A stretch of DNA of 64,000 bases from Candidatus Multivorans sp. GTDB taxonomy: Bacteria; Acidobacteriota; Thermoanaerobaculia; Multivoradales; Multivoraceae. The DNA lies in assembly GCA_965224025.1 (NCBI GenBank), contig OZ245033.1, positions 1,536,001 through 1,600,000 on the forward strand. Reading direction: 5' to 3'. A model generated the notes under the pieces. It did no database searches, was not told where the DNA came from, and worked only from the letters and a program-made list of their open reading frames with translations. This document shows positions 1 to 64,000 of the stretch, one piece after another. The first letter of the stretch is position 1; the number at the start of each line of letters is the position of its first letter. The position numbers were made by a program, and so were the translations under genes.

Positions 1-394
1 CCTGCCGGGCTACGGGTACGCGCGGGTTTCGAAACGCGAGCGGGAGGCCTGGGGCCGGAACGTGGACCGGTACCTCCGGTCGGCTGCGGGCTTTGCCAGG
101 GTGGTGCTGCTGGTGGATGGTAAGGTCGCCGGCACACCACTCGACTCCGAAGCGTACGCGTACCTTCGCAGTCTGGAGTTCGATCCCGTGGTTGCGGTCA
201 CCAAGATCGACCGTGTCAAACGCGGGGCTCGGGCCCGAACCCTTGCCGAGGTTGCAGAGCTGTTGGGAATGCCGTCCGGGGCGGCGCTGTTTCCCGTGTC
301 GTCTCGAACCGGTGAAGGAGTCGCGCGGCTGCTCGGAACGTTGCTGAACCCGGAGTTCAGCCCCGGTGGCGCACCACAGATGCCGAGGACCTGA
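1..394 (+). CDS. engB: GTP-binding protein EngB/YihA (5' end outside window)
   Basis: Frame reads LPGYGYARV...VLLVDG...VTKIDRV...[10 protein letters not shown], i.e. G3-adjacent PGYGY, G4 TKxD and G5 SS motifs of YihA/EngB. Confidence 0.88.
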
Positions 395-398
395 GAAG

Positions 399-1745
399 AT
401 GACGACGAACGGAACCCGGGAAGCGACGCGTAGTGGGAATGGAGGCGCGCGGGCGGCTGCCAGCGCCGAGCTGGCCTTCGACCTGAAGGCCCTGAAGGAG
501 TTGAGCAACCGCGACCTCCTCAAGCTGGCGCGCGAGCTGGATGTGGTGGGGGCGGCCGGCATGGCCAGGCAGGAGCTGAGCTTCAAGATCCTGGAGGCGC
601 AGACGGAGAAGAGCGGGCTGCTCTTCAGCGAGGGCGTGCTCGAATGCCTGAGCGACGGCTACGGCTTCCTGCGGGCCCCGGAGTACAGCTACCTGCCGGG
701 TCCGGATGACATCTACATCTCGCGCAGCCAGATCCGGCGGTTCGATCTGCGTACGGGGGACACGGTTTCCGGTCAGGTACGCCAGCCGATCAACAAGGGT
801 GAGCGCTACCTGGCTCTGATCAAGCTGGAGGCCGTCAACTTCGAGCATCCGGATGCTGTACGCCAGAAGATCTTCTTCGACAACCTGACTCCCCTGTACC
901 CGGATCAACGGCTCCGGCTGGAAGTTCCCGGCGACCTCTCCTCGCGAGTGACGGATCTGGTGGCGCCGATGGGCAAGGGCCAGCGCGCCCTGATCGTGGC
1001 GCCGCCGCGCACCGGCAAGACGATGTTGCTGCAGTCCCTGGCGCGCTCGATCGCGACCAACCACCCGGAAGTCGTGCTCGTCGTCCTGTTGATCGACGAG
1101 CGGCCCGAGGAAGTGACCGACATGGAGCGTTCGGTACTCGGAGAGGTCGTGTCGTCCACCTTCGATGAGCCCGCTTCGCGCCATACGCAGGTTGCGGAGA
1201 TGGTGATCGAGAAGGCCAAGCGGCTGGTCGAGTACGGCAAGGACGTGGTCATCCTGCTCGACTCCATCACGCGGTTGGCGCGCGCCTACAACACGGTGCA
1301 GCCCCCGTCGGGCAAGGTGCTGTCCGGCGGCATCGACGCCAACGCGCTGCAGCGGCCGAAGCGCTTCTTCGGCGCCGCCCGGAACATCGAGGGCGGCGGC
1401 TCGCTGACCATCGTCGCCACCGCGCTGATCGACACCGGCAGCCGGATGGACGACGTGATCTTCGAGGAGTTCAAGGGCACCGGCAACTCGGAGTTGCACC
1501 TCGACCGGAAGCTGGTCGACAAGCGGATCTTCCCGGCCATCGACATCGACAAGTCGGGCACGCGCAAGGAGGAACTCCTGCTGTCGCCGGACGAACTGCA
1601 ACGGGTCTGGGTGCTGCGCAAGGTGCTGAACCCGCTGCCGGTGGTGGAGAGCATGGAAGTCCTCCAGGAGCGGCTCAAGAACACGCCCTCGAACGCGGAC
1701 TTCCTGGCGGCCATGTCCCGAGGCGCGCGAGGAGCCGCGAACTGA
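399..1745 (+). CDS. rho: Transcription termination factor Rho
   Basis: DGYGFLR RNA-binding motif, [18 protein letters not shown]-loop, [24 protein letters not shown]; ATG at 399 chosen just after the engB stop. Confidence 0.97.
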
Positions 1746-1771
1746 GTTCGCCGCTCCGGCCCCGCGTTGCC

Positions 1772-3049
1772 GTGCTGCCGACCGCGCCGTCCTCGGTGCT
1801 GGCCGACTACCACGAACTGCTGAACCTCGCGGGCTACCGCGAAGTCGTTGATCCCTCCGTCGACACGGCGCTCAAGATCAACATCTCCTGGCACTTCTTC
1901 TTCCCTGGCAGCTCGACCACGCCCTGGCAGCTCGAGGGCGTCGTGCGGGCGATGAAGAGCGACGGCTACGACCCCGGTCTGATCCACGGCTGTCACAACC
2001 GGACCGTGGTCATCGACGCCCGTCTCGGCGAGCGGGAGAACAGGCAGATCGACGTGATCAGGGCCCATGGCCTGCGCAACGTCCACCTCTACGAGGAGGG
2101 CGAGGAGTGGCTGGAGGTACGGGACGCCGTGGGCGATCTGACCGAGCGCTTCCTTTGCCTCAACGACGTCTACCCCCGGGGCTTCCACATTCCGGCGCGC
2201 TTCGTGGGCGAGAACATCATCCACCTGCCGACGGTGAAGACCCACGTCTTCACCACGACGACAGGCGCCATGAAGAACGCCTTCGGCGGCCTGCTCAACG
2301 AGCGGCGGCACTGGACCCATCCGGTGATCCACGAGACGCTGGTCGACCTGCTGATGATCCAGCAGCACATACACCGGGGCGTGTTCGCGGCCATGGACGG
2401 GACCTTTGCCGGGGACGGACCGGGCCCGCGCTGCATGATTCCCCGGATCGGCAACGTGATCCTGGCCAGCGCCGACCAGGTGGCCATCGATTCCGTGGCG
2501 GCGAAGCTGATGGGCTTCGATCCGCTACAGGTCCGGTACATCCGGCTCGCCCACGATCTCGGTCTGGGCTGCGGCGATCCGCGAGAGATCGAAGTCGTCG
2601 GTGATCCCGCGGTTGCCGGCAGGAGCTGGGGATTCGTGGGGCCGTTCCGGAAGATGACCTTTGCGGCGAGGATGCAGCACAAGATCTACTGGGGGCCGCT
2701 GCGGCGTCCGGTCGAGTGGTCGCTGCGCACCTTCCTGGCGCCCTGGGCCTATCTGGCGAGCGTTCTCTACCACGACTCGTTCTGGTATCCGTACAAGGCG
2801 AAGCGGCAGATGGCAGAGGTCCTGGCCAGTCCCTGGGGCCGTCTGTTCGCCGGCTGGGACAAGGCGAAGGCCGATGCGCGCGGCTATGCCGAGACCCCGG
2901 CCGCGCCGGCCGCTCTGTTTCGGACCGGCTGGCGCGCCTTCGTGACCTCGCTCGGCATTCTCTGGACCTGCCTGCGCGAAGCTCCCGAGTTGGCGGTGCG
3001 TCTGACCAGGCGCTCGGGCGCAACCGGCGTTCACGGTTCGGGTTCCTGA
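1772..3049 (+). CDS. DUF362 domain protein
   Basis: LKINISW...STTPWQLEGV, LPTVKTH...TTGAMKNAFG, DGTFAGDGPGP, SADQVAIDS pattern of DUF362; start uncertain. Confidence 0.75.
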   Translation: MLPTAPSSVLADYHELLNLAGYREVVDPSVDTALKINISWHFFFPGSSTTPWQLEGVVRAMKSDGYDPGLIHGCHNRTVVIDARLGERENRQIDVIRAHGLRNVHLYEEGEEWLEVRDAVGDLTERFLCLNDVYPRGFHIPARFVGENIIHLPTVKTHVFTTTTGAMKNAFGGLLNERRHWTHPVIHETLVDLLMIQQHIHRGVFAAMDGTFAGDGPGPRCMIPRIGNVILASADQVAIDSVAAKLMGFDPLQVRYIRLAHDLGLGCGDPREIEVVGDPAVAGRSWGFVGPFRKMTFAARMQHKIYWGPLRRPVEWSLRTFLAPWAYLASVLYHDSFWYPYKAKRQMAEVLASPWGRLFAGWDKAKADARGYAETPAAPAALFRTGWRAFVTSLGILWTCLREAPELAVRLTRRSGATGVHGSGS

Positions 3050-5301
3050 GCCGGCACGCTCAAGGTTCGATCGGCGGGCGGCCGTGGCGGGAAGCCGGCG
3101 CCGCGCTGGTTGTTGTGTTCGCCCTGGCGGCAACCGTCTTCCATGTGGGGACCTTCCATCACGGCGCCGCGGCGGCGTCCCAGGTCACGGGCGCGGTCCT
3201 GCTCCTGGTCCTTGTGTGCTGGGGAAGAAAGGCGTTTCGTGATCCCCTGGCGCTCGCAACGGTGCGGGCGCGTTGGTGGCCGGCGCTGCCGGCAGCGCTC
3301 TGGCTCTCGGTCGCGGCAAGCTGGCTTCTGTCTCCGGTCGGGCGCGCCGGGGAGTCGATGGTCATCTTCCTGTTGCCCGCGGCTTGGGCGGCGGCGGGAA
3401 TGGGACGCCTGCTCGGTCGGCCGGGGGCGCGGCGATGGGCTCTCGCCGGTTGTGCGGCCGTCGCCGTGGCGGCGTCGATCTGGGCCCTGATCCAGCAGCC
3501 GCTGCACGAACAGGGCCGGGCGGCGCTGCCGATCGGCCATCACAACCAGTTGGCTCTGGTCCTCGTTGCGCTGTTGCCGCCGGCGGTGCTCGGCGCCTGG
3601 CGTCTGCCGTGGCCGGGCGGCTCGCGGGCGCGCTGGACCGCGGCGGTCCTCGTGGGCGCCATCCTGATCTGGACCCTGAGCGCCACGGGCGCCATGTCGG
3701 GTTTGCTGGCGCTGGCGCTTCAGGTCGGCGCGGCAGCGGCATGGACCCTGTGGCTGACGGGCGCTCGGAAGTGGCTGGTCCGGATCGGCGCCGTCCTGGT
3801 CCTCGTCGCCGCGCTGATGCTGACCGCGAGCTGGGCGGTTTCGCGGCTTGAAGTACCCGGCCCGGTCCAGCGCCTGGGAGCGGTGCTGCGGCTCGAAGAC
3901 CCGTCCCTGCTGTCGCGACGAACCTACGCCGCCGCGGCGAAGGACGGCTTCGCCGAGCGGCCGATCCTGGGCTGGGGTCCCGGCTCGTCGAGCTGGACCC
4001 TCGCCCGCCACTGGCGGCCGGCGCCCGGCGTGCATCCTCCCGGCGAAGTGATCACCGATGCCCACAGCCTTCTGGCGCAGGCTCCGTACGAACTGGGGGT
4101 GATCGGTTCGCTGTTGCTGCTGGCCGTGATCCTTCGCTACGGCCAGCGACGGCTGGTCGAACTCATCCGGTTGCCGGCGCTTCGCGAGGATCCGGCCGCC
4201 GTCGACCTGCCCGTGGGCGGCTCCGGGAGGGAGGCCGGGTCCAGGGATCTGGTCAACGATCCGGAACTCCTGGCGGCGGCGATGCTCGGTTTGCTGGGTA
4301 CGGGAATCTGCCTGATGTTCGGGGTCTTCGTTGGTGTTGTGGCGGTGCCCGCCGCACTGATTCTGAACCTGGGATTGGCCGCGGCAGCGCGCGGTGCGGG
4401 GACCGGTGCAGAGGGCCTGCCCATGAAGTGGCCATGGCCGCGGGCTCGCGTTGTCGTGTTCCTCTGGTTGGCCGCGGCATTGGCTTGGTCACTGGAGCGG
4501 GCCTGGGCGGCGAGGTCCTACGAACGCGCGATCGGGGCCGCCAGCGCCGAGATCGGTGCGGCGGGATTCTCCGACGGTGTGGCGACCGAGGCCCTGGACG
4601 GCGACCCGTCGGAGGAAGCGATGGTCCACCTTCGGGCGGCGGTGGCGGCGGATCCGCGTTTTCCGCTCTACCACGTACGCCTGGATCCTTGGGCGGCCGC
4701 CAGGGCCGCCGACGGGCTCGCGCCGCTCTGGTTGCTGGCCGGCATAGTGGAGAGCGAGGACACCGAACGGAGACGGGAGGCCCTGGAGCGGGCCTGTGAC
4801 CTCGATCCGCTGTCGGCGCTTGCGCCCTTCGAACTGATGCGCCTGGAACGCGAGGCGGGCGCCGGGGCGGAGGAACCGCGGGTTGCGGAACGGGCGGCGC
4901 GGGCGATCCTCGCCGAGCCGCTGCTTCTGGCGGCGGTCGCCTTCGAGGGAGACCCCGATCTGCGGGGTGAGGTCCATCGCCGGATCCGGGTCTGGCCGGG
5001 CCTGCCGCCGGGCTGGTCCGAGTCCTTCGAGGAGTTGTGGCTGGGGTTGGATTGGTCGAACGGAGCTGAAGGTCCGCCGCGGGATGTGCTCTCCATCGAC
5101 GCCGACGGCCGGGCGGCGGTCTCCTTCAGTCTGTTCGCCTTCCGCCGTCCGCCGTGGCCGCTCTCCATCGGCGCCGTGCCGCTCCGCAGCCACCGCCTCG
5201 AGGCGATCGCCGCCCACGACCTGCCGGCCGCGACCCGGTTGCCCCAGACTGCGCCGAATCCGTTCTGGAGCGCGCGCTGCGGGCTGGGCGAGGAGGCCTA
5301 A
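3046..5301 (+). CDS. O-antigen ligase (WaaL)-like polytopic membrane protein with C-terminal TPR-like region
   Basis: Many hydrophobic segments, PIGHHNQLA, RPILGWGPGS...DAHSLLAQAPYELGVIG motifs; true start uncertain (after the DUF362 stop). Confidence 0.7.
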   Translation: MSRHAQGSIGGRPWREAGAALVVVFALAATVFHVGTFHHGAAAASQVTGAVLLLVLVCWGRKAFRDPLALATVRARWWPALPAALWLSVAASWLLSPVGRAGESMVIFLLPAAWAAAGMGRLLGRPGARRWALAGCAAVAVAASIWALIQQPLHEQGRAALPIGHHNQLALVLVALLPPAVLGAWRLPWPGGSRARWTAAVLVGAILIWTLSATGAMSGLLALALQVGAAAAWTLWLTGARKWLVRIGAVLVLVAALMLTASWAVSRLEVPGPVQRLGAVLRLEDPSLLSRRTYAAAAKDGFAERPILGWGPGSSSWTLARHWRPAPGVHPPGEVITDAHSLLAQAPYELGVIGSLLLLAVILRYGQRRLVELIRLPALREDPAAVDLPVGGSGREAGSRDLVNDPELLAAAMLGLLGTGICLMFGVFVGVVAVPAALILNLGLAAAARGAGTGAEGLPMKWPWPRARVVVFLWLAAALAWSLERAWAARSYERAIGAASAEIGAAGFSDGVATEALDGDPSEEAMVHLRAAVAADPRFPLYHVRLDPWAAARAADGLAPLWLLAGIVESEDTERRREALERACDLDPLSALAPFELMRLEREAGAGAEEPRVAERAARAILAEPLLLAAVAFEGDPDLRGEVHRRIRVWPGLPPGWSESFEELWLGLDWSNGAEGPPRDVLSIDADGRAAVSFSLFAFRRPPWPLSIGAVPLRSHRLEAIAAHDLPAATRLPQTAPNPFWSARCGLGEEA

Positions 5302-5309
5302 AGCGGCCC

Positions 5310-5978
5310 TCAGGCGGCCCCGGTGGTCCTGGCGTCGGTCGCGACGACGCGGTTGCGGCCGGCTCTCTTCGCCGCGTACATCGCATCGTCGGCCTGACGC
5401 AGCAGCCGCGTGGCGGCGCCTTCCTCGGAGTCGGCCCGGTTGAGGGTGGCGGCGAGGCGGAGCAGGCTGGCGGCGCCGATGGAGCAGGTCAGGTTGACCA
5501 CGGGTCGAGAGCCGGGCGCCGGGTCACTGGAGAAGAGGGTCGACGCCACATCGCTGCGTAGGCGCTTGGCTCGACCGAACGCCTGGTCGAGGTCGATTCC
5601 GGGCAGCACCAGCACGAACTCGTCGCCGCCGTAGCGCGCGGCGAAGCCGCCCGCATCGGCGGCGGCCGTGTCGAGCAGCGTCGCGACCTGACGGAGGATG
5701 CGGCTGCCGGCCTGGTGACCGTGCCGGTCGTTGACCCGCTTGAAGTAGTCGAGGTCGAGGAACAGCAGGCCGACATCCTCGCCTCGCTGCTCGGCATCGG
5801 CTATTGCCGTCGAGAGAGCGTCGTGGAGAGCGCGGCCGTCGGAGAGACCGGTCAGACTGTCCCGCCCCTGAGCCGACGCCTCGCGGCGAGCAACGACCAC
5901 TCTTCGCAGCGCGACGGCTGCCTGAGCCGCCAGCGTTCGGGCCGCCGCGTCAGGCGGGGACATCGGAGATTCGCTCAT
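5310..5978 (-). CDS. Stand-alone GGDEF diguanylate cyclase
   Basis: DSLTGL, FLDLDYFKRVNDRHGHQAG, ARYGGDEF, ADDAMYAAKRAGRN. Confidence 0.9.
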   Translation of the reverse strand: MSESPMSPPDAAARTLAAQAAVALRRVVVARREASAQGRDSLTGLSDGRALHDALSTAIADAEQRGEDVGLLFLDLDYFKRVNDRHGHQAGSRILRQVATLLDTAAADAGGFAARYGGDEFVLVLPGIDLDQAFGRAKRLRSDVASTLFSSDPAPGSRPVVNLTCSIGAASLLRLAATLNRADSEEGAATRLLRQADDAMYAAKRAGRNRVVATDARTTGAA

Positions 5979-6039
5979 GCCGGCTCCTGAACTGCGCATT
6001 GGACGCCAAGAACGGCGCGCGGGTGTGGGCGATGAGCTT

Positions 6040-6470
6040 ATGCCCTCCGTCTACCCGGGCCAGGCTGGTACCGTGCAGGCTGGTGACTCGGCCGCTCAGA
6101 GGCGTTCCCCCACTCCAGAGGTCCCTGGGCCGGGACCATCTTCGGCATTCCGGGTCCGCGGCGCCGGCCGTCGACTTTCCGAACGTTGCCGGTCGCAGCG
6201 TCGTCCAGTGCCTTCGTGGGACTGGAGCGGGTCGCCCCGCCGGTCGACGAGACGGAGTGGTCCGCCTTTGCCGGCTTCGTGCGCACTGCCTTCAGCCAGC
6301 GCCGCGAGACGCTGCTCAACAACTTCCGGCCGACCGTGGGTCGGGCAACCGCCGAAGCGGCGCTCGCGGCACTGGACCTGCCGCGCAACATTCGGGCCGA
6401 GGGCCTTGGCCTGCCTGAGTTCGTTGCGCTCTTCCGCGAGATGAAGCACGCTCGTCGGGAGTCGTACTAG
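6040..6470 (+). pseudogene. rsmA: Internally deleted, diverged copy of rsmA
   Basis: 6040-6204 aligns to 9376-9542 and 6205-6446 aligns to 9968-10209; about 425 bp including the SAM-binding and NLPY motifs is missing. Confidence 0.9.
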
Positions 6471-6630
6471 AAATCACTCAGTCGGCCCCCAGCTTGCGCG
6501 AGCCGGCTCGCGGCAGGCACACTCGCGGTTCACACGAAACAGCTCAAGGACGGAACGGATGCTGGAACTTGGTCTTGAAGGCAAGGTGGCGACACCCGTC
6601 CTGATCCGGCAAGCCTCTCAGGAACTCCGC

Positions 6631-6662
6631 CCTTCAGGCTCATCTCCGGATTGGAAAAGACT
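6631..6662 (+). mobile_element. Orphan IS terminus similar to the end of the rve/IS481-like element at 26690
   Basis: CTTCAGGCTCATCTCCGGATTGGAAAAGACT resembles the reverse complement of 26689-26720 (CTCCACGCTCATTTTCTCTATTGGAAAACACT). Confidence 0.55.
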
Positions 6663-6730
6663 TGCCGCCAGGGAATAGCGCGGCATACGGGCTGCCGACC
6701 GGCCGCCACATTCTCGACCCGGCCGCGACT

Positions 6731-9318
6731 TCACCGGTGTTGCGCTGCACTTCCTCCGAGCACCACGTAGGTAGTCAAGCCGGAATCCACGGTGGCCGCT
6801 CCCGTCAATCCAGGCCAAGCGGCAGCTTCGACGCTCCAGGACCCCTGCGGTACGCGGTCGAACCGGAACTCACCGACCGAGTCGGCGTATGTCCGGTGCA
6901 CGAGGTCAAACCGGTGCGCCTCGTAGCGGGTCACTTCGTTTGGCCAGATCAGCACCTCCGCGCCCGCGGCCGGCGACTTCGTGCCGGCCGTATCGACCCT
7001 GCCCCGGATCACGCCGCTCCGGAGCTCTATCGCGAGGTATTCGTCGCCCCGCACCGACACTTCCCGAACGCCAGCGCCGACACCCAGGAGGTAGCGACCT
7101 CGATCCAAATCGCCGAAGGCGAAGGAACCGTCGAATCCGGTCCACGTCCGGCGCGCGGAAGTCCAATCGGCCCCCTCGATCAGCACCACCTGGTTCGTCC
7201 GAAAGGGCAAGCCATCGAGCAGGACCACGCCTTCCACCTTGAACCGGCGTTCGAAGCGAAGGACGACATCCACGTCCCCACCGCCGGTCAGCACTCGTCG
7301 ATCCGCTCGCCGCTCACTGCCACCGACCGTAGCGACCACCACCCACAAGCCGGCGGTGACATCTCCGATCTCGAACCGACCGTCTCCGCCGACCTCGGCC
7401 ACGCGATGGTCGAACTCATCCGCGTTCACCGCCTCGACAAGCAGGCGGTCGAGCTCATCGGCGCCCAAGCCTTCGACGCGACCAGTGAGCCGCGAACCGC
7501 GACGAAGACGGATATCCGCATTCGACAAGGGGCCCGCGACCCGCAACCGGCTCAGCGCGCGGCCCCCCCCTCCCTGCTCAGGTCGCGCGGATACCACGTG
7601 CTCGCCTTCCTCCAACTCCACCTCGAACGAGCCGTCGTACTCCACGCGTGCCGTCGCTCCAGTGCGCATGTCGAACGAGGACCTGAACAGCAGTCACCGT
7701 TCCAGACGGCTGTGCCGTCGTTCCAGGTAGCACGTCCCGCCACCCGGAACCGCGAGATGTCAAAGTCGACCCGCCTGGAAGGACCGTCTATTCGAACCTT
7801 GCGGGTCCGCGGCATGTATCCGTTGTCCGGCTGCACCCAGACGACGTGGGGACCGGAACTCAGTCCCTCGAACCGGTACTCGCCAGTCACGGCAGTGCTC
7901 GCGCTCCGGCTGCCCACCTGAACCGCGATGCCGCGGACTCCCGCGCCGCCAGCGGTCACGCGTCCATGGAGGATCCGATCCTGGTCCTCCGGTTCAAGTT
8001 CAATGTCGAGTTCCAGTTTCTCGCCCGTAACCGCCGTCAACGACCTTCGCCACCGCTTGAGTCCGGCATCCTCAGACCCGGTCACCGAGTACCGACCCGG
8101 CGCCAAGTCTTCGAAGGAGAACGATCCGTTGGGGTCCAGAAGGGCCCTCATCTCCGTTTCGCCCGTCTGAGATCGTAGGCTGGCTCCACCGCGAGCCGGT
8201 TGGCCGCCACTACGCACCCGGCCCGCGATGGAAGCTCCTCGCCGCAGGACCACGTCGACCGGCCGTTCGGCCGACAACCGCTCGACCACCGTCGGGACGA
8301 ACCCGGGGGCGCCCACCAACAAATCGACTCTCGCGCCCTCTGGCAGCCCCTCGATCTGGAACTCGCCCTGTTCGTCGCTGCTCAACTCCAGCGCATTCCG
8401 GAATCGGTGGCTCACACCATCACGCGTCCCGAGCGCTCCGCGGCTCTTCGAGCCTGCCACTCGGATCCGCGCTCCGGCGACGGGCTGGCCCGATTCAGCC
8501 AACACCACACCTCCGAGACTGAGCCCGCGAGTCAGTTCCACGACACCCACGTCAAGCCCCCCGTTCCCGACTTCGACACTTCGCAGTTGAAGCTGGGCCA
8601 TGCCGCCGGCACGAACCAGAATGTCCCAGCTTCCGGGCCAGGCGGACACTTCGAACAAACCGTCAGCCCGAGAGCGGCCGCTCCGAACGCGCCCGAACGG
8701 GCCGTCGGCGCCATCAGGGACCGGGCCGAGAATCAGCGGCCGCCTCTCAGAGACGAAACGCCCGACACTGACTTCGGCCCCGCTCAGGGGCACGCCGCTG
8801 TTCCCGTCCACTACCTGGCCCGTCACGGCGGCCCCCCGGTCAAGCCGAATCCGGAGGCCATCCTCGTTTGCAAAGGACTCGACCGGCTGACGGCCCACGG
8901 GAAGGTAGCCGAGCCGCGTCGCGCGAAGTCCGGCGAAGTCGAAGACCGATGCGTTGATTCTCGCCCCCACTCGATCGGTCGCGAACCGGCCATTCGCATC
9001 GGAACGCAGCAGCAGTAGCGAGGCGCCGGGGGCGCCCGGGACGTCGCCCCGAATGACCGTTGGAGAACTCCGGGTGTCCACGAGAGAGTTTTCTGCCGAC
9101 TCCATCCAGTCGATGAGAATCTCGGCGTCGGTTACGGGTTGGCCCCCGCTGTCCACTACCGATCCACGTATTTTGCGCGCCGGCCGGAGGGTCGGGCAGG
9201 GTGAGGCGCCGTGATCCGCAAGTCCGTTCCCGGGAGCTTTGAGGAGTCCGTCAGTGCAGCGAGCGTAACCGTAGCCAGCAGCCGCAAACCAGAGCGCCTC
9301 TCCTTCGAGGAGTTCCAC
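6731..9318 (-). pseudogene. Carboxypeptidase-regulatory-like repeat protein, 5'-truncated, frameshift near 7694
   Basis: Repeated IxGxVvD..G.PvaGA.V / tDa.G.F.f.gL..G.Y modules across ORFs 7552-9318 and 6731-7669, joined by a 1-nt shift; no signal peptide. Confidence 0.75.
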
Positions 9319-9420
9319 AGCGTAGGCGCTGACTTCACGGTGACTTTGGAATGGTCCTGAGTGGCTCAGCTGCCCATGCCCTCCGTTCCCTTGGGCGCGA
9401 GGCTGCTACCGTGCAGGCCG

Positions 9421-10287
9421 GTGACTCGGCCGCGCAGAGGCGTTCCCCCGCTCCGGAGGTCCCTGGGCCAGCATCATCTTCGGCATCCCGGGTCCGCGGC
9501 TGCGGCCGTCGACTTTCTGAACATCGCCGGTCGCAGCGTAGTGGAGATCGGCCCCGGCGGCGGTGTGCTCACCCGCCTGCTCCTGGAACGCGGCGCGAGC
9601 CGCGTGGTTGCCTGCGAACTCGACCTGCTGTGGACGATGGAGCTGCGCCGCCGGATCGTGGATCCGCGCCTGGTCCTGATCGCCGGCGACGGCTGCGATC
9701 TTCGCTACGAGAGAGCGCCTGCGTCGACCCGGATCGCCGGCAACCTGCCGTACAACGTGGCGACCCGGATCGTTCTCGCCGTCCTCGAGAGGGCGCCGTT
9801 TGGCGCCCGGGCGGCGTTCCTGGTGCAGCGCGAGGTCGCGGACCGGCTGGCGGCGGCACCGGGCGATTCCGACTACGGAGGATTGAGCGTCCTGGCCGCT
9901 GCGCGGGCCACGGTGCGCCGGCTGTCGGTCGTCCTGCCCGGTAGTTTCGTGCCGCCGCCCGCCGTGACCAGCGCGTTCGTGGGACTGGAGCGTGTCGCCC
10001 CGCCGGTCGACGAGACTGAGTGGTCCGCGTTTGCCGGCTTCGTGCGCACCGCCTTCAGCCAGCGTCGCAAGACGCTGCTGAACAACTTCCGGTCGAGCGT
10101 CGGCCGGCCTGCCGCCGCAGCAGCGCTCGCGGCGCTGGACTTGCCGCCCAAGGCGCGGGCCGAGAGTCTGGGCCTGTCCGAGTTCGTTGGCTTGTTCCGC
10201 GAAATGAAGTCCAACCGGCGCCCGGGCTCGGCGAGGACCGCACCTACGGCGACCTCGGGCAGGAGAGGTCAGGCGGAGCACGCATGA
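9421..10287 (+). CDS. rsmA: 16S rRNA dimethyladenosine transferase RsmA/KsgA
   Basis: SLGQHHL, VVEIGPGGGVLT, IAGNLPYNVAT, LVQREVADRL, FSQRRKTLLN; start could be 9361, 9376 or 9421. Confidence 0.93.
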   Translation: MTRPRRGVPPLRRSLGQHHLRHPGSAAAAVDFLNIAGRSVVEIGPGGGVLTRLLLERGASRVVACELDLLWTMELRRRIVDPRLVLIAGDGCDLRYERAPASTRIAGNLPYNVATRIVLAVLERAPFGARAAFLVQREVADRLAAAPGDSDYGGLSVLAAARATVRRLSVVLPGSFVPPPAVTSAFVGLERVAPPVDETEWSAFAGFVRTAFSQRRKTLLNNFRSSVGRPAAAAALAALDLPPKARAESLGLSEFVGLFREMKSNRRPGSARTAPTATSGRRGQAEHA

Positions 10288-10370
10288 GCAACGCATGAAC
10301 AACCGCATATAGCCATATTCGACTGAATGGGCTACAATCGTGTGCCCGTGCATGTTCCCGTCATGACTGG

Positions 10371-12746
10371 TTGTCGAGGGCGCCGGTGATTCGCTCGGAC
10401 GATGGCGCCCGGCGGTTCGGTCTGGGCGGGCTGCCGGCGGGCAAGAGCGTCGAGCTGATCGGCCTCTTCCTGCTCGCCCTGGGCGCGCTGCTGCTGCTCA
10501 GCCTGCTGAGCTACCAGCCGAGCGACCCCAGTTTCATGCGGAGCGGCGCGAACTCCGGCGAGACCGGGAACCTGATCGGTCCGGTCGGCGCCCAGGTTGC
10601 GGCTGCCGGCTACGGGATTCTGGGGCTGGCGGTCGTGGTGGTGGCGTTGGCGGTTCTCGGCCTGGGCTACCGGCTCGTGCGTGCGCGCGGCAGCTTTCCC
10701 TCGCTGCTGCAGGGCGCCGGCGTTGCCATCGCGCTGATCGCCTTGCCGACCCTGATCGATCTCGCTGTCGGGGAAGTGCAGATCCGCGGCGAGCCCCTGC
10801 TTGCCGGCGGTCTCGTGGGACGGGCGATCTCCGGTGGCATTCAGAGCCAACTGGGCGCCATCGGCGCCGCGGTGATCGCCCTGTTCGGGCTCACCTTCGG
10901 CATCGCGCTGACCATGCGAGGCAGCCTTGAGGAGTGGCTGGCCGGGGCTCTGGGCCGGCTCAAGGAACTGGTCGTCCTCCTCACGGGGAAGCTGAGGCGC
11001 GGGCCGAAGACTGCCAGGGCGAAGAAGGCCGGCCGGCGCGCGAAGACCGCCACCGCCGAGCCGCTCGCCGATTCGCCGCTTCAGGAACTCAGGCTCCGCA
11101 AGGCGCCTTCGGAAGAGAGGGTCGAGGTCCTCGGACCGAAGGCCGCGCGGCCGGAGGAGTCGGCTCCTGGCGTGGTGGCGCCGAAGGTGAATCCGCCTGC
11201 ATCCTTGGCGGCCAAGCCGACCAACGGCACGGGCGCCCAGATGGCCGACGGCCCCGAGCTGCCGCCGATCGATCTCCTGCACTGCGAGGAAGTCAACTCG
11301 GAAGTCGACGAGGATGAGGTCCGCGAACTCGGCGAGCTGATCTGTGCCCGCTGCGCGGAGTTCGGTGTCGAGGGGACGATCGAGGGGATCAGCCCCGGTC
11401 CGGTGATCACCGTGTTCGAGTTCCAGCCGGCGCCGGGGATCAAGGTCGCCCAGATCATCAACCTGCAGGACGACCTGGCGCTTTCGTTGAAGGCGGAAGC
11501 GATCCGGATCGATCGCATGCAAGGCCGCTCCACGCTCGGCATCGAAGTGCCGAACACGCGGCGAACGGTCATCCCGCTGGGTCGCCTGCTGAACGCTCCC
11601 GAGTTCCGGGCGAACACGTCGCCCCTGACCATGGCGTTGGGGCGGACTCTGCGCGGCGAACCGTACTACGCCGATCTTACGAAGATGCCGCACCTGCTGG
11701 TTGCGGGCGCCACCGGCGCCGGCAAGAGCGTCGGCCTGCAGGGGATGCTGACCTCGATTCTGTACAAGGCGCGAAGCGATGAGGTCCAGTTCATCCTGAT
11801 CGACCCGAAGCGGATTGAACTGGGGGTGTACGCGGACATTCCGCACCTGAAGACCGCGGTCGTGGTGGAGCCGAAGCAGGCTGCCAACGCTCTGCGCTGG
11901 GCGGTGGCGGAGATGGAGCGCCGCTACCGGCTGCTGGCGGAGGTCCATGTCCGATCGATCGCCTTCTACAACCAGGCGATCGCGGATCCCGAGGTGGCCC
12001 GGCGCCTGCGGCTCCGGGACGAAGAGGCGGACGAGCTCGCGGCGCCGCGCGACTTCGAACCTCTCCCGTACTACGTGATCGTGATCGACGAGCTGGCCGA
12101 CCTGATGATGGTGGCTTCGTCCGAAGTCGAGACGTCGATCGCCCGCCTCGCGCAGATGGCCCGGGCCGTCGGCATACACCTGATCGTCGCCACCCAGCGC
12201 CCGTCGGTCGACGTGCTGACCGGCACGATCAAGGCGAACTTCCCGTGCCGGCTCTCCTACGCGGCCGCCACGCGACACGACTCGCGGACGATCCTCGATC
12301 AGATCGGTGCGGAGAAGCTGCTGGGCAAGGGTGACATGCTGTTCATGCCGCCGGGCAGCGGCCGCACGATCCGTCTGCACGGCGCGTACGTCACCGAACA
12401 GGAGACGGCGGCGCTCGTCCGCTGGCTCAAGCGCCAGGGCCAGCCCAATCTGGATCCGGCGGTGCTGGAACCGCCGCCGGAAGATCGGGCGGCTGCCGGA
12501 GGTGAACACGGAGGCGGAGACGCGCTCTACGACGAGGCCACGCGGTTGGTGGTCTCGGAACGGATGGGATCGGCGAGTTTCCTTCAGCGTCGCATGAGGG
12601 TCGGCTTCTCCCGTGCCTCGCGCCTGGTCGACCTGATGGAGCAGGACGGAATCCTGGGGCCGGCCCAAGGCAGCAAGCCGCGCGATGTCCTGGTGCCGCC
12701 GGACTTCTTCGAAGAGATCGAGCAGTCGCAGATCGCCTTCGAGTAG
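10371..12746 (+). CDS. ftsK: DNA translocase FtsK
   Basis: N-terminal TMs, MPHLLVAGATGAGKS, IDELADLMM, ATQRPSVDV, GAEKLLGKGDML, C-terminal gamma domain. Confidence 0.96.
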   Translation: MSRAPVIRSDDGARRFGLGGLPAGKSVELIGLFLLALGALLLLSLLSYQPSDPSFMRSGANSGETGNLIGPVGAQVAAAGYGILGLAVVVVALAVLGLGYRLVRARGSFPSLLQGAGVAIALIALPTLIDLAVGEVQIRGEPLLAGGLVGRAISGGIQSQLGAIGAAVIALFGLTFGIALTMRGSLEEWLAGALGRLKELVVLLTGKLRRGPKTARAKKAGRRAKTATAEPLADSPLQELRLRKAPSEERVEVLGPKAARPEESAPGVVAPKVNPPASLAAKPTNGTGAQMADGPELPPIDLLHCEEVNSEVDEDEVRELGELICARCAEFGVEGTIEGISPGPVITVFEFQPAPGIKVAQIINLQDDLALSLKAEAIRIDRMQGRSTLGIEVPNTRRTVIPLGRLLNAPEFRANTSPLTMALGRTLRGEPYYADLTKMPHLLVAGATGAGKSVGLQGMLTSILYKARSDEVQFILIDPKRIELGVYADIPHLKTAVVVEPKQAANALRWAVAEMERRYRLLAEVHVRSIAFYNQAIADPEVARRLRLRDEEADELAAPRDFEPLPYYVIVIDELADLMMVASSEVETSIARLAQMARAVGIHLIVATQRPSVDVLTGTIKANFPCRLSYAAATRHDSRTILDQIGAEKLLGKGDMLFMPPGSGRTIRLHGAYVTEQETAALVRWLKRQGQPNLDPAVLEPPPEDRAAAGGEHGGGDALYDEATRLVVSERMGSASFLQRRMRVGFSRASRLVDLMEQDGILGPAQGSKPRDVLVPPDFFEEIEQSQIAFE

Positions 12747-12915
12747 GAGGCTGTGCCGAAGAACGCCACGGAGTGAGTTCTGCAGGCACGGCCTGCTACT
12801 GAGGTGGAGGATGGGGCCAGGCACCGAGTCTGCGAGGGGCTTGGCGGCGGTAGGGGCGCCGCCTGCCGGGAACGGGGACGCCGTCGCCGGCCGGTCGCGT
12901 AGTCTCCCGGGCATC

Positions 12916-13914
12916 GTGTCCGCGCCGCGACGACTCGACCGCATCGCTTTCTTCGGCACGCCCGAGTTCGCGGTCCCGGCGCTGGGCGCGCTGGAGGCTG
13001 CCGGCCGGCGGCCGCTCCTCGTCGTCAGCCAGCCGGCGCGCCGGGCGGGTCGGGGCGGCCGTCTGGCCCAACCGCCCGTGGCTCGCTGGGCGCTCGACCG
13101 GGGCGTGGACCTGCTGCAGCCGACGGGGGTGCGAGGCGCCGCCTTCCTGGGCCGGCTGGGCGACCTGAAGCTGGACTTCGCCGTGGTTGCGGCGTACGGT
13201 CGCATCTTCCCCCGCGCCCTGCTCGAACTGCCGGCGGGCGGCTGTGTGAACATTCATGCGTCGCTGCTGCCGGCCTATCGAGGCGCGTCACCGATCCAGG
13301 CCGCGATAGCGGCCGGAGAGGGGAAGACCGGTGTGACGACGATGGTCATGGAGGAAGGCCTCGACAGCGGACCGATCCTGCTTCAGGAAGAAGCGCCGAT
13401 CGGCGTGGACGAGACCGCCGGCGAGTTGTCGCCGCGGCTGGCCGCGATCGGCGCCCGACTTCTCGTCCGCACGCTCGAGGCGCTGGAAGCCGGCGCCGTC
13501 GAGCCGCGGCCGCAGCGCGACGCGGCGGCGACCTATGCCCCGATGCTGCGTTCGGAAGACGGCGTCGTGGACTGGAGGCGGGAGTCGAGAGAGATCGCCT
13601 GGCGGGTGCGCGCCTACGAGCCGTGGCCGGGGTCGCGGAGTTGGCTTCGCGGCGAGGCGGTACGGATCGTCGCGTCGCGGCCGCTGGCATCGTGTGCCGG
13701 CGGCGATGGCCGGGCCGACCTGGATCGACCTGGCGCCTTCCTCGGCTGCCGGAGAGTCGAGGGAATCGGACGGGCGCCGGTGGTCCGGTGCGGCGCCTCG
13801 TCGGCGCTGGCGCTCCGCCGGGTGCAGCGGCCGGGCGGGCGGCAGATCAGCGGCCTCGATCTGGTGAACGGGCTGCGCCTCGCAGTGGGCGAGCGCTTCG
13901 GAGCGGCGGAGTGA
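12916..13914 (+). CDS. fmt: Methionyl-tRNA formyltransferase
   Basis: IAFFGTPEFAV, VNIHASLLPAYRGASPIQ, GLDSGPIL; start approximated at GTG 12916. Confidence 0.95.
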   Translation: MSAPRRLDRIAFFGTPEFAVPALGALEAAGRRPLLVVSQPARRAGRGGRLAQPPVARWALDRGVDLLQPTGVRGAAFLGRLGDLKLDFAVVAAYGRIFPRALLELPAGGCVNIHASLLPAYRGASPIQAAIAAGEGKTGVTTMVMEEGLDSGPILLQEEAPIGVDETAGELSPRLAAIGARLLVRTLEALEAGAVEPRPQRDAAATYAPMLRSEDGVVDWRRESREIAWRVRAYEPWPGSRSWLRGEAVRIVASRPLASCAGGDGRADLDRPGAFLGCRRVEGIGRAPVVRCGASSALALRRVQRPGGRQISGLDLVNGLRLAVGERFGAAE

Positions 13915-13976
13915 CTCGTCGGCGGGCCATCCGGAATCTGGATTCCCGCGGCGGCTGGCGCCGGCGGGATACGGCG

Positions 13977-15311
13977 ATGACGGCACACGCCAAGGTCCGG
14001 GAATCGGCGGGCTTCGTGCTCGAGCGGACTCTGGATTCGAAGGCGCCCGTGTCGACGTTTCTCGACGGCGCGCTTGAACGCTGCGATCCGCGCGACCACG
14101 CGCTGCTGCGGGAACTCGTGCTCGGGACGCTGCGTTGGTTGCGCTTCATCGACCACGTCCTGGTCGCCGCCTCGCGGCGGCCGCTGGACCGCATTCAGCG
14201 GGCCCTGCTGGCGCCGCTGCGGATCGGCGCGTATCAACTCTTCTTTCTGGACCGCGTACCGGCCCACGCGGCGGTCAACGAGGCCGTTGAGCAGGCCGGA
14301 AGCCGCACTCACGCGGGCGGCGCCAGCTTCGTCAATGGCGTGCTTCGAGGGATTGCCCGCTCACCGCGCCGCGACGACTGGCCGGCCGATACCGCCGATC
14401 GGACGACGCGGTTGGGAATCCTCTACTCCCACCCGGACCTGCTGGTCGAGCGTTGGCTGAGCACCTACGGTGAGGAGCGAACGATCGCCCTGTTGGGCGC
14501 CAACAACCGTCCCAAGCCGCTGCACCTGCTCGCATTCCGCGATCGAGGCGGCCGCGCCCCGCTGGCGGAACAGTTGATCGACGATGATGTCGGAGTCGAG
14601 CCGTCGGTCCTGGCGCCGCACTGCGTGACGGTCCGGTGGGGGAATCCGCTGACTTCGGACGCCTACCGGCAGGGCGGCTTCTACGTGCAGGACGAGGCAA
14701 GTCAGTTGGCCGCGATCGTGCCGCCGCCCGAGTCCGGCGAGAGCGTGTTGGACGTGGCCGCGGCCCCGGGGGGCAAGACATTCGCGCTGCTGGCCGAGCA
14801 GCCGGACATCCGCAGCATTGCCGCTGACCAGTCCCTGCGGCGCCTGGTCACCATGAGCCGGAATGCCGCACGCCTCCAACTTCGGCCCCAGCTTCTGGCC
14901 GCGGACGGCGTTGCCCTCCCCTTCGGGCCCGTCTTCGACCGGGTCGTCGTCGACCTGCCGTGCAGCGGAACCGGCACGTTGCGCAAGCACCCCGAACTGA
15001 AGTGGCGGATCAGCGCCGGTGAGATCGAGCGGCTCTCGGCGCAGGGTCTGGCCATGGTGCGGGGCGCGTCAGAGTGTGTTCGCCCGGGAGGCCTGCTTGT
15101 CGTCATCACCTGTTCCATCGAGCCGGAGGAGAACGAGGCCGTGGCCGCGGCTTTCCTGGAGTCCCGGGCCGGTTTTCGCCGGCGGGATCTCGCGGGCGAT
15201 CTTCGCCGGCCCGAGGTGGAGCACGTCGCGGGATTCGGCGTGTGGCGTCTCCTGCCGGCCGACGATCATGACGGCTTCACGGTGCAAGTGCTCGAGCGGA
15301 CCGCCGACTGA
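13977..15311 (+). CDS. rsmB: 16S rRNA m5C967 methyltransferase RsmB/Sun with NusB-like N-terminus
   Basis: VQDEASQ, LDVAAAPGGKT, VDLPCSGTGTLRKHPE, TCSIEPEENE; follows fmt. Confidence 0.93.
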   Translation: MTAHAKVRESAGFVLERTLDSKAPVSTFLDGALERCDPRDHALLRELVLGTLRWLRFIDHVLVAASRRPLDRIQRALLAPLRIGAYQLFFLDRVPAHAAVNEAVEQAGSRTHAGGASFVNGVLRGIARSPRRDDWPADTADRTTRLGILYSHPDLLVERWLSTYGEERTIALLGANNRPKPLHLLAFRDRGGRAPLAEQLIDDDVGVEPSVLAPHCVTVRWGNPLTSDAYRQGGFYVQDEASQLAAIVPPPESGESVLDVAAAPGGKTFALLAEQPDIRSIAADQSLRRLVTMSRNAARLQLRPQLLAADGVALPFGPVFDRVVVDLPCSGTGTLRKHPELKWRISAGEIERLSAQGLAMVRGASECVRPGGLLVVITCSIEPEENEAVAAAFLESRAGFRRRDLAGDLRRPEVEHVAGFGVWRLLPADDHDGFTVQVLERTAD

Positions 15312-15411
15312 CGCGGACCTTCCAGGTTGTCTTGGAGTTCTGACCCGATCCGACAGGCGGCGTCCTGTTTCGCGCGGTGAGACGGAACGCAGCCGTAAGT
15401 CCAAGTCGGCG

Positions 15412-15441
15412 TTGACAAAGAGGGCCGTTCTGGCCTAGATT
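15412..15441 (+). promoter_or_regulatory. Putative sigma70 promoter for hup
   Basis: TTGACA(15412-17), 18 bp, TAGATT(15436-41). Confidence 0.55.
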
Positions 15442-15616
15442 CGGCGAGTGTTCTGGAGTTGGTCAAGAAATTCCCGAGCATACCGGAAGTGGAGTCCGAA
15501 TGCCAGATGCCAAGTGCCTGCCGATTCACGTACCGTGCCTCCGGCTTGAGCACTGGAAGAACGGTTGACGGGCCGATCCACACAGTTCACACCAAAGACT
15601 CTAAGGAGCACACTAG

Positions 15617-15892
15617 ATGGCCGGAAAGGCAGACATCGTAGAAGCCGTCGCCGATGGCGCGGGTTTGAGCAAGAAGCAGGCGGCGGATGCCGTCCAGTCC
15701 CTGATCGACAGCATCTCCGGCCACCTGCAGGACGGTGATCGTGTGCAACTGCCGGGCCTCGGGAGTTTCTCCGTTTCGCACCGTGCCGGCCGCATGGGCC
15801 GCAACCCGAAGACGGGCGAGTCGATCCAGATTGCCGCGAGCAACGGCGTTCGCTTCAAGGTCAGCCGTCCGCTCAAGGACGCTCTGAACTAG
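15617..15892 (+). CDS. hup: HU family DNA-binding protein
   Basis: KADIVEAVA...VQLPGLGSF...RMGRNPKTGESIQI...VRFK; AAGGAG SD upstream. Confidence 0.95.
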   Translation: MAGKADIVEAVADGAGLSKKQAADAVQSLIDSISGHLQDGDRVQLPGLGSFSVSHRAGRMGRNPKTGESIQIAASNGVRFKVSRPLKDALN

Positions 15893-15911
15893 TGGACTCG
15901 GTCCACTAGTT
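15887..15911 (+). terminator. Perfect 11-bp hairpin at the hup stop
   Basis: AACTAGTGGAC-TCG-GTCCACTAGTT; weak U-tract. Confidence 0.5.
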
Positions 15912-15925
15912 GCCGTTACAGGCCA

Positions 15926-16202
15926 CTAGACTCCTTGAACGAGCGTGGTCTTTGCAGTTGAGGCAAGTTTCAGCCAGAGCCATGCATCGATACGTCGGCT
16001 CGCGTAGCCCGCAAGGACATGCTCGTCGGTCTGAGGCGAAGCCTCGCTAGAGCTACCGGAGCCTCCGCGCGCGTCAGGGGGCTGCTCCGCAGGACCGTAT
16101 CGTTCTGTGGCGCAGCCTCCTACTACGCGGAGGGGAGCGAAAGCTCGCGCACGCCGCTGCGCGCTCGATGCCGGCCGAGAGGCCGGGCGCACCCGGTAGT
16201 TT
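15926..16202 (+). ncRNA. Candidate structured non-coding RNA (two multibranch domains)
   Basis: Stems 15939-55/16011-26, 16053-59/16193-99, 16062-69/16126-33; GAAA and GAGA tetraloop hairpins; mismatches are G-U type on the + strand. Confidence 0.5.
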
Positions 16203-16885
16203 CAGCGCACCAGGCGGTAGAAGCCGGCGAGGCGCGCGGGCTTGATGCCGGCTGCGAAGAGCAGCCAGATCAGCCAATTCGTCGCCACCGTCCGAACGAC
16301 CCCGCGTTCGATGAATCGGCGTGACGAGGTGGTAGCGCGTTGGGAGACGATCGAGATCGATCCTCGCCGACGGAGTCGCCGGATGAAGTCCAGATCTTCG
16401 AGGATGGGAAGGTCGGCGAAACCGCCGCAGCCGGCGTAGGCCGCCGCGGTGGCGAATTGCGCCTGGTCGCCGAGCGGCATACGCAGCCGCTTCGTACGGA
16501 GATCGACCAGGCGACGGCCCAGGCGCAAGAGCGGCGGCGCGGCTTCGAAGTCGACCAGGAATCCGCCGCCGACGGCCTTGCTGTCGACCGCTTGCTCTAT
16601 GGCGGGTCGAGCCGAGACGGGGAGGCGTGTGTCGGCGTGGAGGAACAGCAGAACGTCGGCGCCGGCGTCGAGCGCCAGGGCAGCGCCGGTGCGCAGTTGC
16701 AGACCACGCCCCGGTCTCGGCGCGGTCGCCACCGTGGCGCCGGCTCGCCGCGCCAGTTCCACCGTGCGATCCCGGCTGCCTCCGTCGACGACGATCAGAT
16801 CGTCGCAGTGGTTGCGGGCGGCGGCGACCGCCGCCTGCACGGCGCCCTCTTCCTGGAGCACCGGCATGACGATGGCGAGGCGCAT
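16202..16885 (-). CDS. GT2 glycosyltransferase (TIGR04283-like)
   Basis: IVVDGGSRD, GRGLQL..GA, LLFLHADTRLP, GDQAQF, GGFADLPILED. Confidence 0.85.
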   Translation of the reverse strand: MRLAIVMPVLQEEGAVQAAVAAARNHCDDLIVVDGGSRDRTVELARRAGATVATAPRPGRGLQLRTGAALALDAGADVLLFLHADTRLPVSARPAIEQAVDSKAVGGGFLVDFEAAPPLLRLGRRLVDLRTKRLRMPLGDQAQFATAAAYAGCGGFADLPILEDLDFIRRLRRRGSISIVSQRATTSSRRFIERGVVRTVATNWLIWLLFAAGIKPARLAGFYRLVR

Positions 16886-17000
16886 TCCGGGCTGTCAGGT
16901 TTGCGAGTGACCCGGGCGCCGCATGACGATGGCGAGGTGCATCGTGCGGTAGGTTAGCCGCCTCCGCGGGTCGCCTGTTGTCGCGTCCCGCATCGCCGGT

Positions 17001-17477
17001 ATGGGCGCCGACTCCTCCTTCAGCCACCTCGACCGTCGCGGGCGCGCGGCCATGGTCGATGTCTCGGCCAAAGACGTGACCCGCAGGGTGGCCGAGGCCT
17101 CCTGCCGGGTGCTGCTGTCCGCCGAGACGGTCGATCGGTTGGAAAAGCTGCCCAAGGGCGACGCCCGCACCGTGGCCCGGGTGGCCGGCGTGCAGGCAGC
17201 CAAGAGCACGGCAACCTGGGTGCCGCTCGCTCATCCATTGCCGCTGGACCAGGTGGAAGTGGAGATCGAACCCGCCGAGGGGGGCGTGGCGATTCGCAGC
17301 CGCGTGGTGGTCACCGCGCGTACCGGCGCCGAGATGGAGGCATTGACCGCGTGCGCGGCGGCATCGCTCGCGCTCTACGACATGGTCAAGTCGGTCGAAC
17401 GCGGCGCCGTGATCACCGATCTGCTGCTGGAGGCCAAGAGCGGCGGTCGAAGCGGCGAGTACCGCCGCAGCCGCTGA
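17001..17477 (+). CDS. moaC: Cyclic pyranopterin monophosphate synthase MoaC
   Basis: FSHLD..GRAAMVDVSAK, KGDA..VARVAG, TGAEMEALT, LYDMVKSV, KSGGRSG. Confidence 0.95.
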   Translation: MGADSSFSHLDRRGRAAMVDVSAKDVTRRVAEASCRVLLSAETVDRLEKLPKGDARTVARVAGVQAAKSTATWVPLAHPLPLDQVEVEIEPAEGGVAIRSRVVVTARTGAEMEALTACAAASLALYDMVKSVERGAVITDLLLEAKSGGRSGEYRRSR

Positions 17478-17483
17478 CGTAGC

Positions 17484-18668
17484 GTGGCTATCCGCTGCGG
17501 TCTCGACCGTTTGCTCGATGACGCCGGACGCCTGAAGGGCCGTCGCTACGGGCTTCTTTGCCACCAGGCGTCGCTGAGTCAGGACGGCGTCCACGCCCAC
17601 CTGGCCCTGGGAGCGGCGCAGCCGGCGGCGGCTCTGTTGGGACCGGAGCACGGCTTCTACGGCGTCGAGCAGGACATGGCCGCCTCGCGCGACGAGCGGG
17701 ATCCGTGGACGGGCTCGCCGGTGATCTCGCTCTACGGCGACAATGCCTCCAGCCTGCGTCCCCGGCCGGACGTCTTCGATGGCTGCGACCTCCTGGTGAT
17801 CGATCTCCAGGATGTGGGCGCGCGGTACTACACCTTCGCCGCCACCGCCGTGTGGACGGCCGAGGCCGCGCTCGCCGCGGGCTGCGAAGTCTGGATCCTC
17901 GACCGTCCGAACCCCCTGGGCGGCCGGGACGTGGAGGGCAACCTGCTGGACCTCGACTTCGCCTCCTTCGTGGGCGCATTTGGCATGCCGCAGCGCCACG
18001 GGTTGACGCTGGCTGAGATCGTCCTGCTGGAGGCGCGCCGACGCGGCTGGGACACCGCTTCACTCGCCGTCTTCGAGGTCGAGGGTTGGCGGCGCGAGCA
18101 GAGCTGGCGGGACACGGGCTGGCCGTGGACGGCCCCATCGCCGAACATGCCGACGCCGGACACCGCCGCCATCTACCCGGGGCTGTGCCTTTTCGAAGCG
18201 ACCACGGTGTCCGAGGGTCGCGGCACGACGAGGCCGTTTCAGCTTCTCGGGACGCCCGGCGCCGACGCGCCCGTTCTCGCCGGCCGCTGCTTGGAGCGTC
18301 TCGAAACCGCCGGACTGACCGGTGTCTCCGTCGTCCCGGCCATGTTCAGGCCCCAGTTTCAGAAGCACGCGGGGGCGGTCTGTGCCGGCGTGGAACTCCG
18401 CGTTGTCGACGCCGGGGCCGTTCGGCCGGTGCGCCTCGGGTTCGAGCTGCTGCTCGCCTTTCGCGATGTCCTGGGGCCGGCCTTCGACTGGCGCGCCGAG
18501 CCCTACGAGTTCGTGTTGGACACGCCGGCGATCGACCTGCTCGCCGGTACCGATCGCTTCCGGCTCGGCCTTGAAGCGCCGGACGCGCTCGAACGCTGGT
18601 TCGCGAGCTGGGGCGACGATGAGAGCGAGTTTCGCACCGAGCGCGAATCGGTCTTGCTGTACTCCTGA
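17484..18668 (+). CDS. DUF1343 / exo-beta-N-acetylmuramidase NamZ family protein
   Basis: GPEHGFYG, SLYG, DLQDVGARYYTF, LDRPNP, RHGLT, PSPNMPT, SEGRGTTRPF. Confidence 0.88.
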   Translation: MAIRCGLDRLLDDAGRLKGRRYGLLCHQASLSQDGVHAHLALGAAQPAAALLGPEHGFYGVEQDMAASRDERDPWTGSPVISLYGDNASSLRPRPDVFDGCDLLVIDLQDVGARYYTFAATAVWTAEAALAAGCEVWILDRPNPLGGRDVEGNLLDLDFASFVGAFGMPQRHGLTLAEIVLLEARRRGWDTASLAVFEVEGWRREQSWRDTGWPWTAPSPNMPTPDTAAIYPGLCLFEATTVSEGRGTTRPFQLLGTPGADAPVLAGRCLERLETAGLTGVSVVPAMFRPQFQKHAGAVCAGVELRVVDAGAVRPVRLGFELLLAFRDVLGPAFDWRAEPYEFVLDTPAIDLLAGTDRFRLGLEAPDALERWFASWGDDESEFRTERESVLLYS

Positions 18669-18854
18669 AGCGCTGCCACAATCCGCCGCGCGGCAGGTCG
18701 CTTCCGGTCCGGCCGTTTCTCAGCCCAGGAGCTTGCGCGGCAGAAACTGGGTGCGCGGGCCTTCTGACCCGCATCCGGCGCAAAGCGCCGGTCTCTGGGA
18801 GTTCTGCCGCGCCTAGCCCAGCCGACCCGAGCCTGAACCCCGACCCGAACCCGA

Positions 18855-20444
18855 ATGGACGTGCAGCCGATGCCGCGGATCCTGATTGCCGATTCCCTGG
18901 CGCCGGCAGGCGCCGAGTTGCTGCGCGAGAGCGCGGAAGTGGACCAGCTTCGAGACGAGGACCGTCCGCGGCTCGCCTCGTTGATCGCGAACTACGACGC
19001 GGTCATCGTGCGCAGCGGAACCCGGATCACCCGCGAAGTTCTGGAGGGTGGCGACCGTCTCAAGGTGGTGGGCCGTGCCGGCGTGGGCGTCGACAACATC
19101 GACATAGCAGCGGCTACGCAGCGGGGCGTGCTGGTGATCAACGCGCCGACCGCGAACTCGCTTTCGGCCACCGAGCACACATTCGCCCTGCTGCTGGCGC
19201 TGGCGCGGCGGATTCCGTCCGCCGACGCGTCGCTCAAGGCGGAGCGCTGGGAGCGCAAGAGCCACGTTGGCAGCGAGCTGCAGGGCAAGGCGCTCGGCGT
19301 GATCGGCTTCGGTCAGATCGGTCGGCGGGTGGCCACCCGGGCCCGGGCCTTCGAGATGGAAGTGCTCGCCTACGACCCCTTCCTGCAGGCTGAGGTAGCG
19401 CGGCGACTCGATGTCGAGCCGGTGGCTCTGCGTGATCTGCTCGCCCGGTCCGACTTCATCACCTTCCACACGCCGCTTACGGACCAGACCAGGAACATGC
19501 TCGATGAATCGCGCATTGCCCTGATGAAGGACGGCGCGGCCGTGATCAACGTCGGGCGCGGCGGTGTGGTCGACGCCGAGGCCCTTCTCGCGGCGCTCGA
19601 GTCCGGCAAGCTCGCCGGCGCGGGTCTGGACGTGTTCCCGGAGGAACCACCGACGGACTACCGGCTCGCCGCCCACCCGAACGTGGTCGCGACGCCCCAC
19701 ATCGGCGCCCAGACGACCGAGGCGCAGGAGCGCATCGCCACCGAGACGGCCCGCATGGTGCTCGCCGCGCTGCGCGGTTCGCTCGCGGTATCGGCGGTGA
19801 ATCTGCCGTTCCGTTCCTCGGGGTCTCGCGGCGAACCGTTCCTGCGGTTGGGCGAGCAACTGGGCCGGCTGGCCGCGGTTGCGCTCGGCGACAGCCTCCA
19901 GCGTATCCAGGCGGACCTGTGGGGCATCGACGACGATCTGAGGAAGTCGGTCGCGGTGGCTGCGCTCAAGGGCGCCCTGACGCCGTCCTGCGGTGAGGCG
20001 GTGAACTACGTGAATGCCGAGCGCACGGCTGCCGACCGTCGCGTCGAGCTCGTGCAGGCCACTCACAGCGACCAGGCCGCCTACGCCCACCTGGTGCGGG
20101 TAGAGGCCAGCAACGCCGAAGGGGGCAGCATTCAGGTCTCCGGAACGGTCTACCGCCGGGGTGACCTGCGAGTCGTCTCGTTCGCGGGCTTCCGGTTGGA
20201 GTTCAAGCCCCAGGGCCTTCTGCTCGTCATCCGCAACGAAGATGTCCCCGGGTTCGTGGGCCGGCTCGGCACCCTGCTCGGCGATGACGGCATCAACATC
20301 GCCGACATCCACCTGGCCCGCGAACCGGGCGCTCACGACGCCTTGGCCGTCCTGCGTCTCGACGAGGCCCCGAACAAGGCGTGCATGGCGGCGCTCCTGG
20401 CCCTGGACGAATCGATCTCGGTCGACCTCGTCGACCTCTCGTAG
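18855..20444 (+). CDS. serA: D-3-phosphoglycerate dehydrogenase (ASB + ACT domains)
   Basis: VGRAGVGVDNID, GVIGFGQIG, INVGRGG, TPHIGAQTTEAQ, NEDVPGFVGRLG ACT domain. Confidence 0.95.
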   Translation: MDVQPMPRILIADSLAPAGAELLRESAEVDQLRDEDRPRLASLIANYDAVIVRSGTRITREVLEGGDRLKVVGRAGVGVDNIDIAAATQRGVLVINAPTANSLSATEHTFALLLALARRIPSADASLKAERWERKSHVGSELQGKALGVIGFGQIGRRVATRARAFEMEVLAYDPFLQAEVARRLDVEPVALRDLLARSDFITFHTPLTDQTRNMLDESRIALMKDGAAVINVGRGGVVDAEALLAALESGKLAGAGLDVFPEEPPTDYRLAAHPNVVATPHIGAQTTEAQERIATETARMVLAALRGSLAVSAVNLPFRSSGSRGEPFLRLGEQLGRLAAVALGDSLQRIQADLWGIDDDLRKSVAVAALKGALTPSCGEAVNYVNAERTAADRRVELVQATHSDQAAYAHLVRVEASNAEGGSIQVSGTVYRRGDLRVVSFAGFRLEFKPQGLLLVIRNEDVPGFVGRLGTLLGDDGINIADIHLAREPGAHDALAVLRLDEAPNKACMAALLALDESISVDLVDLS

Positions 20445-20457
20445 TCGGAACCGGGCA

Positions 20458-20739
20458 CAGTTGGCGGTGCGGCGCACCCGCCGGCTGGGGGCATGGGGGT
20501 CAACTTCCAGGTGGCGTGCCATCCGTGCGCCCGCTGACGGGCGCACGGACTGGTTCACGGGTGGCGCGGATCGCGCCACCCGGGTTCGCGCTTCAGAGGA
20601 GATGGGAGGGGTTTGCGCTCACTCCCCTTGCTGCCCTGCTCCGCTCGCTTCGGTACGTTGTCGGTTGCTGGGAGGACCTGGGGAGTCGCTCGCTCCGAGG
20701 CGCCCGGAGGTTGACCCCCCATGCCCCTGGCGCCGACTG
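20458..20739. repeat. About 280-bp palindromic element (MITE/REP-like or ncRNA) between convergent serA and rlpA
   Basis: Long closing stem 20485-20511/20703-20730 and internal hairpins; 20513-20574 recurs inverted at 43292-43353. Confidence 0.7.
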
Positions 20740-20776
20740 GATGTCGTCGGGGAGTGAACCGCCGCCAAGGACCCTT

Positions 20777-20804
20777 CCCTCCGGCCCCGGAGCAGGCGGG
20801 TGAG
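20777..20804. repeat. 28-bp repeat, inverted copy at 23013-23040
   Basis: CCCTCCGGCCCCGGAGCAGGCGGGTGAG matches the reverse complement of 23013-23040 at 26/28. Confidence 0.8.
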
Positions 20805-20810
20805 CGGCCG

Positions 20811-21536
20811 TCACCGCGGAATGATCGCGGCGATGCCGGCTTTCTCGAGCTTCTGCCGCACGAGGTCGGCGGCCTTCTGACGCCGGCGGTCGATCTGGAC
20901 CCGGTACCAGCCTCCTTGTTCACGGATCCTGACCTTGTCCAGGCCCAGCTCGCGGCGCAGGCGACGGGCCAGGTCGGCGGCCCCGCTGCGCTCCCTGAAC
21001 GCGCCGGCCTGGATCGTGAAGCCGGAACGCTCGGCTCGGCCGGTCGGGGCCGCGGCCTTGGGCGCCGTCTTGCGCGTGGCCTTGGCGCGGGAGTTCTTCG
21101 GCGGGCGTCCGTTCGCCGGGTAGGAGATCGGCAGGTTGCGGCCTTCGGGCGCCGTCCGAACGACGCGAATCCGCACCTTGGCAAGCCCGGCGCCGAACAG
21201 GGCGAGTTCCCGTGCCGCGCCCAGGGAGAGATCGATGATCCGGCCCTTGACGAAAGGGCCGCGATCGTTGATCGGAACTCGCAGCTTGCGCCCGTTGTCC
21301 CGGTTCTCGACTTCCACGACGGTGCCGAAAGGCAGTTGCTTGTGGGCCGCGGAGATCCGGTTCATGTCGTAGATCTCGCCGCTGGCGGTGGCCCGGCCGT
21401 GGAACTGCCCGCCGTACCAGGACGCCAGTCCTTCCTGCGTGGTCCCGCGGCGAGGGGTCTTGAGAGCCGAGGTCGAAGCGCAGCCGACCGAGAACAGGAC
21501 GGCGAGGAGTGCGGCCAGCGACTGCGTTCGGCTCAC
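20811..21536 (-). CDS. rlpA: Septal ring lytic transglycosylase RlpA lipoprotein with SPOR domain
   Basis: Lipobox SVGC, GLASWYG, TASGE, AAHKQLPFGT, INDRGPF..GRIIDLS, IQAGAF SPOR. Confidence 0.92.
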   Translation of the reverse strand: MSRTQSLAALLAVLFSVGCASTSALKTPRRGTTQEGLASWYGGQFHGRATASGEIYDMNRISAAHKQLPFGTVVEVENRDNGRKLRVPINDRGPFVKGRIIDLSLGAARELALFGAGLAKVRIRVVRTAPEGRNLPISYPANGRPPKNSRAKATRKTAPKAAAPTGRAERSGFTIQAGAFRERSGAADLARRLRRELGLDKVRIREQGGWYRVQIDRRRQKAADLVRQKLEKAGIAAIIPR

Positions 21537-22963
21537 ACCCTCGGCGCCTCGAACGTCGCTGCACGGTGCCGCGCCAGTGCCGGTTCGACGGCCTCAGCCA
21601 AGAAATCGTCGACCTGCTTGGCGGAACGGCCGGTAAAGGAATCCGCGTCGACCAGGGACTCGAGTTCGTCGCGTCCGAGCCCGAACGACGGATCGCCCGC
21701 GATCAGGTCTAGCAGGGGATTCGGCTCGCCCGCCGAGACGCGGGCGTATGCCTCGAGACTGTGCCGGCGGATGCGCTCGTGCAGTTCCTGCCGGTCGCCG
21801 CCGCGCAGCGACGCCTCCATCAGGAAGGTCTCGGTGGCCATGAACGGAAGCTCGCGCCTCACCCGGGCCGCCGTGGCCGCTTCATTGACGCGCAGTCCCT
21901 GGGCGATGTTCGCGGCCAGGAGTAGCACGGCATCGACGGTCAGGAAGCAGTCGGTCAGTACCAGACGCCGGTTCGCCGAGTCGTCGAGGCTGCGCTCGAG
22001 CCACTGCGTGCCGGCGTTCAGCGCCCCGTGCAGCGAGTCGCTCATGACCCGCCGCGACAGCGAGCACATGCGCTCGGCCCGAACCGGGTTGCGCTTGTAC
22101 GCCATCGCCGAGGAACCGACCTGGTTTTCGTCAAAGGGCTCGGAGAGTTCTCCCACGCCCTGCAACAGCCGCAGATCGCTGCCGAACTTGTGGCAGCTCT
22201 CCGCGGCGCCGGACAGCGCGTGCAGGACCTGGCTGTCCTGCTTGCGCGGGTAGGTCTGGCCCGTGATCCGCCAGCTCGCTTCGAAGCCGAGCGCCGAGGC
22301 CACCCGGGCGTCGAGCTCGCGAACCTTGCCGTGGTCGCCGCCGAACAGGGTCAGGAAGGAGGCCTGGGTGCCCGTCGTGCCCTTGGCGCCCCGGCAGCGC
22401 AGCCGGTCGCGGCGGCCGGCCACTTCCTCGAGGTCGGTCAGGAAGTCCTGCAGCCAGAGGCAGGCGCGCTTGCCCAGCGTCGTCAACTGGGCGGACTGGA
22501 AGTGGGTGTAGGCGAGCGCGGTCGTGCCGCGCTCCCCGCGGGCGAACGTGGCCAGCTCGGCGACCGTGGCCGCCAGCCTGCCCGCGACCAGGTCGAGGGC
22601 CTCCCGGATGATCAGCACGTCGGTGTTGTCGGTGATGAACGCGGACGTCGCGCCCAGGTGCAAGATGCTGCCCGCGTCGCCGCTGACTTCAGCGAAATGG
22701 CGCAGGTGGGCCACCACATCGTGGCGCGTTTCCCGTTCGACCTTCGCGACCCGCTCCAGATCGAGATCGTCCGCATGCTCGCGCAGCGCGTCGAGCTGCC
22801 GCTCGCTGATCGGCAGCCCCAGCGCCGCCTGGTTCTCAGCCAGGCAGATCCAGAGCCGCCGCCACGTCCGGAACCGGTGCCGGGCCGAAAACAGCCGCGC
22901 CATCTCCGCGCTCGCGTAGCGCTCGTAAAGCGGATTCTGCGGTGCCTCCCTAGCTTCGGCCAT
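21533..22963 (-). CDS. purB: Adenylosuccinate lyase
   Basis: NPLYERYAS, TRHDVVAH, HLGATS, THFQSAQLTT, GSSAMAYKRNP. Confidence 0.95.
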   Translation of the reverse strand: MAEAREAPQNPLYERYASAEMARLFSARHRFRTWRRLWICLAENQAALGLPISERQLDALREHADDLDLERVAKVERETRHDVVAHLRHFAEVSGDAGSILHLGATSAFITDNTDVLIIREALDLVAGRLAATVAELATFARGERGTTALAYTHFQSAQLTTLGKRACLWLQDFLTDLEEVAGRRDRLRCRGAKGTTGTQASFLTLFGGDHGKVRELDARVASALGFEASWRITGQTYPRKQDSQVLHALSGAAESCHKFGSDLRLLQGVGELSEPFDENQVGSSAMAYKRNPVRAERMCSLSRRVMSDSLHGALNAGTQWLERSLDDSANRRLVLTDCFLTVDAVLLLAANIAQGLRVNEAATAARVRRELPFMATETFLMEASLRGGDRQELHERIRRHSLEAYARVSAGEPNPLLDLIAGDPSFGLGRDELESLVDADSFTGRSAKQVDDFLAEAVEPALARHRAATFEAPRV

Positions 22964-23208
22964 GTCCGCAGTCTACCAGCGCAACTATCTCCGTTGCCTA
23001 GGTTTAGAACGACTCACCCGCCCGTTCCGGGGCCGGAGGGGGGCCCTGGCGCCGTCGCCGCCCGTGGGAAAACGTGGAGCGCTCTTGACAGATGGGCGGT
23101 TGGAGCTGAAATCGACGAAGGGGGACGCCCCCAAGCTCCGGTTGAGGGCCTTCGCTAGACTCGCGGCGGCTAAGTTCCGGTCACGCGAGACGGCAGTGCT
23201 ATCGACCG

Positions 23209-24351
23209 ATGCCGAGTGACACCGAGACGCAGATGGACACCGAATCAAGTTCACCTCTACATCTTCCGAGCCTGAAGATCACGGGGTTTCGCGGCTTCAA
23301 CCACTTGGCGATTCCGCGTCTGGGACGCGTGACGTTGCTTGCCGGGCGGAACGGCGCCGGCAAGACGACGGTGCTGGATGCCGTTCGCGTCTTTGCCGCG
23401 CGAGGCCGCCCCAGTGTTCTCGCGGAGCTTCTCCAGGAGCGCGAGGAGCTCGCCACCGGTCTGGACAAGAACAGAGGCCCGTTGACGGTCCCGGACGCGG
23501 CGGCACTTTTCCATGGACGGGACGAGTCCCGGAGCAACGGCATCGCGATCGGTCCAGGGCCGAAGAAGAACGACCTCAGGCTGGCATGTTCGTCGCGGGA
23601 TGACTGGACCGATGAAGAGAAGCCCCTCAAGATCGACGGGGAGGCCCTGAGAGTCGAGTATGGCGGTTGGAAGGGCTACGCGCCATGGTCGCTGATGGGC
23701 GATTCGTCCTCCGTTTTTCTTCCACTGGCGGGACCGAAGCGGTTTGACGAGGCAGATTGGCCGGCACCGGTCAAATGCGAGTCCTTCGGTCCGGGTCTGC
23801 CGGACAACAGCCATCTGGCCGGTCTCTGGCGCCTTGTTGCCTTGACCGACGACGAGGACTTTCTGGTGCAGGAACTTAGGCGGAGTCTTGGCGAGAACGT
23901 GCAGCGGATAGGCGTCGTCGACGACAATGGAGGCCAGCCGGGCTCTCTCTCTAGGCGTGGCGTCATCGTGAAGCTCCAGGGCCACAGTCGCCCGGTGCCT
24001 CTGAAGAGCTTCGGCGACGGCGCCGTGCGGCTGTTCGGCGTCGCCCTGACGCTGACTTACTGCCGCGGCGGCCTCCTTCTGATCGACGAGGCGGAGAACG
24101 GTCTGCACCATACTGTCCAGACCGACCTCTGGCGCATGGTGCTTCAGGCCGCTCACGAAGGCGACGTACAGGTCCTGGCCACAACCCATAGCTGGGACTG
24201 CGTCGCGGGTTTCGAGCGGGCGGCCACGGAGTGCGACGACATCGACGGCGTTCTGGTTCGGCTTGAGGGGGCTGACGAAGGCTGCCGTGCAGTTCTCTAT
24301 TCGGAGAACGAACTGAAGATAGCTGCCGAGCAGCGAATCGAAGTCCGGTAG
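23209..24351 (+). CDS. ABC-type AAA ATPase (AAA_15/AAA_21-like)
   Basis: Walker A GRNGAGKTT, FGDG signature, Walker B LLIDEAENGLH, H-loop TTHS. Confidence 0.85.
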   Translation: MPSDTETQMDTESSSPLHLPSLKITGFRGFNHLAIPRLGRVTLLAGRNGAGKTTVLDAVRVFAARGRPSVLAELLQEREELATGLDKNRGPLTVPDAAALFHGRDESRSNGIAIGPGPKKNDLRLACSSRDDWTDEEKPLKIDGEALRVEYGGWKGYAPWSLMGDSSSVFLPLAGPKRFDEADWPAPVKCESFGPGLPDNSHLAGLWRLVALTDDEDFLVQELRRSLGENVQRIGVVDDNGGQPGSLSRRGVIVKLQGHSRPVPLKSFGDGAVRLFGVALTLTYCRGGLLLIDEAENGLHHTVQTDLWRMVLQAAHEGDVQVLATTHSWDCVAGFERAATECDDIDGVLVRLEGADEGCRAVLYSENELKIAAEQRIEVR

Positions 24352-24360
24352 GCAATCGGC

Positions 24361-24670
24361 GTGGCGGAAGAACGCATCCTCCTCGTGGAGGGAGAGGACG
24401 ACGAACATGTCGTCAAGGCGCTTTGCAAGGCTCGCAAGGTCGAACTGAACTTCACGATCACGAACAAGAAGACCTATCCGCAACTCCTTGACGGCATTCC
24501 GGTGACCCTCAAGCAGCCGGCTCTTCGTGTCTTGGGCGTTTTGGCCGACGCCAACGACGACCCTGAATCGAGGTGGCGGGAGATCGTCGATGCAGCGGCG
24601 AGAAGCGACGTGGTTTTGCCCGATGCGCCGGACTCGTGCGGCACGATCATCCAAGTCGACCTCAGGGTCG
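24361..24670 (+). pseudogene. TOPRIM-like (DUF3226/DUF4435-type) ATPase partner, C-terminally truncated
   Basis: LLVEGEDD and LADAND motifs; the frame runs into antisense argF sequence at about 24665. Confidence 0.65.
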
Positions 24671-25281
24671 GCGCCGGTTTCGATCCCGGCGCCGGTATCG
24701 GCGGCGAATTCGCGTGCGAGGTCGAGGTAGTTGGCCGCGACTTCGTAACCTGGGGGTGAGGCGATGGAGAAGTCGAGACCGGCGCGGGCGCAGGCGATCA
24801 TCAGGGAGTGCGCGACGTTGTTGCCGTCGCGATCCGGCGGCCGCGCAGGTCGCCGACTCCTGGCGGACGGTCATCAGGTCGGCGAGCGCTTGGCATGGGT
24901 GCAGTTCGTCGGTCAGCCCGTTGATCACGGGCATTGTGGCGTGCTCGGCCATCTCCACGACGGTGCCGTGCTCGAAGGTGCGCAGCATCAGCAGGTCCAC
25001 GTATCGAGACAGGACGCGGGCGGTGTCGGCGATCGTCTCCCCGCGTCCGATCTGCAGGTCGCGGTTGGAGAGGAAGATCGCCTGGCCTCCGAGTTGCGCC
25101 ATCCCCGCTTCGAAGCTGACCCGGGTTCGAGTGGACGCCTTCTCGAAGTAGAGCCGATCGACTTGCCCCTGAGCGTGTCGCGATGTGACTGGGGCCTGGA
25201 TTCGAGCTGCAAGGCCAGCTCGAGAATCGATTCGAGTTGATCGTCTTCGAGATCGGCGATCGAGATCAGATGTTCGGGCAT
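24663..25281 (-). pseudogene. argF: Ornithine carbamoyltransferase, frameshifted and 3'-truncated
   Basis: HLISIADL, (L)[55 protein letters not shown] in three frames; C-terminal third absent. Confidence 0.9.
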
Positions 25282-25467
25282 GTGAGGCCTCCTTCCCTCC
25301 AGCCGGATTCGCGCACGCATGGTGTCGTGTCGCGAGAAAAGCCGCAGAGTATGGCGGACATCCGGGCGTCTATCGGCGCGTTTCTCGCCCGGGGCGGGCC
25401 GAGTCGCTCCGCATCCGGCCAGCTACACTGCCCACCTCTTGGCTCTCTCGGTTCCAGGTGCGGACAG

Positions 25468-26055
25468 GTGAGCGGCGGAGAAGCCACGGAGCGCCCGTGG
25501 GTGCTGGTCACCGGGAACGCGAACAAGCGGCGCGAGGCGGAGCGGATCGTCGGCCACCGGCTGGAGACGGCGGCGATCGACCTGCCGGAGATCCAGTCGG
25601 GCGACCTGATCGAGGTGCTGCGGTTCAAAGCCGAGGCCGCCTGGCAGCGTCTCGAGCGGCCGGTCGTCGTCGAGGAGACGGGCCTGGAACTCGCCTGCAT
25701 GAACGGCTTCCCGGGTCCGCTGGTCAAGTGGATGCTGGAGGCGGTCGGCGACGAAGGCATCGCGCAGGTCGCGATTCGCGCCGGCGACCCCGGTGTGGTG
25801 GCGCGATGCGCCCTCATGCTCAGGGGTGGCGACCGGGAGGTGATCGCCGAGGGCTCGACCGCCGGCAGACTGGTGCTGCCGCCCCGAGGTGGGGGCGGCT
25901 TCGGCTGGGATCCGGTATTCGAGCCCGATGGACACGAACGGACCTACGCGGAACTCGGCGATGAGGTCAAGGACCGGATCGGCCACCGCGGCCGCGCCTG
26001 GCGGGCGTTCCTGCGGGCGCTCGATGGCCTGGAAGAGGCTGGTCAGGAGCGCTGA
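25468..26055 (+). CDS. rdgB: Non-canonical purine NTP pyrophosphatase (Ham1/RdgB)
   Basis: LVTGNANK, LPEIQ, EETGL, GFPGPLVKW, GFGWDPVF, KDRIGHRGRA. Confidence 0.9.
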   Translation: MSGGEATERPWVLVTGNANKRREAERIVGHRLETAAIDLPEIQSGDLIEVLRFKAEAAWQRLERPVVVEETGLELACMNGFPGPLVKWMLEAVGDEGIAQVAIRAGDPGVVARCALMLRGGDREVIAEGSTAGRLVLPPRGGGGFGWDPVFEPDGHERTYAELGDEVKDRIGHRGRAWRAFLRALDGLEEAGQER

Positions 26056-26648
26056 GCGCGGCCCTTCAAGGCGGAGTACACGGCCTCGACCTGGGCGCGG
26101 AGCTCAGCCAGGCCTCCGCTGTTCTCGATCACGTAGTCCGCGGCCGCGCGACGGTCCTCCGACCGGGCCTGCGCCTCCATCCGTGCCGCCGCCTGGTCGC
26201 GGTCGAGGCCGCGCTCCACGGCGCGGTCGAGGCGAAGGCCTGCCGGCGCCTCGACGGTGACCACGGCGTCGTAGCGTCCACGACCGCCGGTCTCGGCCAG
26301 CAGCGGCACTTCGAAGACGACGACCGCGCCGTCGCCCGCCGACTCCAGGATCTCCAGGTAGCGCTGCCCGACCAGGGGATGGATCGCCTGTTCGAGGCGC
26401 TTGCGGCTGGGAGGATCGGCGAAGACCGCTGGTCCCAACGCTTCCTTGTCGACCGATCCGTCCGCTCTCAGCATCCGCGGGCCGAAGAGATCGGCAACTG
26501 CTTGGGCGCCCGGCTCGCCGGGCCGGTACAGATCGGCGACCAAAGCGTCCGCGTCCGTGACGACGCAGCCCATCTCGGCCAGCATGGCGCCGACCGTGGA
26601 CTTGCCGCTGGCGATGCCGCCGGTGAGTCCCACCCGTAGAGCAGTCAT
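26043..26648 (-). CDS. coaE: Dephospho-CoA kinase
   Basis: VGLTGGIASGKSTV, DAD, IHPLV, EVPLLAE, ADYVIENSG. Confidence 0.95.
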   Translation of the reverse strand: MTALRVGLTGGIASGKSTVGAMLAEMGCVVTDADALVADLYRPGEPGAQAVADLFGPRMLRADGSVDKEALGPAVFADPPSRKRLEQAIHPLVGQRYLEILESAGDGAVVVFEVPLLAETGGRGRYDAVVTVEAPAGLRLDRAVERGLDRDQAAARMEAQARSEDRRAAADYVIENSGGLAELRAQVEAVYSALKGRAQRS

Positions 26649-26689
26649 GGTGGCGTGAGAATACGCCGCCACGGGACCGCCGCTCGTCA

Positions 26690-27738
26690 GTGTTTTCCAA
26701 TAGAGAAAATGAGCGTGGAGCGGCGACGGTAGAGAGGCTTCGATCCCGGTCGGTTCGGGGTTGGTTTCTGGAAGCGGCAGACGGTTCCGTACCGTCTGCC
26801 GCCCGAGGGTAGCGCGCTGGGCACGGGGGCGGGGTCCTCGTAGCGCGGCGCTGCGGTCATGCAGTTGGCGGCTGTGGCGATCGATGGCATCTGCGCCGCG
26901 GTCGGTTCAGGCGGTCCGGCGGCGCCGTGGACCGGACTCCCGGGCGATGAGTTCGAAGAGTCTGGCGCGAGCCCGTTTCAGGGCGACGGCGGCGTCGAGA
27001 TCGTTCATGGCCCCGGCCTGGTCTTCGAGGGCGGCGATGGTCACGCCGGTCTTGAGGTACTGCTCGACTTCGGGCAGGGACCGGAGCTTCTCGAACGGTG
27101 TCATCACATCTCGGTAGCGGTAGCGTTTCCTGGTCTTGCCCCTTCTGTCTGTGACTTCGGTTGGGAACAGGCAGGGGCGGTGGAAGTTGAGGAAGGGCGA
27201 GAGCGTGTCGCGGGAGAAGGCGTTGACTTCGCGGGCGAAGGGCTTGGGGGATATGTCCGTAGCCGAAGTGGCGCCGGATCACGTTGCCGTTCTTGGATTC
27301 GACCAGCGCGTTGTCGTTGCTGTGCCGGGGGCGCGACTTCGTGAATTCCGGGACGTGGAGCCCGTTCAGCATTTCGGCCACCCTGTGGTTGATGTACTCC
27401 GAGCCGTTGTCGGCGTGGAAGCCCAGCACCTTGAAGGGACAAGCCTTGATGAGCTCCTCCAGCGCGGGCACGAGGCAGGGCTCCGAGATGGCGCGCACAG
27501 TCGCCACGTGCTCCCATTGCGTCACCTCGTCCGAAAGGTTGACGTGGTACACGCCCTTCTCGCCGTCCCGGTCCCCCTGGTGCACCCTGTCGACGCGCAG
27601 GAAGCCCGGCCGACCCTTCGGCTTGGGCTTGTGGCGCTCGCCGATCGAACCGCAGTGGTCCGAGTCTCCTTGAACGTGGTGCGGCGGCGCTGGTAGGTCG
27701 TGGACTTGCGCAGGTTGTAGAACTGGCCGTTCGAGATT
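26690..27738 (-). mobile_element. rve/IS481-like integrase-core IS, 5'-truncated, frameshifted
   Basis: PGFLRVDRVHQGD, FHADNGSEYIN, SRPRHSNDNALVESKNG, NFHRPC, TPFEKL; frameshifts at about 27247 and 27650; stop at 26907. Confidence 0.8.
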
Positions 27739-27744
27739 GAGGCC

Positions 27745-28660
27745 AGATGCGGGGACGTGCTATCTGGCGTCGAATTGGCGGGTTCTCGGCAGCACGCGGG
27801 GGTACGCGCGGGTTCCCGGCGGCGGCTGGCGCGAGCACGGGTCGCCGAAGACGGTGCTGGTGCGGGAGTTGTCGCGTGGCGCCCGAGCGGCTCTTCGCGG
27901 CGCCGAGGACCTTGAGGAGTGGGGTCTTGCTCCGGTCCGTGCCGAGCCGCCGGGGGCGGACCGTCTGCGGAGCATCTACGAGTTTCTCTGCCGTGTGCCG
28001 GAGTACCGAAAGGCGCGGGGGATTCGGCACAGGCTGCCGACGGTGCTCGCGATCGCGGTCGCGGCGAAGCTGTCGGGGGTGCGGGGCGTGGTCGCGATCG
28101 GCGAGTTCGCGTCTCGTCTGACGCAGTCGCAGTTGTCGGCGGTGAGCGCGTTCTTCAGTCCGAGCAGGCAGCGCTACGTGGCGCCGTCGCGTTCGTCGAT
28201 CCACCGGATTCTGACGGAGCTCGATTCGCAGCTTCTCGACCGGGCGGTGCGCGGCTTCGTCGACCAGTGTCGAAGGCCGGTCGGCGCGATGGCGCTTGAC
28301 GGCAAGTCGGCGGACGGTGAGTTGATGCGCGGCCGCGACGACGAGCGGACGCTGGTGGCCGCGATCGAGCACGGGAGCGGTCTGGTTTGCGGACAGGTGG
28401 CTTCGGCGACCGGCGGCGGCGAGATCGAAGGCGCGCGCCGGCTGTTGCGCGAGATCGACATCGCCGGTCGGGTGGTGCCGGTCGGGTGGTGACGCTCGAC
28501 GCCCTGCACGCCCAGCGCGAGACGGCGCGCCTGATCGTCGCCCGCGGCGGCGACTACCTGATGACGGTCAAGGGCAACCAGGCGGCGCTGCTCGACGACG
28601 TTCTGAGGTTCGACTGGGAGTCGAGGCGGGTGCGGGCTTCGGAATGCGCGACCATTCGGG
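27745..28660 (+). pseudogene. DUF4338 C-terminus fused to ISAs1 transposase, fragment
   Basis: GTCYLASNWRVLGSTRG (DUF4338), RKARGIRHRL..VLAIAVAAKLSG, ALDGKS, VTLDALHAQ, YLMTVKGNQ (ISAs1); 14-bp tandem duplication 28464-28491 shifts the frame. Confidence 0.8.
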
Positions 28661-28940
28661 GAAGAGCCGCCGCGTGACCTGGCTCATCGCGTCGCCAAAC
28701 CGGAGGTCCTCCAATGAAGTATGGCAATTGGTTTCGCGATGCGATCCTGAGCACGCGGGCATTGTTCAATGGGGCTTCGTCGCCGATGCGTGGCGTGGTC
28801 CTGTCCATCCTGTTCTTCGCATTGATAGTCGGCGGCGCGCCGGGAATGGCCGAGGACGAGGTCAATCTAGGGGATGTGATCACCGTTATCGGCAAGTACA
28901 TCCCAGTGCCAAAACTCGAGATCACGCAGCCCCCCACGAG

Positions 28941-30438
28941 GCCTCTTTCGAGTTGCGAGTGGGTAGGGCGCGGGCGAGTGCAGATGCTGAGGGGGTCTTG
29001 GGATAGCGGCCTCCGCCGCCGTAGCCGCCGCCGTCGGGCTGTGGAATCTGCGGAAGACCGGTAGCGGCGAGGGCGCAAGCTGTCCGGTGGGGAGGGCGTT
29101 CGCGGCGATTTCGGGTGGCGGCTGTAGTCGCGGGCGATCGGAATGAGCAAGACTCGTCTCTCCTGTTCCGACTGAAGGAGGACGAGAGATGCAGAGGGAA
29201 TTGTTCGCGAGAGCGCTGGGCGTGTCGGCGCCGTGGTTCGTTGACGGCGTGGACTTCTGTGAGAGGGAGCGTCGGTTGACGATACGGATCGACTTCAGGA
29301 AGGGCAGCCGATTCGCCCACGAGGGGGACGGCGGTTCTCATCCGGTGCACGACACGCAGATCAAGCGCTATCGGCACCTCAACTTCTTCCAGCACGAGTG
29401 CCTGCTCGAGGCGCGAGTGCCCCGTGTGCGACTCCCCGACCAGCGGGTGGCGTTGGTGACTCCGCCCTGGTCGGGCAGATTGTCCGGCTTCACGCTGCTG
29501 TTCGAAGCCTTGATTCTGGCCATGTGCCGAGACATGACCTTCGCTGCGGTGGCCCGGTTGACCGGGGTGTCGTGGCATCGGGTGCACGCGATCTGCAAGC
29601 GCTACGTCGAGCTGGCGGTCGACCGGGACGACCTCTCCGAACTGCGCCACGTGGCCATTGACGAGACTTCCCGCGCCAAGGGGCACGACTACGTGACCGC
29701 GGTCGCCGACAGCGAGCGCCGGCGCGTGGTGTTCCTCGCCGAGGGACGCAAGTCCGGCACGATCGAGGAGTTCGCCGACGATCTGCAAAGGCGCGGCGGC
29801 GATCCCGCCGCGATCAGCCGGGCGTCCATCGACATGTCGGCCGCCTTCCTCAAGGGCGTCGCCGAGAATCTCCCCAACGCCGAGGTGACCCTCGACAAGT
29901 TCCACGTCATGGCCCTGGCCTCGAAGGCGGTGGACGAGACCCGGCGCCTCGAACAGCGCCTCGATCCGTCGCTGAAGGGCCTGCGCTGGACGCTGCTCAA
30001 GAACCGCGACTCCCTGACGCCGGCCCAACGGGCCGACCTCGACCGCTTCGTCAAGAGGGTCGCCAGCCGACGCACCGCACGCGCCTGGCTCTATCGGGAG
30101 CAACTCCGCGAAATTCTCAACCGCAAGCAGATCAACGTCGTGCTGCGAATGCTCCATCAGTGGTGCACCAACGTGAACCGCTCCAAGGTCGAACCCATGA
30201 AGGCCGTCGCCCGCACCATCCGAAAGCACCTGCAAGCGATCGCTGCCTGGGCGCGAACCCGGCAGACCAACGGCTTCCTCGAAGCCCTCAACGGACTCTT
30301 CCAGTCCGCCAAACGCAAGGCCAGAGGCTACAAGCGATTCGACACCATACGCATCGCCTTCTTCCTCATCGCCGGCAAACTCGACTTCCACACGCTCAAC
30401 CCGCACACCGCTTGACCCACTCGCAATTCAAAAGAGCC
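28941..30438 (+). mobile_element. ISL3 element 1 (transposase 29189-30415)
   Basis: 24-bp IRs (21/24); 8-bp TSD CCCACGAG at 28933-40 and 30439-46; AIDETS, SIDMS, DKFHV, TNGFLEALN motifs. Confidence 0.95.
29189..30415 (+). CDS. ISL3 family transposase
   Basis: DDE motifs IDETS / DMS / DKFH / EALNG..KRKARGY. Confidence 0.93.
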   Translation: MQRELFARALGVSAPWFVDGVDFCERERRLTIRIDFRKGSRFAHEGDGGSHPVHDTQIKRYRHLNFFQHECLLEARVPRVRLPDQRVALVTPPWSGRLSGFTLLFEALILAMCRDMTFAAVARLTGVSWHRVHAICKRYVELAVDRDDLSELRHVAIDETSRAKGHDYVTAVADSERRRVVFLAEGRKSGTIEEFADDLQRRGGDPAAISRASIDMSAAFLKGVAENLPNAEVTLDKFHVMALASKAVDETRRLEQRLDPSLKGLRWTLLKNRDSLTPAQRADLDRFVKRVASRRTARAWLYREQLREILNRKQINVVLRMLHQWCTNVNRSKVEPMKAVARTIRKHLQAIAAWARTRQTNGFLEALNGLFQSAKRKARGYKRFDTIRIAFFLIAGKLDFHTLNPHTA

Positions 30439-30585
30439 CCCACGAGCCCCTTCCCATCTGGCATAGGGCCAGAAGAGATGGGCATCGACTTCATCAACGA
30501 AGCGACAATGAAGGCGTACAAGGAGTCCATCAAGGCGATATTCAAGAGTGCCGCCAAGAAGACAGGAGACACTCCACAGAAATTC

Positions 30586-31925
30586 GGGTCTTCAGGCTGT
30601 TGTGTGGGGACGGAGCTGCTAGAGAGGCTGCCGATCGGCCTTAGACTGGCGGGATGAAGAGTGCCAAGACGTTCGAGAGGCTGTTGGGGATCAAGCCGCC
30701 GTGGGGTGTGCGGGAGGTGGTGCTTCGCATGGACGAGCGGCATCCGCGTCGCCGGGGTCCGGTGGTTGGCGGCACGGTGGAGATCCACGTCGAGCATTGT
30801 GGAGAGACTCGCTGTCCGGAGTGCGGTTTGCCGTGTCCGGGCTACGACAAGAGGCATCGCCGTTGGCGTCACCTGGACACGATGCAGCACCAGACTCGGG
30901 TTCACGCGGAGGTGCCTCGGGTGCGTTGCGTCGAGCACGGCATTCGCCAGTTGAAGGTGCCTTGGGCGGACTCGGGTTCGCGGTTCACGGCGCTGTTCGA
31001 AGCGGAGGCTGTCGAGTGGCTGCGTGAGGCAAGCGTGCATGCGGCGGCTTGCCGTCTGGGTCTGAGTTGGGATCAGGCGGCGGGGATTCAGCGGCGGGCC
31101 GTGGAACGGGGTCTGGCACGGCGAGAGATGAAGCCGCCTCGGTTGATCGGCGTGGACGAGACGTCGTTTCGGAAGCGCCACGAGTACGTGACGGTAGTCA
31201 ACGATCTGGGACGCGGGGTGGTGACCCATGTGGCCGACGGTCGCGGCCGGTCGGCCATCGACGGTTACTTCCAGGAGTTGGGTGAGAAGAGCTGCGCGGG
31301 TATCGAGCAGGTGGCGATGGACATGTGGCCGGCCTACATCTCCTCGGTGGAGGAGTACACGGATGCGGACATCGTGCACGACAGGTTCCACATCGTCGCG
31401 CACCTGAACCACGCCGTGGACCTGGTTCGCCGTGCTGAGCAGCGGGAGCTGCTCGAAGCGGGGGATTCGCGTCTGAAGCGGAGCCGCTACCTGTGGTTGA
31501 TGAAGAGTGGACGAATGACGCGCCTGCAGCAGCGGCGTTTCGCTGCTCTTCGCGCGAGTCACCTTCGCGTGGCTCGCGCTTGGGCGATCAAGGAGATGGC
31601 GCGCTCCTCGTGGGGCTACGTGCGCCGCGGCTGGGCCGAGCGACGGTGGAAGCGCTGGTACAACTGGGCCGTCCGCAGTCGCCTGGAACCGATCAAGCAG
31701 GTGGCGAAGATGATCAAGAACCACTGGGATGCCGTCATCAACGCCGCCGTGTCCACCGTCTCCAACGCCCGCGCCGAAGGCATCAACGCGAAGATACAGG
31801 AGATCAAGCGAAAAGCGCACGGCTATCGAAACCGAGCACACTTCCGGCTCGCCATCTACTTCCATCTCGGCGGACTCGACCTCGCGCCGGAGTCACTTCA
31901 TGCCCACACACAACCCTGAAGCGCC
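30586..31925 (+). mobile_element. ISL3 element 2 (transposase 30654-31919)
   Basis: 23-bp IRs (18/23); 8-bp TSD AGAAATTC at 30578-85 and 31926-33. Confidence 0.95.
30654..31919 (+). CDS. ISL3 family transposase
   Basis: CPECG zinc finger, [30 protein letters not shown]. Confidence 0.94.
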
Positions 31926-32015
31926 AGAAATTCTGTAAGTGGTACGATGAAGCGCGCCATTCCAAGATGGCGTCCGGCATTCGTATAGGGGATTATGTCG
32001 AATAGTGCCCAAGCG

Positions 32016-32459
32016 TCACGGGATACCGGCGGCGTGGAAGAAGAACCGTTCGAGGTTCTCGCGCACGAAGACATCGAGAGCGATTCGTGTGCCTGCCGAT
32101 CCGGGCTTGTGGAGGTGACAACGCATCTCTACCGCGCTCCATCGAGGCGTGACGATCACATCTGACTGCTCCGCCATCAAGAACCGCAGTTGTAGGCCGG
32201 TCGACTGGAACGATACGGCAGCAACCGACTCTCCGTCTCGTTTTTGCGCGACTCGCAACGTGAGTTCTTCTTTGACGACCTCGTACCGATACTTCTCGCC
32301 CCGGCACTCCAAGAGCTTGTTCATGTCCGCGGTATCGCGCTCGACAAGCTGCCGAACCTCGTTCTCCAAGAGAGAATCCGAGTTGCAAGCCGCACGTCGA
32401 AAGACCCATCGCGGAGCTTCTGTGGCGTTATCTCGTTGGGGTTCTTCGCTCATTGGCAC
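32016..32459 (-). CDS. Hypothetical protein (IS1595 passenger)
   Basis: 147-aa ORF with globular composition, overlapping the upstream ORF stop; ends 1 bp from the left IR. Confidence 0.65.
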   Translation of the reverse strand: MPMSEEPQRDNATEAPRWVFRRAACNSDSLLENEVRQLVERDTADMNKLLECRGEKYRYEVVKEELTLRVAQKRDGESVAAVSFQSTGLQLRFLMAEQSDVIVTPRWSAVEMRCHLHKPGSAGTRIALDVFVRENLERFFFHAAGIP

Positions 32460-32773
32460 TGCGGCGGCAGTAGTTCTTCGATCTTCCGTTCGATGTCGGC
32501 GGCGGCATGGAGGTTCTTCGTGTACTGCTCTATGGCGCGGAGTGCTTCGGCGTAGTCCACGTAGCGCGCATCTCGCATCTCGACCGGATAGCCGCCAGTC
32601 ATTCGGACGTTCTGATCCGCGTCTCCGATGGCGCTCAGCATTGACGCGGCGGCTTGTGTCAGAGACCGAGCGATCCCCTTCGCCTTGGTGCGGTAGCAGG
32701 CTGCTGAATTCTCGGCTTGCCGCCGCTTCAGCATGAGGTCGCCGAGGCGTTCACTGTCCGACATGGAGGCCAT
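32450..32773 (-). CDS. Hypothetical helical protein (IS1595 passenger)
   Basis: About 105-aa ORF divergent from the transposase; ATG at 32773 or 32764. Confidence 0.6.
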   Translation of the reverse strand: MASMSDSERLGDLMLKRRQAENSAACYRTKAKGIARSLTQAAASMLSAIGDADQNVRMTGGYPVEMRDARYVDYAEALRAIEQYTKNLHAAADIERKIEELLPPQCQ

Positions 32774-32810
32774 CTTACCACTTGACAGGACGGGCACTAT
32801 CCTGTAATCT
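32772..32810. promoter_or_regulatory. Transposase promoter with embedded IR core; overlapping divergent extended -10
   Basis: TTGACA(32782-87), 17 bp, TAATCT(32805-10); the spacer holds GGGCACTAT, identical to part of the IR; minus strand TGGTAAGAT at 32780-72. Confidence 0.65.
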
Positions 32811-32817
32811 TCTGGGC

Positions 32818-33807
32818 ATGACGACGACACTGCAAGACGCACCCGGTAAGCACTACCGGAAGGGCATGAGCCTGATCGACGCGATCCGCCTGTTCCCCGA
32901 CGATGCGGCGGCGGAAGCGTGGTTCACGTGCATCCGCTGGCCCGAAGGTCCATCGTGCCCGCACTGCGGCTCCGAGAACGTCCAAAGTGGCGCGAAGCAC
33001 AAGACGATGCCGTACCGCTGCCGGACGTGCCGCAAGCGCTTCAGCCTCAAGACTGGCACCGTCATGGAGGCGAGCAACCTCGGCTACCAAGTGTGGGCGA
33101 TGGCGCTGTACCTGCTCCTGACGGGTCTCAAGGGCGTATCGAGCATGAAGCTGCACCGTGACTTGGACGTGACGCAGAAGACCGCGTGGCACCTCGCTCA
33201 CCGTCTCCGCAAGGCGTTTGAGGCCGAAGGGCCGCGAGTCGTCTTCGAGGGGCCGGTAGAGGTCGATGAGACGTACATCGGCGGTCTGCGGAAGAACATG
33301 CACGCGAAGAAGCGGAAGACCCTTGAAGGCCGCGGCACCGTGGGCAAGACCGCCGTGGTCGGCATCAAGGATCGGGAGACCAAGAAGGTCGCGGCGCGGG
33401 TCGTCCGCTCGACTGACGGCGGGACGCTTCAAGGTTTCGTGCGCGAGCACGTCGAACCCGGCGCGACGGTGTACAGCGACGATACCGGGGCGTACAGCGG
33501 TCTGACCGAGTACGAGCGCGGCACCGTCCGGCACTCGGTCGGCGAGTACGTGGACGGCAAGATCCACACGAACAGCATCGAGTCGCTTTGGTCGATGCTC
33601 AAGCGCGCCCACAAGGGCGTCTACCACAAGCTCTCGCCGAAGCACCTACAGCGCTATGTCGATGAATTCGCGGGGCGGCAGAACATTCGGGAGTTCGACA
33701 CCATCGACCAAATGACGGTCGTATCAGCGTGGCTGGTCGGCAAGCGACTCCGCTACCGCGAGTTGATCGCCGACAACGGTCTGCCGTCCGGCGCACGTTC
33801 GGCATGA
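32818..33807 (+). CDS. IS1595 family transposase
   Basis: CPHCGS..YRCRTCRKRFS zinc ribbon, HTH, VEVDETYIGG, VYSDD, HTNSIESLWS. Confidence 0.95.
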   Translation: MTTTLQDAPGKHYRKGMSLIDAIRLFPDDAAAEAWFTCIRWPEGPSCPHCGSENVQSGAKHKTMPYRCRTCRKRFSLKTGTVMEASNLGYQVWAMALYLLLTGLKGVSSMKLHRDLDVTQKTAWHLAHRLRKAFEAEGPRVVFEGPVEVDETYIGGLRKNMHAKKRKTLEGRGTVGKTAVVGIKDRETKKVAARVVRSTDGGTLQGFVREHVEPGATVYSDDTGAYSGLTEYERGTVRHSVGEYVDGKIHTNSIESLWSMLKRAHKGVYHKLSPKHLQRYVDEFAGRQNIREFDTIDQMTVVSAWLVGKRLRYRELIADNGLPSGARSA

Positions 33808-33816
33808 CGGCGGACG

Positions 33817-33848
33817 GCCAGCGCGCCAGCGCGCCAGCGCGCCAGCGC
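33817..33848 (+). repeat. Simple sequence repeat (GCCAGCGC)x4
   Basis: Four exact 8-bp copies between the transposase stop and the MTase body. Confidence 0.95.
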
Positions 33849-33853
33849 CGGAA

Positions 33854-35206
33854 TTGTCCACTGCAACTTCCGAGCCCAACTGGAAGAACCGGACTTTGTT
33901 CCACCGGGACAACCTAGAGGTCTTGCGCGGCATGAACAGTGAGACGGTGGACCTGATCGCCACAGACCCGCCGTTCAACAAAGGGCGGGACTTCCACGCG
34001 ACGCCCGACAGCCTCGCGGCAGGCGCGTCCTTCAAGGACCGCTGGACGTGGGAGAACGACGTCCAACAAGAGTGGGTGGACAAGATCGCCGATGACTGGC
34101 CTGCGATCAAGGAACTGGTCGAGTCAGCCGGGGCGTGCTACGGCGAGGACATGGCGGCATTCCTGGTCTGGATGGGGATTCGGTTACTCGAAATGCGGCG
34201 GGTACTCAAGCCGACCGGGGCGATCTACTTGCACTGCGACCACACGGCGGGCGCGTATCTCAAGATGCTCATGGACGCGATCTTCGGGCGCAGGCAACTC
34301 AAGAACGAGATCGTGTGGCACTTCCGCACATCGTCAGGAGCACCCAAGAAGCACTTCATCAAGAACACGAACACGATCTTCTTCTACGTGAAGTCTAGGA
34401 ACTCCGTGTTCAATCTCCAGAGAGAACCGTGGCCGGAGTCCACACTGAAGAAGTGGCAGCGCGACTCCAAGGGGAGGGTCTACCGAACCAACAACGGCAA
34501 GCGGTACTACATCGACCCTAAGGGCAAGCGGATGGACAACGTGTGGGAGATCACGCTGTCTTCACGATCTCGGGAGCGTGTCGGGTACCCGACGCAGAAA
34601 CCGATAGCGCTCTACGAGCGCATCGTCCAGGCATCGTCCAACGAAGGCGACATCGTTCTTGACCCATTCTGCGGTTGCGCGACTACATGCGTGGTGGCGG
34701 AGAAACTCGGCCGACAGTGGGTTGGGATCGACATTTGGGACAAGGCGCACGAGACGGTTCTGGACCGCCTACGGAAAGAAGAACTGTCGGTAGGGGGTGA
34801 CCAGGGCGACCGGCTCTTCACCGTTGGTGACGTGGCCTACCGGAGAGACGTTCCGGTGCGAACTGACGATGCCCAGGTCGCCGCTCCCAAGATGCGTCGC
34901 CGTAAGTACTTCTTCGAGGACCCGCCAGACGGTTACACGAACCGCGAGCGGAAGCAGTTGCTCGTCGAGACCAACGCCCGCGACGGACTCGTGTACTGTG
35001 ATGGCTGTGACCGCGGATTCGACTCGCCCGAGTACCTGCAACTCGACCACAACACGCCGCGATCAAGTGGCGGCAGCAACAACATCTCGAACCGTCGCCT
35101 GCTCTGCGGCCCGTGCAATCGCCGCAAGTCGAACACACTGACGCTCATCGGACTGCGGAGGAAGAACAAGAAGGACGGATTCATGGCGAATCAGACCGTA
35201 ACCTGA
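33854..35206 (+). CDS. Beta-class amino-DNA methyltransferase fused to C-terminal HNH endonuclease
   Basis: Motif IV DPPF, then YPTQKP and motif I LDPFCGCATT; C-terminal CDGC...DHNTPRSSGGSNNISN..LLCGPCNRRK; start TTG 33854 or coupled ATG 33804. Confidence 0.9.
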   Translation: MSTATSEPNWKNRTLFHRDNLEVLRGMNSETVDLIATDPPFNKGRDFHATPDSLAAGASFKDRWTWENDVQQEWVDKIADDWPAIKELVESAGACYGEDMAAFLVWMGIRLLEMRRVLKPTGAIYLHCDHTAGAYLKMLMDAIFGRRQLKNEIVWHFRTSSGAPKKHFIKNTNTIFFYVKSRNSVFNLQREPWPESTLKKWQRDSKGRVYRTNNGKRYYIDPKGKRMDNVWEITLSSRSRERVGYPTQKPIALYERIVQASSNEGDIVLDPFCGCATTCVVAEKLGRQWVGIDIWDKAHETVLDRLRKEELSVGGDQGDRLFTVGDVAYRRDVPVRTDDAQVAAPKMRRRKYFFEDPPDGYTNRERKQLLVETNARDGLVYCDGCDRGFDSPEYLQLDHNTPRSSGGSNNISNRRLLCGPCNRRKSNTLTLIGLRRKNKKDGFMANQTVT

Positions 35207-35220
35207 TAAGGATGGAGTCC

Positions 35221-36537
35221 TCAATCGCAATGCTCGGCGACCAGATCGTCCCACGCGGCGCACTTGCTCCGGTCATCGTCCGAGCAGTGCCCAAGGCCCT
35301 TCGGGCAGAGGTTCGCTTGGGCGCGGTACAGATCGCACTGAGCCTCCGTAGGCTTGTTGGCCTCGTGAATCGTCTGAAGGCCCTCGACGGAGACAGCGAT
35401 GCTCGCCGCCGCGCTCTTGCAACTGGCGTCTTGAAGGTCTTGCAGGTCGCTCGTTGCGCCCCTTACGGCGGCGCAATCAGTACCGGCCAAGAACGACCCG
35501 ACATCGACCCGATCAGCTTCCAACGTGCCTTTGAGGTTCGGGACGAGTGGCCGCCCGTTCTCGCGCTTCTGATGGATCTCCGCTGCGGTCGCGTCCAGTA
35601 CGTGCAGCCTCGAAGACCCGTCGGGGTGCGTGAGACTCGCGGCCCACGCGGCACCGGGATTCCTAGCGATCATCTTCTCCCAGAACGCCGAGACGCACCC
35701 CACGTCGTAGCCCGCCCGCGCGGCCAAGTAGACCCCCGCATAGTCGGCCTCGACCTCGAACTTCGGCGCGTGGTAGAGCGCCCCGAGGGCGCTGTAGTCC
35801 TGGTAGACGCCAGTCGCGACCGTCACGACGGCTCCCAGCAGAGCGCCGAGGATCTGGTTCTGCTTCACGGCCGCGAGATGCCCGTAGGCATTGTGCGCGA
35901 GTTCGTGGCCGAGCAGGTACGCGAGTTCGTCGTCGGTCTTGATGAAGTCCATCGCGGCGGTCGTGACCGCCACCGACTTCCCGTCCGCGAATGCGTTCAC
36001 GGTCGCGTGTTCGAGCAGGCCAGCCGGGTAGTTGCAGTGCCGAGTGCTCGCCATGTAGAGCGTGGCTTCGCCTCCGTCTCGAAGAACGGTCAGCCTGTAG
36101 TGAAGCGACTGCGGGCTACGCTTCATCCGTCGCTCGGCTCGTCGTCCAGTGCCGAGATCCTTCCCGTCGCGGGCCACGATCCGGTCGCCCGCTCGCAGGC
36201 CCGCCTTTTCGGCCGGGGATCCTGCAGCTACGTGGGTCACGGTCACGTACTCGCTCGGGCCGTACTTCGCCGTCCATGCACTGCGATAGGGCTGCGCGGC
36301 TGTCGCGAGGTCGGCGAACCAGAAACCCGACATCAACCGCGTCTTCGTGCATCGGCCCGAGTTGGCGCTTGTGAGTCGGAACCAGACGCTCTGGAGCCTC
36401 TCGAACTGCTCCATGTGCTTCTTCGCCGCTTCCGCGACCGTGGCGTTGTAGGCGGTCGGGTTGACGGTTGGTGCCGACGTGGTGGTCGATACGCAGCCGA
36501 GCGCGGTCAACGCCAGTGCGGCGGCGAGTCTCTTCAT
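35221..36537 (-). CDS. M48 metallopeptidase lipoprotein with PDZ domain and Cys-rich tail
   Basis: GGAGGAGG SD, lipobox TALGC, PDZ GSPAEKAGLRAGDRI, VNAFA, LGHELAH, EVEADY, LTHP. Confidence 0.88.
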   Translation of the reverse strand: MKRLAAALALTALGCVSTTTSAPTVNPTAYNATVAEAAKKHMEQFERLQSVWFRLTSANSGRCTKTRLMSGFWFADLATAAQPYRSAWTAKYGPSEYVTVTHVAAGSPAEKAGLRAGDRIVARDGKDLGTGRRAERRMKRSPQSLHYRLTVLRDGGEATLYMASTRHCNYPAGLLEHATVNAFADGKSVAVTTAAMDFIKTDDELAYLLGHELAHNAYGHLAAVKQNQILGALLGAVVTVATGVYQDYSALGALYHAPKFEVEADYAGVYLAARAGYDVGCVSAFWEKMIARNPGAAWAASLTHPDGSSRLHVLDATAAEIHQKRENGRPLVPNLKGTLEADRVDVGSFLAGTDCAAVRGATSDLQDLQDASCKSAAASIAVSVEGLQTIHEANKPTEAQCDLYRAQANLCPKGLGHCSDDDRSKCAAWDDLVAEHCD

Positions 36538-36763
36538 GGGGGCCTCCTCCAGTTGAGGCACCAGCCCCTGGATTGGCGCCGGGCCGTTGCAACCGCCATG
36601 CAGCGAGCACGGACAAGGCTCCCGCCTATTCGCCCGGCTTCGGGAGCTACCCGCAGCCTCAGAACAGGCTGTTGTATTCAGCGGATAACCCGACTCAGGT
36701 CCCGCTGCTGACGATTGCAAGCCGCTACTGTAGCAGCACCAGTTCTAGGAGAACGGAGGCAAC

Positions 36764-36952
36764 GTGAGCAAGAAGAAGCGGAAGATCGAACTGGTCAAGG
36801 CGGACTACCAGCCGTCACGGGCCGAACAGCGCGACGAAGTAGCGCCGCCAGCGGACTTGATGGAGTTGCCGCTGATGGAACGGCTTGCCGAAGGTGCGCG
36901 GCGACTGCTTCAGCCCGTTGAGATCACCTACACCAAGCGCCCGCGCCGGTGA
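36764..36952 (+). CDS. Small hypothetical protein at the right end of IS1595
   Basis: 62 aa, GGAGG SD, stop 3 bp before the right IR. Confidence 0.7.
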   Translation: MSKKKRKIELVKADYQPSRAEQRDEVAPPADLMELPLMERLAEGARRLLQPVEITYTKRPRR

Positions 36953-37021
36953 GCGGCTTGGGCACTATTCGACATAATCCCCCTCGTTTACCTGTTTGGG
37001 CGTCCTCGTTTACTGGTCCCC

Positions 37022-38621
37022 TTACGGCGACTGCTCGCAGTCGAACGTCTGCCTGGGGGCTAGCAGTGCCGTCCCGAGAGCGCGAGAAGTCGTAGTAGAG
37101 GCCGGTGCGGTCAGGCTGGATGACGAAGGCGTACTCGAAGTTGCCGTCGTCGTCGAGACCGAAGTCCCACCTGAGTTCGAGTCCGTTGACTTGGAACCGA
37201 GCTGAGCGGGTCAGTCCAGAGACAGCCACTTCACCGCTGTCCCCCTGGCGTGTCAGGGCAACCAGGGTCGTGTCCGGTTCCCATGACTTGAAGCAACGCC
37301 AAGTCTCGCCCCGGTTCTCAGGTGGACTCTGCGGCGTGTTCGGGGGCTCGGTCTGCCCGAGGATCTCCAGTGCCTTGGGATGACCTTGGTCTGCGGCTAA
37401 GCGAAACCACTCCGCGGCCTCGGACTCATTCTGGGGCACGCCATTCCCTGTGGCGTACAGAACACCAAGCATGAGCTGTGCATCGGCATGCCCCTGCTCT
37501 GCCGCAAGACCAAACCACCGAGCGGTTTCCGCGTTGTTCTTCGGCACACCTCGTCCGCCACCGTACATCAACCCGAGGTTGTACTGGGCCTGTGCGAACC
37601 TCTGCTCGGCTGCCAATCGAAACAGTCGCGAGGCTTCGGCGTCGTCCTGGGGAACGCCATACCCACGCTCGTACATGTGTCCGAGATTGACTTGTGCTCC
37701 ACCGTGGCCCTTCTCTGCAGCCGGGCGGAACCACCGGAGGGCCTGGATGTCGTCGGTTCCCATGTAGAGGGACCCGAGTTCGGCCATCGCTCCAGTGTGC
37801 CCCTGATTGGCCGCTCGGAGTAGCCAGGACAGAGCCAGGCCCTTGCTCTCGTCGTCACCTACATCACCATGCCTTTCGGCGTATGCGATTGCGAGGTCGT
37901 ACTGCGCCTCCGCATCGCCGCCTTCCGCAGCGCCTAGAAGTCGATTGAACTTAGCGTCGCCTTGTGTTTCGGACCCGCCTCCTCCATCCTCCAGCGTCGA
38001 ATCCAGCTCGGCCAGTTCATCGAGCGTGTCCCCGAACATCTCAAGCGTCTGGCCGTGGCCCTGTTGGGCTGCACGATGGAGCCACCTCACGGCTTCGGTG
38101 CCGTCTTCAGGCACACCATCTCCCTCGATGTACAGCATGCCGAGCTTGAACTGTGCGTCCGCGTGGCCTTGTTCAGCCGCCATGCGGAGCCAACGTGCAG
38201 CTTCAACGGGGTCCTTCGGCACACCCCGGCCCTCGTGGTGGTAGAGCCAGAGCAAGAACTGCGCATCGGCCCAGCCTTGGTCGGCAGCGCGGGTGTACCA
38301 ACGTGCCGCTTCGGCGTAGTCCTGAGACACATCTCCCGCCCCAACGCTGTAGATCCCGCCGACCTCCATCTGTGCCTCGGCGTCCCCCTGGTCGGCAGCA
38401 CGGCGAATCCACTTCACAGCTTCGGCGGGATCGGCCTCCATGTATGTAGCCCCGAGTCGAAACGCGGAAGCGGCGTGACCTCTTTCTGCCAGATCCCGTA
38501 GTTGTGCGGCGTCAGACGGATCCAGCCCTCCCGTCGTGTTTGTCTGGGGGTGAGCAGCCGTGGCGAACGCAAGACACCCGGCGAACGCGGGGACAACGAG
38601 TGCGGACTTCCTGTAGATCAC
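37022..38621 (-). CDS. Secreted Sel1-like repeat protein
   Basis: Signal peptide; about 9 AAEQGhAdAQ..LG..Y..G.GV..D..EA.rW repeats; likely stop TAA at 37022-24 if the G5 run near 37057 is really G4 (ORF track runs to 36924). Confidence 0.9.
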
Positions 38622-39078
38622 TTCGCGGAGACACTAACGCACGGCTACGGATGGAGTCACTATCTTCATCCTCCGGCCATCGCCCCGGCCGCGTTTCACG
38701 CGGGGACCGTCAAGAAGCAGGGTGAGCGCCCGCTCCATGTCGTCGCCGGCGACCGGCCAGACGACCCCGGGGCCTTCGTCCAAGGTTTGAGCGCCCAGCC
38801 GGGCTTGGTGGTCGGCGAAGAACGCGAGAAAGCTGCGGCCCCCGTAGATGAGTAGGTCTGCCGCCGCCAGCGTCCGGAGTCCGGACGCGAACGGTCGCAA
38901 TGCGAAGCAGGTGCGGTATGCCGGAGAGGACGAGATGGGCGGAGCTAGGCCCCCAAGCCCGTCGCGTAGGAGTAAAGTCGTATGCAGATGGGACGATCAG
39001 CCACAAGATGTAGTGCCCCTCCGAGCTGAGATGGATGCTACCTAGGGCTGGCGGCAAGCGCTTTCGGCTGGCACACTA

Positions 39079-39780
39079 TTGGGTGTGGAAAACGCGGCAA
39101 GCAGCGTGCCGTGGCCGCTCTGGATCACGATCGGACTCGCGGCTGCGGGAGCAGTGTGGGGCGTTGCGGTCTGGGTTACTAAGGTGAACGAGGCCCGGAA
39201 GGGATGGCGCGACGTCGCGACGGAGATCCGGAGGGACATCAAGCAGATCTTCTTGCGGCTCCCGCCACCGCAGACGACCGGAAGCGGAAGCCCGGTGCAG
39301 CTCACCGAGTTCGGCGAGAAAGTGGCGGCGAAGCTCGAAGCGTTGGCGTGGGCAACCGAGCGAGCTCCGCACCTGTGGCAGAAGGTCGAGAGCCTCAAGC
39401 CCTTTGAGGTGGACGAGTACTGCGAGGGCTACGTCCAGAACAACCTCGACACGGCGATGAAAGAGCGGGTCGCTCAGAGCGCCTATGAGTTCGGGATCAA
39501 CCGGGAACAGGTCCTGAACGTGCTCAGAGTCGTCCTGCGCGAGGCGCTGTTCAACCTATGCCCAATCTGTGGACTGGGAGAACGGTACGCCAAGACCGGC
39601 GACCGGGAGGACTACATGTGTCCTCAGCACGGAAGGTTCCGGATCAGCGGCAGCGTGCTCGCTTCGTCGCTCTGGCAGGGCTCGACCCGAGAGGAAAAGG
39701 AGAAGATCCTGAAGGACGCGAACCCCGACAAAGACGGGATTCTGCACGTCATGTCTCACAACCTGCCGAACGCCGAGTGA
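39079..39780 (+). CDS. Hypothetical membrane-anchored protein with C-terminal Zn ribbon
   Basis: N-terminal TM, helical body, CPICG...CPQHG. Confidence 0.7.
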   Translation: MGVENAASSVPWPLWITIGLAAAGAVWGVAVWVTKVNEARKGWRDVATEIRRDIKQIFLRLPPPQTTGSGSPVQLTEFGEKVAAKLEALAWATERAPHLWQKVESLKPFEVDEYCEGYVQNNLDTAMKERVAQSAYEFGINREQVLNVLRVVLREALFNLCPICGLGERYAKTGDREDYMCPQHGRFRISGSVLASSLWQGSTREEKEKILKDANPDKDGILHVMSHNLPNAE

Positions 39781-39899
39781 CAAACGCACGCCTCGTTCCC
39801 GAACCGACTCGGTCGCCTCAGACCAGTGAGGCCCTGCCGATTTCAAACTGACGCAGTACCTCGGGGGCCAGCCGCAACCAGCCGGTCCCTGTCCTTCCG

Positions 39900-40821
39900 T
39901 TGCAAGCTGGCTCAACTCTCCGTCCGCTCAGCCGCGGACCCCGGAAGAGAGGGGAAACGCTGGCTGCCGCTGAACATGCCGTGCGCACGGCCACGACCAT
40001 CGGTGACCCGCGGCCCTGCGCTCCCTGGGGAGGCCTTCAACACTTTGCCGTCGACTCGTGATCGACCTCCGCCGACGCGCCGAACGCGCGGCTGCCGGCG
40101 TGCCCATCGACAGCTACTCGACCGATAACGCTCCCGGTCTGTCACCCCAGTCCTGACCGCCTGACGGGGCCGTACCAGGATCCGCGCCAGAACCGGAAAA
40201 GGTCAGCACCCCCCTCGTTTACTTTTTTCGGCCGGCCATTGTTACCTGTCCGCTTTCGAGGACACTCGGAGAATGTCCTTGCCCTGCCTGGCGTTTTATC
40301 GGGAGCCCTTCCGCATCGGCGCCGCTGCAGGTTGGCGCCCCGGGCCGCTCCAGGCGGGTCGGGGCGTGACGCGAGCCGACCCCGGCCGTGAGACCGAAAG
40401 CGAACTGCGCCGCTGGGCCGACGAGCACCGCGTTCTCTGGACTCACCTGCGCCACACCCGCATCACCGTGCACGTGGCCGTGATCACGCGGACCGTGGCC
40501 GCCCAGCACCGGTACTCCCGCCTCTTCGCAACCTGGCTCAACGCTCCGTCCGCTCAGCCGCTGACCCCGGACGACAGGGGAAACGCTGGCTGCCGCTGAA
40601 CACGCCGTGCGCACGGCCACGACGCGCGGCGATCCGCGGCCGTGCGCTCCCTGGAGCGGCTTGAATCCCTGCCGGCGCCTCGTCATCTCGCTCCGCAAGC
40701 GGGCCGATCTCGAGGAGTCCGGCGCCGCGTCCGGGGCTCGGATCGACGGCTATTCGACGCATCACGCTCGACACCTCGGTCCCCAGGCCCTCGCATGACT
40801 TCTGGGCGCGCCAGGATCCGC
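39900..40821 (+). repeat. Diverged direct duplication of a gene C-terminus (about 39900-40186 vs 40527-40821)
   Basis: Near-identical ~85-bp core 39912-39997 vs 40538-40623; similarity continues to CCAGGATCCGC in both copies. Confidence 0.85.
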
Positions 40822-41200
40822 ACCGGGATGCCACAACCCGACCGACCCGGTTGTGGCATTTCCGCTCCCTCTCATGTGGCATCGTCCTCTCTAGAGGTCA
40901 CTGCGGGAACTGTCCTTGAAACACAAGACGTTTCTCGGGCTCCGTTTTCCGGAATGCGCCCTTCGGGCGCAGCGCCCCGACCGCGCGAGGCGGTCGGGGC
41001 GGGACGTGAGCGACCCCGCCTTTCGGCCGCCTGGCGCGGCCCGAAAGGCTCTCCCATGTGGCGGGCTATGTGGCAGCCCGCGGGAGGGTCGCTCACGTCC
41101 GGATTGATCCCTGCGGGAAGGCTCGGACCCGACCCATGACGACAGCGGACGGTTCCGCCCCGCCGGTGCCGCTACGCCGCTATCGTCGCCTGAGACGGTT

Positions 41201-41230
41201 TGTCAATGGCAACCGAAAATGTCCCACTTC
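41201..41230 (+). mobile_element. Orphan IS21-like terminal repeat
   Basis: TGTCAATGGCAACCGAAAATGTCCCAC resembles IS21-family ends; no istAB nearby. Confidence 0.5.
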
Positions 41231-41284
41231 AGCCGAAAACTGCGTACTCGTGCCGGAGTTAGCGGCTTGGGCAGGCGTCCAGAG

Positions 41285-41480
41285 TCGCGGGTGGGGTCGT
41301 CCTCGGGCGCCCAGGCCAGCACCGCGTAGGTGTACCGGTGCCGGTGGCCGCAGCTGTCGGCGACTTGGGCGACCTGATGCGGATCGCCGCGCAGGACCTC
41401 GATCTGGTCGCGCTTCTCGCCGGCGTGATCGCGGTCGGCGAGAAGGTATCCACCGGCGACACGCGGCACGTGGCCATCGC
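41285..41480 (-). pseudogene. N-terminal fragment of an MbeA/MOBP5-like relaxase
   Basis: GYLLADRDHAGEKRDQIEVLRGDPHQVAQVADSCGHRHRYTYAVLAWAPEDDPT resembles relaxase motifs I/II. Confidence 0.65.
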
Positions 41481-41547
41481 CTTGCGCCGCTGCTTCTGGT
41501 TCCGCATCTGAGGGGGGTTCGGGGGGGCTTGCCACACCGCTCCGGTA

Positions 41548-41595
41548 ACTGGACGGATGAAGCGTAGCGTAATACGTCCAGTACTCTGGCTGTCT
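41548..41595. promoter_or_regulatory. oriT-like site
   Basis: IR ACTGGACG...CGTCCAGT followed by ACTCTGGCT, reminiscent of the ColE1 nic region; adjacent to the relaxase fragment. Confidence 0.4.
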
Positions 41596-41716
41596 GTGCC
41601 TGTCTGTGCCCCGACATCCGGCGGGCGAGGCAGCCGACTTCCACCGCTGGCCTCCGTGCTCCAGCACCGCCGCGACGCTACCCCACGACGAGATGCGGGA
41701 ACCAAGGCCGATCAAG

Positions 41717-41770
41717 ATGCAAGTCGTGGTTTGTGAGGCCGAAGAGGGCGGCTACTGGGCGGAAGTACCT
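41717..41770 (+). pseudogene. HicB-like antitoxin N-terminal fragment
   Basis: MQVVVCEAEEGGYWAEVP, then breaks off. Confidence 0.6.
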
Positions 41771-41905
41771 ACTCGACCAGGAACGCGCCCCAGGCCTCCA
41801 TGACCTCCCGCCGGCGCTCCAGCACGTCGCTGCGGGCGTAGCACTGCTCGACCTGGCTGCCGACCGTGTGAGCCAGGGCCTGCTCCGCCAGCTCACGGCC
41901 GATCC
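41769..41905 (-). pseudogene. C-terminal fragment of a second tyrosine integrase
   Basis: GRELAEQALAHTVGSQVEQCYARSDVLERRREVMEAWGAFLVE* parallels the end of the intact integrase. Confidence 0.85.
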
Positions 41906-41927
41906 CCCCGTCGGACTCCATCCGTAC

Positions 41928-43085
41928 TCAGGCGTCAGGCGAGTATTGTACGCAGTAGCTGGCCCACGCCTCCATCACTGCGCGTCGTCGTTCCAGGAGG
42001 TCGGATCGAGCGTACGCTGCCTCCGCCTGATTGCGGATCGCGTGAGCGAGACACGCCTCGGCCACCTCTCGCGGCACACCGGTCTCACCGCACCAGTCCC
42101 GGAACGAACTGCGGAACCCGTGAACGGTCGCGTCGATTCTTAGGCGCCGCAACAGCGCGCGCCACACTCCCGTGGCCAGCGGCCGGCGGCGGCTCGGCAC
42201 CGCCCGGAAGATCGGGTCTCCGCCTCCAGCCGCCCGCGCCTGCTCAAGCACTTCCAACGCCCGGCCCGACAGCGGGACGCGATGCGACCGGCCGGTCTTC
42301 GTGCGAACGCCCGGCACCCTCCAGACGGCGGCCTCGCAGTCGATCTCCTCCCAGCGCGCGCCGCGGACCTCTCCCGACCGGGCCGCCGTCAACACGAGGA
42401 ACTCGAACGAGAGCCGCACCCCGGCGGCGGAGGACGATTCCCGCACCGTCGTCAGCGCCGTCGCCACCTCGCCGTGCGGCAGGGCCTTGAAGTGCCGGGA
42501 CTGCCTTCCGTTCCTCGGCAGCGCGGCCGTGATCGGATCGCCGGCCGGGTTGCCGGCCCGGTGGCCCTGGGCGATGGCCCACCGCATCACGGCCCCGATC
42601 CGCTGCCGGACCCGCCGCGCGGTGACGGCCTTCTCGTTCCAGATCGGCTGAAGCACCGCCATGACGTCCGCGCTGGTGATCCGGTCCACCGGCATCTGGC
42701 CCAGGCGCGGTACCGCGTACGTTCCCAGCGTCCGGCGCCAGTCGGCCTCGCTCTCGCCTCCGGGCCGCCACGAAGGGCGGTGCATCGAGATCACCGTCTC
42801 CACGGCCTCCGCGAACGTCGGACACTGTCGATTCAGGACTCGCGGATCGCGGCCGGCCCTCGATGCCTTCCGGCACTCGAACGCCCGCTCACGGGCCTCT
42901 CGCAGCGTCGTGTAGGGATATCCGCCCAGTCCGAGATCGACTCGCCGGCCTGCCACGGTTCCGCGCCAGATCCACTGCTTCGATCCGGTCGGCCGGACCC
43001 GTAGAATGAGTCCGTGTTCGTCTCCGTACTTTCCGGCCCGGTCGACGCACCGGACGAAGGCATCGGTCAGTTTCTTCCTCGGCAC
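41928..43085 (-). CDS. P4-like tyrosine integrase with arm-binding domain
   Basis: GKYGDEHGLILRV..TGSKQW, LGLGGYP..TL.EAR, LTAARSGE, VHGFRSSFRDW, EACLAH, AAYARSD. Confidence 0.95.
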   Translation of the reverse strand: MPRKKLTDAFVRCVDRAGKYGDEHGLILRVRPTGSKQWIWRGTVAGRRVDLGLGGYPYTTLREARERAFECRKASRAGRDPRVLNRQCPTFAEAVETVISMHRPSWRPGGESEADWRRTLGTYAVPRLGQMPVDRITSADVMAVLQPIWNEKAVTARRVRQRIGAVMRWAIAQGHRAGNPAGDPITAALPRNGRQSRHFKALPHGEVATALTTVRESSSAAGVRLSFEFLVLTAARSGEVRGARWEEIDCEAAVWRVPGVRTKTGRSHRVPLSGRALEVLEQARAAGGGDPIFRAVPSRRRPLATGVWRALLRRLRIDATVHGFRSSFRDWCGETGVPREVAEACLAHAIRNQAEAAYARSDLLERRRAVMEAWASYCVQYSPDA

Positions 43086-43291
43086 CTCGTTCCTCTCCGT
43101 GTTCCGCGTGCGGCCCTGGTTCCCGGCTTCTCGTCGGTCCCCCAGGGTGTCCCACCTTTTCTGCGAGAGCCAGCGAAGACGCAGGATACCACATGCACGT
43201 TGGGGAGAGAGAAAAATCTATGTCCTGCAACGGTTTCCGGCAGCTACCGGGGGTTTTCGATACCCCCTGAAAGCCCTTGAAACGGGGAGGA

Positions 43292-43353
43292 GCGGTCCGC
43301 GCCACCCGTGAACCAGTCCGTGCGCCCGTCATCGGGCGCACGGGTGGCACGCC
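43292..43353. repeat. Inverted partial copy of the 20513-20574 palindromic element
   Basis: Reverse complement GGCGTGCCACCCGTGCGCCCGATGACGGGCGCACGGACTGGTTCACGGGTGGCGCGGA has 2 mismatches to 20513-20570. Confidence 0.9.
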
Positions 43354-43390
43354 GGCGCACCTAGTTTCTACCGCGCGGTCTCCTGGCTGC

Positions 43391-43897
43391 TCAGCACCAG
43401 AAGCACCAGTGATACGGCGGCCGGAAGTAGGTGATCAGCCGGCCGCAGACGATGACGCCGATCCAGCAGGTCAGTGAGATCGCGGCCGCGGTTCGAGCCC
43501 TCGCCGGTGCGACGGCGCCGGCGGCGGCAACCCTCACCGGTCGGTAAGCGAACCGGTAGAAGAACAGGATGTTCAGCCCGGCGATCGCCATGAGCGACAG
43601 CTTGATCTGGAATGCCGGGTTGTAGAGGTACTGATTCGGCGCGCTGACGACGAACAGGAAACCGGTACACACATTCAGGAGATAGCCCCCGACGCCCCAG
43701 GGCACCAGCCTGTGCAGCGCTTCCATCGGGATTCCCCTGGCCAGCCCCACCAGACGCAGGTCCCAAAGGCCGATCGTTCCAATCAACAGCGAGAGTCCGA
43801 GGAAGTGCAGCGACTCGACGGTCGGCCAGCCCCACGACGTGTGCATGAAGCTGTAGATGCCGCTCTTCTGGCCGATCGAATACAGCAGGTTCTCCAT
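43391..43897 (-). CDS. DUF6644-like membrane protein
   Basis: WPTVESLHFLGLSLLIG..DLRLVG, TGFLF, NPAFQIKL, CGRLITY. Confidence 0.75.
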   Translation of the reverse strand: MENLLYSIGQKSGIYSFMHTSWGWPTVESLHFLGLSLLIGTIGLWDLRLVGLARGIPMEALHRLVPWGVGGYLLNVCTGFLFVVSAPNQYLYNPAFQIKLSLMAIAGLNILFFYRFAYRPVRVAAAGAVAPARARTAAAISLTCWIGVIVCGRLITYFRPPYHWCFWC

Positions 43898-43906
43898 CGC
43901 GGAGGC

Positions 43907-44425
43907 TCAGTACAGCAGGTGGGAGGCCAGCATCACTTTCGCGGTGTAGGCGAGGAGACGGCCTGAAGTGATCACGGCGGCCCAGAGCACCAGAGATAGC
44001 GCCGCCAGAAGACGCACCTTCCCCGGCGCCGAGACGGCGTCACGCCGCGCATCCCCCAACACTCCGCGCATCAAGGACCTCATGATCCAGAGCGCTGCCG
44101 CGATACACGCCAGCTTGAAGTAGAAGACCGGATTGGTCAGGGCCTTCGCGGGGTACGCCATGAGCAGCAGGAACCCCGACGCCGTGACCACCGCGAGGCT
44201 CGCCCAGAGCACCGGCAGGTAGCGACGCATCAGCGACAGGGGGATGCCCGGAGCGACGCCGAGGATCCGCAGATCCGTCGCCGCGTGGACGCCGGCCACG
44301 AACGCCATCCCGATCGAATGAAAGACGAGGCTCGAGAAGAACGCCCCGCCCGACTCGCGCATCCAGGTCGAAAAGCTCGTCTCCTCAAGCCAGATCAGGA
44401 AGTCGATCACCGCCCGGAAACCCAT
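43907..44425 (-). CDS. DUF6644-like membrane protein (paralogue)
   Basis: HSIGMAFVAG..DLRILG, SGFLL, NPVFYFKL, SGRLLAY. Confidence 0.75.
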   Translation of the reverse strand: MGFRAVIDFLIWLEETSFSTWMRESGGAFFSSLVFHSIGMAFVAGVHAATDLRILGVAPGIPLSLMRRYLPVLWASLAVVTASGFLLLMAYPAKALTNPVFYFKLACIAAALWIMRSLMRGVLGDARRDAVSAPGKVRLLAALSLVLWAAVITSGRLLAYTAKVMLASHLLY

Positions 44426-44447
44426 CCACGCCCGGCCCAGCTAGCGG

Positions 44448-46226
44448 CTAGGGGCGCTGCTCCTCGATCCAAAGGTCAATCAACTCTTCCAGGATGTCCA
44501 GGGGAACCGAGCCGTTGGCGAGCACGGCGTCGTGAAACAGCCGCACGTCGAAGTCGTCGCCTAGAGCGTCCTCGGCCCTGCCGCGCAGTTCACGGATCTT
44601 GAGTTCGCCCATCTTGTAGGCGAGCGCCTGACCCGGCCAACTGATGTAGCGGTCGGTCTCGGTCGTGATCTCGTGCAGCGACAGCGCCGTGTTTTCGGCC
44701 AGGTAGTCGAGCATCTGCCGGCGCGACCAGCCCAGGGCGTGAACGCCGGTGTCGACGACGAGCCGGCAGGCGCGCCAGATCTCGTAGGTCAAGCGGCCGA
44801 AGTTGCTGTACGGGTCGTCGTAGAAGCCGGCCTCCAGGCCCAGGTACTCGGAGTACAGACCCCAGCCCTCGCCGAAGGCGGAGAGGTAGTCGTGGCGCCG
44901 GAACTCGGGACCCACGTCGATCTCGACCGCGATCCCTTGCTGCAGGTGATGGCCCGGCACGGCCTCGTGCAGAGACAGCGCCTCCAGCGCATAGAACGGC
45001 CGGCTCGGGAGGTTGTACGTGTTCACCCAGTAGATGCCGGGCTGGGTGCTGCCCACGGCGGCGGACACGTAGCGCCCGGCGGTGTACTTGGGGGCCATGT
45101 GGTCCGGCACCGGCTCGACCGTATAGGGGAGCCGCGGCAGCGTGGCGAACAGCGACGGCAGCTTGCCGTCCATCTTCTTGGCGATCCAGGCGGCCCGCTC
45201 CAGCAGTTCCTGGCCGGTCTTCGGGTAGAACCGCGGGTCGGTTCGGAGGAACTCCAGGAACTCGGCGAAGGAGCCTTCGAAGCCCGTCTCGCGGATCACC
45301 TCCTCCATCTCGGCGCGTATCCGCGCAACTTCGCCGAGGCCGATCTCGTGGACCTCCTCGGGCGTCATGTCGAGGGTGGTGAACCAGCGGACCTGTTCCT
45401 CGTAGTAAGCCCGTCCGCCCGGCAGATCGGACGCGCCGACGGTCTCTCTCGTGCTCGGCAGGTACTCGCCGACGAAGAAGTCATGGAACCCCTGGTAGGC
45501 CGGCACCACCGCCTCGTTGATCGCTCCCTCGGCCTCGGTCAGGATCCGCTCGCGGTCCATCTCCTCGACCGCCTTCGGCAGATCCTCGAACGGCGCCCAG
45601 AAGGCGCTGTCCTGCGGCTCGTCGACGATGTGGGCCGAAATCGTGTCCTCGTAGCCCTCGAGCGTCACGCGGGGCAGGGTGAAGCCGCGGTCGAGCCCGG
45701 CGCGCATGTGGCCCTGCTGCTGCTCGAAGTAGGTCGGCAGCGCGCGCATCCGGGCGATGTAGTCGTCGTAGTGGTCCGGGGTCCGGAACGGCATCGAGCG
45801 GTACATGCGCGCAAACCCCATGTGGAAGCCGGAGTCCGCGTTGAGCGGCATCTGGTACTCGCCGAGTTCGAAGCCCTGCACGCTGCCCCGGAGCTGGCGC
45901 TCGAACATCCGCGCGTTGATCCGGTCCGCCGAACTGAGCCCTTCGAGGTCGATCTCCTTGAACCGCCGCAGGAGATCGCGACGCCGTTCGACCCTGCGTT
46001 CGATCGCCTCCAGGCTGACGTCGGCCAACTGGTCGTTCCGGCTGTGGTCGCCGACGCTCGTGGCGAACTGCGGACTCTCCACGAGCCGGGCCGCCCAGTC
46101 CTCGTCGAACAGAGCGTAGAGCTGTTCGCGTGCGTCCGGCGGCGGCGCACAGGCGACCAGTGCAGCCAATGCCAGTGTCGCCGGCGCCGCTCTATCCAGT
46201 CGCAACCTGCCCATCGGAAGCGGCAA
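44448..46226 (-). CDS. DUF885 family lipoprotein
   Basis: Lipobox LVAC, HEAVPGHHLQ, EGWGLYSE, WRACRLVVDTGVH, RYISWPGQALAYKMG. Confidence 0.92.
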   Translation of the reverse strand: MPLPMGRLRLDRAAPATLALAALVACAPPPDAREQLYALFDEDWAARLVESPQFATSVGDHSRNDQLADVSLEAIERRVERRRDLLRRFKEIDLEGLSSADRINARMFERQLRGSVQGFELGEYQMPLNADSGFHMGFARMYRSMPFRTPDHYDDYIARMRALPTYFEQQQGHMRAGLDRGFTLPRVTLEGYEDTISAHIVDEPQDSAFWAPFEDLPKAVEEMDRERILTEAEGAINEAVVPAYQGFHDFFVGEYLPSTRETVGASDLPGGRAYYEEQVRWFTTLDMTPEEVHEIGLGEVARIRAEMEEVIRETGFEGSFAEFLEFLRTDPRFYPKTGQELLERAAWIAKKMDGKLPSLFATLPRLPYTVEPVPDHMAPKYTAGRYVSAAVGSTQPGIYWVNTYNLPSRPFYALEALSLHEAVPGHHLQQGIAVEIDVGPEFRRHDYLSAFGEGWGLYSEYLGLEAGFYDDPYSNFGRLTYEIWRACRLVVDTGVHALGWSRRQMLDYLAENTALSLHEITTETDRYISWPGQALAYKMGELKIRELRGRAEDALGDDFDVRLFHDAVLANGSVPLDILEELIDLWIEEQRP

Positions 46227-46338
46227 CCCTATCGCGGCCGAGCCGCCCGACCAGATGCCGTCAAGGCGCCGCCTCGATTCGCACCGGCCGGTTCCCTCGG
46301 GGCAGCAGTCACGCCCGCGCTAGGATCCGCTACCGCGC

Positions 46339-47502
46339 GTGAAGAACCTGCTCGCCCTCCTGCTCGCACTTGCCGCGGCCGGCGCCTCCGCCGCGCCAGC
46401 CTCGGAGCTTGAACTCCGGCTTGGGGACCGTGTCTGCCTGGTCGGCAACACGTTCGCGGAGCGGTTCCAGCTCTTCGGCTACTTCGAAAGCGGTCTCCTG
46501 GCCGCCTTCCCGGAGCTGGATCTGTCCGTGCGCAACCTCGCCTGGTCGGCGGACGAGGCGGCGCTGCGCCCGCGGCCGCTCGACTTCGGCGCCGTCGACC
46601 GCCATCTCGAGGCGCAGCGTGCCGATGTCGTCCTCCTGTTCTACGGCGCGAACGAGTCGTTCGAAGGCAACGAGGGTCTGCCGGCGTTCAGGAACGATCT
46701 CGGCCGTCTGCTTCGCCATGTCTCGAAACAGGTCTACAACGGCGCCGAGCCGGCCCGCGTCGCCCTCGTCTCACCGATACCGCAGCAGGCGCTGCCCTCC
46801 GGCCGGGGTCTCGACGCGGCGGCCGTCGAACGCCGCAACGCCGAACTACGGAGCTACGCCGAAGCGGCCGAAGCCGTTGCGGCTACGAACAACGTGCCCT
46901 TCCTCGACATCTTCGATGGGGTCGCGGCCGCGTTTGCCGCCGAGCCGGCGCCGTTGACGATCAACGGCGCGCATCTGAACGAGGCCGGCTACTGGCACGC
47001 CTCCCGGGCGCTGCTCGGAGCGCTCGGCGTTTCGGCGCCGGGAACGGTCGTCGCCTCGGCAGGGGGCAAACCCCACCTCCAGATTCGCCCTCCGGTTCTG
47101 CCGCCGGCGCCCCACACGAATCCCGCACGCCTCCGAATCAGCGTGCGCGACCTGGCCCCCGGAACCTACGTTCTACGGCGCGGCGACGAGATCCTGGCCT
47201 CGGCAAACGACGGAGACTGGGCGCGGGGCCTCGACCTGGAAGCGTCGCCGGTCATGAGCGCCCTGCTGGAGGCCGGCGACGGTCTGCGCCGGGTGGTGCT
47301 CCGCAAGGGCCGGCTGTTCTTCGACCGCTACCGCGCGGTGAACGGCTACTACATCTACGGCGGACGCAAGGAACCCTTCGGCGTTCACTCGTTCCCGCCC
47401 GAGATGGTCCGCTTCGACCAACTGGTCGGTGAACTCGACCGCGAAGCCATGGCGCTCGCCCAGTCGGGCGAACTGTGGCGCCTGGAGCGAGTCGACCGAT
47501 GA
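46339..47502 (+). CDS. SGNH/GDSL-like hydrolase, secreted
   Basis: Signal peptide, VCLVGNTFAER, RNLAWSAD, YGANES, TINGAHLN. Confidence 0.78.
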   Translation: MKNLLALLLALAAAGASAAPASELELRLGDRVCLVGNTFAERFQLFGYFESGLLAAFPELDLSVRNLAWSADEAALRPRPLDFGAVDRHLEAQRADVVLLFYGANESFEGNEGLPAFRNDLGRLLRHVSKQVYNGAEPARVALVSPIPQQALPSGRGLDAAAVERRNAELRSYAEAAEAVAATNNVPFLDIFDGVAAAFAAEPAPLTINGAHLNEAGYWHASRALLGALGVSAPGTVVASAGGKPHLQIRPPVLPPAPHTNPARLRISVRDLAPGTYVLRRGDEILASANDGDWARGLDLEASPVMSALLEAGDGLRRVVLRKGRLFFDRYRAVNGYYIYGGRKEPFGVHSFPPEMVRFDQLVGELDREAMALAQSGELWRLERVDR

Positions 47503-50500
47503 TCCGCCTTCCCTTGGCCGGCGGGCTGGCCGCGGCTTGCCTTGTCGGCCCGGCCGCGGCCCAGGAAGTCGCCGACGAGGAGCCGAACCGCGGCGGCCCG
47601 GCCCGCTACGAGGCGCTCGATCCCGCGTACGCGCTGCAACACCTCCACCCATCCGAGGGCTACGAGGTCTCCCTGTTCGCCTCCGAGCAGAACTTCCCGA
47701 TCGGCAACCCGGTGTCCATGACCTTCGACTCCCGGGGCCGGCTCTGGGTAGCGACCATGCCGTCCTATCCGCAGCGTCTGCCGGACGAGGAACCGGACGA
47801 CAAGATCGTGATCCTCGAGGACCGGGACGGCGACGGCCGCGCCGATCACCACACGGTCTTCGCCCACGGCCTGCACCTGCCCACCGGCTTCGAACTCGGC
47901 GACGGCGGCGCCTACGTCGCGCAGCAGCCCAACCTGATGTTCATCGAGGACACCGACGGCGACGACGTGGCGGACCGCTACGAGGTCATCCTCCACGGCT
48001 TCGGCACCGAGGACAGCCACCATTCGATCTCCGCCTTCACCTGGGGCCCCGGCGGCGGGCTCTACTTCCAGGAGGGCACCTTCCACCACAGCCAGGTCGA
48101 GACTCCGTATGGCCCGGTGCGCCTGGTCGACGCCGGCGTGTTCCGCTACAAGCCGAATCGGTTCCAACTCGAGGTCTTCGTCTCCTACCCCTTCGCCAAC
48201 CCGTGGGGGCACATCTTCGACCGCTGGGGCCAGAACTTCATCGCCGACGCCTCCGGCGGCGCGAACTACTTCGGCGCTCCGATCACCGGCAACGCCCCCT
48301 ACCCGACGAAGCGGCGCCGGATGAAGGTGTTCACACAGGTCGTCCGGCCGACCTCCGGCTGCGAGATCGTCAGCTCGCGCCACTTCCCCGACGAGGCCCA
48401 GGGCAACTTCCTCGTCAACAACACGATCGGCTTTCAGGGCATCAAGCAGCATCGGATGATCGAGGAGGACTCGGGCTTCACCTCGGAGGAGGTCGAGCCC
48501 CTCCTCTACTCGACGGACATCAACTTCCGCCCCGTCGACCTCCAGTTCGCGCCGGACGGCTCGCTCTACCTGGTCGACTGGTTCAACCCCCTGATCGGCC
48601 ACATGCAGTACTCGCTGCGCGACGAGCGGCGCGACCACGACCACGGCCGCGTCTGGCGGGTGCGGCACACCGGCAGGCCCTTGCTCAACCCGCCGGAAAT
48701 CGCGGGCGCCTCGACTCCGGCGCTGATCGGTCTGCTCGAGAGCTACGAGGACCGCACCCGCTACCGCGTCCGGAGGGAACTGCGGGAACGCCCGAGGGAC
48801 CAGGTCCTGACCGCGCTGCGTGACTGGCTCGAAGGCCTTGATGTGCGGCAGAGCCGCCAAAGCCGCCTCCAGGCCGGACAGGAGACGAGCGCCGGCGAGG
48901 ACGAGGACGGTCAGAAGAAGGTCGCCGAGTTCGAGCACCACCGCCTGGAGGGGCTCTGGCTCTACCAGAGCCTGAACGTCGTCGAACCCGATCTCCTGGC
49001 CCGGATGCTCCGTTCGCCCGAGCCGCGGGCGCGGGCCGCCGCGACCCGGGTGGCCCGATTCTGGCGCCGAGAACTCGACGATCCGCTGGCGATCCTGGCC
49101 ACCCAGGTCGAGGACGAGTTTCCGCGCGCCCGGCTCGAAGCACTGCTCGGGCTGAGCTACCTGGAGTCGGAACCGGCGGCCCTGGCGGCACTCCGAGCGC
49201 TTGAACGAACCACCGACTACTACCTCGACTACACGCTCAAGGAAACCGTCGACACGCTGGAGTCCTGGTGGCGGCCCGCGTTCGCTCCAGACCGCGAGCC
49301 CCCTCTGCTCGACGAGCTGCCGGCCGCCGCGGGCGAGTATCTGCTCAGCCGCCTGTCCACGCGGGACCTGGAACAGCTCGGGGCCCATCCGCTGACCGAC
49401 CGCGCGCTGCTGCGCCGCGCCCAGGCGAGCGTCGGACGCCAGCGCCAGGCGATCGCGAACCTGGCCGCAGACCGCGCGATGACCGGCGTCGAAGACGCGC
49501 CGACCGCGATAGCAGTTGCTGCCACGGCCCTGCTGGCGGAAGAACTGGGCCGCCTCGACCGCGTCGACCGCGTCGACCCTCCCGCAGCGGAGACCATCGA
49601 CCGGATCGTTCTCCACCTGCTGGAGCAGACGACCGCTGCACTGGGTACAGCGCAGCCGGCGCTGCGCGAGCTGGCGGCGGACGGCGACAGCCAGAAGGTT
49701 CGAAGCGGCGCCATGGCCGCCCTGATGGCGGCCGCAGGCGACACGTCGCCACGGAGCGTGCTGCCCCGCCCGCCGGGGCCGAACCAACTGATCGACTGGC
49801 TGCGAGCCGTTGACGCCTTGCCGGCCGCGCTGCGTGTCGATGCCTATCCATCGGTGTCCGCGCTCTTCGACGACCGGCGCGGCCCGGACCGGCAGCGGGT
49901 GCTGGAAGCAGCGGCGCACACCCTCGCCGGCATCACCCGCGACGCCGGCCGGAGCTTCGAACGGCTGGCTGGTCTGGCCGTGGATCCCACAATCGGCCTG
50001 GCCGCGCTCGAGGGTCTGGGGCAACTGACGGCCGCGCCGCCGAACGCCTGGCCGGCGGACGGCGGCGAAGAAGCCCTCGCCGCCCCGATCGTCGCCGCGA
50101 TCAAAGGGGCCGACTCGCGCGATCTGACCTCGCCGCGTTTCCGGCGTATCCACGACCTCGGCATCCGGGTCGCCGACCGCCTGATCGAGCGGACCGGCGG
50201 CGAGCGCGGCGACGACCTGCGCGAGGAGCTCGTGAACCTCGGGCCTGCGATCGTGACGCTGCGGCCCGTCCCCCACCAGATGCTCTTCGACCTCGAGGAG
50301 TTCACGGTGCGAGCCGGCGGACCGGTCGAGATCACCTTCGAGAACATCGACGTGATGCCTCACAACGTCGTCGTCACGCGGCCGGGAGCGCTGGAGGAAG
50401 TGGGCCGGGCAGCCGACGCCGAGGCGGAGCGCAACCCAGCCGGCGCCGAGGCCTCGGGCTACGTTCCGAAGACGCCCCTGGTCCTGTTCAAGACCGGTCT

Positions 50501-51188
50501 GGTCCAGCCCGGCGGCACGGAGGTCCTGAGCTTCACCGCTCCGACGTCACCCGGCCTGTACCCCTTCGTCTGCACGTTTCCCGGCCACTGGATCCTGATG
50601 AAGGGCACGATGCGCGTGGTCGAGCGGCTCGACGGAACCGCGGTCACCCGCTATGCCGCGCCACGCCTCCCTCCCGACGTGCCCCAGCGCGCCTTCGTCG
50701 CCGACTGGAGCTACGACATGCTGGAGACCGATGTCGGCGAACTCATGGCGGCGCCGCCCGCCGGCGAAGAGCAGCTCGACCGCGGCCGGCGCCTGTTCAT
50801 GGAGACCGGCTGCGCCACCTGCCACCAGCTCGGCGGCGCCGGCGGTGAGATCGGCCCTGCCCTGGATGACGTCGGCGAGCGGCTGACCGCGCTCGACACG
50901 CTGCGGCACATCCTCGAGCCCTCGGACGAGGTGGCCGAGGACTACCGCACCTGGCTCGTCGAGACCCGCGACGGCCGCTTCCATTCGGGGCTGCTCGCCT
51001 CCGCCGACGACCGCGCCGTCCACCTTCGCTCCAACCCCCTGGACCCGAACCACGTCGAGACGATTCGGCGCGAGGAGATCGAGAGTCTCAACGAGTCCTC
51101 CCTCTCGCCCATGCCGAGCGGCCTCCTCAGCACGCTCCAACCGTCGGAGGTCCGGGATCTGATCCGCTACGTCCTGCATTCGCCGTGA
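47499..51188 (+). CDS. PVC-type membrane-bound dehydrogenase-like protein: beta-propeller + HEAT + cupredoxin + cytochrome c
   Basis: LFASE..NPVSMTFDSRGRLWV propeller; MPHNVV and CTFPGHWILM type-1 Cu ligands; CATCH heme motif, IGPAL, SPMPSGL. Confidence 0.88.
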   Translation: MIRLPLAGGLAAACLVGPAAAQEVADEEPNRGGPARYEALDPAYALQHLHPSEGYEVSLFASEQNFPIGNPVSMTFDSRGRLWVATMPSYPQRLPDEEPDDKIVILEDRDGDGRADHHTVFAHGLHLPTGFELGDGGAYVAQQPNLMFIEDTDGDDVADRYEVILHGFGTEDSHHSISAFTWGPGGGLYFQEGTFHHSQVETPYGPVRLVDAGVFRYKPNRFQLEVFVSYPFANPWGHIFDRWGQNFIADASGGANYFGAPITGNAPYPTKRRRMKVFTQVVRPTSGCEIVSSRHFPDEAQGNFLVNNTIGFQGIKQHRMIEEDSGFTSEEVEPLLYSTDINFRPVDLQFAPDGSLYLVDWFNPLIGHMQYSLRDERRDHDHGRVWRVRHTGRPLLNPPEIAGASTPALIGLLESYEDRTRYRVRRELRERPRDQVLTALRDWLEGLDVRQSRQSRLQAGQETSAGEDEDGQKKVAEFEHHRLEGLWLYQSLNVVEPDLLARMLRSPEPRARAAATRVARFWRRELDDPLAILATQVEDEFPRARLEALLGLSYLESEPAALAALRALERTTDYYLDYTLKETVDTLESWWRPAFAPDREPPLLDELPAAAGEYLLSRLSTRDLEQLGAHPLTDRALLRRAQASVGRQRQAIANLAADRAMTGVEDAPTAIAVAATALLAEELGRLDRVDRVDPPAAETIDRIVLHLLEQTTAALGTAQPALRELAADGDSQKVRSGAMAALMAAAGDTSPRSVLPRPPGPNQLIDWLRAVDALPAALRVDAYPSVSALFDDRRGPDRQRVLEAAAHTLAGITRDAGRSFERLAGLAVDPTIGLAALEGLGQLTAAPPNAWPADGGEEALAAPIVAAIKGADSRDLTSPRFRRIHDLGIRVADRLIERTGGERGDDLREELVNLGPAIVTLRPVPHQMLFDLEEFTVRAGGPVEITFENIDVMPHNVVVTRPGALEEVGRAADAEAERNPAGAEASGYVPKTPLVLFKTGLVQPGGTEVLSFTAPTSPGLYPFVCTFPGHWILMKGTMRVVERLDGTAVTRYAAPRLPPDVPQRAFVADWSYDMLETDVGELMAAPPAGEEQLDRGRRLFMETGCATCHQLGGAGGEIGPALDDVGERLTALDTLRHILEPSDEVAEDYRTWLVETRDGRFHSGLLASADDRAVHLRSNPLDPNHVETIRREEIESLNESSLSPMPSGLLSTLQPSEVRDLIRYVLHSP

Positions 51189-53737
51189 TGCCCAAGCGCC
51201 GCTGGCTGTCCGCCGTCGTCCTGTCCGCCGCGGCAGCGGCCGGCGAACCGGCGATCGCACAGCACGGCGCCGTGGGCGGGGAATGGCGCGAGTACGGCGG
51301 CGACGCCGGCGGCACGAAGTACGCGCCGCTCGGGCAGATTCACCGCGCCAACGTTCAGGACATCGAGGTGCGCTGGCGATGGGCCTCGCCCGACAACGCG
51401 ATCGCCGAACCGGGCGGCGAACGGAGCATCGTCGCCTTCGAGTCGACGCCCCTGATGGTCGACGGCGTGCTCTACACCAGCACCTCGTTCAGTCAGGCGG
51501 CAGCGATCGACGCGGAAACCGGTGAACAGATCTGGGTCCACGATCCGAAGAGCTACCTGTCCGGCCGTCCCCCGAACAACGGCTTCCTGCATCGCGGACT
51601 CGCCTACTGGACCGACGGTGAGACCGAGACGGTCTACCTCGCCACCGGCGACGCCCGCCTGATCGCGCTCGATCCGGCCACGGGCACGCCGCGAAGGAGC
51701 TTCGGCAACGCCGGCACGGTCGACCTCACCGCCGGCATCCGCTCCCTCAGCGGCAGGTCAGACCAGTACGGACACACCTCGCCGCCGGCTGTGGTCGGCG
51801 ACGTGCTGGTCGTCGGGTCCTCGGTCATGGACTGGGCGCCGCGGCCCGAGTGGCCGCCGGGCGACGTCCGCGGCTACGACGCCAGGACGGGCCGGCGCCT
51901 GTGGACCTTTCACACCGTCCCGCGGCCGGGCCAGCTCGGCTACTCGACCTGGCAGAACGGCGCCGCGGAGCGCATCGGCGGCGCGAACGTGTGGGCGCCG
52001 ATGACCGCCGACCCGGAGCTCGGCTATGTCTACCTGCCCGTCAGCGCTCCGTCGAACCACTTCTACGGCGGCCACCGCAAGGGCGACAACCTGTTCGCCA
52101 ACAGCCTGGTCTGCCTCGACGCCAGGACGGGCCGCCGCGTCTGGCACTACCAGGTCGTCCATCACGACATCTGGGACTTCGACCTCCCCGCGCCGCCCAA
52201 CCTGGTCGACATCACCGTCGACGGCAGGGAGATTCCCGCGGTCGCCCTGGTTACCAAGCAGGGCTGGGTCTTCGTCTTCGACCGCCGCAACGGCAAGCCC
52301 GTGTGGCCGATCCATGAAGTGCCGGCGCCGCAGTCCCAGGCGCCGGGGGAACGCACCGCTCTGACCCAACCCCGGCCGACCAAACCGCCACCCTTCGACC
52401 GTCAGGGAATCGCACGGGAAGAACTGGGCGACGGCGCCGAAGAGGTGCTCGCCGACCTCGACTGGGGGGAGATCTATACGCCGCCATCGACCCGCGGCGC
52501 GGTGATCTACCCCGGCCTCGGCGGCGGCGCGAACTGGGGTGGCGCCGCCTTCGACCCCACGAGATCGATCCTCTACGTTCCGGTTCTGGGTGTGGTCCCC
52601 TTTCAGGTTCGCCTCTACCGGACGGCCATCCCCGATTACCTCCTGTACGAGACCGGCATCCTCGGCGCCCCGGGCAACCGTTACCTGCTCAAGCCGCCGT
52701 GGGGTCACATCACCGCTTTCGACCTCGACCGCGGCGAGATCCTCTGGCAACGGACGAACGACGGTTTCGACGGCTACGCCGGCACCGCGTCCCTTCTCGC
52801 CACCCAGGAACTCTTGTTCTACGCCAACCGGTCGCGGCCGGTGCTGACCGTCCTCGACGCGGCGAACGGCGATTTGCTGCGCACCATCCCCCTGCCGGGC
52901 AACGCCTCCGGCGTTCCCATGAGCTACACCGCCTCCGGCCGTCAGTACCTCGTCGTCGCGGTCGGCGCCGACGGCGATGACGCCGAACTGGTTGCCCTCT
53001 CCCTGGCCTCTGACCTGCCCGAGCAGCATCCCGGCACCCTGGGATTCGCCGTCACCGCAACGGCGGCGCGGGAGTCCGACGGCGAGGTCGCCTTGAGCGT
53101 GGTCCGCGCCGGCGGCAGCGACGGCGCCGTCAGCGTCAACCTGCGGACGGCCGGCGGCTCGGCCACCCCGGATGTCGATTATGAACCCGTTGCCCGCACT
53201 CTCGCCTGGGGCCACGGCGACAGCACCGCCAAACCGATGACTCTCCAGCTCCTGGCCGACGCCGTGAACGAGGAGTCCGAGACGATCGAACTCGAACTCC
53301 GCGATCCGCGCGGAGGCGCCGCCCTCGGCGAACGCCGCATGGTCGTCACGATCGACGAGGCCGACAGCGGGCCGACCGAGCCGATCGAAGAGTGTGTCGC
53401 CGACGCCACGACACTGTGCCTGGGCGGCGGGCGCTTCCGGGCACGCGTCCGCTACGCCACCGACAAGGGCGAGACCGGCTTGGGCAACGGCGTCCTTCTC
53501 ACGGGAGACACCGGGTACTTCAGCTTCTTCGACGCTTCCAACGTCGAGATCGTGGTGAAGGTCCTCGACGGCTGCGGGCTGAACGGCAAGTACTGGCTCT
53601 ACGCCACCGGCCTGACCAACGTGGAGGTCGAGTTGGAAGTTGCCGATCCGGCAACCCAAACGCGGCACGTGTACGTCAATCCCCTGGCCAACCCGTTCCA
53701 GCCGATCGCTGACCACGGCGCCTTCGACTGCGAGTGA
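51188..53737 (+). CDS. PQQ-dependent glucose/quinate-type dehydrogenase with Calx-beta and C-terminal Cys domain
   Basis: WREYGGD..TKYAPL.QI, STPLMVDG, GGANVW, HHDIWDFD, GGANWGG; Calx-beta ATPDVDY; tail CVADATTLCLGGGRF...VKVLDGC...AFDCE. Confidence 0.88.
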   Translation: MPKRRWLSAVVLSAAAAAGEPAIAQHGAVGGEWREYGGDAGGTKYAPLGQIHRANVQDIEVRWRWASPDNAIAEPGGERSIVAFESTPLMVDGVLYTSTSFSQAAAIDAETGEQIWVHDPKSYLSGRPPNNGFLHRGLAYWTDGETETVYLATGDARLIALDPATGTPRRSFGNAGTVDLTAGIRSLSGRSDQYGHTSPPAVVGDVLVVGSSVMDWAPRPEWPPGDVRGYDARTGRRLWTFHTVPRPGQLGYSTWQNGAAERIGGANVWAPMTADPELGYVYLPVSAPSNHFYGGHRKGDNLFANSLVCLDARTGRRVWHYQVVHHDIWDFDLPAPPNLVDITVDGREIPAVALVTKQGWVFVFDRRNGKPVWPIHEVPAPQSQAPGERTALTQPRPTKPPPFDRQGIAREELGDGAEEVLADLDWGEIYTPPSTRGAVIYPGLGGGANWGGAAFDPTRSILYVPVLGVVPFQVRLYRTAIPDYLLYETGILGAPGNRYLLKPPWGHITAFDLDRGEILWQRTNDGFDGYAGTASLLATQELLFYANRSRPVLTVLDAANGDLLRTIPLPGNASGVPMSYTASGRQYLVVAVGADGDDAELVALSLASDLPEQHPGTLGFAVTATAARESDGEVALSVVRAGGSDGAVSVNLRTAGGSATPDVDYEPVARTLAWGHGDSTAKPMTLQLLADAVNEESETIELELRDPRGGAALGERRMVVTIDEADSGPTEPIEECVADATTLCLGGGRFRARVRYATDKGETGLGNGVLLTGDTGYFSFFDASNVEIVVKVLDGCGLNGKYWLYATGLTNVEVELEVADPATQTRHVYVNPLANPFQPIADHGAFDCE

Positions 53738-53771
53738 TCTCGTGTTACACTGATTCCGTGTTTCACGAGAT
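53737..53771. promoter_or_regulatory. Inverted repeat upstream of TA pair (operator or terminator)
   Basis: ATCTCGTGTTACAC / GTGTTTCACGAGAT, 12/14 complementary. Confidence 0.55.
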
Positions 53772-53780
53772 GAGGCGAGC

Positions 53781-54008
53781 ATGAACTTGACGATCTCCGT
53801 AGACAGTCATGTCCTCAAGCGAGCCCGGATTCGCGCAGTGGAGGAGGACACCTCCGTGAACGCCGTGCTCCGCGACTGGCTTGAAGCGTACGCCGGCGGC
53901 GCCGGAAGGAACCGTCAGGCGGTCCGTCGGCTGTTGCGACTGTCGGAAATCAGCGGTTCCGGGCGCGGGGGCGCCAGGTGGACCCGCGACGAACTGCATG
54001 AGCGCTGA
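53781..54008 (+). CDS. RHH-type antitoxin
   Basis: MNLTISVD..VLKRARIRA...TSVNAVLRDWLE...WTRDELHER; overlaps the PIN gene. Confidence 0.85.
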   Translation: MNLTISVDSHVLKRARIRAVEEDTSVNAVLRDWLEAYAGGAGRNRQAVRRLLRLSEISGSGRGGARWTRDELHER

Positions 54009-54426
54009 GCCCTGGTTCGTCGACACGAACGTGCTGGTCTACATGTTCGACGACGACTCGCCTCGCAAGCAGAAGGTCGCCCGAGAACTCCTCGACGAGG
54101 AGGCGGACCGAATCGTGCTGAGCACACAGGTTCTCAGCGAGTTCTACGTGACCGTGACGCGCAAGCTGGCCAGACCGCTCTCTTCCGACCGCGCCATCGA
54201 GGCGTTGGATGCGCTCTGTGAGCTTCCCGTCCACACACTGGGAACCGACATCGTGCGCTCGGCGGTCCGTAGAAGCGCCAGATCACAGGTGTCCTACTGG
54301 GACGCACTGATCATCGAGACCGCGCTCGCGGCAGGTGCCACCGTGCTCTTGACCGAGGACCTGCGGGATGGTCAAACGTTCGGGCATCTTCGTGTGGCCA
54401 ATCCTCTCCTCGGGCAATCGCCGTAG
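53998..54426 (+). CDS. PIN-domain (VapC-like) toxin
   Basis: FVDTNVLVY, STQVLSEF, SYWDALII, LLTEDL. Confidence 0.9.
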   Translation: MSAEPWFVDTNVLVYMFDDDSPRKQKVARELLDEEADRIVLSTQVLSEFYVTVTRKLARPLSSDRAIEALDALCELPVHTLGTDIVRSAVRRSARSQVSYWDALIIETALAAGATVLLTEDLRDGQTFGHLRVANPLLGQSP

Positions 54427-54447
54427 ACACTCTGCCCACAACCGGCG

Positions 54448-55803
54448 CTACTGTGGCGGTAACTGTCCAAGGCGCTCGAACGCCTCCATATGGACCGCGG
54501 CTTCCTCCCCGCGGCCCAGGGACTCGAGAACCCGGGCGTAGTTGAAGCGGAGCGGCGCGTTGCCGTCGAGCCCGAGTTCGAGCGCCCGCTCCAGCCGCTC
54601 GGCGGCTTCGGCCAGACGACCGGCCTCGGCGGCGATGAGCCCCAGCAGGGCGTGGGCTTCGCCGAGATCGGGATCGAGCGCCACGGCGCGTTCGAGCGCG
54701 GGCCCGGCATCCTCGGCGCGCCCGCCCGCGTGCAGGAACATCCCCTCCAGGTAGTGGTGCTCGACCCGGTTCGGCTCTAGCCTTCGCGCCTCGGCGGCGC
54801 TGGCCGCGGCGTCCTCGACTCGGCCCATGGAGAACAGCACCTTGCCCCGCAACGAGTGCACGTCCGCGGCCAGCGGATCATCGGGGCGGCCCGCAGGGCC
54901 GAGAAGAAGCTCGAGCGCAGCTTCGAGATTGCCCGCTGCCGCCAGCCTCTGCGCTTCAGACAAGGCCGACGCCGTCTCGGCAGAGGCTGCGCGCTCCTTC
55001 GCCGCTGCGCGCTCTCGCGCGCCCTCGAGCGACCGGTAGCGGTCGAGAGCCGCCTGGGCGGCTTCCCGGTCGCCGGCCGCGGCGAGGGTCCGCCCGAGAC
55101 GATACGCCACTTCCGGGTCGTCCGGCGCGAATTCCCCGGCGGCGCGCAGGTGCTCGAGCGCTTCCGGGTAGCGCGTTTCCGCCGAGAGAACGTCGGCCGC
55201 CTCCAGGTGCACCACGACCGGGTTGCCCACACCGGCGTCGAGGGCGCTCCGCAGGTAGCCCAGGGCCTCGCCGCGGCGGGCCGGATCGCGTGCCAACGCC
55301 AGCCCGCGCGCGAGGTCGAGGCCTGGACTCTCGAGGTTCTCGGCCGCGGCCGCTGAAGTGGCCGCCAGCGCCTCCCCTGCCTGGCCGTCCGCCAGCCGGA
55401 GCAGGGCCAGTTGCTCGTAGATGTCAGCGTTGCCGAATTGGCGGGCCGCACCCAGATCCAGCAGCCGGACCGCCTCGCCGGTGCGATCCAGGTCACGGAG
55501 AAGCAGCGCCGGCGCCAGGTAGGCCGACGCGACTTCGCCGGGCGCTACCGCCCCATCGTCCGGCTCAAGCGCGCGCGCGCGAGCGAACGCGGCAAGGGCA
55601 TCCTCGGTGCGGCCGAGCGCCGTCAGCGCCCGGGCTAGAGCGAGCACGGGCACGAACTCCCGGGGGGCGCGCTCCACTGTCGCACGCGCCTGTGCGAGGG
55701 CCTCGACCGGATCGCCCGGCGCCGGCGCAAGCTGGCCCGGAACGGTCTGGCCCGGGACAAGCACCGCTATGGCGACCAGCAGGAGGACGGCGAAGCGGGA
55801 CAC
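54448..55803 (-). CDS. Secreted TPR protein
   Basis: Signal peptide and repeated TPR-like helices (ERAVALDPD..EAHALLG). Confidence 0.8.
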   Translation of the reverse strand: MSRFAVLLLVAIAVLVPGQTVPGQLAPAPGDPVEALAQARATVERAPREFVPVLALARALTALGRTEDALAAFARARALEPDDGAVAPGEVASAYLAPALLLRDLDRTGEAVRLLDLGAARQFGNADIYEQLALLRLADGQAGEALAATSAAAAENLESPGLDLARGLALARDPARRGEALGYLRSALDAGVGNPVVVHLEAADVLSAETRYPEALEHLRAAGEFAPDDPEVAYRLGRTLAAAGDREAAQAALDRYRSLEGARERAAAKERAASAETASALSEAQRLAAAGNLEAALELLLGPAGRPDDPLAADVHSLRGKVLFSMGRVEDAAASAAEARRLEPNRVEHHYLEGMFLHAGGRAEDAGPALERAVALDPDLGEAHALLGLIAAEAGRLAEAAERLERALELGLDGNAPLRFNYARVLESLGRGEEAAVHMEAFERLGQLPPQ

Positions 55804-55821
55804 GAGCGATCAGCGTAGCAG

Positions 55822-56391
55822 TCACTCCCCGGCGAAGAGAGCCCTGAGTGCGGCGTCGAGCGTCGCACCTCGCGCGTCCACGGCCACCAGCCGTCCCCGA
55901 CGGTCGAACAGCAGGGACCGCGGCGGGTACTCCACCTGGAAGCGCCGGGCCAGGGCCCCGCCCGCGCCCAGCCCGTCGAAGAGGACCGGCCAGTTGACGC
56001 CCTGCCGGTGGCTGAAGCTCCGCAGGTCGCGGCGCGAGCAGCGGTCGAGTGAAACGGAGAGGATCACGAGTCCCCGGTCGGCGTAGGCCGTCCGGGCCCG
56101 CTCCAGGTGGGGAAAGTCGGCGAGGCAGGGAGCGCACCAGGTGGCCCAGAAGTCCAGCAGAACGATGCGACCCTCGAAGTCGCCCGCGGTCCAGACCCAG
56201 CCGTCGAGATCGCGGACGTCCAGGTCGGCCCACAGGTCGGCCAGCCGGGCCCCACGCAGCTCCGGGGCGCCCGCCGCGTCCGCGCTCTCCGGCGTCGCGC
56301 CTCCATCGAGGGCGAACGCGGCCGGCGCCGCGGATGCGAGAGCCAGCGAAGCCGCAAGAACCAGCCGGGAAACGTTCGCTTGCTTCGGCAC
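55822..56391 (-). CDS. TlpA-family thiol-disulfide oxidoreductase
   Basis: VLLDFWATWCAPC, ILSVSLD, YPPRSLLFDRRG. Confidence 0.88.
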   Translation of the reverse strand: MPKQANVSRLVLAASLALASAAPAAFALDGGATPESADAAGAPELRGARLADLWADLDVRDLDGWVWTAGDFEGRIVLLDFWATWCAPCLADFPHLERARTAYADRGLVILSVSLDRCSRRDLRSFSHRQGVNWPVLFDGLGAGGALARRFQVEYPPRSLLFDRRGRLVAVDARGATLDAALRALFAGE

Positions 56392-56396
56392 TACTG

Positions 56397-58691
56397 CTAG
56401 AGGTCCAGCTTGAGACCGACGACGAGACTGCGCGGAAACCTCGGCCCGTAGACGTAGCTTGGATCCCGAAACGGCCCCCGGTCCAGGTCGCGCTGGTATT
56501 CGTCGGTCAGGTTCTTGACCGCCAGCGTGCCGGTGATTCGCCGGTCGCCGCCGAGAGCGAACCGCCGGGACAACCCGAGGTCCCAGGTCAGGAAGCTGGA
56601 GGTGACTTCGAGTCGATCCTCAGGGATGTAGCCGGCATAGTGGGGCGCCAGCATCGATCCCGTGTAGCGGAGCCCAGCGAACAGGGTGAAGTCGCGCGGC
56701 AACGGCCACTGCACGCTCGCCGTGCCGTAGCGCTCCGGCGTCCGGAACATGCGCCTACTGCCGAAGTCGGGCTCCGCGTGACCGAACTCGGCCCGCTGCC
56801 AGACGTAGCCCGCGTCCAGCGTGAGACCGCCACGCCGGAGACCCCAACCTATCTCCACGCCTCGTACCCGCGCACGGCCGAAGTTGGTGCGCAGGAACTC
56901 GAGTTCCGGCGTCGCCGGATCGTCGGCCTCCAGGCTGTGGAAGAGGTCTTCGATCCGGGTATCGAAGAACGTCGAGTCGATCGCCATCGAGGTGCGGCGG
57001 CCGACTGTCGGCCGCCATTCGAGGCTCACCATGCGCGCCGCGGACGTCTCTTCACGTAAACCGGGATCGTCGCGCACCACCATCGCCTCGCCGCCCAGGA
57101 GGGCGATGTGGAGCTGCTCGTCGAACACGGAAGGCGGACGGAAACCGGCGGCGTGCGAAGCGCGCAGGGTCAGATCGCTTCGAGGGCTCCACATCAACGC
57201 CGCCCGCGGCGACACGATCGTTCTCGGGACCGCGCTGTGCCGGTCCGCGCGCGCGCCGTAGAGCAGGGTCAGCCCGTCGCCGATCCTCCGGTCATCCTGA
57301 ATGAAAGCCGAAGTCGCGCGGTAGGTCTCGCGGATGGTCCGCCGGTAAGCTGGCTGGCGGTCGTCGATCACGTCGTGGGAGGCCTGCAGACCGAAGCTGA
57401 GCGTGCCGGCGCCGCCCCCGCGGTTGACGTGGGAATCGAAGATCCAGAGCGGGTTGCGGGTCCAGCCGAAGGCGCCCGCGTCGCCGCCGGCCCCGTAGTA
57501 GCTGGCGCGCTCGGTCGCCGCGTGGGACGCCGTGGCGCGCCAGTCCCAGAGTGGCGACACCGTGTGCAGCCAGGAGACGCCGGCACCGCTGCGCCGGGAG
57601 TGCAACTGCTCCGCGACCTGCGCCTGCTGCGGCGGAAGATGCACCTGGTCGCCGCCACGGCGGAACTCAGCCGTATGGCTGACGTCCGCCGCGAGCCTCG
57701 CGGCGCCACCTAGGAAGAACTCGTGGTAGCGCGCGCCGACCACGTCGAGATTGCGGATCGATATCTCGCTGAAGCCGTCACCGTCCACATCGACCGGCGC
57801 CACGCGGTCGATCTGACCGTAGAACGTCGCCGCGCGGGCTGAGCCGGGCGTCCAGTCCGCGACCAGGCTGTAGGACGGGCTTTCGGCCGTCCCGCCGGCG
57901 CCGCCCATCCGTCCCGAACGGGCATCCACCTCAACGTGGGTGTGGTCGGCGTGATGAGGAATCAGGTTGATCACGCCGGCGACCGCGCCGGCGCCGTACG
58001 CCGGCGAACCGCCGCCCCTGACCACTTCGATGCTGTCGATCAGACGCGCCGGCAACTGCTCGATGCCGTAGACCATCGCCAGGGACGACACGGTGGGCTG
58101 GCCATCGACCAGTAGCTGGGAGTACGGCCCCTCGAGTCCCAAGAGCCGAATCTGCGAGGTGTTGCAGCTCTGGCAGTTCGACTCCACGCGAACACCCCGG
58201 GTCCATTCGACCGCGTCCGCCAGGGTCCGCGCGACGACGCTCTCGATCCGTGAGCGGGACACGGTTTCCACGTGCAGAGGCACGTCGGCGAGGCGCTTCT
58301 CGGTCCGGGTCGCGCTGATGATGACCTCCTCACCGAAGGCGGGCCGAAGCTGAATGTCGACTTCGATCAGGCCCCGGCCCTCGACCCGGAACTCCTGTTC
58401 AGCCAAGCCGTAGCCGTCAGCAAAGACGATCAGCCGATGTTCGCCGGAGGCCACCGGGTGCAGGCAGAACCGGCCATCCTCCGATGTCACCACCGTCAAG
58501 GACGAAGTGGTCAGGGTGACCGCGGCATCAGCCACCGGCCTCCCGGAAAGCGCCCGCACCGTGCCGTGAACTCCACTGTCCTCGGGACAGGCGGCAGCCA
58601 TTGCCCACCCAGCAGGCAACAGCGCCAGCGCTCCGATTGCCACGGCTCCTGCGCCTCGCGGCTTCATCCCGCACCAGGATGTTTTTTCCAT
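56397..58691 (-). CDS. TonB-dependent receptor with N-terminal carboxypeptidase-regulatory-like domain
   Basis: EEVIISATRT TonB box, plug RVESNCQSCN..IRLLGL..LIDSIEVVRGG, C-terminal KNLTD..YVYGPRFPRS..GLKLDL. Confidence 0.92.
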   Translation of the reverse strand: MEKTSWCGMKPRGAGAVAIGALALLPAGWAMAAACPEDSGVHGTVRALSGRPVADAAVTLTTSSLTVVTSEDGRFCLHPVASGEHRLIVFADGYGLAEQEFRVEGRGLIEVDIQLRPAFGEEVIISATRTEKRLADVPLHVETVSRSRIESVVARTLADAVEWTRGVRVESNCQSCNTSQIRLLGLEGPYSQLLVDGQPTVSSLAMVYGIEQLPARLIDSIEVVRGGGSPAYGAGAVAGVINLIPHHADHTHVEVDARSGRMGGAGGTAESPSYSLVADWTPGSARAATFYGQIDRVAPVDVDGDGFSEISIRNLDVVGARYHEFFLGGAARLAADVSHTAEFRRGGDQVHLPPQQAQVAEQLHSRRSGAGVSWLHTVSPLWDWRATASHAATERASYYGAGGDAGAFGWTRNPLWIFDSHVNRGGGAGTLSFGLQASHDVIDDRQPAYRRTIRETYRATSAFIQDDRRIGDGLTLLYGARADRHSAVPRTIVSPRAALMWSPRSDLTLRASHAAGFRPPSVFDEQLHIALLGGEAMVVRDDPGLREETSAARMVSLEWRPTVGRRTSMAIDSTFFDTRIEDLFHSLEADDPATPELEFLRTNFGRARVRGVEIGWGLRRGGLTLDAGYVWQRAEFGHAEPDFGSRRMFRTPERYGTASVQWPLPRDFTLFAGLRYTGSMLAPHYAGYIPEDRLEVTSSFLTWDLGLSRRFALGGDRRITGTLAVKNLTDEYQRDLDRGPFRDPSYVYGPRFPRSLVVGLKLDL

Positions 58692-58698
58692 GCACGCG

Positions 58699-58728
58699 AC
58701 TATAGATTTCGTTTACCCAAAAAGTCAA
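58699..58728 (-). promoter_or_regulatory. sigma70 promoter of the TonB receptor with possible metal-repressor operator
   Basis: TTGACT, 18 bp, TATAGT, 7 nt before ATG; AT-rich imperfect dyad TTTTGGGTAAACGAAAT in the spacer. Confidence 0.6.
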
Positions 58729-58870
58729 TCGCGTTGACCAGAATAACGAGCCCCCTTGACACCGCATCAGGCCAGGACAACAATCTAGCCAGACGAACTG
58801 GCCAGACTGCCGCAAGACCCTTCGCGGGCCCGGCGTCTGGCCCCAGACCCAACCGCACTGGGAGTCGCTC

Positions 58871-59125
58871 ATGACGGTATGGCCACTGCAAGATGCGAAG
58901 AACCGATTCAGCGCCGTGGTGGAGGCGGCGCTGGCGGGTCGCCCTCAACACGTAACCCGTCGCGGAAAGCCCGCGGTCGTCGTTCTCGCCGACGCCGAGT
59001 ACGAGCGGCTCCGCCTCGCGGAGAAGGCGAAGGCGCCGACCTTCGCCGAGCTGCTGCTCGCCATGCCCCAGGACGGTGGCGAGTTCGAACGACTGCCGCT
59101 CAAGCCGCGCGACTTCGATTTCTAA
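58871..59125 (+). CDS. Phd/YefM antitoxin
   Basis: WPLQDAKNRFSAVVEAA..PQHVTRRGKPAVVV. Confidence 0.9.
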   Translation: MTVWPLQDAKNRFSAVVEAALAGRPQHVTRRGKPAVVVLADAEYERLRLAEKAKAPTFAELLLAMPQDGGEFERLPLKPRDFDF

Positions 59126-59535
59126 TGTACCTGGTCGACACCGACGTGCTGTCGGCGTTGCGCCGGCCGGAACGCCACCTTTCCGTCACGCACTGGGTAT
59201 CGGCGCAGAGAAACGAGAACCTCCACCTGAGCGTGATCTCGGTCGGCGAGATCGAGCGAGGTATCGCCACGGCGAAGCGACGCGACCCGCCATTCGCGAG
59301 CGCACTCGAAGCATGGCTTGAGAGTGTGCTCAGACTCTACGGCGACCGAATCCTTCCAATCGACCTTGAGGCGGCCCGGCGCTGGGGGCGCGTCTCACAG
59401 GCGTTCGGCCATCAGGACGCCGATCTCCTGATCGCCGCCACGGCGCTCAGGCATGGCTTGACAGTCGTTACCCGCAACGTGCGGCACTTCGAACCGGCCG
59501 GCGTTCCGGTGCTGAACCCGTACGATCCTCAGTAG
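59125..59535 (+). CDS. vapC: VapC PIN-domain toxin
   Basis: MYLVDTDVLS, SVGEIERG, DLLIAATA, VVTRNVRHF; TAATG coupling to the antitoxin. Confidence 0.9.
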   Translation: MYLVDTDVLSALRRPERHLSVTHWVSAQRNENLHLSVISVGEIERGIATAKRRDPPFASALEAWLESVLRLYGDRILPIDLEAARRWGRVSQAFGHQDADLLIAATALRHGLTVVTRNVRHFEPAGVPVLNPYDPQ

Positions 59536-59542
59536 CGCCGCC

Positions 59543-59917
59543 TCAGCCCGGACCCATACGGAAGAAGCAGAGCTTGTTGCCGTCGAGGTCGCGAACGTAG
59601 GCGCCGTAGAAGGTCGGGAGCCTCTCTCCGGGCGGGCCCTCATCGCTGGCGCCGAGTTCCATCGCCTTGGCGTAGATCTGGTCGACCCTCTCCCTGGAAC
59701 CGGCGGGGATCGCCACCATGTTGCCGTTACCCGGCGCCTGCGGTTCCTTGTTGTAGGGGATGCAGATCGCGAGCATGGGTTGTCCCGGTTCGATGCCGTA
59801 GCCCTTGATCCTCTCCATGCTGAACATCGTCGTTGCGCCCAGCTCGCCGAGCAGCGAATCGTAGAACGCCGTCGCCCGGTTCATGTCGTTCACGCCGATC
59901 GTGCAATAACCCAACAT
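59543..59917 (-). CDS. VOC/glyoxalase family protein
   Basis: YCTIGVND..RATAFYD, GNGNMVA, GASDEGPPG, YVRDLDGNKL. Confidence 0.9.
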   Translation of the reverse strand: MLGYCTIGVNDMNRATAFYDSLLGELGATTMFSMERIKGYGIEPGQPMLAICIPYNKEPQAPGNGNMVAIPAGSRERVDQIYAKAMELGASDEGPPGERLPTFYGAYVRDLDGNKLCFFRMGPG

Positions 59918-60103
59918 CGATATCTCCTCTGGGGCGCCGCCACGACCAGCCGCGACGGGCGGGCAGGAAGATAGCAGCCCAACGCGCCGCCCGGGCGGGC
60001 CACGGACCAGTGCTTTCCGGGGTAGCGTTCCGGATGCCCGCGCTTTGAGGCCTGAAGGGGACGGCGAGGCCCGGTCATCGATCCGCGCCCGCCGGCTGGC
60101 GAC

Positions 60104-61162
60104 TCAGCTCTCTTCGTCCTCGTTGTCCTCGATCAGGTCGGCGCGGCGCAGATCGAGCTTCTCGCCGGTGAAGCTGTCCAGCTTGTAGACCCAGGAGCCG
60201 TGGTACTCGTTGAACTCCTGCATCTCCTCGGCCCGGTTCAGGATGTCCGCCTTCTCCTGGAGTTCCTCGTCCGGTGTATCCCGCTCGATCTCCACCCGCT
60301 GCACCGTGTGGTAGCCGCCGATACGGATGTAGCGATCGTCGTCCCTTGCCGCGACGGACACGATGTAGCCGGATCCATCCTCCAGCCCGTAGCGGAACTC
60401 GTCGGCGAACGAGAGATCCGCCACCTCTTCCGCATCGGCGAGGTACACCTCGGAGAACCGTAGCCGCGACAGGAAGTTCTTCAACCGGCCGACCTCGCTC
60501 GCCTTCTCCCGCTTGCCGCCCGGTACCCGCTCGAGCGCGAGTTCGGCGCCTTCCGCGTCCGCGGTGGCGAAGGTGAAGTCAGGGCCCTCGATGCGAGCCA
60601 CATCGCTCCCTGCAACGTCGACGATCTCCTTCTGCAGGAACTGGTCCGCGGTGCTGTCGATCAGCACGGTCGCCGCGGTCAGGAAGATCGGGTTTTCCTC
60701 GCCATCGAGGCGGCGTACGTAGTTGCCGCTGCCGCCCTCGAACCGGTTGCCTACCCGCAAGCGGACCATGTCGTTGCCGGCGTCGTTCCTGAGCGCGACC
60801 TCGACGGTGTCCTCGCCGGGCGGTTCGATGCCGAGTTCCGCTGCCAAACTCTCACTCGATCCGACTTCCTTCGCCAGTTCGATATCGAGCAGGTTGCGCA
60901 CCAGGCGGTTGACGCCCTCGTTCCGGGCCCGGTAGTCGTGGGACTCCTCAACCACGTACACGTCGCCCTGCCGGCTCAGGGTGACCCGCTCCTCGCCCTG
61001 GATCACTTCGAACTGTGCGATCTCGTCCGGGTTCAGGTTGGGCAGGAACTTCTGGCCGCGCTCGAATCGCTCGGCGCGCGAGACGCTGTTCCAGTAGCTG
61101 AAGATGGAAAGGGCCAGCAGCGCCAAGGCCGCCACCACCAGTCGACGGTTCAACTGACTCAT
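60104..61162 (-). CDS. DUF4340-like membrane-anchored protein
   Basis: N-terminal TM; follows GldG-like and ABC permease genes. Confidence 0.7.
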   Translation of the reverse strand: MSQLNRRLVVAALALLALSIFSYWNSVSRAERFERGQKFLPNLNPDEIAQFEVIQGEERVTLSRQGDVYVVEESHDYRARNEGVNRLVRNLLDIELAKEVGSSESLAAELGIEPPGEDTVEVALRNDAGNDMVRLRVGNRFEGGSGNYVRRLDGEENPIFLTAATVLIDSTADQFLQKEIVDVAGSDVARIEGPDFTFATADAEGAELALERVPGGKREKASEVGRLKNFLSRLRFSEVYLADAEEVADLSFADEFRYGLEDGSGYIVSVAARDDDRYIRIGGYHTVQRVEIERDTPDEELQEKADILNRAEEMQEFNEYHGSWVYKLDSFTGEKLDLRRADLIEDNEDEES

Positions 61163-61174
61163 GCCGATAACTCC

Positions 61175-63343
61175 CTAGCGCCGGCGGGCGCGGTACAGAC
61201 CAATCAGCAGGACGACGATGGGCATCCACCCGATGACGGCGAAGCGCACCATGGACTCCTCACGCTCCAGCGCCTCGCGCCGGCCCTTGCGGATGTCCCG
61301 CAGTTCCCGGTTGGCGTCCAGGATCCGCTCGTTCAACTCGTCGACTTCTTCCTGCAGCTTCCTCTGGAACAGAGCCGCGTCGCGCTGCGTGATCTCACCC
61401 TGCTTCTCCCGGAGCTCCTCCTGGAAGCTGTCGATCTCCTCACGGATCTGCCGCTCCCGGTCGAGGGTATCCAGCTCGGCCTGGGCCTCGATCTCGTCGA
61501 AGCGGAGGAACGGCCGGGTGATGCCGTTCTTGGCCCGAACCGACATGAGGTCCTGGGAACCGAGCAGATAGTCGATGCCGTTGAGGACCACCTTGTGGTT
61601 GTCGTTCGCGGCCTGGACGATCCCGAACGGGTTCTGCAGGAAGGCGATCTGGTCATGGATGAAGTCCACGTCCGCGAACACGACGACCGCCGCCTCCGCC
61701 CGTTCCTCCTCCGGCAGCGGATCGCGGTGGATGATCCGCGCGTCGTCCGGCGGCGGGATCTCGATCTCCGGAGGCAGGTTGGGCGGCCGCTCCGCCTCCT
61801 TGTCCGGGTAGTCGACGCCGTCCGGGAAGGCGGTCGGCAGCTTGCCGCGCACGACGTACGCGAGTGCCAGCGCCTCTTCTCCCGGCGTGAACGTGTCGCG
61901 GAGCTTGGCGCCGTCGTTCAGGTCGGTGTAGGCCAGGCCGTCTCCGCCGCCGAAGCCGGGCAGGACCTCGAGGGTGTTGCCGGACGCCGTGGTCGAAATC
62001 AGGGGCCGCAGTTCGACGCCCACAGGCTGCCCGGCATCGTCCGGGCCACTTTCGCCGCCGTCACCCGGCTCGGCCTCGGCGTCTTCGGCGCCGTCCGCGC
62101 CGGCGCCCAACTCCCGCAGCACGCCGGAGAGGAAGAACCGGGTGTTCGACAGACCCCGCAGCATCGGACTCTCCGCGTCCAGCAGGTCCTCATGCACCGT
62201 GGAGTCGACGTTGAGATCGATGATCACCGACTCCGAGGCGCCGAACTGGCTCATCGGCCGCCGCGCCGCCAGCTCGAAGTCGGCCGCGAACTGGTTGGCC
62301 GGCAGTTCCAGGCCCCAGGCATCGAGCAGCGGCGCCAGGTTGGAGGCCGGCTGGTACTGGAGCGCCATCCAGGGCTGCTGGGGGTTCTGCGGCGGCGTAT
62401 CGCCGAGAGCGTAGGGATCCAGGAAGATCAGCGCATTGCCGCCCGCGGCCACCCACTGGTCGACCGCGAACACCGTCTTGTCGGGCAGCGCCTTCGGATG
62501 AATCACGACCAGAAGGTCGTAGTCGTCACGCAGAATCTCATCCGCGTCGGCCGGAACCTGAGACACGTCGTACAGCTCTTCCAGCACCTGGACCAGGATC
62601 CACTTCCGCGCCGGTGTCCGGCCCTGGGCGGCCAGCATCTGCGCCATCATCGGATCCTGGGCGCCGCCGAAGACCTCCAGGCTCGAGAGAACTCCCACCC
62701 GCTGCCGCGCCGGCCACAGCAGGCCGTGGACCTTCTTCGAGATCTCGTACTCGATGTTCTCCTGCTCCTGCGGCCACAGGAACTCGATCGTCTCCTTGCT
62801 GCCGGTCTGGGTCTCGAGCGCCAGACCGAAGTAGAAGAGATCGCCGTTCTGGTTGATCAGCTTGCCGTCCAGACCGTCCTCGGCGGCACGGTCCGCGTCA
62901 TCGCTGTCGGGAAGCGGATCGATCGTCTCGACGCGGATCTTCCCTGCCGCGGCGCGCTCGTACTCGCCCAGAAGGCTGCGCAGAAAGCGCTCGTAGCCGA
63001 TGAAGTCCTTGACGAACTTTGGCAGCGTCTTGCCCGCCGTCTCGGAAAAGTAGAGGCGGATGTCCAGCGGCTTGACGCCCTCCTCCTGCATGCGATCGAG
63101 GATGGCGTGGGTGCCGTCGGTCAGCGAGTAGAGATCGCCTCCCGTGAGGTCGACGCGCCAGCTCTCCAGCCACTCGTTGGCGACGTGGATCGAAAACACG
63201 GTCAACAGACCGACAAGGACCAGCGTCACCGTCCGGCCCCGCGCCACGGTCATCCCGCGCAGGCCGCGGCCGCCGTCCGGACCGTCTTCCGAGGACGCCG
63301 CTTCCGGCGTCCCGCTCTTGACATCGTTCGGTTCGGAAGTCAT
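61175..63343 (-). CDS. GldG-like ABC transporter auxiliary protein
   Basis: RVDLT..LYSLTDGT, IRLYFS, FYFGL, IEYEIS, LLVVIHP, DQWV..GG, ADVDFI, C-terminal coiled coil and TM. Confidence 0.82.
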   Translation of the reverse strand: MTSEPNDVKSGTPEAASSEDGPDGGRGLRGMTVARGRTVTLVLVGLLTVFSIHVANEWLESWRVDLTGGDLYSLTDGTHAILDRMQEEGVKPLDIRLYFSETAGKTLPKFVKDFIGYERFLRSLLGEYERAAAGKIRVETIDPLPDSDDADRAAEDGLDGKLINQNGDLFYFGLALETQTGSKETIEFLWPQEQENIEYEISKKVHGLLWPARQRVGVLSSLEVFGGAQDPMMAQMLAAQGRTPARKWILVQVLEELYDVSQVPADADEILRDDYDLLVVIHPKALPDKTVFAVDQWVAAGGNALIFLDPYALGDTPPQNPQQPWMALQYQPASNLAPLLDAWGLELPANQFAADFELAARRPMSQFGASESVIIDLNVDSTVHEDLLDAESPMLRGLSNTRFFLSGVLRELGAGADGAEDAEAEPGDGGESGPDDAGQPVGVELRPLISTTASGNTLEVLPGFGGGDGLAYTDLNDGAKLRDTFTPGEEALALAYVVRGKLPTAFPDGVDYPDKEAERPPNLPPEIEIPPPDDARIIHRDPLPEEERAEAAVVVFADVDFIHDQIAFLQNPFGIVQAANDNHKVVLNGIDYLLGSQDLMSVRAKNGITRPFLRFDEIEAQAELDTLDRERQIREEIDSFQEELREKQGEITQRDAALFQRKLQEEVDELNERILDANRELRDIRKGRREALEREESMVRFAVIGWMPIVVLLIGLYRARRR

Positions 63344-63360
63344 CTGCCAAATCCCTCAGT

Positions 63361-63417
63361 TAGTCCTCGCACCCTCAAGTAGTCCTCGCACCCTCAAGAA
63401 ACCCTCGCGCCTTCAAT
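63361..63417. repeat. 19-bp tandem repeat x2 plus a degenerate third copy
   Basis: TAGTCCTCGCACCCTCAAG at 63361-79 and 63380-98; AAACCCTCGCGCCTTCAAT at 63399-417. Confidence 0.9.
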
Positions 63418-64000
63418 TCGACTTGGTCCGGCTGAGCACCAACATGCCGCAGATCAGCCAGCCGACGGTGAACAACACGAAGAACAACAACGAGTTCAAC
63501 TGCAGGAGGCCCCGGGTCAGGGTCTCGAAGTGGTCGAGCAGGCTGAGCGAAGAGACCACCCGCTCGACGTAGCCGCCGAACCACTTGCCCACGAACTCCT
63601 GGGTCTGCGGCACGCCGATCAGCAGGAAACCTACCGAAGCGGCAACCGCGAGGATGAACGCGACGACCTGGTTCTTTGACAGCGCCGAAAACAGGAGGCC
63701 GATCGCCAGCAGCACCGCCGCCGCCAGCAGGGAGGCGACGTAGCTCAGGAATACCGCGCCCCAGTCCGGATCGCCCAGCCGGGCGACCTGGAACACCGCC
63801 GGCCAGGTCAGGAACACGGACACCGCCAGGAAAGCCCAGCCGGCCAGGAACTTGCCGAGGTACGACCCCTCGAGCGTGATCGGCAGGGTCAGCAGCAGCT
63901 CGACGGTCCCGGACCGGCGTTCCTCCGCCCACAGCCGCATCGCCACCGCCGGCACCAGGACGACGAAGATCCAGGGCACGTAGCTGAACAGCGCATCGAG
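63413..64000 (-). CDS. GldF-like ABC-2 permease (5' end outside window)
   Basis: PAVAMRLWAEERRSGTVELLLTLP, GKFLA, SALSKNQVVAFI. Confidence 0.88.
   Translation of the reverse strand, partial: LDALFSYVPWIFVVLVPAVAMRLWAEERRSGTVELLLTLPITLEGSYLGKFLAGWAFLAVSVFLTWPAVFQVARLGDPDWGAVFLSYVASLLAAAVLLAIGLLFSALSKNQVVAFILAVAASVGFLLIGVPQTQEFVGKWFGGYVERVVSSLSLLDHFETLTRGLLQLNSLLFFVLFTVGWLICGMLVLSRTKSN

Follow-up and report, generated by a model that had tools for sequence, protein, structure and literature searches.

The 64,000-nucleotide stretch of Candidatus Multivorans sp. DNA analyzed here (the window) carries an IS1595-family transposase gene, followed by an ORF in which a DNA methyltransferase (MTase) is joined to an HNH nuclease domain; a short perfect repeat lies between the two. 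Slipped-strand repeats in the 5' end of MTase genes drive ON/OFF switching, as in the phasevarions of type III mod genes. The question therefore arises whether the repeat controls the methylase in the same way. A first-pass annotation of the window had proposed such a switch on a mobile element, here in the OFF state. We consider a repeat-gated methylase-nuclease, coupled to the transposase of a transporter IS and switched ON and OFF by slippage, to be the best explanation of this locus and a rather probable one. The genome under study (G000) was compared with the relatives G029, G037, G041, G045, G046, and G048 to G051; the genus comprises environmental, probably sponge-associated Acidobacteriota.

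Three copies of a 4,995-bp IS1595-family transporter IS were found in the 5.14-Mb genome, and the window copy extends from 31988 to 36982. The element termini are perfect 27-nt inverted repeats (100% complementary), and all three copies end at the same positions (1-4995). That transposase and methylase form one mobile unit, as annotated in the first pass, was borne out; its extent had to be corrected to these borders, which enclose further cargo. Inside the inverted repeats, the MTase-HNH gene, an M48/PDZ peptidase gene, and two or three small ORFs travel as passengers (Table 1). A check for 8-bp target-site duplications revealed identical flanks on both sides in none of the three copies. The octamer TTTCGGAT borders copy C1:240863 on the right and copy C1:1968051 on the left, and TTCGTATA occurs to the left of the window copy and to the right of C1:1968051. 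This pattern fits 8-bp duplications which may later have been shuffled by recombination between copies.

The transposase contains a DDE_Tnp_IS1595 domain (PF12762, 3e-40, full profile 3-153/153) and an N-terminal Zn_ribbon_IS1595 domain (PF12760, 7.5e-08), and it scored 180.8 bits against NF033547 (cut-off 75). Its open frame extends upstream to a TTG at 32782. The protein is 100% identical among the three element copies; furthermore, nine paralogues with 70.6-74.7% amino acid identity were found. A sigma-70 promoter scan of 31900-37100 returned one site as compared to 0.9 expected, and none upstream of the transposase gene. By eye, a perfect TTGACA with a weak -10 partner can be read at 32782-87, a reading which carries no evidential weight. 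For the 147-aa ORF at the left end, the nearest ESM-Atlas clusters are unnamed hypotheticals, mainly from Acidobacteriota (score 0.93), which serve as a lead only.

Table 1. Position of features within the element and its borders (window coordinates).
Feature	Position	Strand	Remarks
Left terminal inverted repeat, 27 nt	31988..32014		Outside 8 nt (31980-31987): TTCGTATA
Cargo ORF, 147 aa, function not assigned	32016..32459	-	No Pfam, NCBIfam or PADLOC family
Cargo ORF, at most 130 aa, divergent from the transposase gene	32450..32842	-	No family above threshold (Pfam, NCBIfam, PADLOC)
IS1595-family transposase, 329 aa from ATG 32818	32818..33807	+	Stop TGA 33805-07
Coupled start codon ATG, putative native methylase start	33804..33806	+	Comparison with repeat-free sisters and one repeat-bearing relative
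Out-of-frame 37-codon reading of the 4-unit allele	33804..33917	+	Ends at TAG 33915-17
Frame-setting tract, (GCCAGCGC)x4	33817..33848	+	7 units in both other element copies
MTase-HNH ORF, 450 aa from TTG 33854	33854..35206	+	Pfam, structure matches, AlphaFold2
Internal in-frame ATG (Met27), possible re-initiation site	33932..33934	+	15 nt past leader stop; AGAGG 33916-33920
Cargo M48 metallopeptidase with PDZ domain, 499 aa	35221..36720	-	Peptidase_M48 1.5e-15; PDZ_6 6.7e-09
Small ORF within the element, 62 aa, unproven as gene	36764..36952	+	No family
Right terminal inverted repeat, 27 nt	36956..36982		Outside 8 nt (36983-36990): CTCGTTTA

The predicted fusion of a methylase with an HNH nuclease was confirmed by Pfam, which assigned N6_N4_Mtase (1.8e-47) and HNH (2e-09) to a single ORF. 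The beta-class N6_N4 MTase domain comprises residues 32-301 and the HNH domain residues 382-429 (34997-35140), and a single polypeptide holds both domains with the predicted catalytic residues present. Invariant positions are D38-P-P-F41, D270-P-F-x-G-C-A-T-T, D398-H399, N413, N422, and the CxxC pairs C382/C385 and C418/C421. The nearest solved structures are M.MboIIA, M.RsrI, and M.BceJIV (1g60, 1eg2, 8urk), which match residues ~10-310 at 1.7e-23 to 4.6e-19 and in Foldseek at an E of 4e-17 with a target TM of 0.72-0.82; among the Foldseek matches listed (28 of 500), no solved methylase-HNH fusion was present. The AlphaFold2 model reached a mean pLDDT of 79.3. PADLOC assigned the protein to Type II methylase models with 8.8e-57 as compared to 8.9e-36 for Type III models. 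A res helicase-nuclease partner is lacking, the next gene being that of the M48 peptidase on the opposite strand. Two alleles of the protein occur in G000. They are nearly identical at both ends (142/145 over residues 1-145 and 72/75 over 376-450) and differ in a low-identity region of approximately residues 146-250 (~34289-34603; 36/109). The third G000 copy thus has a swapped recognition domain (33% identity over 146-250, ends 96-98%); because the central domain is swapped, the G000 copies probably recognize different sequences.

The transposase stop codon overlaps an ATG in the ATGA layout typical of translational coupling, and four exact GCCAGCGC units follow 10 nt past this ATG. The tract comprises exactly 4.0 copies because positions 33816 and 33849 both break the period; TRF returned a period of 8, 4.0 copies, 100% matches, and a score of 64. 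Of the 36 rows that TRF returned for the window, no other combines perfect matches with at least four copies. The distance from the coupled ATG to a conserved GAG-CCC-AAC-TGG is 13 nt + 8n + 23 nt, n being the number of units. As the unit measures 8 nt, every unit gained or lost shifts the frame, and by spacing arithmetic the coupled ATG lies in the methylase frame only for n = 0 mod 3. Translation from this ATG would stop after 37 codons with n = 4 (window) and after 45 codons with n = 7 (other two copies). The layout, the repeat, the 37-codon peptide, and the frame rule had all been read in this way in the first-pass annotation; the OFF state, assigned there to the window copy, applies to all three G000 copies.

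A census of perfect repeats in the whole 5.14-Mb genome (units of 4-12 nt, with a minimum of 3.5 copies and 24 nt) revealed 18 loci, 13 with a unit of 6 or 9 nt and five with a non-triplet unit, all of them 8-mers. Three of these five are the three copies of the IS1595 element, and of the 15 perfect repeats elsewhere, 13 have triplet-multiple units. Folded as DNA, the tract gave a hairpin of -14.4 kcal/mol with an unremarkable z-score of 0.38.

An invariant copy number would have spoken against a switch; unit numbers turned out to vary, with 4, 7, and 7 in this genome, and 2, 8, 8 and 11, 12 in two relatives from the same genus. The window copy (n = 4) and C1:240863 (n = 7) differ by no mismatch in 4,995 nt and by one 24-nt gap at the tract. 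A G037 pair with n = 2 and n = 8 showed no mismatch in 1,921 aligned nt, and a G049 pair with n = 11 and n = 12, aligned over 2,062 columns, differed by a single 8-nt gap and no mismatch. The tract thus mutates far faster than the adjoining DNA, its length being the sole difference between otherwise identical copies in three genomes. The frame class changes in the G049 pair and is unchanged in G000 (4 vs 7) and G037 (2 vs 8), where the differences are multiples of three units. This preservation of frame was considered as a sign of another translated frame and dismissed: two of three within-genome pairs, with a chance of 1/3 each, are not significant.

Within the genus, five different units occupy the same junction: GCCAGCGC, GACCGGGC, GACGCGG, CGGGGGC, and GCGACCG, two of which differ by one base. 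They measure 7 or 8 nt, never a multiple of 3, and are present in 2 to 20 copies. Five different non-triplet units at one site point to selection for the capacity to shift the frame. Further alleles were sought in several sources. A scan of genome contigs returned only three places, all in one MAG of the same genus, and two exact-pattern scans of JGI metagenomes gave no matches. Contigs from the four sequencing runs compared break within the tract (33681-33840 and 33819-34158). The left contig of run X1 stops at 33840, which is 6-7 nt short of the end predicted from 4- and 7-unit alleles alone; a 3-unit allele was rejected as its source, the right contig having no matching branch.

Homologues linked to an IS were found to start at the coupled codon, as the first-pass annotation had asked to be checked. 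In G000, two types of repeat-free sister elements read ATGA -> MNPPDAGTLYYGDCL... and ATGA -> MTILGSFSLVPNSLYYGDCL... in frame with the methylase (ATGA junction read in 1/4 and 3/4 copies). G029 (GTGA -> MSEPNWANRTLFHGDNL) and G046 (TGATG -> MAEPNW) run in frame into the conserved N-terminus, and the ATGA of the repeat-bearing G048 reads through (GACGCGG)x9 in frame into an intact body of 492 codons. Since the repeat-free sisters read from the overlapping start into the methylase, we infer that translation of the cargo methylase natively begins at this ATG and is coupled to that of the transposase. The repeat-free copy C1:889k (MTADGAELS...) was rejected as a model of the ancestral in-frame start: the window type carries one extra base (TCCACTGC vs TCCCTGC), and for this reason the ATG frame of C1:889k is no guide to the methylase frame of the window type.

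The methylase might instead be expressed constitutively from TTG 33854, the repeat being a variable spacer whose unit number is irrelevant. This TTG is in frame at any n, and downstream of the stop at 33764-66 it is the first ATG, GTG, or TTG that the methylase frame offers. The resulting MSTATSEPNW... is only four residues longer than the usual MxxPNW; of the 120 closest database homologues, 103 have a typical start 13-40 residues before DPPF. Moreover, a G022 homologue not linked to an IS starts at ATG-GGG-CCG-AAC-TGG with GGAGGA upstream. Against this, TTG 33854 lacks a Shine-Dalgarno sequence at usable spacing, as had already been noted in the first pass. Its duplex energy is -3.5 kcal/mol, with the pairing abutting the codon, as compared to -7.0 for ATG 33932 and -1.7 for ATG 33804, values computed with a generic anti-SD which may differ from the host's own 16S 3' end. 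Relatives of the G037 type carry this TTG out of frame and have no canonical start from the tract up to the conserved N-terminus. The motif GGAATTG is conserved there nevertheless, and therefore looks like inherited coding sequence rather than an evolved start. Ribosomes from the coupled ATG would, in addition, cross TTG 33854 in another frame, and a spacer leaves unexplained why five different units all measure 7 or 8 nt. We thus regard constitutive expression from the TTG as decidedly unlikely, while the OFF state may be leaky through this codon.

A start at the internal Met27 would remove the invariant residues N9, N12, R13, H17, D19, N20, and L21 together with a modelled strand (14-17) and helix (20-26; AlphaFold2 pLDDT ~90). 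Eight of the 120 closest database homologues are called from an internal Met.

Recoding was considered as well. Read-through or frameshifting at the transposase end would yield a transposase-methylase fusion, the tract length selecting the event needed. In the window, the methylase frame stays open upstream as far as 33767 and overlaps the 3' end of the transposase gene; in 6 of 13 distinct alleles (G037 n=2, G037 n=8, G049 n=11, the ~5-unit copy, G041, and G045), both genes share one frame, separated by nothing but a stop codon. This fraction is, however, near the one-third that chance would give. A +1 shift would be required in the G000 alleles, and no slippery or stimulatory signal was seen in the junction sequence. 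Recoding therefore appears barely credible.

The state of the methylase could be determined in 15 repeat-bearing copies, of which four are ON. Three of these four have a broken body: in G049 one base has been inserted after DPPF, and two G050 copies are interrupted by a TAG at codon 72. The G048 copy is the only one both ON and intact. Such numbers would also be expected if the tract were hypermutable and unused, a slippage-prone accident in a costly cargo which is being lost, with no reversible switch. The OFF state of all three G000 copies agrees with such a loss, as do the decayed cargo elsewhere in this genome (the frameshifted C1:889k copy and one split L010-type copy) and a degenerate two-unit remnant at the junction in G041. 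On the other hand, all three G000 copies keep an intact MTase-HNH ORF, the diverged allele included. Over 384 codons compared between the bodies from G037 and G049, dN/dS was 0.047 (dS 0.895), which shows that the gene body has been under purifying selection in the long term. Furthermore, the junction tracts are perfect and uninterrupted at up to 20 units, and five non-triplet units at one site are hard to square with random decay, which would strike anywhere. An unused tract is thus, in our view, unlikely.

Several observations count against a switch: the three G000 copies are not only OFF but share one frame class (n = 1 mod 3 for 4 as well as for 7 units), working ON copies are few (1/15 ON and intact), copies in G051 are out of frame although they carry no repeat at all, and TTG 33854 is always in frame in the window element type. 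A four-unit tract is short for fast slippage.

We propose that the repeat-gated switch would operate as follows. Translation of the methylase from the overlapping ATG would be coupled to that of the transposase. With n = 0 mod 3, the coupled ATG would be joined to the MTase-HNH ORF (ON), giving a beta-class, probably N6-adenine, methyltransferase fused to HNH, that is, a single-chain enzyme resembling a restriction-modification system and presumably made in step with the transposase. At other unit numbers (OFF), no more would be expected than traces of a protein initiated at TTG 33854 or a protein begun at ATG 33932, which would be truncated at the N-terminus and probably inactive. Slipped-strand mispairing would flip the gene reversibly between both states within a population.

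The elements may additionally act as a mobile phasevarion, IS1595 transposition spreading a self-contained epigenetic and defence switch; we put this forward tentatively, as a possibility we would not yet rely on. Each new copy would drift to its own ON/OFF state and, via domain swapping, to its own specificity. On this reading, the bias to OFF copies and to ON copies with a broken body would point to a cost of the ON state, such as self-cutting, and to a merely transient use of it. As copies drift independently, one genome would then hold several independently switching methylation or restriction states, and the re-creation of the switch site at least five times in one genus would indicate selection on switchability itself.

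Phase-variable methyltransferases are known mainly from host-adapted pathogens, in which they are Type I or Type III genes fixed in the chromosome. Here, the same switching logic would be tied to translation of a transposase and would sit on a transposon, several copies of which occur per genome and differ in their recognition domains; the host belongs to an environmental lineage with large, high-GC genomes. If so, epigenetic or restriction bet-hedging could be acquired and multiplied by transposition, and insertion sequences could carry cargo silenced and revived by slippage. Genome annotations would then systematically mis-call such genes, as in the homologues called from an internal Met. 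Identical 5-kb copies differing solely in unit number provide a clean test system.

IS1595-family transporter IS (tIS) with passenger genes were reportedly described by Siguier, Gagnevin and Chandler in 2009. Their known features are a zinc-ribbon transposase, inverted repeats around extra genes, and an 8-bp target duplication (PMC3129680, PMC2853133). The present element shares the zinc-ribbon IS1595 transposase and the terminal inverted repeats enclosing extra genes; beyond these, it carries small ORFs, an M48/PDZ peptidase gene, and a methylase gene that is putatively gated by the repeat and coupled to the transposase in translation. M.MboIIA, M.RsrI, and M.BceJIV, Type II beta-class N6-adenine methylases, lack the HNH domain of the element methylase, and we know of no report of these enzymes as repeat-switched or as transposon cargo.

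Cj0031 carries a poly-G tract and is built as a Type IIG enzyme, in which a PD-(D/E)XK-type nuclease accompanies a gamma-class methylase, whereas the element encodes a beta-class methylase with a C-terminal HNH. To our knowledge, Cj0031 is not carried on a transposon. This phase-variable Type IIG restriction-modification enzyme of Campylobacter jejuni (PMC4889913) resembles the element protein in that nuclease and methyltransferase share one polypeptide, expression of which is switched by a repeat tract (PMC4889913).

Repeats were reported in 662 of 3,805 mod genes, environmental species included, in a 2018 survey (PMC5909438). Like phase-variable Type III mod (ModA, Haemophilus influenzae), the element methylase has a non-triplet perfect repeat that sets the frame in the 5' part of a beta-class N6_N4 ORF (PMC5909438, PMC4525171); likewise, alleles differ in the central recognition domain, and several independent switchable methylases occur per genome (PMC5909438, PMC4525171). 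Units measure 7-8 nt and are GC-rich here, in contrast to the tetra- and pentanucleotide units described in PMC5909438; 'octa' and 'hepta' gave no matches in its main text, and its supplements and those of PMC7383803 may list 7-8-nt units in other methylases. Unlike Type III mod, the gene has no res partner and an HNH nuclease is fused to the methylase; it is cargo of an IS1595 transposon with a start overlapping the transposase stop, and its host belongs to an uncultivated-type acidobacterial lineage rather than to the host-adapted pathogens. The first-pass statement that such an arrangement was undescribed on an IS1595 held in the literature searched, in which no repeat-gated, translationally coupled methylase cargo was found. 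Phase-variable methyltransferases as such are already known; the IS1595-transposon setting is the part for which the searches returned no description.

The stop codon of the IS1595-type transposase gene overlaps an ATG, and ten bases past this ATG lies an 8-nt repeat tract whose period is broken by the base on each side. TRF returned a period of 8, 4.0 copies and 100% matches for the tract; of the window's 36 TRF rows, no other is perfect with at least four copies. The frame opened by ATG 33804 is shut after 37 codons, and TTG 33854 is the first canonical start in the methylase frame downstream of the stop at 33764-66. Pfam assigned DDE_Tnp_IS1595 and a zinc ribbon to the upstream gene, and N6_N4_Mtase (1.8e-47) and HNH (2e-09) to the downstream gene. 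Sequence reading, TRF and Pfam thus bore out the coupled ATGA, the four-unit tract, the 37-codon reading and the MTase-HNH fusion described in the first-pass annotation. Additionally, the window was compared with homologous junctions (L005, L015-L021, L047-L054): in most of the junctions read CGGAATT comes straight after the tract, whichever unit is present, and it also occurs in the repeat-free L005. It reads CGCAATT in G050, differs slightly in L050 and L053, and occupies differing methylase frames among element types. Shared ancestry is the sole explanation that we offer for this conservation.

Features of the window, of its genome (G000) and of loci in related genomes
Feature	Position	Strand	Remark
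ISL3-family transposase gene	30654-31919	+	complete, 421 aa; DDE_Tnp_ISL3, 1.1e-73; ends 69 nt before left inverted repeat
Element, window copy	31988-36982		4,995 bp
Inverted repeats of element	31988-32014 / 36956-36982		27 nt, perfect
Two small ORFs	inside element	-	
Transposase gene	inside element		IS1595 type; stop TGA 33805-07
Coupled ATG	33804-06		
Repeat tract	33817-33848		four exact GCCAGCGC units
CGGAATT	within 33849-33859		
TAG closing ATG 33804 frame	33915-17		
Internal ATG (Met27)	33932		in methylase frame
MTase-HNH gene	inside element		downstream of transposase gene
M48/PDZ peptidase gene	inside element	-	
62-codon ORF	inside element		
Sel1-like repeat ORF	36924-38621	-	565 aa; label from sequence pattern alone
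Second element copy, G000	C1:240863-245881		
Further element copy, G000	C1:1968051-1973030		inverted
CTCCGCCG x3.6, G000	C1:2064885-2064913		
CGCCGCCG x4, G000	C1:4443879-4443910		
Locus L014	G050:C1:126485-129733		
Locus L020	G017:C141:55679-58905		
Locus L039	G025:C6:7115-10255		

The mobile unit enclosed by the inverted repeats exceeds the transposase-methylase pair described before. G000 (5.14 Mb, 3 contigs) harbors three full copies of it; nine further IS1595 transposase paralogues (70.6-74.7% amino acid identity) are each followed by a methylase gene. No copy has a matching pair of 8-nt flanks, and flanks are common to different copies: TTTCGGAT lies right of the C1:240863 copy and left of the inverted C1:1968051 copy, and TTCGTATA likewise flanks two different copies on opposite sides. 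The remaining flanks of these two copies, CTCGTATA and TTCGTATA, pair with those of the window copy. Such crossed flanks would fit 8-bp target duplications later reshuffled by recombination among copies, and suggest large inversions or exchanges through recombination among the three 5-kb copies. The last ~20 codons and the stop of the Sel1-like ORF are supplied by the right end of the element (36924-36982); insertion probably replaced the original C-terminus.

The three G000 copies carry 4, 7 and 7 units. Alignment of the window copy (4) with the C1:240863 copy (7) revealed no mismatch in 4,995 nt and one 24-nt gap. A pair of copies in the related genome G037 (2 and 8 units of GACCGGGC) showed no mismatch in 1,921 aligned nt, the gap being the tract, and a pair in G049 (11 and 12 units of GCCAGCGC) none in 2,062 columns, with one 8-nt gap. 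The tract alone differs in these three pairs of identical copies; therefore, it is much more mutable than the surrounding DNA, and an invariant copy number, named in the first-pass annotation as a refuting result, is removed. Assembled contigs of the sequencing runs covering the stretch stop inside the tract.

In two repeat-free element types of G000, the transposase gene closes in ATGA with the ATG running directly into the methylase, reading MNPPDAGTLYYGDCL... in the first type (one of four copies read) and MTILGSFSLVPNSLYYGDCL... in the second (three of four). GTGA runs into MSEPNWANRTLFHGDNL in G029 and TGATG into MAEPNW in G046, while in G048 the frame runs from ATGA through nine GACGCGG units into an intact body of 492 codons. 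These IS1595 elements are thus designed around the overlapping start, and the homologue junctions agree with the translational-coupling layout noted earlier. Homologues not linked to an IS start near the position of TTG 33854. In the 120 top-ranking database homologues the start falls 13-40 residues ahead of DPPF in 103, at an internal Met in 8 and further upstream in 8, the last one being a fragment; therefore, some initiation from this TTG may occur at a low level. However, as previously noted, it lacks a Shine-Dalgarno sequence at usable spacing (-3.5 kcal/mol with a generic anti-SD, as for all such energies here; the pairing abuts the codon), and in G037-type elements, which keep the surrounding GGAATTG, the TTG is out of frame. 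Reading of these elements from the tract to the conserved N-terminus gave no canonical start. At L014, a transposase 95% identical to that of the window is ATGA-coupled, repeat-free, to another cargo, MKEGLNDNLHTAKRSKYDEFYTQLPD...; here cargo was exchanged behind a conserved coupling joint.

The nearest solved relatives of the enzyme are the beta-class N6-adenine methylases M.MboIIA, M.RsrI and M.BceJIV (Foldseek E 4e-17); no solved methylase-HNH fusion was among the Foldseek matches listed. Type III Mod proteins are less closely related, and PADLOC preferred Type II models. Across 40 aligned homologues DPPF, DPFxGCATT, the D-H...N...N residues and two CxxC pairs are invariant, as are N9, N12, R13, H17, D19, N20 and L21 (counted from TTG 33854). 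Met27 lies 15 nt past the leader stop with AGAGG ahead (-7.0 kcal/mol). A product started there would be devoid of these seven N-terminal residues and of residues 14-26, modeled by AlphaFold2 as strand and helix (pLDDT ~90; mean 79.3), and is probably inactive.

The frame state was determinable in 19 copies, 15 of them with a repeat, including manual reading of L017, L046 and L047. Among the 15, the coupled start shares the frame of the methylase in four (ON) but not in 11 (OFF). The body is damaged in three of the four; in the in-frame copy of G049 one base is inserted after DPPF, as it also is in the 11-unit copy, and a TAG occupies codon 72 in both copies of G050. All three G000 copies are out of frame, 4 and 7 units being one frame class. 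Distinct alleles are split close to evenly: three are in frame, six share the transposase frame past its stop codon, and four lie in the third frame. Taken together, the frame states and the broken ON bodies argue for free slippage and hint at a costly ON state, but stop short of demonstrating a working switch. In G051 (L016, L045) the coupled GTG does not share the frame of an intact 480-codon body, and with its single GACCGGGC unit this OFF allele can hardly slip back.

Searching 57 family genomes gave any match in 33, and 42 loci were read (30 search-returned, 12 fetched). Junction tracts were found in at least eight genomes, with five distinct units, two of them one base apart: GCCAGCGC in G000, G049 and G050 (2-12 copies), GACCGGGC in G037 (2, 8 and 8), GACGCGG in G048 (9) and G017 (at least 16), CGGGGGC in G037 (10), and GCGACCG in G045 (20) and G015 (14). 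Unit length is 7 or 8 nt throughout, and every tract of at least four units is perfect. The repeat site at the junction has been re-invented within the genus. In a census of other perfect repeats in G000, 13 of 15 had units of 6 or 9; CTCCGCCG and CGCCGCCG are the only other non-triplet ones. A phylum-wide sample of 401 genomes gave 36 with a match; in the 24 out-of-genus loci read, the 260 nt upstream contained no such tract, and A7 runs occurred in two. Two pattern scans of JGI metagenomes gave no matches, and a scan of genome contigs matched only one same-genus MAG (Acidobacteriota). At L039, a homologous methylase has nine CTTCACGG units ~75 nt ahead of its GTG start and no detected transposase upstream; this repeat may be a promoter-located switch. 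At L020, a 10-N run lies within the heptamer tract, where the assembly seems to have been interrupted by the repeat.

The MTase-HNH gene is kept by selection: none of the three G000 copies has a broken ORF, and comparison of the G037 and G049 bodies gave dS 0.895, dN 0.042 and dN/dS 0.047 over 384 codons. The third G000 copy is a mosaic allele, the two alleles of the genome being identical at 142/145 positions in residues 1-145, 36/109 in 146-250, 48/80 in 251-330 and 72/75 in 376-450 (HNH). The divergent block, a beta-rich insert in the AlphaFold2 model, sits at the target-recognition domain position of beta-class methylases, judging by the M.RsrI and M.MboIIA architecture. The recognition domain was apparently swapped between copies of one genome.

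Together, these data support a phase-variable reading of the transposon-borne MTase-HNH, with ON/OFF switching itself inferred from sequence. A literature search returned no description uniting a repeat-switched methylase with IS1595 passenger cargo. Each component is known: repeat-switched methylases are well described, with repeats reported in 662 of 3,805 Type III mod genes (PMC5909438) and a Type IIG example (PMC4889913), and IS1595 elements with passenger genes as well as IS-flanked solitary methylases are on record (PMC3129680, PMC2853133, citing Siguier et al. 2009).
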